Assembly (NCBI GenBank): GCA_041288095.1 | Contig: JBGGMJ010000038.1 | Location: forward strand, 1-28,298 | Direction: 5' to 3' | Length of the DNA: 28,298 bases | Origin: Myxococcota bacterium | GTDB lineage: Bacteria > Myxococcota > XYA12-FULL-58-9 > JALHOP01 | Shown: one piece after another, positions 1-28,298 of the stretch | Layout of the letters: the number at the start of each line of letters is the position of its first letter | Position numbering within the stretch: the stretch's first letter is position 1 | The notes under the pieces: generated by a model | The model's database searches: none | Seen by the model: the letters and a program-made list of their open reading frames with translations, nothing else | What the model was told of the DNA's origin: nothing | Program-made: the position numbers and the translations under genes

Positions 1-322
1 CCCGCGCCGGATCTTGCGCACGAAGACGCTCGACGAAACCATACCCCGCGTCAGGTCCACCACCGCGTGCGACGGGCCGAGCGCATCATCGAACGGCCGG
101 CGCGGCCCGTGCCGACCTCGCGCGATCCGATAGACGCGACCGTCGTTATACGTATGTGGATCGATACGGCGAGGCACGAGCGAGACGCGACTGCTAGCGC
201 CATGCCAGGGCCCGACCTATCGCAGCGGCAATCGTACGCGCTGAGGACCGCCCGCCCCCGGACGTGTCGCAATGTGAAACGCGATCTCACGGGGCCCGCC
301 CGCGACGAAACCTCGCCCCCGT

Positions 323-351
323 TTGACGATTGCACCCCCCAATGCTAGAGC
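323..351 (+). promoter_or_regulatory. Putative sigma70-type promoter of tig
   Basis: TTGACG (323-328), 17-nt spacer, TAGAGC (346-351) preceded by TG at 343-344 (extended -10); about 45 nt upstream of the tig ATG. Confidence 0.45.
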
Positions 352-396
352 CCGCCCCGGCCAAGCCGCATCAGCATTTAAGAGGTCAAGGGTCCC

Positions 397-1692
397 ATGG
401 ACGTTACGCTCGAGAAGCCTTCCACTTACCTCCGCAAGGTCTACGTGACCCTTCCGTCGGCGCTCGTCGACCAAGCTTTCGAGCGCATCTACCGCGAGCT
501 CGGAAAGCAAGCGGCCATCCCCGGCTTCCGCCCCGGTAAGGCGCCCAAGAGCCTCCTCGACAAGCACTACGGTGGCCGCGTCCAGTCGGAAGTCCAGAGC
601 CGCCTCGTTCAAGACTCGCTCTTCAAAGCCCTCGGCGAGAAGAACGAGAACCCCATCGACATGCCGAAGGTCGAGCCGGGCGCGCTCAAGGCCGGTCACG
701 ACTTCTCCTACTCCGCCGAATTCGAAGTGCAGCCCGAGGTCACGTTGACGACCTACAAGGGCCTCGAGATCACCGCCGTCGACACCGGCATCGAGAACAG
801 CGCCGTCGACGAGCAGCTCGAGAGCATGCGCAAGCAGCAGTCGCAACTCGTCCCGGTGACGGGTCGCGCCAAGGCTCAACAGGGTGACACCGTCGTCGTC
901 GACTTCGTCGGCACGATGGAAGGCAAGCCGCTCGCGGGCGGCCAGGCCGAGAACGCGTTGGTCGAGATCGGTGGCGAGAACTACATCCCCGGGTTCGCCG
1001 AAGGTCTCGAGGGCGTCGAAGTGCCCGGCAAGACGACGTTGAACCTGTCCTTTCCAGCGGACTACTCGGTGGCCGACCTCGCCGGCAAGCCGGTGACCTT
1101 CGACATCACCACCAAAGAGCTCAAGGCGAAGCAAATCCCCGAGCTCGACGACGAGTTCGCCAAGGACATGGGCGAAGAAAGCCTGCTGGCGCTGCGCGGG
1201 AAGATTCGCAAGCAGCTCGAAGAGCAGCGCGTGGAGCAGGCCAAGGAAGAGAAGCGTCAGGGTCTGATGAAGGCGCTCGCCGCCGCCAATCCCTTCGACC
1301 TGCCGCCGTCGATGATCCGCAATCAGTCGGAGCGTATGATCGAGAACGCGACGCAGCGGCTCATGCAGTACACCGGCCGCCGCATCAATCTGTCGCCGGA
1401 AGAGATTCAGGGCCTGCACGCGAGCAATGCCGCCGAGGCCGAGCTCATGGTGCGCAGTGGTCTGCTGCTCCTCGAAGTCGCCAAAGCGGAGAAGATGGAA
1501 GCGTCCGAGCAAGAAGTGGACGCGGAGATCGAGCGCATGATCGCGCCCGCCGGTGATCAGGCCGAGCGTATGAAGGCCGCGTACAACGATCCCAACGTGC
1601 GCCAGCAGCTCAAGTACCGCGTCCTCGAAGAAAAGGTCGTGGAGCTCCTGCTCAAGGAAGCCAAAGAGAAGCCGGCCGAAAAGAAGGCCTAA
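397..1692 (+). CDS. tig: Trigger factor (ribosome-associated chaperone/PPIase)
   Basis: 431 aa; ribosome-binding signature IPGFRPGKAP; FKBP-like middle (GDTVVVDFVG...YIPGFAEGLEG); ELDDEFAKD motif; GAGG upstream of ATG; upstream of clpP/clpX/lon. Confidence 0.97.
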   Translation: MDVTLEKPSTYLRKVYVTLPSALVDQAFERIYRELGKQAAIPGFRPGKAPKSLLDKHYGGRVQSEVQSRLVQDSLFKALGEKNENPIDMPKVEPGALKAGHDFSYSAEFEVQPEVTLTTYKGLEITAVDTGIENSAVDEQLESMRKQQSQLVPVTGRAKAQQGDTVVVDFVGTMEGKPLAGGQAENALVEIGGENYIPGFAEGLEGVEVPGKTTLNLSFPADYSVADLAGKPVTFDITTKELKAKQIPELDDEFAKDMGEESLLALRGKIRKQLEEQRVEQAKEEKRQGLMKALAAANPFDLPPSMIRNQSERMIENATQRLMQYTGRRINLSPEEIQGLHASNAAEAELMVRSGLLLLEVAKAEKMEASEQEVDAEIERMIAPAGDQAERMKAAYNDPNVRQQLKYRVLEEKVVELLLKEAKEKPAEKKA

Positions 1693-1706
1693 AGCCGCGT
1701 CGCGAA

Positions 1707-1735
1707 AGGGTCGCACCTTCCGATGGCGCGACCCT
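1707..1735. terminator. Stem-loop downstream of tig (possible terminator/stabiliser)
   Basis: AGGGTCGC (1707-1714) and GCGACCCT (1728-1735) are perfect inverted arms just after the tig stop; no clear U-tract on the + strand. Confidence 0.45.
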
Positions 1736-1773
1736 AGGATCCGTGACTAGACTGCCTGGCCGGGGGCCAGGCC

Positions 1774-4023
1774 GTGACTGACGGCAGCGCACTGAACGTT
1801 TCGCATCTCAAGGGGGAGCTCGGGACCGGCCGGATGGCCCGGAACGAGCTGCTCGAGGAGATCGAGCGCCATCTCGACCGCAATCCCGAGCGCCCGCTCA
1901 CCGGCGCCCTCGAGCTGGTCTTGGAGCTCCTCCATCAATCGCCTTCGGATCCGCATCTCCTGCGCGTCCTCAAGCGCCTCTACGAACAAGACGGCCACGG
2001 TCGCGACGTCAACGACTTCCCCACTCCCGCGCTCGAGGCCGGGAGCGCCGATGAAGAAGGCCCCAGCACCGTCCGCGATCGCCTGATCGTTTCCCGCGCC
2101 CTGCTCGAGGCAGGGTTCATCGACGACGCCGAGACCAACGCCCGCGCCGCCATCGAGCTCGAGCCCAACAGCCTCGCGGCCTTGAACCTGCTCGCCAAGA
2201 TCCACCACACCCAGGGCAAGCTCTCCGCCATGATCGAGCTGTGGCGCGCCATCCAAGCCCGCAGCCCGCTCCGCGAAGACGCGCTCGCGTACCTCGGCTT
2301 CTTGCATCGCATGAGTCAGGACGAGAGCTTCGCCGGCGCGGCGCTCGTCGCCGTTGGTGACGGCGTCTACGCGCGCAAGCACGAGAGCCAACTCGAAATA
2401 GAAAAAGCCTTCGCCAAGTTTCGCGAGCGCAACTTCGAGGCCGCTATCGCGCAATGCGAGCGCTTCGCCGCCGCGAGCAAGAACAGCCCCGCGATCTACA
2501 AGCTCGCGGTCTTGCAGAAGGCGTGGATTCAAGAGCGCACCGATGATCTCGCCGGCGCCCAGCAAACCTTGCAGCAGCTCGGCCGTGAGCGGGGCTTCGA
2601 GACCGATCTCGATCGGCTCGGCTTCCTTGCGCGCGTTTGCGAGCGCTTGGGCACCAGCGACTCGACCGAACAAGCGCTGCACATCTACGAGCACCTCAAT
2701 CTCCGGCACGGCAAGCTCTCGGCGCTCCCGAGGCTCGCGGCCTTGAACGCGCAACGCGGTGACCAGGCCAAGGCACGCGCTTACGCCGCCGAGTACGAGC
2801 GCCGTTTCACCAAGCGCATGCAGAAGCCGAGCGCTGCCGAGCTGCTGCGCGCTCTGGCTCTTCGCTACATCCCGCTCGGCCGTGTCTCCCGTGGTCCGCT
2901 CACCGCCGAGGACATCCAAGACTGCGAGCTCGAGCTGCAGCTCGCCAAACACGGTGGTGCGCGGCGGCGGCGACGCGCTTTGCTCGCGTTCTTGCGTGAC
3001 GATGTCGCTAAAGCGGAGCGACTCTTCGCCCGCCTCACGCAATCGCGGTGGGCGGTGGCACGCGACCATGCGTACCTCGGTGACCTGCGCAACCTTACCG
3101 GCGCGGCACCGCCTGATGCTTGTTACGCCAAGGCGCTGACCGGCGGCATGCTCGATGAGCCCATGGTTTGGCGGAGCGCTCTCGCGACCCGCAATCGCAA
3201 GCCGCTCGAGGGCGCCATCGCCAGCATGACCGAGCAAGAGCGGACTCGCGCTCACGCCTGTCTCCTCGCCGCCGCCCGCCGCGATCACGCTAATACCGCG
3301 AGCTGGCGCGATCTCGCTGAGCTCGAGACACTCCTCGCCCGCAACGACGAAGCACGGCACCACCAGCGCAAAGCCGAGCAGCTCACCCAGGTGCACGCGG
3401 AGGCTCGTCCTCTAGGGCGGGTGCTGGTCGCCGCGGTCTACTCGCTCAACGGCAAGCCCAAGGGCGTCATCCACGAGCTGGTCGCGGCGCGCTACAAAGC
3501 CCCCGGTGATGCCGCCGCCGGACAGCTCGCCGAGCGCGACATTCTCGGCAACGTCATGCCCGACCTGCGCACCTTGGCCCGCTGGACGTTCGACGTCGTC
3601 TACGACTACGCCCGCGAGACCTGGCCGCACCTGGTACGCGACGTCTTCGACTATCGCTACACCATGCGCTTCAGCAAAGACGACGAGCCCTCGAGCGGCA
3701 ACTCGGCTGGTCTACCGATGGCTATCGCGCTCCTGTCGGTGTTGCTCGACCGCCCGGTGCCGCAGCACACCTGTCTCACGGGCGCGCTGGTTGGCGACTC
3801 CGCGCGCGAGCTCGCCGTGCGTCGCGTTGGTGACGCCGTCTACAAGGTGAAGGGCGCTTACCACCGTGGGCTGCGCCGCATCATCGTGCCGGCGGACAAC
3901 CGCGACGACATCGAGAGCGGTGAGCTGGTGCCGGCGAGCATCGCCTCGCAAATCGTGGGCTACGCGCGTAACCTCGACGACGCGGTACGCGAGCTCTGGG
4001 GCGAGCAGGCTTGGGATTGGTAG
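1774..4023 (+). CDS. TPR-like helical repeat protein with C-terminal Lon-type (S16) protease domain
   Basis: 749 aa (alternative ATG at 1834). TPR-like segments such as AETNARAAIELEPNSLAALNLLAKIHHTQGK. The C-terminus aligns by eye with the Lon in this window: SGNSAGLPMAIALLS vs [22 protein letters not shown] vs IAMTGEI; VGDAVYK vs IGGLKEK; RRIIVPADNRDDI vs [13 protein letters not shown]. No Walker A/B motif seen. Confidence 0.85.
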   Translation: MTDGSALNVSHLKGELGTGRMARNELLEEIERHLDRNPERPLTGALELVLELLHQSPSDPHLLRVLKRLYEQDGHGRDVNDFPTPALEAGSADEEGPSTVRDRLIVSRALLEAGFIDDAETNARAAIELEPNSLAALNLLAKIHHTQGKLSAMIELWRAIQARSPLREDALAYLGFLHRMSQDESFAGAALVAVGDGVYARKHESQLEIEKAFAKFRERNFEAAIAQCERFAAASKNSPAIYKLAVLQKAWIQERTDDLAGAQQTLQQLGRERGFETDLDRLGFLARVCERLGTSDSTEQALHIYEHLNLRHGKLSALPRLAALNAQRGDQAKARAYAAEYERRFTKRMQKPSAAELLRALALRYIPLGRVSRGPLTAEDIQDCELELQLAKHGGARRRRRALLAFLRDDVAKAERLFARLTQSRWAVARDHAYLGDLRNLTGAAPPDACYAKALTGGMLDEPMVWRSALATRNRKPLEGAIASMTEQERTRAHACLLAAARRDHANTASWRDLAELETLLARNDEARHHQRKAEQLTQVHAEARPLGRVLVAAVYSLNGKPKGVIHELVAARYKAPGDAAAGQLAERDILGNVMPDLRTLARWTFDVVYDYARETWPHLVRDVFDYRYTMRFSKDDEPSSGNSAGLPMAIALLSVLLDRPVPQHTCLTGALVGDSARELAVRRVGDAVYKVKGAYHRGLRRIIVPADNRDDIESGELVPASIASQIVGYARNLDDAVRELWGEQAWDW

Positions 4024-4059
4024 GCCGCTTCAGCGGACAGATTCACGGGAGCAGGGTCC

Positions 4060-4101
4060 AAAACGAAAGCCCGCCGCCCTTCCGTTGAAGGTGCGACGGG
4101 C
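4060..4101 (-). terminator. Intrinsic terminator of the hsp20/repeat-protein transcript
   Basis: Minus-strand RNA GCCCGUCGC-A-CCUUC-AACG-GAAGG-GCGGCGGGC followed by UUUCGUUUU, starting 27 nt after the stop of 4128-4760. Confidence 0.85.
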
Positions 4102-4127
4102 CCCGTAACGGCATTGCGCCGTTTGGC

Positions 4128-4760
4128 TTAGAAGCCGTTGATGCCGTAGCCCATGCGTGGGTCGATGCCCATCACGGGAGCGCCGAACGCGAGGCGCGGG
4201 TCATACGCGAGGCGCGGATCGACGTACGGCGTGTGCTGGAGGCCGGCGAGGTTCCAGCCCTGCTGCGGCCAGACGTTCTGCGCCTGCGTGTTCCAGTTGA
4301 TCCCCTGGATGGCGTGCGCGACACCGAGGCCGTGAGCCGCGAAGCGCGGGTCGATGCTGGTGTGCGACAAGCCCTGGTTCCAGCCGTACGCCGGCACGCC
4401 GAGGCGCGGGTCGATGCCGTAGGTCGGCACGACGCCGTACGGCGTGTTCAGACGCGGATCGACGCCGTAGGCCGGCGTGTGGTTCAAGCCGAAGCCCTGC
4501 GCCATCCGCGGATCGACGCCGTAAGCCGGCGTGTGGTTGAAGCCGTAGCCCTGCGTCATACGCGGGTCGACGCCGTAAGCGGGCGTGTGACCGAAGCCGA
4601 CGCCGGCGCTGAAGCGCGGGTCAGCGGCGTAGGGCGAGTGCGACAGACCACCGCCGAACATGGCGGCGCGCTGCGCCATCAAGGTGCGCTGGGTGATCAC
4701 ATCCAGCGTCTGAGCGATGAGGTCATTCAGGATCTGCAGCTTGGTGATTTCCGGATTCAT
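4128..4760 (-). CDS. Low-complexity G/Y/P/H-rich DPR-repeat protein of unknown function (210 aa)
   Basis: ATG at 4760 preceded by GGGAG (4766-4770); GC-rich third codon positions; followed by an intrinsic terminator; N-terminal amphipathic helix, then repeats of GxxHTPAYGVDPR. Confidence 0.85.
   Translation of the reverse strand: MNPEITKLQILNDLIAQTLDVITQRTLMAQRAAMFGGGLSHSPYAADPRFSAGVGFGHTPAYGVDPRMTQGYGFNHTPAYGVDPRMAQGFGLNHTPAYGVDPRLNTPYGVVPTYGIDPRLGVPAYGWNQGLSHTSIDPRFAAHGLGVAHAIQGINWNTQAQNVWPQQGWNLAGLQHTPYVDPRLAYDPRLAFGAPVMGIDPRMGYGINGF
4452..4649 (-). repeat. In-frame 54-bp (18-codon) tandem repeat, about 3.7 copies
   Basis: DPR-encoding words begin at 4452, 4506, 4560 and 4614 on the + strand (period 54). 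Unit is G[FL]xHTPAYGVDPRMxQG[YF], with mostly synonymous differences in the core. Confidence 0.92.
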
Positions 4761-4906
4761 TCTGGCTCCCAATACATTCACGCAAAAGGAGTCCCTGAGG
4801 CACCATGCCCCGAAGACTCATGTTGATGTCACAGGGACCCGCCCATCGCGGACGGACCCGGCCCTGCTTACTGCTCTGTCGACTTCTCATCCGCTAAAGC
4901 GGATGA
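4761..4906 (-). promoter_or_regulatory. Structured intercistronic leader with three hairpins
   Basis: Hairpins at 4887-4906 (UCAUCCGC-UUUA-GCGGAUGA), 4835-4859 (GGGUCCGUCC-GCGAU-GGGCGGGUCC) and 4789-4819 (GAGUCUU-C-GGGGCA-UGG-UGCCUC-A-GGGACUC, then CUUUU). G-U pairs in the last two work only on the minus strand. Confidence 0.6.
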
Positions 4907-4913
4907 AGCCCAA

Positions 4914-5453
4914 TCAAGCGATTTCGACGCGGATGTCGCGCTGCGCCGCGGCGCGCACGTTCTTCTGGAACGTCACCTGGAGCACGCCGCGATCGAGCTT
5001 GGCGCTCGCGGTCTCGGTGTCCACGGTCTGCGGCAGCGGCAGGACGCGGTCGAAGCGGCCGCCCACGGTCTCGACGTGGACCGGGCGCAGCTCGCCGCTG
5101 CTCTCGCGGCCGTCACGACGGTTGCCGGCGATGTGCAGGCGATTGAGCTGAACCTGCACTTGCAGGTCGTTGCGCTCGACGCCCGGCATCTCGACTTCGC
5201 AAGCCCACTGCGACTCGTTCTCGAGGACGTTGATGCGCGGCATGATAGTCGGCATCGCGGCGCGGTTGTCGAGGCTGCTACCCGCCAGAGCGGACTGCAG
5301 GCGCGCGAGGTTTTCGCGCACGAACTGCTCGGCGTTGGCTTCCGGCGGGATCGGCGCCGTGGTGGCGTCGGCGCGACGCGGGTCGCTGCCAGTGAGCTGG
5401 CGGTAGATACCTTGAACCCGTGCAATCTCTTGGTCGACGTTCAAACTAGCCAT
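4914..5453 (-). CDS. Small heat-shock protein (Hsp20/alpha-crystallin) with extended helical N-terminus
   Basis: ATG at 5453 with AAGGA SD; 179 aa; alpha-crystallin motifs PRINVLE, EVEMPGV, LHIAGNR, GRFDRVLPLP, AKLDRGVLQVTF; C-terminal IxV motif (DIRVEIA). Confidence 0.92.
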   Translation of the reverse strand: MASLNVDQEIARVQGIYRQLTGSDPRRADATTAPIPPEANAEQFVRENLARLQSALAGSSLDNRAAMPTIMPRINVLENESQWACEVEMPGVERNDLQVQVQLNRLHIAGNRRDGRESSGELRPVHVETVGGRFDRVLPLPQTVDTETASAKLDRGVLQVTFQKNVRAAAQRDIRVEIA

Positions 5454-5853
5454 GGAGCGTTCCTTAGCCGTGTTGTTGGTGCTGCGTTGTGTGGACGCGT
5501 CTACGCCAGCCGTACGCTCACGCGCGTCAGCCGAGGTTTTCGCAGGACTACGGGTACTGCGCCGGTGCTGCATCGGGTTCCCCCCCGAGTGCTACAGGAA
5601 TTTCGCGAGGCCCTGAGTTAGCAACGACCTCAGCGAGCGGCAAGATACATGTCGGTGGCGATTGCGTGACTCGCGGCGTCTTTAACGCATCGCGCCGCAT
5701 GATCCATGAAGAGATCCGCGGCACTGCAAAACTGGTCAGTGACAAGTGATAGACGAAAATATTTTTCGCGATGATGCGTTCGCCGACGGCGACCGCGATA
5801 GCGGACAGCAGGTCGCCGTTCGTCGACAATCGTCGGCCCGCCGGTCGGAACCG

Positions 5854-5882
5854 TTGACATGTCCTCGCAACGGCTCGACATT
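5854..5882 (+). promoter_or_regulatory. Putative sigma70-type promoter of clpP
   Basis: Perfect TTGACA (5854-5859), 17-nt spacer, weak -10 GACATT (5877-5882); SD AAGGAG at 5896-5901. Confidence 0.5.
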
Positions 5883-5907
5883 ACAGGCCTTCGGCAAGGA
5901 GCCCCCC

Positions 5908-6531
5908 GTGACCTACTACATCCCAATGGTTCTCGAGCAGACGCATCGTGGCGAGCGCAGCTACGACATCTGGAGCCGCCTGCTCAAAGACCGCATCGTT
6001 TTCATCGGCTCGCCCATCAATGACGACATCGCCAATCTGATCGTGGCGCAGCTGCTCTTCCTCGAGAGCGAAGACGCAGACAAAGACATCCACATGTACA
6101 TCAACTCGCCGGGTGGCTCGGTCACCGCGGGTCTCGCCATCTACGACTGCATGCAGTTCATCAAGTCGCCGGTGTCGACGTTGTGCATGGGCCAGGCCGC
6201 CTCGATGGGCGCGGTGCTGCTCGCGGCGGGTGCCAAGGGCAAGCGCTTCGCTCTGCCGCGGGCGCGCATCATGATCCATCAGCTGCTCGGCGGCGCGCAG
6301 GGTCAGGCGAGTGATCTCGACATTCAGGCCCGCGAGATACTCAAGATGAAGAAGCTCTTGAACGAAATGCTCGCCAAGCACTGCAATCAGCCGGTCGAGA
6401 AGATCGAGCGCGACGGTGACCGCGACTACTTCATGGACGCGATGCAGGCCAAGGAGTACGGCCTCATCGACAGTGTCATGGAGAAGCGCGTCATCCCGAC
6501 CGAAAAAGAGAAGGAAAAGGAAGGCAAGTAA
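5908..6531 (+). CDS. clpP: ATP-dependent Clp protease proteolytic subunit
   Basis: GTG at 5908 after AAGGAG; 207 aa; [25 protein letters not shown], catalytic Ser (AASMG), His (IMIHQ) and Asp (DRDYF). Confidence 0.97.
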
Positions 6532-6545
6532 ACCTTCCCGCGGCG

Positions 6546-8507
6546 CTAGAAGGCGTAAGCGACGCGCAGCACGACTTCGCGACCCGGTCCGATGTAGGGC
6601 GGGTGTCCGCCGTCGTACGGCTGGATCAGCGGGTTGCGCGCGTCGCCGATGTTGTGGAGTGTGAGCGAGCCCTCGAGACCCTTCAACCGTGGGTCGTGCA
6701 CGAAGATCGTCGCCGACAGATAGACCACCGGTTTGAAGCTCGAGACCACCGCGTCACCGGCGCCATCGAAGCCCGCTATGGCGTATCGGCGGCTCATCCC
6801 CACCGCCGTGCCACCGACCGACAGCCATGGAGTCACGGCGAAGCTCCCCGCCAACGTCAGCTTGTGGGTCGGCCAGGCGAGTAGGTCTTTATCGCGGCCC
6901 GGTACTTCGTAGGTCGGCGTCGTGTCTTTTCCAGCGGTCGTATAGAACGAGTACCCGAGCGTCGCGTAGCTACCGGCATGCGAGTAGCGCAGTACCGACT
7001 CGACGCCGCGGCTGCCGATGTTGCCGGCGTTGGCGTAGAGCTCTTCACCCGAGGATGCGTCGACCCCGTAAACGATTGGATTGGTGATCGTGAGGTCGAA
7101 CAGGTTCGCGGTCAGGAACAAGCTCGAGCCGATGCGGTAGCCGCCCTCGATCTCGAACGCGGTGGTGCGCTCGGGCTCGATGTCGGGATTGGTCGCGATG
7201 TTCTCGATCACGGGCGCGCGGAAGGCACGCGACGCCAACCCCTTCACGTGGAATTCGCCGAAGACCCGCGTCAGAGCCAGGCGAGGCACGAACGAGGCAC
7301 CGAACTGCGAATGGTGCTCGACGCGCGCACCGCCTTGGATGTTGACGATGGACGTCCGCCACAGCGCTTCCGCGAAGCCGACATAGTTCTGGTAGTCGAC
7401 GCTGTTCTCGCCGTCGAACGTGGTGTTGAAGCCGAGGTCTGCTTGGTCGGCGTTGATGCTCGCGTGGTCGAGCCATACGTCGGCGCCGGCGGCCACTGTC
7501 AGTGTCTCGTGTGCCGCCCACAACGCCGTGGCACCGGCGGTCACGCGTCGCGCGGTCTTGTTATAGAAGCTCGGCTCGGCCTCGTCGGGTGTGTTCCAAG
7601 GTTTCTGCCAGGTCAACGACACACGCGGGGTGAGGGTCAGCGTGTCCGCCAGATGCCAGGCGTAGCGCACCTCGGCGCGCGCGGTGCGGAACGTCTGTGA
7701 CACCGGGGCCACGGCGAGCTCGCCGAACTCGGATTGCTCGGTGGTGCGATAGTCGTCATAGATGAAGCGCGCTTCGAGTCCGCGATAACGAACGCCTACG
7801 TTGACGAAGCCGGGGTTGAGGTCGCTTCCATCTTGCATGTCGAAGCGGTCGCCGTTCGCGTCCACGAAGATGCGGTCGCTGCGGATGCCTTGGCCGTAAG
7901 CGACCTGGCCGACGACTTCCAGCTCACCGATGCGTTGGCCGAAGCCGGCGCTCGCCTGCCAGCGGCCGGTGGTGTCGCGCATGCGGCCGTAAGTGGCCGC
8001 GACCGCGCCGCCATCGAGTGACGCCGCCGTCCGCGTGATCACATCGATGACCGCGAGCTCCGCGAAGCCGCCGTAGACCACCGAGCCCGGCCCGCGGATG
8101 ACCTCGACGCGCTCGATGAGCTCGACCGGGAAATGATTGCCGAACTGCAGCGTGCCATACAGCAGCTCGTTCATCGGCTGGCCGTCGATGAGCAAGAGCA
8201 CTTTGCCTTCGTGGCCCCACAGTCCGCGAAAGCCGATACCGACGACGCCCTGAACGTCGACACCGAAGCCGACACCCGGCACGAGCGCCAGCACGTCCAT
8301 CAGGTCGCGCGCCCCGACGCGCACGATCTCGTCCCGCGAGATCACCGTGATGATCGCGGGGGACTCGCGCAGCGTCAGTTGCGTCGAGGAGGCGACGTCC
8401 GTCTCGAACGTCAATAGCCCTTCGAGATCGAGGGTGTTGATGTCGACCTGTTCGGGTTCCGGTTCGACACTGAGGGCAAGGGCAACCACGAGGGGGGCGA
8501 GGTGCAC
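6546..8507 (-). CDS. TonB-dependent outer-membrane receptor
   Basis: 653 aa; hydrophobic N-terminus; plug motifs ESPAIITVISRDEI, LLLIDGQP, IERVEVIRGPGSVVYG; barrel motifs AFRAP and IEPE; C-terminal GREVVLRVAYAF ending in Phe. Confidence 0.93.
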   Translation of the reverse strand: MHLAPLVVALALSVEPEPEQVDINTLDLEGLLTFETDVASSTQLTLRESPAIITVISRDEIVRVGARDLMDVLALVPGVGFGVDVQGVVGIGFRGLWGHEGKVLLLIDGQPMNELLYGTLQFGNHFPVELIERVEVIRGPGSVVYGGFAELAVIDVITRTAASLDGGAVAATYGRMRDTTGRWQASAGFGQRIGELEVVGQVAYGQGIRSDRIFVDANGDRFDMQDGSDLNPGFVNVGVRYRGLEARFIYDDYRTTEQSEFGELAVAPVSQTFRTARAEVRYAWHLADTLTLTPRVSLTWQKPWNTPDEAEPSFYNKTARRVTAGATALWAAHETLTVAAGADVWLDHASINADQADLGFNTTFDGENSVDYQNYVGFAEALWRTSIVNIQGGARVEHHSQFGASFVPRLALTRVFGEFHVKGLASRAFRAPVIENIATNPDIEPERTTAFEIEGGYRIGSSLFLTANLFDLTITNPIVYGVDASSGEELYANAGNIGSRGVESVLRYSHAGSYATLGYSFYTTAGKDTTPTYEVPGRDKDLLAWPTHKLTLAGSFAVTPWLSVGGTAVGMSRRYAIAGFDGAGDAVVSSFKPVVYLSATIFVHDPRLKGLEGSLTLHNIGDARNPLIQPYDGGHPPYIGPGREVVLRVAYAF

Positions 8508-8710
8508 GTCGCCCAGGGTAGCCGAGAATGCCGTCGGGTCACAAAATTAGTAACCGTGTCGCGCCGTTAATGTGGTGGCGGGCGGGTAACCAACGGCTTA
8601 CCCTATTGGGGTACGGAACCACCCCCGCACGCGTTTTGCGCCGCTTCTTGACTCATTAGGTGCGCGGGGGTGATGGTCGCATCAGGCGATCATCGAAGGG
8701 TCTCTCGAGC

Positions 8711-9964
<1,254 letters not shown>

Positions 9965-9984
9965 GCGCAGCCGTGCCCGTTCGC

Positions 9985-10033
9985 CCGTGAGTCACGGCGC
10001 CGGCTCAACCGCTTCGGCGGTCGCCGGCTCACG
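9985..10033. other. GC-rich branched stem-loop between convergent clpX and beta-barrel genes
   Basis: CGTGAG (9986-9991) pairs with CTCACG (10028-10033); internal ACCGC-TTCG-GCGGT tetraloop hairpin (10008-10021); CCGTGA-G-TCACGG palindrome (9985-9997); CGCCGGCTCA occurs twice. Confidence 0.5.
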
Positions 10034-10070
10034 AAACCTCCGTGTCCGGCGGACCGCCTAGGCGAAACTA

Positions 10071-10910
10071 CTAGAACAGAATCAGCAGACCCAACGACGC
10101 GCCCTGATTCAACGCGGTGTTGAAGTTGAACCACGCCGGCGTGTTGCTCTCCTGGCGCGTGCTGGTGACGGTGGTCTCACCCGTGAGGGTGCTGGTCACC
10201 GTCGTGCGGTTGTCGAAGTCCGAGTACGTCAGGACGTCGAGCGTCGCGTTGTACTCGGCGAACACCGCGAAGTTCGGGTGCAAGCGCCACTCGGCGCCGA
10301 TGATGCCACGCAGGCCGAAGTTCAACTGGTTGGAGCGATTGCGGACGCTCGTCACCACGTTTTCGACCGTGACGTCATCGTCACTCGTCTCGCGTTGATG
10401 CCCGTACCCGACGTACGCGCCAGCGCCGACATACGGCGCCACCTTGTTACGCGTCAGACGATACAGCGCGTCGACGCGAGTGGTGACGTTGAAGTTGCTG
10501 GTCTGGCCGGCGTCGTAGTCATACGTCTTGACCACGCTCCCGGCGGTTTCCAGCGTCGTCTCCGTCGTCTGCGGCGGATTGTGCCCGCGCGACAGCGAAA
10601 CGCCGCCGCGGAGCATGAATTCCTCGCTGAACATCCAGGCGCCGGCGACTCCGAAGCCTTGGTACTCAGACAGGAAGCTGCCGTCCTGCAGGATGTTGTT
10701 GAACGAGAACACGAGACCCCAAGGCGTATTCCAGCCCTGGTCACGACGCTTGTCGACTTCGTAGTCGCTATTCGTCGTGGTGCTACTCGTTGTTACCGTC
10801 GTGGTGCTGCCGGTATTTACCGGCGGCGCCGTCGGGTCTTCTTGAGATCGAGCCGCAGTGGCCAGGAGCGAGCTCCCGAGCACCGCGGTCAATGCTAGCT
10901 TCTTGAACAT
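10071..10910 (-). CDS. Outer-membrane beta-barrel protein (small, OmpA/OmpW-like transmembrane fold)
   Basis: ATG at 10910 with AGAGGA SD; signal peptide MFKKLALTAVLGSSLLATAARS; amphipathic strands (VAPYVGAGAYVGY, GIIGAEWRLHPNFAVFAEY); C-terminal Phe. Confidence 0.8.
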   Translation of the reverse strand: MFKKLALTAVLGSSLLATAARSQEDPTAPPVNTGSTTTVTTSSTTTNSDYEVDKRRDQGWNTPWGLVFSFNNILQDGSFLSEYQGFGVAGAWMFSEEFMLRGGVSLSRGHNPPQTTETTLETAGSVVKTYDYDAGQTSNFNVTTRVDALYRLTRNKVAPYVGAGAYVGYGHQRETSDDDVTVENVVTSVRNRSNQLNFGLRGIIGAEWRLHPNFAVFAEYNATLDVLTYSDFDNRTTVTSTLTGETTVTSTRQESNTPAWFNFNTALNQGASLGLLILF

Positions 10911-10961
10911 CGATTCCTCTTTAGGGGTGAGTCGTTTTGTCAAACAGGGATCAAAGGCCGC

Positions 10962-12074
10962 TTATGGGACGTCGCGGACGTTGATGTTCGTGTTGACGTT
11001 GGTGGCAGTACCGCGCAGCGAGACCGCGTTCAGGTTCTCACAGGTCGCGCCACCAGAGACGCGCACACCCACGTTGTCGAAGCGCACGCGCAGATCCTGA
11101 GCGGTGTCGTCAGCGCCCTGGATGTTGTAAACCAGCGTGAGCTGCGTGCCGCCCGAGCCGAGCGTCGCGGTCACCGGGTTGACCGTCGCCGGAGCGATGG
11201 TGCCGGCGGGAACCGTGTTGACCCACGTCATCGGCGAAGCCAACGCGCAGAGCACGACCGGGTACGGGAAGGTCACAGTCAGGTTCGACTGCGTGCCACC
11301 GTTCTCGTTGTTCGCCGAGAGCGCGACCGGCTCGATCGCCGGTGGGCCCATGAACACCACGACCTGCGGGAAGTCGGTACCGGCCTTGAAGTTATCGACG
11401 ACCTTCGGGGTCAGGTACTGGTTCTGAGCATTACGCGCCGAGGTGACGGTGATGTCGTAGGTCGCGCCGTACACGAGCTGAGCGCGCGGCAGAGTCGCCG
11501 TCCCGCCGGTGATCGTGATGTTGATGGTGCTCGGCGTGAAGCCAACGGTGCCGCTGAACGGCGAGGTGCCGGCGCCCGCGAGCGAGCCGATGGTGGCGGT
11601 CAGGTCGATCTTGGCGCTCACTTCGCCGCTGGAGATCAGCGTGCCGGTGTTGCCGTCATAGACCTTCACGACCACGTCATCGCTGACGCTCAAGACCGGG
11701 AACATGGCGACGGTGAACGTCTGGAACGACGGCTCCGTCCACTCGCTGGTGATGTCATCACCACCGTTGAAGTTCTGCACACCGGTCACGGGGAGGAAGC
11801 CCTCCGCCGAGATGGTGACGGGGAACGAGCCGTTCGGAATGCCGGTGACGATGTACGCGTTACCCGCGAACTCGCCGGTCAGCGTGTTCTCCCCGACTTG
11901 CACTGTGACGGTCACGCCGTCGAGGACGCCGCCGCTCTGCGCGTCGAAGACAAACAACGTGAGGTTGTTCGTTCCGAAGCGGTATTGCGGACGATCGCCG
12001 AGCTCGACGTCGGTACCGCAGGATGTGATGGCAAAGGCAGATACAAATAGGACAGACGCAAGCAAACGCTTCAC
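10962..12074 (-). CDS. Beta-rich lipoprotein with carboxypeptidase-regulatory/Ig-like domains
   Basis: GTG with GGAGGA SD (12084-12089); signal peptide with lipobox-like ITSC (Cys19); VFDAQSGGVLDGVTVTV...GIPNGSFPVTISAEGF resembles a transthyretin-like sandwich; a second VYDGNTG unit follows. Confidence 0.75.
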   Translation of the reverse strand: MKRLLASVLFVSAFAITSCGTDVELGDRPQYRFGTNNLTLFVFDAQSGGVLDGVTVTVQVGENTLTGEFAGNAYIVTGIPNGSFPVTISAEGFLPVTGVQNFNGGDDITSEWTEPSFQTFTVAMFPVLSVSDDVVVKVYDGNTGTLISSGEVSAKIDLTATIGSLAGAGTSPFSGTVGFTPSTINITITGGTATLPRAQLVYGATYDITVTSARNAQNQYLTPKVVDNFKAGTDFPQVVVFMGPPAIEPVALSANNENGGTQSNLTVTFPYPVVLCALASPMTWVNTVPAGTIAPATVNPVTATLGSGGTQLTLVYNIQGADDTAQDLRVRFDNVGVRVSGGATCENLNAVSLRGTATNVNTNINVRDVP

Positions 12075-12200
12075 GTAGGACGTTCCTCCGCGATGCTGTG
12101 GGGGATTCCCGCATCGCAGGGCGCAATTTGCACGTGTAGTGGCGCCGGTGCAAAACCTTTCTTTCGGACGTGCTGACGGGCGACGTGATCAGGAGGTGAC

Positions 12201-12230
12201 TTGGCAGGGGTGGACCAGGGCGCCTATGCT
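12201..12230 (+). promoter_or_regulatory. Putative sigma70-type promoter of lon (possibly leaderless)
   Basis: TTGGCA (12201-12206), 18-nt spacer, TATGCT (12225-12230), then 7 nt to ATG 12238. Confidence 0.5.
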
Positions 12231-12237
12231 AGATCAC

Positions 12238-14661
12238 ATGATCATGAAGCCGTCCGAGCCTCGGCTGTTACCGCTGCTTCCGTTGCGCGACATCGTCGTC
12301 TTTCCGCACATGATGGTGCCGCTTTACGTTGGCCGGACGCGCTCGATCAACGCCGTCGAAGAAGCCATGCGTGGCAACCGCGAGATTCTGCTCGCCGCGC
12401 AGAAAAAGGCGAAGACCAACGAGCCCACGCCCGAAGATATCTTCATGGTCGGCACCGTCGGCCAGGTGATGCAGCACATCAAACGTCCCGACGGCACCGT
12501 GAAAGTGCTGGTCGAGGGACGCCGGCGCTGCCGCATCCGCCGCTTCATTGCCAACGAGTCGTTCTTCTTGGCGGAGGTCGAGGACGTCGCCGAGCGCACC
12601 GATCCATCCGTCGAGCTCGACGCGCTGGTGCGCACCGTTCAAGACACCTTCGACAACTACGCGCGGCTCTCGCGTCGCCTGCAGCCCGACGTTTTGATGT
12701 CCATCAAAGCGATCGAGGACGCCGGCCGGCTCGCTGACACCATCGTCGCGCACCTGCCCATCAAGCATCCGGACAAGCAGGCGATGCTCGAGATGGACCT
12801 CGCGAAGGAGCGTCTCGAGAAGCTCTACGAGCTCATGCAGGGCGAGATCGAAATCCTGCAGGTCGAGAGGAAGATCCGCTCGCGCGTCAAGAAGCAGATG
12901 GAGCGCACCGAGAAGGAGTACTACCTCAACGAGCAAATGCGGGCGATCCAGAAGGAGCTGGGCGAGCGCGACGAGTTCAAGAACGAGATTCAAGAGCTCG
13001 AGGAAAAGCTCAAGGCCAAGAAGGTGCCCGCCGAAGCCCGCGCCAAGGTCGAAAAAGAAGTCAAAAAGCTCAAGATGATGTCGCCGATGTCCGCTGAAGC
13101 GACAGTCGTGCGCAACTACATCGACTGGTGCATCGCGCTGCCGTGGCAGGAGTACACCGAGGAGAAGCTCGACATCACGCAGGCCGAGAACATCCTCGAC
13201 GAGGATCACTACGGCCTGAAGAAACCGAAAGAGCGCATCCTCGAGTACTTGGCCGTCCACAAGCTGGTCGAGAAGATGAAAGGACCGATCTTGTGTCTGG
13301 TCGGTCCGCCCGGCGTCGGTAAGACGTCGCTCGCGCGCTCGATTGCGCGCGCCACCCAACGCAACTTCGTGCGCTTGTCGCTCGGCGGCGTGCGTGACGA
13401 GGCGGAGATCCGCGGTCATCGCAGCACGTACATCGGCGCGCTGCCCGGCAAGATCATTCAGTCGTTGCGCAAGGCAGGGTCGTCGAACCCGGTCTTCCTC
13501 CTCGACGAGATCGACAAGATGTCGATGGACTTCCGCGGCGATCCGTCAGCCGCGCTGCTCGAGGTCTTGGACCCGGCGCAGAACGAGACGTTCAACGACC
13601 ATTACCTCGACATGGACTACGACCTGTCGCGGATCATGTTCATCTGCACCGCCAATTCGCTGCAGAACATTCCGCTGCCGCTCGAGGACCGTCTCGAGAT
13701 CATCCGCCTCGCCGGCTACACCGAGATGGAAAAGCTCGCTATCGCGGAAAAGTATCTGGTCCCGAAGCAGCTCAAGGAGAACGGCATCGGCGACGTGTCG
13801 GTCGATTGGAACGAGGCCGCCACCAAGACGATCATTCAGCTCTACACGCGGGAAGCGGGCGTGCGTACGCTCGAGCGCGAGATCGCCGCGGTGTCGCGCA
13901 AGATCGCCAAAGAGGTGGTCAAAAACGGAAAGGACCAGAAGTTCCGTGTCACGCCGTCGGTGACGAAGAAGTACTTGGGCGTGGCGAAGTTCCGCGCCAA
14001 CCGTCGCGAAGACATCGCCGAGATCGGCATGGCCACCGGCCTCGCCTGGACGCAGATGGGCGGCGAGATCTTGCAGATCGAGGTCACGACGATGCCCGGC
14101 AAGGGCAAGCTGACCATCACTGGCAAGCTCGGTGACGTCATGCAGGAGTCCGCTCAAGCGGCCATGAGCTACGTGCGCGCGCGCGCCAACTCGTGGGGGC
14201 TCGCCAACGACTTCTACGCGTCGGTGGACATCCACATCCACGTGCCCGAGGGCGCGATGCCCAAGGACGGTCCGTCCGCGGGTATCACCATGGCGACGGC
14301 GCTGGTCTCGGCGCTCACCAAGATCCCGGTGCGGCATGACATCGCCATGACCGGCGAGATCACGCTGCGCGGTCGCGTCTTGCCGATCGGTGGCTTGAAG
14401 GAAAAGGCGCTGGCTGCCCATCGCGCCGAGATCCGCGAGATCATCGTCCCCAAAGAGAACGAGAAGGACCTCGACGAGATCCCATCGAGCGTTCGCAAGG
14501 CCCTGCGCATTCACGTGGTCGATCACATCGACCAGGTGCTGCGTCACGCTCTCGAGCTCTCCGACCCCGAGGAGTTTTTCTCGCGGGGGAAGGGGCCGAT
14601 CAAAGAGCCTGGCGAGCCACGCAGCGGTGAGCCCGCGGCTGGTGGCACTAAGGTTCAGTGA
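12238..14661 (+). CDS. lon: ATP-dependent Lon protease (LonA)
   Basis: [14 protein letters not shown]-domain; Walker A GPPGVGKT; Walker [17 protein letters not shown] catalytic Ser (14275) with Lys 43 residues later (14404). Start is 12238 or 12244 rather than 12139. Confidence 0.98.
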
Positions 14662-14663
14662 CG

Positions 14664-15974
14664 CTACGCTAAAACGTACGTGGTCTCGACCATGAGATGG
14701 TCGGAGAAGGCCTTCGTCGACCCATCGCCGACGGGATAGCAGTCTCCAAGCATCGTGCGGTAGGCGACCGCGCCGAGGAGCTTGCCGGGCTGCGTGGCGC
14801 TGGCGAGCTGGTAGTCGATGCGGCGGTTGCGCAGGTCGTACTCGCCGGCGAGCACCTGCCGGAAGTGGTGGTTCATGGTGCCACCGTTGTCCTTCGAGTC
14901 GACCGCGGCCCAGGCGTCGGAGTGACCGATGTCACGCATGAATTTGTGCATCGAGATGACACCGGTCGCGGCGTGCAGCATGCCGTCCGGGATCTTGGTG
15001 TCGACGAGCTCGACCGTGTTGAGATCCGAGCCATTCAGCGAGTAGCTCACCTTGGCGGACAACTCTTTGAATACCTTCGCCATGGCGTCGAACTGACGCG
15101 CGCGCAGCGGCTCGTAGTCGGGCAGCGGGTTCAAGTGGGTGGTGCTCACCAGCACCTTCTCGCCGTTCGTGAGCTCTATGATCGCGTAGGCAAGACCACG
15201 GCGGCTGCCCCAGATGCGATCGAACGAGGCGCGCAGGTTCCAGCCGCGCTCGTCGTTGAGCTCGGCGATGCCTTGCTCGACGATGCGCTTGAAGTCGGGG
15301 CGTTTGCGGATGAGCAGCTGCAAGCCATAGGGGCGCATCTCTTTGTCGGGGAAGACGCAGATATAGCCGTTGTCTTCGGCGGCCTGGCGCAATGCGACCT
15401 GAGCCTCCGGGATCCAGACTTCCTGGCATTGGATGACGTCGGGCGGGCCGGGCGGGGCAATGACGCCGCCGCGCATGTCGGCGCGACCCGAGCGGCCGTG
15501 GAGGACCTCCGCCAAAACGGTGTTGTAAAATTCACGACGCTGGGTGGCGAACTTGACCCGGATGAGGCCGGCGATGTCGAGCTGGCCGACGTTGATGGTG
15601 GCGCTGCGGATGACGGTCTGTTCGGTATGCCGGCGCTTCGCGATGGCGGCGAGCGCGAGGTCGTTCTTGCCGGCCATCAGCGCCCAGTTCAGTGCCGACA
15701 CCTGCTGGGCTTCTTCGACGAGCTGGAGGGTGGACTTGCCACCCTTGAGCGCGCGCTCGCGCAGCAGCGCTAGGTCGTTGTTCGCGATGTCGAGCCGATC
15801 GATCGGGAGGATCGGCTTGCCACGCTGCATCTTCGCGGGCGGCGCCGCGGGCATGCCCTGGGCAGCGAGTAACGCGCTCGTGGAGACCTGGCCGAGGAGG
15901 TTGGCTCGCGTGGACCGAAGGCGCAAATCCGCCTTGGCCTGCGGGAGCGCCGCGGGGAGCTTGGCTGTATTCAT
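14664..15974 (-). CDS. Endonuclease/exonuclease/phosphatase (EEP) family protein with long N-terminal extension
   Basis: EEP motifs in order: ATINV, PDVIQCQEV, TTHL, GSDLN, DAW, RIDY, FSDH; about 120 aa precede the first motif. Confidence 0.85.
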   Translation of the reverse strand: MNTAKLPAALPQAKADLRLRSTRANLLGQVSTSALLAAQGMPAAPPAKMQRGKPILPIDRLDIANNDLALLRERALKGGKSTLQLVEEAQQVSALNWALMAGKNDLALAAIAKRRHTEQTVIRSATINVGQLDIAGLIRVKFATQRREFYNTVLAEVLHGRSGRADMRGGVIAPPGPPDVIQCQEVWIPEAQVALRQAAEDNGYICVFPDKEMRPYGLQLLIRKRPDFKRIVEQGIAELNDERGWNLRASFDRIWGSRRGLAYAIIELTNGEKVLVSTTHLNPLPDYEPLRARQFDAMAKVFKELSAKVSYSLNGSDLNTVELVDTKIPDGMLHAATGVISMHKFMRDIGHSDAWAAVDSKDNGGTMNHHFRQVLAGEYDLRNRRIDYQLASATQPGKLLGAVAYRTMLGDCYPVGDGSTKAFSDHLMVETTYVLA

Positions 15975-16073
15975 GTGAGCTAGGGGCGACCAGTCAGGAA
16001 GGGGACTGACACCCGGTCACAGAATCGGCACCGTACGCGGTGTGTTGTCGAAAATTCGCACCCTGACGCTGAT

Positions 16074-17756
16074 TCACTTGGTGGCGAGGACCTGGTGAAT
16101 CTGCGCGACCACGGCAGCGCCTTCACCGACCGCCGCGGCGACCCGCTTGACCGAGCCGGCACGGACGTCGCCGATGGCGAATACCCCGGGGATATTGGTT
16201 TGCAGCGTCCAGGCGGGGTTCTTGCCGTTGCCCGTGCAAACGAAGCCGTTGGCGTCCACCTCGACGTCGCAGCCTTCGAGCCAGTCGGTGTTCGGCTCGG
16301 CGCCGATGAACGAGAAGAGGTGCTTGGTGGCCTGGACGGTCTCGCCGTCCCTGGCCTTCGAGCGCCAAACGACCGCTTCGAGGCCGGTGCTAGGGGTGCC
16401 TTCGAGCCGCGCGACCTCGCAGCCGACGTGGAGCGTGACGTTGGACTGCGCCTGGATGCGGTCGATGAGGTAGCGGGACATGGTGTCCGCGAGCGGCCGG
16501 CGCACCACCATGTGGAGACGGTCGACATGATCGGCGAGGAAGACCGCGGCCTGGCCCGCGGAGTTGCCGCCGCCGACGAGCACGACCTCTTGCTTGGCAC
16601 ATTGGCTCGCTTCGACCTGTGACGCCCAGTAGTAGACGCCACGGCCGTCGAACTGGGTGATGCGTTCGTCGCTGAGCCTGCGGTAGCGGGCACCGCTCGC
16701 GATGACCAACGTGCGGCTCTTCATGGTGAAGCGGTAGTCGCTGCCGTAGCGGACATCGAGCTCGACGGGCGTCGCGAGGCTCCGGTCCGATCCGCCGCAG
16801 CGGATGCTCTTGACCGTGAACGGAATGGCGGTCTCGGCGCCGAACTTGGTGGCTTGGGCGAAAGCGCGGCCCATGAGGGCTTGCCCGGTGATGCCGGTGG
16901 GAAAGCCCAGGTAGTTCTCGATGCGCGCCGATGCCGCGGCCTGGCCCCCGAAGTAGCGGGCGTCGAAGGTGATGACCGACAGGCCTTCCGATGCGGCGTA
17001 GACCGCGGTGGCTAGCCCCGCTGGGCCAGTGCCGACGATGGCGACGTCGTAGAGCTTGGTCTCATCGAGGTCGTCGGCAAGCCCGACCTCGCAGGCGACG
17101 TTCTCCTCGGTCGGCTTCTTCAGCACCGTACCGTCGGGGGTGATCACCATCGGCAGGTCTGCTTCCACGACCTGGAACTGCTGCACGAAGAGGTGGGCGT
17201 CCTGGTTGTCGGGGTCGAGCGTGATGTGCGGATAGCCGTTGCGCTGGAAGAAGGTCTCGAGCTTCGCGACCTCCGGATCGCGCGCGTGGCCGATGAGCAC
17301 CGTGCCGCCCGCGGCGCCCTGGATGAGCGCGACGCGCCGCAGGATGAAGGCGCGCATGATGATCTCACCGAGCTGGGCGTTGCCGATGATGAGCCCGCGC
17401 GCTTGGGCGCTCGTGTAGGGCACGACCTGGCAGCCTTCGGGACCGGCGCGTAGGGCCGCGAGCGAGGCGCGTCCAGAGAGGTGATTGAGCTCGCCGCTGA
17501 ACTGACCGGGACTGTGCGAGACGACGAGCGACTCGGTGCCTAGGGCGTCACGGCGGACGACGTCGAGCGTGCCCTCGAGGATGAGATACATGCCGGCGCC
17601 GTGTGACCCGAGCGCCGCGACCTGCTCACCAGCCGCGTAGTGCGTGGGCTCACCACCGAAGCGACGGGCCGCCTCCATTTGCCGGGCATCGAAGACCGGG
17701 AACATCTGCGGGAGTCGGCTCTCCATCCCCGGTGGCACAGGTACGTGAATCTGCAT
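16074..17756 (-). CDS. cNMP-binding domain / thioredoxin reductase-like FAD-NAD(P)H oxidoreductase
   Basis: Likely ATG at 17756. cNMP-type motifs MYLILEGTL...PGQFSGEL; FAD motif IVGTGPAGL; IENYLGFPTGITG; NADPH motif VGGGNSAG; GVFAIGDVRAGSVKRVAAAVGEG. Confidence 0.92.
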   Translation of the reverse strand: MQIHVPVPPGMESRLPQMFPVFDARQMEAARRFGGEPTHYAAGEQVAALGSHGAGMYLILEGTLDVVRRDALGTESLVVSHSPGQFSGELNHLSGRASLAALRAGPEGCQVVPYTSAQARGLIIGNAQLGEIIMRAFILRRVALIQGAAGGTVLIGHARDPEVAKLETFFQRNGYPHITLDPDNQDAHLFVQQFQVVEADLPMVITPDGTVLKKPTEENVACEVGLADDLDETKLYDVAIVGTGPAGLATAVYAASEGLSVITFDARYFGGQAAASARIENYLGFPTGITGQALMGRAFAQATKFGAETAIPFTVKSIRCGGSDRSLATPVELDVRYGSDYRFTMKSRTLVIASGARYRRLSDERITQFDGRGVYYWASQVEASQCAKQEVVLVGGGNSAGQAAVFLADHVDRLHMVVRRPLADTMSRYLIDRIQAQSNVTLHVGCEVARLEGTPSTGLEAVVWRSKARDGETVQATKHLFSFIGAEPNTDWLEGCDVEVDANGFVCTGNGKNPAWTLQTNIPGVFAIGDVRAGSVKRVAAAVGEGAAVVAQIHQVLATK

Positions 17757-17816
17757 GAGCCGACCCTTGCTCGAGCGGACGCGATCGCGCAAGTCGCTTC
17801 ACCGAGCCAGCGCGCA

Positions 17817-18212
17817 TCAAGCACGCCGGCGCTGACCCTCATTCGCGAGCACGGCGTTGAGCTCTTCGCGGGCACGCACTTGTGCCTGCTGCATCACCCG
17901 CTGGCTCACGCGCTTATTGGCCTCGGAGTTCTCGGCGATGCTGCGGCCCCAGGTTTCGAAGAAGGCCTTCGTGGCTTCGTAGCGGCCGTTGAGCACGGCT
18001 TGCGCGACTTCCGGGGGCAGGTGGCGCCAGAACGCCGCTGACCCGTAGCCGCCGAGGCCGTTTCCGCGGGCATAAACCTCGGCCTGGGCAAGCAGTCGGG
18101 TGTCGCCAAACCCCTCGAGCGCGGCGCGACCCGCGGCGGCGGTGACCGGTTTAGGGGGCGTGGTCGCCGTGGTCGCCGGGCTGGGCTGAACTGTCACTGG
18201 TTCGCGGGCCAT
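17817..18212 (-). CDS. Hypothetical protein (131 aa; Pro/Thr-rich N-terminus, helical C-terminus)
   Basis: Fills the gap between two genes; TAGGTT lies 7 nt before the ATG; no family recognised. Confidence 0.6.
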   Translation of the reverse strand: MAREPVTVQPSPATTATTPPKPVTAAAGRAALEGFGDTRLLAQAEVYARGNGLGGYGSAAFWRHLPPEVAQAVLNGRYEATKAFFETWGRSIAENSEANKRVSQRVMQQAQVRAREELNAVLANEGQRRRA

Positions 18213-18322
18213 AACCTGGAACCTACACCGGATGACCCGGCGTGGTTAGCCTTCCCATTTCCTGGCCCTCCCCCGACGAACCGTCGTACGAATCGGGACC
18301 CATTCCCAGGGAGACGACCAGC

Positions 18323-19567
18323 ATGGCTTGGCGGCCTCGTGCACTGCGTTTACGCACTCTCATCCTCGGGAGCTGCATCGCAGTCTTCCTGGGGTTCGCC
18401 TGTAGCCGGATGGCCGCTGACAGCGAGTCATACGAGCCTCCACCACCTCCCGGGTCGCCGGCGCCGTCCATGGCGGCGGCCCCGATGGAAGACCGGAGGA
18501 TGCAGGAAGAGAGCGTTCGGGGCGGCATTGGGGGCAAGGGCGGTGGGGGCAGCGCCGGCCGCCCGTCGTCCACCGCGAAGAAGACGAAGGCCGATGGCGC
18601 CGACCCACTCGACGCCCTCGACGAGCCCGCGGCCGAAGAGGCTCCCAAGCAGCAGCGCATGGTCCACTATGACGGATCAGTTCAGCTGCGCGTCACCGAC
18701 CCGCGCAAGACCCTGGACGAGGCGGCGGCGATGGCTACCGGCATGGGTGGCTTCGTCGAGCAGCAGAACGAGACCATGGTCATGTTGCGCGTGCCGGTCG
18801 AGCACATCCGCGAGGCCTTCAACAAGCTGCTCGGCTTGGGCGACGTGCTCTCCAAGTCGCTGTCGGCGGCCGACATCACCGATGCGTTCACCGCGACCGA
18901 GCTGCGCTTGAAGACCATGCGCACGAGCCGCGACCGTTTGATCGTCTTGCTCGCCAACGTGAAGGACGAAAACGAGCGCCTGGAGATCTTGGGCCAGATC
19001 CGCCGGCTCACCGAGGAGATCGACGGGCTCGACATGCGCGTGAAGACACTCGCCAAGCTCGCGGCCTTTTCGCGCCTGACGCTGCAAGTGCAGCCGCGCG
19101 AGACCCGAGGCACGACCAAGGCCGACGCCTTGGCGGCTTTCCGCTGGATCGACGATCTCTCGCCGTTCCGCCGCGACATGGCGCAGCAAGGCGCGTTGCT
19201 CAAGCTCAAGGCGCCCGCCGAGATGGTGGTGCTCGACGAGGCTCGTCACTGGGTCGCCGAGAGCGCCGACGGCGCCGTCGTCTGGACCAGCAAGCGCAAG
19301 AACGCGCCGCAAGGTAGCAGCGACTTCTGGGCATCCGCCATCGCGGAGCGCATGCACGATGACTTCGCCCAGACCACGCGCGGCAAGGTTGGTAACTTCG
19401 ACTTCGTGACCTTCGCCGACGGCGGCAGCACGCACTACCGCTACATGGTGGGGGTACGCGCCGATGGCGACTCCCTCGAAGTCATCGAGATCTACTATCC
19501 GACCCCCGAGCACGAGAAGCGCTACGCCCCGGGCGTGAACGCCGTCATCCCTGGAGGTACCTCGTGA
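18323..19567 (+). CDS. DUF4349-like lipoprotein with additional C-terminal domain
   Basis: ATG at 18323 after GGGAG; hydrophobic signal ending FLGFAC; disordered linker; RMVHYDGSVQLRV...GGFVE...LRVP...DITDAFT plus coiled coil typical of DUF4349. Confidence 0.8.
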   Translation: MAWRPRALRLRTLILGSCIAVFLGFACSRMAADSESYEPPPPPGSPAPSMAAAPMEDRRMQEESVRGGIGGKGGGGSAGRPSSTAKKTKADGADPLDALDEPAAEEAPKQQRMVHYDGSVQLRVTDPRKTLDEAAAMATGMGGFVEQQNETMVMLRVPVEHIREAFNKLLGLGDVLSKSLSAADITDAFTATELRLKTMRTSRDRLIVLLANVKDENERLEILGQIRRLTEEIDGLDMRVKTLAKLAAFSRLTLQVQPRETRGTTKADALAAFRWIDDLSPFRRDMAQQGALLKLKAPAEMVVLDEARHWVAESADGAVVWTSKRKNAPQGSSDFWASAIAERMHDDFAQTTRGKVGNFDFVTFADGGSTHYRYMVGVRADGDSLEVIEIYYPTPEHEKRYAPGVNAVIPGGTS

Positions 19568-20160
19568 TCAGCGCCGCTCTCCTCGTGTTGCTCGCCACCG
19601 TCGAGCCCGCTCCGGTGCAGCGTATCGCCGTGCGTGACGCGCTCACCATCAAGGTGGGTGATCGCGACAAGGCCGCCGAGGCGGTGATCGCCGTCGCCGA
19701 GGCCGTAGGCGGTTACTTCACCATGCGCAGCGACACGTACATGCGCCTGCGCATCCCGTCGAAGAAGCAGGCCGAGGTGCTCGCCAAGGTGTCGCAGCTC
19801 GGCCTCGTCGTGCAGCGCTCCCACGCCGCCGACGACTTGACCACCGCGCTCGAAGAGCAACGCACCTTGCTGGCATCGCGGCGCGACGTCTTGCAACGTT
19901 ACTTCGCGGTGCTGCAAACGGCGCGGCCCCAGGCCGTGACCACCGTCGAGCACGAAATGACCTCGCTCATCGCCGAGATCGAAGAGCTCGAAGGCTCGCT
20001 GCGCATGGCCATGCATCAACTGCAATACGCCGAGCTCGAGGTGTCCTTCGAGTTCCGTGACCGCCAAGCCCCGGCGCGCGACGGCTCGTCGTCGTTTCGC
20101 TGGCTCAACTCGATGAACCTCGCTGACCTCATCGGAGACTTCCAATATGGCGTCCGCTAA
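19564..20160 (+). CDS. DUF4349-like exported protein
   Basis: GTGA overlap with the upstream stop; GGAGG SD; hydrophobic N-terminus; GGYF...LRIP...DDLT...EIEELEG pattern. Confidence 0.8.
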   Translation: MISAALLVLLATVEPAPVQRIAVRDALTIKVGDRDKAAEAVIAVAEAVGGYFTMRSDTYMRLRIPSKKQAEVLAKVSQLGLVVQRSHAADDLTTALEEQRTLLASRRDVLQRYFAVLQTARPQAVTTVEHEMTSLIAEIEELEGSLRMAMHQLQYAELEVSFEFRDRQAPARDGSSSFRWLNSMNLADLIGDFQYGVR

Positions 20161-20596
20161 AGCGTTTCTTGCCGCGACGGCGTTGCTGCTCGTCGTCGCT
20201 TGCGATTCCTTCAAGGCGAAGGCGCCCGAGGGCTTCGCGGTCTACGAAGGCAATCGCCCGTTTCGCGCCATGAGCGCCGACGGCGTGGTCTATCGCGTGC
20301 GCACGGTCAACGACTCGACCGACGCGACGCTCGCGTTCTGGCAAGAAGCGTTGAAGAAGCGCATGCTCGACGCGGGCTACGTGTTCCTCCGCGAAGGCGA
20401 GGCCAAGAGCTCGGGGCAGACGGGTTACGTGCTCGAGGTCACCGCTCCTTACGGCGTGCGCGACTACACGTACCTGATGGCCGTGTTCAAGCGCGACAAG
20501 CACCTGGTGCTGGTCGAGTCGAGCGGCGAGGTCGCGACCTTCGAGAAGCGCCGGCCGCAGGTGCTGGAAGCCATCGAAGGGCTCGCCATCAACTAA
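20147..20596 (+). CDS. Small lipoprotein of unknown function
   Basis: Overlaps the upstream gene by 14 nt; GGAG SD; lipobox LVVAC; resembles the C-terminal domain of 18323-19567. Confidence 0.8.
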   Translation: MASAKAFLAATALLLVVACDSFKAKAPEGFAVYEGNRPFRAMSADGVVYRVRTVNDSTDATLAFWQEALKKRMLDAGYVFLREGEAKSSGQTGYVLEVTAPYGVRDYTYLMAVFKRDKHLVLVESSGEVATFEKRRPQVLEAIEGLAIN

Positions 20597-20609
20597 CGTT
20601 TCGGCGCAC

Positions 20610-20634
20610 GAAACAGTTGTTGCCCTTTCGTTTC
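20610..20634. promoter_or_regulatory. Candidate operator GAAAC-N15-GTTTC upstream of the 20703 operon
   Basis: GAAACagttgttgccctttcGTTTC; same arms and spacing as 21948-21972. Confidence 0.55.
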
Positions 20635-20702
20635 TTTTCGCGTCGCGCGCGAAATGCCAAATCACCGGCATCGCAATCACGCGAGCTTCGAAGGGGTTCA
20701 TC

Positions 20703-20969
20703 ATGTGGAAGAGCAGTGTACGTTTCGTATTGGCCGCGGCGAATTTGTTAATCGCCGGTAGCGCCATGGCGGCGGTGGCGCCGGTTGTGGCGACGCCCGA
20801 AGGTAAGATCGAAGCGCTGAACGCGGCCTCGGTCAAAGCGGTCGAGGGTAGCTGGCTCGACGTGCCGACCGAGTGCAAGGCACGCGGCTTCAACGCCGAT
20901 GCCCAGACCGTGGCTTTGAAGGAGCCGCAGCCGCACGTGCGCGACATCTACGCTTCGTTCGGATTTTAG
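20703..20969 (+). CDS. Small secreted protein (88 aa)
   Basis: AAGGGG SD; Sec-type signal peptide ending AMA (residues 1-23); its stop overlaps the AGGA SD of the next gene. Confidence 0.7.
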   Translation: MWKSSVRFVLAAANLLIAGSAMAAVAPVVATPEGKIEALNAASVKAVEGSWLDVPTECKARGFNADAQTVALKEPQPHVRDIYASFGF

Positions 20970-20973
20970 GACC

Positions 20974-21942
20974 ATGGAACCGCAAGTCGTTCAGCTCGCA
21001 CCGGACGAGGTGGCGCATCTTCGCAGTCGCTTCGAGGCACTCCCCGAGATCACGAGCTTTCGTGACATCCCCGAGCTCGCCGCGCGCATTGCCGCTTACG
21101 GCATGTGGCGCGAGGTCGGTACCGTCAACGATGAGCTCGCGCGCTTCATCTTCGATGCCACGACGGGCGAACCGGTCCGCCGTGAATCGTTGCACGCCGA
21201 TCTCGTGGTTTGGAACGAGCTGTTCGGCTTGCGGGTTTCCTCGACGGACAGCGAACGGCTGGAGCTGCGCGCGGCTTCCTTCTACGACGTCGTGCACCCG
21301 ACCCTGTCGGCGAACGGTGACGGCACGCTGCGAGCGCTCTACATCTTCCCCGAGATCGTCGACCGCATTGCCCGCGCCGAAGGCGTCGACTTGGTGCTGG
21401 TCAAACCCTGGGGCATCAACTCGATCTTCGGCGGTTTCGATCCGACCAAGGGCTACTACCAGACCAACTTCTGGGAGATCGAAAACAACGATGTGCTGCG
21501 TTTCGCGGACCTCGTACGCAATGGCAGACTTGCCTTCCTCGGCACGCACGACTTGATCGCGCACATCGCCGGCGTCAACCGGCGAGCCTTCGACGCTTTG
21601 AAGGTGACGGCGGATGGCCTTTATCGCGTCGTCGACGCCTATTTCGGGGGGCGCAAGCCGACGATTGCCGCGTCGATCGTGCCGTACACCGCGGTCGTGG
21701 TGCTCGATGACCTGGCCCAGCCGCCGAGCTACGGCTCCGCGAGCCACTTGCGAGCCCTGCGCGCCCTCGAGACGCAGATCGCCGCGGGCACCATTGTGCC
21801 GGACATGCCGGTGCTGCTCACCAAGTTCCCGCCGAGCTTTCAGAAGGTCATCGTGGCATCGCGCACTCCGGACGCGCCCGGGGTCGAGGCGCTGGTCGAA
21901 TCCATGGTGCACGAGATCGCGGGCGCCTCGCTGCCCGCCTAG
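20974..21942 (+). CDS. Hypothetical protein with HDxxxH and DD putative metal-binding motifs
   Basis: 322 aa with host-like codon use; GTHDLIAHIAG (His codons at 21547 and 21562) and VLDDLAQP; no signal peptide. Confidence 0.8.
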   Translation: MEPQVVQLAPDEVAHLRSRFEALPEITSFRDIPELAARIAAYGMWREVGTVNDELARFIFDATTGEPVRRESLHADLVVWNELFGLRVSSTDSERLELRAASFYDVVHPTLSANGDGTLRALYIFPEIVDRIARAEGVDLVLVKPWGINSIFGGFDPTKGYYQTNFWEIENNDVLRFADLVRNGRLAFLGTHDLIAHIAGVNRRAFDALKVTADGLYRVVDAYFGGRKPTIAASIVPYTAVVVLDDLAQPPSYGSASHLRALRALETQIAAGTIVPDMPVLLTKFPPSFQKVIVASRTPDAPGVEALVESMVHEIAGASLPA

Positions 21943-21947
21943 ATCGC

Positions 21948-21972
21948 GAAACGATAGTGCGACTATTGTTTC
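21948..21972. promoter_or_regulatory. Palindromic operator overlapping the lysR -10 element
   Basis: GAAACGATAGT-GCG-ACTATTGTTTC (10 of 11 bp inverted match) contains TATTGT (21964-21969), 7 nt before the lysR ATG. Confidence 0.65.
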
Positions 21973-21976
21973 TTCC

Positions 21977-22834
21977 ATGGAACTATTCGAGCTGCGCTAT
22001 TTCGTCGCCGTCTCGCGCGTCGAGAACGTTCACCGGGCTTCGCGCGACCTGCACGTGTCGGCGCCGGCGCTGAGCAAGGCCGTGACACGTCTAGAGGCCG
22101 AGCTCGGGGTGAAGTTGTTCGAGCGCCATGGCCGCAACATCCGGCTGACCGATCAAGGCCGCGCCTTCCAGCGCCGCTCGATCGAGATCATCGAGCTCAC
22201 CGAACAAGCCCGCTACGAGGTCGCTGGACGGATCGACACGCTGCACGTGCGCATCGCCGGGCCGGAGGTCCTGCTCGCGAAGATGGGCGCGCCCGTGGTG
22301 GACGACATCAAGAAGCGCTTCCCGGACGCGACCTTCGAGCTCATCGCGGCCACCGAGCCGGACGCCGTGCGCAAGCTCGAGCGCGACGAAGCACACCTCG
22401 CCATCGTCTCCGACGAGGTGTCTTCCAAGACGGTTACGAAGGTCCTGGGTGAGACGCACTTCCGCACCTACGTCGGACGCCGCCATCCGCTCGCTCGCCG
22501 CGCCAAGCGCACCATTCCGGTCACCGAGGTCCTCGAGCACGCCTTCGTCAGCCCCGACCGGCCGATGTTGGGCAAAGTCGGCGCCAAGCAGTCCGTCGAC
22601 GGTTGGCGTGACGACAAGTTTCCGCGCCGTATCGACTACCGAACCACGAGCCTGAAGACCCTCGAAGAGCTGGTGGCGAGCGGCCGCGCCATCGCTTACC
22701 TGCCGAGCTACTTTGGCGACAGCGTCGAGCTCGTGCCGCTGACCATCTCGGGGTGCCCGTACACGTGCGTGCAGCGCATCAGGCTGGTCGCCCGCGCGCC
22801 CATCGTCAGCGGCTGGCTCAATCAATTATTCTAG
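21977..22834 (+). CDS. LysR-family transcriptional regulator
   Basis: True start ATG 21977 (285 aa); MELFELRYFVAV...RASRDLHVSAPALSKAVTRLEAELGVKLFERHGRNIRLTDQG wHTH, followed by a substrate-binding domain. Confidence 0.95.
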   Translation: MELFELRYFVAVSRVENVHRASRDLHVSAPALSKAVTRLEAELGVKLFERHGRNIRLTDQGRAFQRRSIEIIELTEQARYEVAGRIDTLHVRIAGPEVLLAKMGAPVVDDIKKRFPDATFELIAATEPDAVRKLERDEAHLAIVSDEVSSKTVTKVLGETHFRTYVGRRHPLARRAKRTIPVTEVLEHAFVSPDRPMLGKVGAKQSVDGWRDDKFPRRIDYRTTSLKTLEELVASGRAIAYLPSYFGDSVELVPLTISGCPYTCVQRIRLVARAPIVSGWLNQLF

Positions 22835-22869
22835 ACTTGTCGCGCACTTGAAAAAAAGACACAGGCCCG

Positions 22870-22896
22870 TGTCGATTGCCTGTTAGGCCGATCGTC
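22870..22896 (+). promoter_or_regulatory. ECF42-like sigma factor promoter
   Basis: TGTCGA (22870-22875), 17 nt, CGTC (22893-22896), directly upstream of a DGPF/YCII gene. Confidence 0.65.
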
Positions 22897-22919
22897 TTCC
22901 CCGCATGGAGGAACAGAAG

Positions 22920-23651
22920 ATGCGTTACATCATGATGCACAAGAACGACCCACGCAGCGAAGCCGGTGAGCCGCCGGACATGAAGCTCGTCGAGGAGATG
23001 GGGGCGTTCATCGGTGGCTTCGCCAAGCAAGGCAAGCTCGTCGATGGCGCCGGCCTGTTGGGTAGCAAAGCGCGCACGCGCATGACCTTTCGCAACGGCC
23101 AGGCGACCGTCAAACACGGCCCGTACCGTGGTGAGACCGAGCTGCCGGCGGCGATGCTGGTGCTCAAGGTCCAGACGCGCGACGAAGCGGTGCGCTGGGC
23201 GGAGCGCTACGGCAAGATCCTGGGTGACGGCGAGATCGAGCTCGGCAAAGTGACCGAGCCCTGGGACCTCGGCGTCATGCCGGCGCCCCCGAATCCGCCA
23301 TTGCAGATCATGCTCATCGAGAAGGCCGACAAGGAGTCGGAGACCGGCGGCCGCAGCCCCCAGAAGAAGGCGGCGCTCACCCGCTTGAAGACCGAAATGA
23401 CCGAAGCCGGCGTCTTCGTGAAGGCGTTGCGCATCAAGTCGAGCGCCGAGGGCAAGCGTCTCTTCTTCAAGGACAACAATCTGCGCTCCCTCGATGGGCC
23501 GTTCGCGGAGTCGAAGGAGCTGATCGGCGGCTTCGCGGTCCTGGACCTCTCGGGCATGGATGAAGCCATCTCCCTCGCCAAGCGCTACGCCGAGATCTTG
23601 GGCGGCACGCTCGAGATGGACATTCGTCCCATCGACATGAGCGAGGCCTGA
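22920..23651 (+). CDS. YciI/DGPF family protein with two YCII domains
   Basis: ATG 22920 after GGAGG (alternative 22905); domain 1 HGPYRGETEL...AERYGKILG; domain 2 DGPFAESKELIGGF...AKRYAEILG. Confidence 0.88.
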   Translation: MRYIMMHKNDPRSEAGEPPDMKLVEEMGAFIGGFAKQGKLVDGAGLLGSKARTRMTFRNGQATVKHGPYRGETELPAAMLVLKVQTRDEAVRWAERYGKILGDGEIELGKVTEPWDLGVMPAPPNPPLQIMLIEKADKESETGGRSPQKKAALTRLKTEMTEAGVFVKALRIKSSAEGKRLFFKDNNLRSLDGPFAESKELIGGFAVLDLSGMDEAISLAKRYAEILGGTLEMDIRPIDMSEA

Positions 23652-23679
23652 CGTAGGGGTGTCGTTCGCGCCGGCAAGG

Positions 23680-24516
23680 TCATTGCTGCTCCGGCGGGCC
23701 CGGCGCGAACATCACCACCAGCAGAAGCGCCATGAGAGACAGCGCCACGAGTAGCGTCGTGCCCACCGCCAGCGTGAGCCACAGCAGTCGGTGAGCGCGC
23801 GCCAGCGGTAACAGGGTATCGGGCTCGGGCTTGGCGATGAAGGCGGCGAGCGGCGCTGCTTGTCGCCACAGCAGCCAGGTGTATGCGCCCCCCAATGGGA
23901 CGATCACGGCAGCGGCGCCGAGCGCCCGCTGCGCGCCGTGCATGCCTTGCTCGAAAACCATCAGCATCGTGAAGGCAATGCTCGCCGCGATGACGAGGCG
24001 CAGGACGTTCATGAGTCGGCGGCCTTCGCCCTTGGCGCCATCGGCCAGCGCGTCCGCGAAAACGAGCGAGCTCATGGCGGTGAGCGCGCCGGCCCCGGAC
24101 AGCACGGAGGTGCCGAACGATACGAGATAGAGCATGAGTGAGGCGAGCCACGAGTGCCGCAGCCCGGCGAGCATCGCGACGACGCTACCGAGATCGGGTT
24201 TGCGTCGAGCGTCGTCGATACGCGAAGCAAGCTGCCAATGCGCGGCACCGTGGGCAATGTACGCTATCGCGATTGGCATGGCCAAGACGCCGAGGTCGCC
24301 GGCGTAGGGCCCACCCGTCGTGCCGACTGCGATCGCCATGAACGCCGCCCCGATGCCGCAGAGTATCGCGACCACCGCGAGCCAGCGGATGATGCCCTTG
24401 GTTGCAACGAAGCCGCGGAGGGCTTCAGCGAACCCGTCGAGCGGCGCCTCGGCGAGCAACGGCGCGCGCGGAGCCTCGTACGGATTCGTGCCATCCATCA
24501 GGGGTCGATGAAACAC
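23680..24516 (-). CDS. Multi-pass membrane protein with two related halves (DUF5362-like)
   Basis: N-terminal NPYEAP; about six hydrophobic segments; halves share W[QR]xAxx[IL]xx...KP[DE]...W. Start may be ATG 24498. Family name is tentative. Confidence 0.7.
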   Translation of the reverse strand: MFHRPLMDGTNPYEAPRAPLLAEAPLDGFAEALRGFVATKGIIRWLAVVAILCGIGAAFMAIAVGTTGGPYAGDLGVLAMPIAIAYIAHGAAHWQLASRIDDARRKPDLGSVVAMLAGLRHSWLASLMLYLVSFGTSVLSGAGALTAMSSLVFADALADGAKGEGRRLMNVLRLVIAASIAFTMLMVFEQGMHGAQRALGAAAVIVPLGGAYTWLLWRQAAPLAAFIAKPEPDTLLPLARAHRLLWLTLAVGTTLLVALSLMALLLVVMFAPGPPEQQ

Positions 24517-24533
24517 AGGAACCGCGCGGCGGT

Positions 24534-26591
24534 CTAGCCGGCTGCCCTGAGCCCTCGCGCCTTGATCACGAAGCGGCGGGCAAGGTCGAGCAGGGCGGCG
24601 CTCGAGAACGGTTTGTCGAGACGCTCGTTGGGCACCGACGCCAGGAACGCCTGCACGTCCGGATTCGAGGTGGCGCCGGACATGAAGACGAAGCGGTCGG
24701 CGAGCTGTGGGGCCTTGGCCTTCGTCACCCTGAAGAGCTGCGATCCAGAGAGCGCCGGCATCATGAGGTCGCAGATGATCAGATCGAAGGCGCGGTCGGA
24801 GTCGAGCAGGAGCTGAGCTTCGCGCGGGTCGGTCATGGGGACGACTTCGTGATCGCGTGACAAGACGCGGCGAAGGGCATTGAGGACCGCTGGGTCGTCG
24901 TCGATGAGCAACACCCGTCCACGCGAGCCGCCGTTCTCGCCCGAGCCTTCCGCGCTCGCGCCCTCGTCGGCGGGGAGCACGACCGTGAAGCGCGTCCCGC
25001 GCCCCTCTTTCGAATCGACCAGCAGCTCACCGCCGAGCGACGTGATGATGTTGCGCGACACCGGTAGTCCGAGGCCGGTGCCTACACCGACCGGCTTGGT
25101 CGTGAAGAATGGGTCGAAGATACGGCCAATGATACTCGCCGGAATGCCCGGACCGTTGTCCTCGACGGCGATGCTGACGCGACGGTTCGAGAGGCGTGAC
25201 GTCGTGATGGTGATGTGGTTCGCGCTCGCCGGGCCTTTTTCGAAGGCCTGAGCCGCGTTCATGAGGAGATTGACGAGCACCTGCGTCAGACGTGACTCGT
25301 CCGCTAAAACAGGCGGAACGTCGCCTTGTTTTTCCACGACGCTGGCCTTGTGGCGGATCTCGTGGGCCGCCATGCTGAGGGAAGTCTCGATGACGCCGGC
25401 GACCGGCACGCCGTAGAGGATGACGTCCTCGCGGGCGAGCGCGCGCAGACCCTTCACGAGCTTGCGGATGCGCTCCGCGCCTTCTCGCGCTTCTCCTACG
25501 ACCTGGGAGAGCTCGGCGAGGCGCGCCGACGGGGATGGACCGGCGATGACGCGTAGCTCTTCGAGCGCGAAGTCGAGGTTTCCGAGAATGTAGGCGAGCG
25601 GGTTGTTGATCTCGTGCCCGAGACCCGCCGAGAGCGTGCCGATGGTCGCGAGGCGCTCTTGCTGCGCGACCCGATGGTTCGCCGCCTTCATCGCGGTGAT
25701 GTCGTGGAACGTGTTCACAACCTCGACGAGCTCGTCGCCGACGAAGCGCGGAACGGAGTTGGCGCGTATCCAGGTGAGAGCGCCGTCCGGCTTGTAGACG
25801 CCGACGACGGCGCCCTGGACCGGCGCTCTGGTGCGGCTGGCAATGGTGGAGGGAAATTCGTTGCTCGGCAGCGGCTGTCCATTTTCGCGGACGGCGCGCC
25901 AGCTCGGATCCGTGGCGCTGCGCCCGCGGATTTGCGAGGCGGTGAGCCCGAACATGAGCTCTGCCGCGGGATTCGAGTCGGTGATGATTCCACCGGCGTT
26001 CTGGACGGTGATGCCTTCGGCCATGGTGGCGAAGATGGTGGTCAAGCGTTCGGCGGCTTGACGCGCCTGCTCACGGTGGGCGGCGAGCTCGAGGCGGCCG
26101 CGGCGGGCTTCGAGCTGATCGACCACTTGCTGCGCCAGTAACTGGAGCAGCTGCAGTTGGCGCGCTGACGGACGGCGCGGCTCCTGGTCGATGACGCACA
26201 GCGAGCCCAACACGTGGCCGTCGGGTGTGCTGAGCGGCATGCCCGCGTAAAAGCGAACGCGTGGATCACCCGTGACCAGCGGATTGTCCGCGAAGCGGTT
26301 GTCGTCTCGGGCGTCATTGACGATGAGCGGCCGTTCAGACGCGACCACATGTCCGCAAAAAGAGACGTCACGCGGGGTCTCGGGAGCGGACAGGCCGTAG
26401 CGCGCTTTGAACCACTGGCGCTCGGCGTCGACCATCGAGACCAGCGCGATGGGCATGTCGAGGATGTGGGCGGCGAGCTGCGCCAAGTCGTCGAACGCCT
26501 GCTCGGGCTCGCTATCGAGAATCGAATACGACCGCAGCGCCAGCAGCCGCTCGGCTTCGTTCTCGGGAATATTGGGCTTTTTCATGCGCAC
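24534..26591 (-). CDS. Hybrid sensor histidine kinase (GAF-PAS-HisKA-HATPase-REC), cytoplasmic
   Basis: GAF (NEAERLLALRSYSILD...SFCGH...RFYAGMPL); PAS (NPAAELMFG); H-box HEINNPL; N-box NLLMNA; DNGPGI, IFDPFFTTK, GTGLGL; receiver IDDD...CDLMMP...KPF. Confidence 0.95.
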   Translation of the reverse strand: MRMKKPNIPENEAERLLALRSYSILDSEPEQAFDDLAQLAAHILDMPIALVSMVDAERQWFKARYGLSAPETPRDVSFCGHVVASERPLIVNDARDDNRFADNPLVTGDPRVRFYAGMPLSTPDGHVLGSLCVIDQEPRRPSARQLQLLQLLAQQVVDQLEARRGRLELAAHREQARQAAERLTTIFATMAEGITVQNAGGIITDSNPAAELMFGLTASQIRGRSATDPSWRAVRENGQPLPSNEFPSTIASRTRAPVQGAVVGVYKPDGALTWIRANSVPRFVGDELVEVVNTFHDITAMKAANHRVAQQERLATIGTLSAGLGHEINNPLAYILGNLDFALEELRVIAGPSPSARLAELSQVVGEAREGAERIRKLVKGLRALAREDVILYGVPVAGVIETSLSMAAHEIRHKASVVEKQGDVPPVLADESRLTQVLVNLLMNAAQAFEKGPASANHITITTSRLSNRRVSIAVEDNGPGIPASIIGRIFDPFFTTKPVGVGTGLGLPVSRNIITSLGGELLVDSKEGRGTRFTVVLPADEGASAEGSGENGGSRGRVLLIDDDPAVLNALRRVLSRDHEVVPMTDPREAQLLLDSDRAFDLIICDLMMPALSGSQLFRVTKAKAPQLADRFVFMSGATSNPDVQAFLASVPNERLDKPFSSAALLDLARRFVIKARGLRAAG

Positions 26592-26671
26592 GCTGGCCTC
26601 GTGGCAAACAGCTCACTTGGCTAACGGCACGAACTAGTCCTGCGTAAAGCGGTCTAGCAGCGGCAAAAGCA

Positions 26672-27859
26672 CTAAAGCCTGTGCAGCTCCAGCAGTCCGC
26701 CGACCGTGGCCTGGATGCCGATGGGCAGGACCGTCTTCACCTGAGGCGCGAACTTGGGGTTGTGGTTCGATACCGTGAAGCTCGGGTCTGACGAGGCGCC
26801 GAGCAGGAAGCGCAGCACCGGCACTCCGAAAGCAGGACCGAAGAGGCTGAAGTCCTCGGACGCCATGACCAAGGCGGCGTCGACGACATTGTCGCGGCCG
26901 ATGCGTGTGGCGACACCAGCGCGGAACTTGTCCGTCAAAGCGGCGTCGTTCACGACGGGTGGAACCGATGACACCGACGTGACGGTGGGCTCGGGCGCCG
27001 CAGCCGTCTTCGCGAGGCCAGCGGCGATCTCGGGGATGCGTTTGACGAGACGCGCGCGCGTCGCGGCGTCGAAGGTGCGCATCGTCAGCCCCAACTTCAC
27101 CTCTTCGGGGATGATGTTCCCGGCGGTGCCGCCGTGAATCGTGCCCACGGTGATCACCGCCGTCTCGAGCGGATTCGCCTCGCGACCGACCAGCGTCTGC
27201 ATCTTGATGACGAACTCGGCGGCGATGACGACGGGATCGATGCCCTTGTGCGGCTGCGAGCCGTGAGCTCCGAAACCGCGAAAGACGACTTCGAAGTTGT
27301 CGGCGGCGGTCATCATCGGGCCAGCCGCGGTGAAGCCTACCTTGCCGGTCGGCACGTACGGATTGACGTGCATGGATACACATTGATCGGGCTTCGGGAT
27401 CTTGCCGGCGAGCCCGGCGTCGAGCATCGACTTCGCGCCCTTGAGAATTTCCTCGGCCGGCTGAGCCACGAAGACGAGCGTGCCGCGCCACTTGGCTTTC
27501 TCCTGCTTCATGGCTTCGGCGCTGGCGATGAGCGTCGTCGCGTGCAGGTCGTGGCCACAGGCGTGCATGACGCCAGCGTTTTCGCTCTTGTAGGGCAACC
27601 CTGTCTCTTCGGTGATCGGCAACGCGTCGAGCTCCGAGCGCACGAGGGTGACCGGGCCGGCGCCGTTCTCGAGGATGGCGACGACACCGCCGCCGACCTC
27701 GAAGGTCTTGAGGCCCAAGCGCTTGAGCTCGCCGGCCACTTTAGCGGACGTGCGCTTCTCCTTGAAGCCGACCTCCGGGTGGCGGTGCAGGTCTTGGTAG
27801 AACGACTCCCAGTAGTCGATTCCGGCTCCGAGGACAGCCGCCAGGACGAGGGCGTGCAT
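26672..27859 (-). CDS. M20D-family amidohydrolase (hippurate hydrolase-like)
   Basis: LHRHPE, RSELDALP, MHACGHD, QPAEE, GAHGSQPH, SEDFS, NHNPKF; start overlaps the SDR stop by 1 nt (TGATG on the minus strand). Confidence 0.93.
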   Translation of the reverse strand: MHALVLAAVLGAGIDYWESFYQDLHRHPEVGFKEKRTSAKVAGELKRLGLKTFEVGGGVVAILENGAGPVTLVRSELDALPITEETGLPYKSENAGVMHACGHDLHATTLIASAEAMKQEKAKWRGTLVFVAQPAEEILKGAKSMLDAGLAGKIPKPDQCVSMHVNPYVPTGKVGFTAAGPMMTAADNFEVVFRGFGAHGSQPHKGIDPVVIAAEFVIKMQTLVGREANPLETAVITVGTIHGGTAGNIIPEEVKLGLTMRTFDAATRARLVKRIPEIAAGLAKTAAAPEPTVTSVSSVPPVVNDAALTDKFRAGVATRIGRDNVVDAALVMASEDFSLFGPAFGVPVLRFLLGASSDPSFTVSNHNPKFAPQVKTVLPIGIQATVGGLLELHRL

Positions 27860-28298
27860 CAGCTTGCGTCTTCCCGCCGGGAACGCATCTTCGCGCCCAT
27901 CCGGTCGAACACCGCGTTGGGGAGGGACTTCAAGATGCCGACCGCGCCTTCCATCTGCCAGGGGAAGCTGTGCTCACGCTCGCGGCGGACGATGGCGCTG
28001 GCCATCTGCTCCACGCCTTCCTCGAGATCCATGAGAAAAGGCATGTAGAACTTGTTGCGCTCCGTCATCGCGGTCTTCACGAAGCCGGGCTGCAAGCAGG
28101 TGACGTCGACCTTGCTGTCGTGGAGATCGATGCGCAACGATTCGAGGAAGCTCGAGAGGAACGCCTTCGAGGCGGCGTAGGCCGCGTATTGCGGCAGGCC
28201 GCGGTGGCGGGCCAACGACGAGACGCCGACGATGTGTCCGCGATTGCGGGCAACCATGCCGGGCAGCGCCGCGCACAAGGTCGCCGCCGCGCCCTTGA
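27859..28298 (-). CDS. Short-chain dehydrogenase/reductase, 5' end outside the window
   Basis: GHIVGVSS (catalytic Ser), YAASK, PGFVKTAMT; frame stays open to the window edge. Confidence 0.9.
   Translation of the reverse strand, partial: KGAAATLCAALPGMVARNRGHIVGVSSLARHRGLPQYAAYAASKAFLSSFLESLRIDLHDSKVDVTCLQPGFVKTAMTERNKFYMPFLMDLEEGVEQMASAIVRREREHSFPWQMEGAVGILKSLPNAVFDRMGAKMRSRREDAS

Follow-up and report, generated by a model that had tools for sequence, protein, structure and literature searches.

A Lon-type protease with a TPR-like arm is linked to a small heat-shock protein and a low-complexity candidate substrate

Description

Lon protease domains freed of an ATP motor are known from a few systems, such as the CRISPR-linked CalpL. 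The stretch analysed here (the window) comprises 28,298 nucleotides of a Myxococcota contig (JBGGMJ010000038.1) and encodes, besides a canonical Lon, a protein with such a domain (TPR-Lon). The initial annotation described this protein by itself, and that observation stood; what it overlooked is that the gene belongs to a three-gene cassette, in which the genes of a small heat-shock protein (Hsp20) and of a low-complexity partner converge on the protease gene (Table 1). Judged by sequence, the protease likely cuts the partner, and the trio would then be a self-contained system for building and dismantling a protein assembly, for which our literature searches gave no description.

Table 1. Features of the cassette, in window coordinates
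Feature	Position	Strand	Basis
TPR-Lon protease gene, 749 aa, without AAA+ module	1774..4023	+	ORF, Pfam, AlphaFold2 model, alignment
Helical TPR-like arm, residues 1-543	1774..3402	+	DSSP on AF2 model, alignment occupancy, weak TPR matches
Lon (S16) proteolytic domain, residues 544-749	3403..4020	+	Pfam, structure match, alignment
Invariant His567, second strand of protease domain	3472..3474	+	106/106 homologues
Asp637-Glu638-Pro639-Ser640, family-specific acidic loop just before nucleophile	3682..3693	+	
Catalytic Ser644	3703..3705	+	105/106 homologues; aligns with Lon Ser
Catalytic Lys691	3844..3846	+	106/106 homologues
Low-complexity partner, 210 aa, candidate substrate	4128..4760	-	unannotated
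Motif 6, GLQHT	4230..4244	-	
Motif 5, GLSHT	4359..4373	-	
Motif 4, GLNHT	4476..4490	-	
Motif 3, GFNHT	4530..4544	-	
Motif 2, GFGHT	4584..4598	-	
Motif 1, GLSHS, shortly after helix	4635..4649	-	
Conserved N-terminal helix of partner (KLQxLND..I.QT.D.L)	4662..4760	-	alignment
Small heat-shock protein (Hsp20), 179 aa	4914..5453	-	Pfam HSP20

Protease architecture and active site

Pfam Lon_C (PF05362) matched the C-terminal part of the protein (E 3.5e-8, 33.7 bits against a cut-off of 21.1), confirming the protease domain. In the AlphaFold2 model (pLDDT 88, pTM 0.87) this domain matched solved Lon protease domains with Z 25.2 and an rmsd of 2.2 Å over 189 aligned residues, the structure-match rows that cover purely the Lon domain spanning residues 544-749, and the Lon P-domain fold was recovered with a TM of 0.85 on the target. 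The helical region of about 540 residues reported ahead of the domain is present, the model being helical over residues 9-543 except for one short hairpin. The model shows helical hairpins, and in the window protein the TPR profile evidence is weak (TPR_16, E 2e-4, 22 against a cut-off of 32.7); a TPR profile exceeds its cut-off in some homologues (P0058, P0066). By alignment occupancy, residues ~1-95 of the arm are a clade-specific extension missing from most homologues.

The reported absence of Walker motifs was borne out: Pfam gave no AAA family match, the window protein has no Walker-A-like string, and just two of the 106 homologues contain one, in unrelated places. The Pfam search of the protease gave no SAVED domain. 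PADLOC matches are confined to the Lon domain (E 0.002-0.003), and ESM Atlas matches reach 0.83 at most. The C-terminal end WGEQAWDW was confirmed in the translation of the ORF. LonA and LonB (MEROPS S16; PF05362) have the protease-domain fold and Ser-Lys dyad in common with TPR-Lon but carry an AAA+ module and a Lon N-domain, neither of which is found in TPR-Lon, where the TPR-like arm stands instead; the NCBIfam lon and lonB equivalogs score TPR-Lon at about 30 bits against cut-offs above 500 (TIGR00763, 31.7 against 608; TIGR00764, 33.5 against 517). TPR-Lon constitutes a separate family, present in at least four phyla, with P0118 and P0130 as distant sister proteins.

The dyad is kept throughout the family with a single exception at the serine (Table 1). 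Its codons are TCG at 3703 and AAG at 3844, corresponding to TCC at 14275 and AAG at 14404 in the window's canonical Lon; BLASTP pairs GNSAG with GPSAG and displays the 4-residue insertion after the TG motif. The resulting Ser-Lys spacing of 47, against 43 in LonA/LonB, holds in 105/105 homologues with both residues. The loop ahead of the nucleophile also differs, reading P-K-D-G-P-S in LonA/LonB and K-[DE]-D-E-P-S-x-G-x-S in TPR-Lon, with the full family signature K-[DE]-D-E-P-S-[SG]-G-x-S-A-G. Within it, D637 and S640 are invariant (106/106 homologues) and E638 nearly so (103/106). That residues invariant in this family are concentrated in the loop at the active site suggests a narrow specificity. 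The evidence supports a putative ATP-independent Lon-type protease with an intact dyad behind a TPR-like arm. The initial annotation did not recognise this architecture as characterised, in agreement with our search of mostly open-access literature, in which no paper on the architecture or the cassette was found.

Linked genes and genome setting

The Hsp20 gene is the first gene of the partner operon, 5' of the low-complexity partner gene, and the protease gene is mostly convergent with this operon and not co-transcribed. The alpha-crystallin domain of Hsp20 (residues 77-178, E 2e-16, 60.1 bits against a cut-off of 20.8) is preceded by a family-specific N-terminal segment (I-D-x-x-I-x-x-V-E-x-L-Y...T-G...P-x-E-x-D-P...L-x-x-L in the alignment). 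A gas-vesicle GvpH assignment was rejected, as it reached only E 0.14 in one Hsp20 and gvp neighbours are absent.

Seen from the protease, Hsp20 is found in 53/57 loci with at least 1 kb downstream and the partner in 51/57 informative loci (48 plus three divergent ones, L042, L064 and L066); two of the remaining loci have the partner/Hsp20 pair elsewhere in the genome. Seen from the partner, all 33 metagenome loci that extend 700 bp or more downstream contain the protease. The partner occurs in 6/251 genomes of one sample and 4/121 of a second, with a full protease in the same 6 and the same 4; the same loci served both to build the profiles of partner and Hsp20 and to count them at first, and some of these loci also fall within the genome samples. 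The earlier suggestion of a ligand- or partner-activated protease was thereby narrowed to partner linkage, with two conserved partner genes. The protease tree reproduces 18 of 20 splits of the Hsp20 tree and 15 of 20 of the partner tree, an agreement that plain vertical descent would also produce. In a complex prediction for the L021 proteins (protease, Hsp20 and partner) the score was not specific relative to a control, and it carries no weight either way.

The cassette occurs in soil Myxococcota, Thermoanaerobaculia, Eisenbacteria and Rokubacteria, including cultured Polyangium strains (L054, L057). No other neighbour family exceeds 17/70 loci. The tig/clpP/clpX/lon setting of the window is found in 1/69 loci, and in two genomes of the same genus (G066, G086), neither of which gave a family match, the tig-clpP gaps of 0.9 and 1.4 kb contain unrelated ORFs; the setting is an insertion site for the cassette, and a housekeeping role as partner of tig, ClpXP or Lon was ruled out on these grounds. 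Scanning the window gave no sigma-70 or sigma-54 site, and terminators were at chance level.

Low-complexity partner and its repeated motif

The partner is a predicted disordered protein, in which an N-terminal helix (predicted at residues 5-33 in the L021 orthologue) is followed by a region rich in Gly, Pro, Ala and Tyr, with hardly any charged residues, that contains six G-[LF]-x-H-[TS] motifs, motifs 2-4 falling in a 54-nt tandem repeat. Across the family the motif reads G-[L/F/I]-x-H-[T/S] and is placed right after the helix, shortly before a conserved C-terminal element, and between these. It occurs 146 times in 52 partners, compared with 1.45 in shuffles, and 346 times in 120 database proteins, compared with 3.5. 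The first copy lies 23 residues past the helix signature in 109/125 database proteins, and the number of copies grows with partner length (rho 0.30-0.43). Only one of 29,199 six-frame ORFs of the window's genome contains at least two motifs, and it is the neighbour of the protease gene.

Pfam, NCBIfam and PADLOC place the partner in no family; among the 120 listed of its 1241 relatives, all are unnamed or 'hypothetical', and the ESM Atlas returned unnamed clusters only (0.91, 0.90). The partner has no membrane segment (maximum 19-residue hydropathy 0.83) and no effector domain. A search for its first 42 residues among longer proteins gave 5 matches of 317-339 aa, and the 3 listed of these are simply longer low-complexity versions rather than fusions. 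The repeated tags also raised the reading of a PatE-like multi-core RiPP precursor; it was rejected, as the neighbourhood has no conserved modifying enzyme or transporter.

In a small number of cases the cassette is incomplete, and there the motif follows the protease rather than Hsp20, since both genomes without a detected protease have lost it, whereas a divergent partner without a detected Hsp20 retains it. The former are G161 and G142 (the latter 85% complete, in 1160 contigs), which have Hsp20 and a partner with 0 motifs; the latter is a single locus, L042, where a 544-aa divergent partner has 5 motifs and no Hsp20 of the family type was found in the genome. G281 has a second partner copy without the motif although an intact protease is encoded elsewhere in the same genome. 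In G053 (96% complete) the protease is part of an FHA-sigma54-activator-like fusion, and no partner or family-type Hsp20 was found.

Discussion

On balance we favour a model, built on sequence comparison, in which TPR-Lon would be a sequence-specific, ATP-independent protease that cuts the low-complexity partner at its tags and remodels an assembly held by Hsp20. Partner and Hsp20 would be made from one regulated operon, of sigma-54 or response-regulator type in several clades. Composition suggests that the two would co-assemble into a granule or condensate by way of the uncharged Gly/Pro/Gln/aromatic region, with Hsp20 likely chaperoning the candidate substrate. The TPR arm may select or hold the substrate and gate the active site, and no ATP motor would be needed because the substrate is already unfolded. 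As an endopeptidase, TPR-Lon would cut this neighbouring protein, its likely dedicated substrate, at the G-[L/F/I]-x-H-[T/S] tags, the candidate scissile bond being G-L or L-x and the acidic loop Asp637-Ser640 a candidate reader of the motif His. Cuts would free the N-terminal helix and chop the sticky region into pieces of about 16-84 residues, a fragmentation that could dissolve or mature the assembly. Against the model stand the motif-less second partner copy in G281, the G053 fusion found without partner or family-type Hsp20, and a protease gene that in most loci is not part of the partner operon.

A tentative extension, which we think possible but would not expect, is that the three genes form a portable condensate or granule cycle of a prion-like scaffold, its own chaperone and a TPR-Lon that cuts a GLxH[TS] code. 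If true, the four lineages named above would encode in their genomes a means of making and dissolving a membraneless compartment, together with a new site-specific protease/tag pair and a scaffold cut along built-in perforation lines. Both the candidate substrate and the candidate recognition code are readable from genomes alone, so the favoured model is directly testable with three purified proteins, and the cultured Polyangium carriers put native-host genetics within reach. If that model is right, it would show how bacteria control a low-complexity assembly by coupling site-specific proteolysis to a small heat-shock chaperone, give a function to more than 1,200 'hypothetical' proteins, and provide a protease/tag pair that is orthogonal; among the reading frames of the window's genome, that of the partner is the only one in which the tag is repeated.

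The same cut could instead serve signalling. The partner helix would then be a trans-acting inhibitor of a transcription activator, much as PspA inhibits the sensor-less activator PspF in trans; the cut at the first tag would release or destroy the helix, and the low-complexity region and Hsp20 would sense stress. Of 50 partner operons, 14 have a sigma-54-type promoter in front (0.6 in shuffles; 0/50 for second genes), sigma-54 activators lie about 200 bp or less from the protease gene in 12 loci, and in 5 of the 7 activators listed (of 13) the open frame leaves no more than 63 residues ahead of Walker A, not enough to accommodate a sensor domain. L010, L044 and L042 have such a sensor-less activator adjacent; L042 unites promoter and activator with a divergent partner, P0080 and G053 encode FHA-activator-TPR-Lon fusions, and CalpL offers the precedent of a cleaved anti-sigma factor (10.1101/2024.05.08.593097). 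Most loci, the window's included, nevertheless lack an adjacent activator or sigma-54 promoter, and a switch would need only a single cut, whereas partners retain 2-7 tags, more of them the longer the protein. We regard such a switch, which shares the cleavage step with the favoured model, as unlikely. The repeated motif could also be a docking site, an activating ligand or a metal-binding site that is not cut, the partner switching on or scaffolding a protease that degrades misfolded proteins caught by Hsp20, as an ATP-independent triage module. General holdase activity is established for Hsp20 proteins, as is the binding of short linear motifs by TPR arms, and the covariation of motif and protease fits docking as well as cleavage; further points in favour are a ferritin-like gene adjacent or near in 4 Eisenbacteria-type loci and the x-x-His N-terminus, of ATCUN type, that a cut after Gly would expose. 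This too seems quite unlikely: breakdown of aggregated clients is hard to explain without an unfoldase, the invariant residues at the active-site loop suggest narrow specificity, and the ferritin link is limited to one clade.

A role in anti-phage defence or cell death, with a TPR sensor activating the protease and the cut neighbour yielding a toxic or amyloid-forming fragment, has in its favour the prion-like composition of the partner and a patchy distribution (16/401 genomes of a phylum sample, 2/4 genomes of the genus). A TPR-protease with a dedicated substrate is moreover a common defence layout (TPR-protease/gasdermin, Csx29/Csx30). The defence-island clustering that the initial annotation raised was not supported by a scan of the 148 nearest of 406 neighbour families, within ~3 kb (PADLOC 2.0, 2023 library): 8/148 match PADLOC, 7 of these look like generic-domain matches and a single one resembles a specific defence gene (PDC-S01, at L007). 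The cassette components matched no curated model of a known anti-phage system and do not cluster with defence genes. The neighbours are housekeeping and transport genes, the protease gene clusters by phylum in a quick tree, the partner shows neither a membrane segment nor an effector domain, and regulation by sigma-54 or response regulators points rather to a stress or developmental programme; we consider a defence role very doubtful.

Known systems share parts of this arrangement. Csx29/Csx30 and the bacterial gasdermin proteases resemble TPR-Lon in having a helical-repeat arm fused to a protease beside a substrate gene, a candidate one in the case of TPR-Lon. Those pairs are defence systems in which the protease domain is caspase-like (CHAT) or trypsin-like and the effector is folded, whereas TPR-Lon loci are without defence context. 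Small heat-shock proteins with disordered partners (such as HspB8 with low-complexity domains, or BAG3) likewise pair an alpha-crystallin chaperone with a low-complexity protein, but are eukaryotic and without a dedicated protease, operon or repeated private tag. In CalpL-CalpT-CalpS (10.1101/2024.05.08.593097), an ATP-independent Lon domain is joined to a sensor or scaffold domain, as in TPR-Lon; CalpL has a SAVED domain, binds cA4, forms filaments, is CRISPR-linked, uses the dyad S154/K195 and cleaves an anti-sigma factor at one Ala-rich site; for this co-encoded, dedicated substrate we infer a TPR-Lon counterpart from linkage and motif covariation. TPR-Lon differs in being without SAVED or CRISPR and in having a low-complexity partner with 2-7 His-containing tags, plus Hsp20. 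Across 69 loci there is no conserved neighbour of the kind seen in type III CRISPR loci with anti-sigma and ECF sigma genes, and the 148 nearest neighbour families include no Cas effector-complex match and one Csa3-like HTH only. PDZ-Lon, BrxL and RadA also have a Lon domain outside canonical Lon, with accessory domains that differ from those of TPR-Lon: PDZ-Lon is membrane-anchored, and BrxL and RadA carry ATPase domains. The Lon-like domains of BrxL and RadA match the TPR-Lon structure at Z ~20.

Results

The TPR-Lon protease matched Lon_C above the Pfam cut-off (E 3.5e-8) and TPR_16 weakly, and no AAA family was matched. The AlphaFold2 model was confident (pLDDT 88, pTM 0.87), helical up to residue 543 and alpha/beta thereafter, and its C-terminal domain superposed on Lon protease domains over 189 residues (Z 25.2, rmsd 2.2 Å); together these bear out the Lon domain without AAA+ behind a TPR-like arm that the initial annotation had described. 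BLASTP against the canonical Lon of the window likewise upheld the proposed pairing of Ser644 and Lys691 with its Ser and Lys and the four-residue insertion relative to it, and the codon positions assigned to the dyad proved correct on re-reading of the sequence. Homologues numbered 31 proteins by word-indexed search (query counted) and 105 clusters by full profile search (E <= 1e-30, a few TPR-only). In a 106-row alignment, Lys691 is conserved in 106 and Ser644 in 105, the sole exception (P0053) having Ala, with a constant Ser-Lys spacing of 47; G564, H567, D637, S640, G642, G670, and P706 are also invariant. Two distant TPR-Lon proteins, P0118 (794 aa) and P0130 (774 aa), carry the nucleophile motif G-G-[RK]-S-A-G and are probably a sister family. 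Long open frames also run antisense to tig and to the protease gene, as is typical of high-GC DNA.

Features of the window considered in the analysis
Feature	Position	Strand	Basis or remark
TPR-Lon protease ORF	1774-4023	+	translation, 749 aa
Low-complexity partner (conserved neighbour family)	4128-4760	-	searched in Pfam, NCBIfam and PADLOC, no family matched
Hsp20 (conserved neighbour family)	4914-5453	-	
Cargo in tig-clpP-clpX-lon gaps	6546-8507, 10071-10943, 10962-12074	-	Pfam
Canonical Lon gene	12139-14661		BLASTP comparison
Open frames antisense to tig and protease gene, respectively	217-1716, 1747-3396	-	Pfam search gave nothing

In the window, tig lies before the protease gene, and clpP, clpX, and lon come after it. 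This setting recurs only in L001 (93% identical) out of 69 related loci, which come from species-representative genomes with record titles naming Myxococcota (cultured Polyangium among them), Thermoanaerobaculia, other Acidobacteriota, Eisenbacteria, Rokubacteria, and a few more groups. Two same-genus genomes lack the TPR-Lon family and have unrelated ORFs in the tig-clpP interval. This gap accommodates variable cargo, and the gene order seen in the window is a misleading guide. G066 and G086, both same-genus genomes, have a collagen-like lipoprotein-type ORF and a further unrelated ORF there. In the window, the clpP-clpX gap carries a TonB-plug protein; the clpX-lon gap carries an outer-membrane beta-barrel protein together with a carboxypeptidase-regulatory-like protein.

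The conserved unit is three genes that are inherited together. Clustering of 853 called genes from 70 sequences (the 69 loci and the window) placed two neighbour families, Hsp20 and the partner, on top with 47 sequences each, the next family having 17. After 12 loci ending <1 kb from the protease were dropped, Hsp20 was found in 53 of the remaining 57 (among them one fragment and one frameshifted) and the partner, via an N-terminal profile, in 48. Three more loci (L042, L064, L066) have divergent partners; the Hsp20-partner pair of L027 and L051 sits elsewhere in the genome, L038 is truncated by the locus end, and one or more genes of L049, L050, and L068 show decay. In metagenomes searched from the partner side, with loci drawn from the best 80 of 281 matches and so favouring typical members, the protease was present at all 33 loci that extend 700 bp or more downstream. 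Three genome samples were searched, which partly overlap the profile-building loci and include kin that are not independent: among 401 genomes of the window's phylum, the protease occurred in 16, the partner by profile in 11, and Hsp20 with its N-terminal segment in 15 (13 also with the protease), while in the second sample (251 genomes) an identical set of 6 had partner and protease, with one protease fragment in addition, and in the third (121 genomes) an identical set of 4, with one TPR-only match in addition. Adding four divergent partners brought the partner to 13 of the 16 protease genomes, the others being G062 and G178, with the genes at contig ends, and G053. Across 41 complete triples, the protease tree shares 18/20 supported Hsp20 splits and 15/20 partner splits. 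A quick protease tree was grouped by phylum, Myxococcota falling in three places.

The partner has a conserved N-terminal helix (predicted at residues 5-33 in the L021 orthologue) and a middle rich in Gly, Pro, Gln, Ala, and aromatics and nearly devoid of Lys, Glu, and Asp, which is predicted with low confidence and probably disordered in that orthologue. Most partner clades have a C-terminal DP...RIxQTFP element, which the window copy lacks. Profile search found 1241 relatives, and the 120 listed are all unnamed or 'hypothetical'. A motif repeated along the fast-changing middle is G-[L/F/I]-x-H-[T/S], hereafter the tag: 146 copies in 52 partners (1.45 in shuffles) and 346 in 120 database proteins (3.5 in shuffles). 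All 51 partners >60 aa have the tag, 50 of them at least twice, and the window partner has six. Only one of 29,199 six-frame ORFs of the window's genome, the partner ORF itself, has at least two, and other called genes of the loci have 10 copies in 271,131 residues, 5 of these within the two divergent partners. In 109 of 125 database proteins, 23 residues separate the helix signature from the first tag; the last tag precedes QTFP by a median of 28 residues, and tag number grows with partner length. The tag is a private repeat, the placement of which brackets and subdivides the predicted disordered region.

At L026, L028, and L030 one protease is flanked by two partner/Hsp20 pairs, and a ferritin-like gene plus an ORF of 70-80 aa lie in between. 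The two partner copies differ in composition (Pro-rich versus Gly/Gln-rich), with tags kept in both. The C-terminal residue is Tyr or Phe in 116 of the 120 top partner relatives (P0181-P0300), mostly as V-V-x-[LIV]-Y. TPR arms can bind C-terminal ligands and IxI-type motifs bind Hsp20, and this end is possibly either.

Discussion

We lean slightly toward a reading in which the protease reads and cuts the tag, and cleavage dissolves or matures a partner/Hsp20 assembly. The partner and Hsp20 would build the assembly; the tag would be read, perhaps via the invariant acidic loop D637-E638 adjoining Ser644, and then cut, a disordered substrate needing no unfoldase. An N-terminal Leu or Phe is a degron and an x-x-His N-terminus a copper-binding end; both would be exposed by a cut after Gly, the other candidate bond lying after Leu, as for canonical Lon. 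CalpL cuts between alanines (10.1101/2024.05.08.593097), so canonical specificity is not obligatory for motor-less Lon domains.

Tag presence follows the protease, in small numbers and with two counter-cases. Partner and Hsp20 occur without a protease match in G161 (97% complete) and in G142 (85%, fragmented), and the partners of both genomes are free of tags. At L042 the protease adjoins a 544-aa low-complexity protein with five tags, which resembles the partner family only weakly at its N-terminus (probability 61%), and cassette-type Hsp20 was not found in that genome. Two tags are kept while the helix has drifted in L064 and in the four divergent partners of the 401-genome sample. However, in G281, which has an intact protease elsewhere in its genome, one of two partner copies lacks the tag, and the protease of G053 is a fusion, with no partner found. 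That the tag is instead a docking or metal site we regard as rather improbable. A transcriptional switch, in which the released partner helix acts, shares the cleavage step with tag cutting for assembly turnover and is unlikely, if somewhat less so. Anti-phage defence is the least probable: clustering in defence islands, raised in the initial annotation, was not borne out, as 8 of 148 nearest neighbour families match PADLOC and seven look generic (ABC ATPase, sigma-54 AAA, SNF2 helicase, HTH, radical SAM, oxidoreductase), leaving a PDC-S01 match in L007; the three cassette proteins matched no PADLOC defence model beyond the shared Lon domain.

The protease domain is an S16 member, and the TPR-Lon protein differs from LonA, LonB, and CalpL by the features compared here. 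In mode of action the cassette would resemble protease-plus-dedicated-substrate cassettes. The literature searched, with subscription papers and supplementary tables out of reach, gave no description of the architecture or cassette. The cassette may, though this is less likely than not, be a new kind of system, a self-contained make-and-dissolve cycle for a low-complexity protein assembly.

Regulation

Of 50 loci, 14 have a sigma-54-type promoter ahead of the first partner-operon gene, against 0.6 in shuffles; none of 50 second genes and none of 60 protease genes has one. Such a promoter is present at L042 too. At 12 loci the protease gene has a sigma-54 activator no more than about 200 bp away, and 5 of 7 activators examined have no space for a sensor domain. 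P0080 is an FHA-sigma-54 activator-TPR-Lon fusion, and a similar one occurs in G053 (L135:6043-9207), where neither cassette-type partner nor Hsp20 was found; they are 1030 and 1054 aa, respectively. In another Acidobacteriota clade (11 loci), a family F4 gene directly upstream of the partner operon reads, on inspection of its sequence, as a response regulator. The window has no sigma-54-type promoter, adjacent activator, activator fusion, or F4-type regulator. By eye, a CAGGGATT...CCCC-like element recurs ahead of the partner gene in L006, L013, L015, L020, L021, L024, L025, and L036, where it lies between the partner operon and a regulator-like gene further upstream. The L042 sigma-54 activator (L042:11947-13107, reverse strand), alone among 18 such activators, carries a tag copy, GLLHS at residue 288 in the AAA-HTH linker, which may serve as a feedback cut site or be a chance match.
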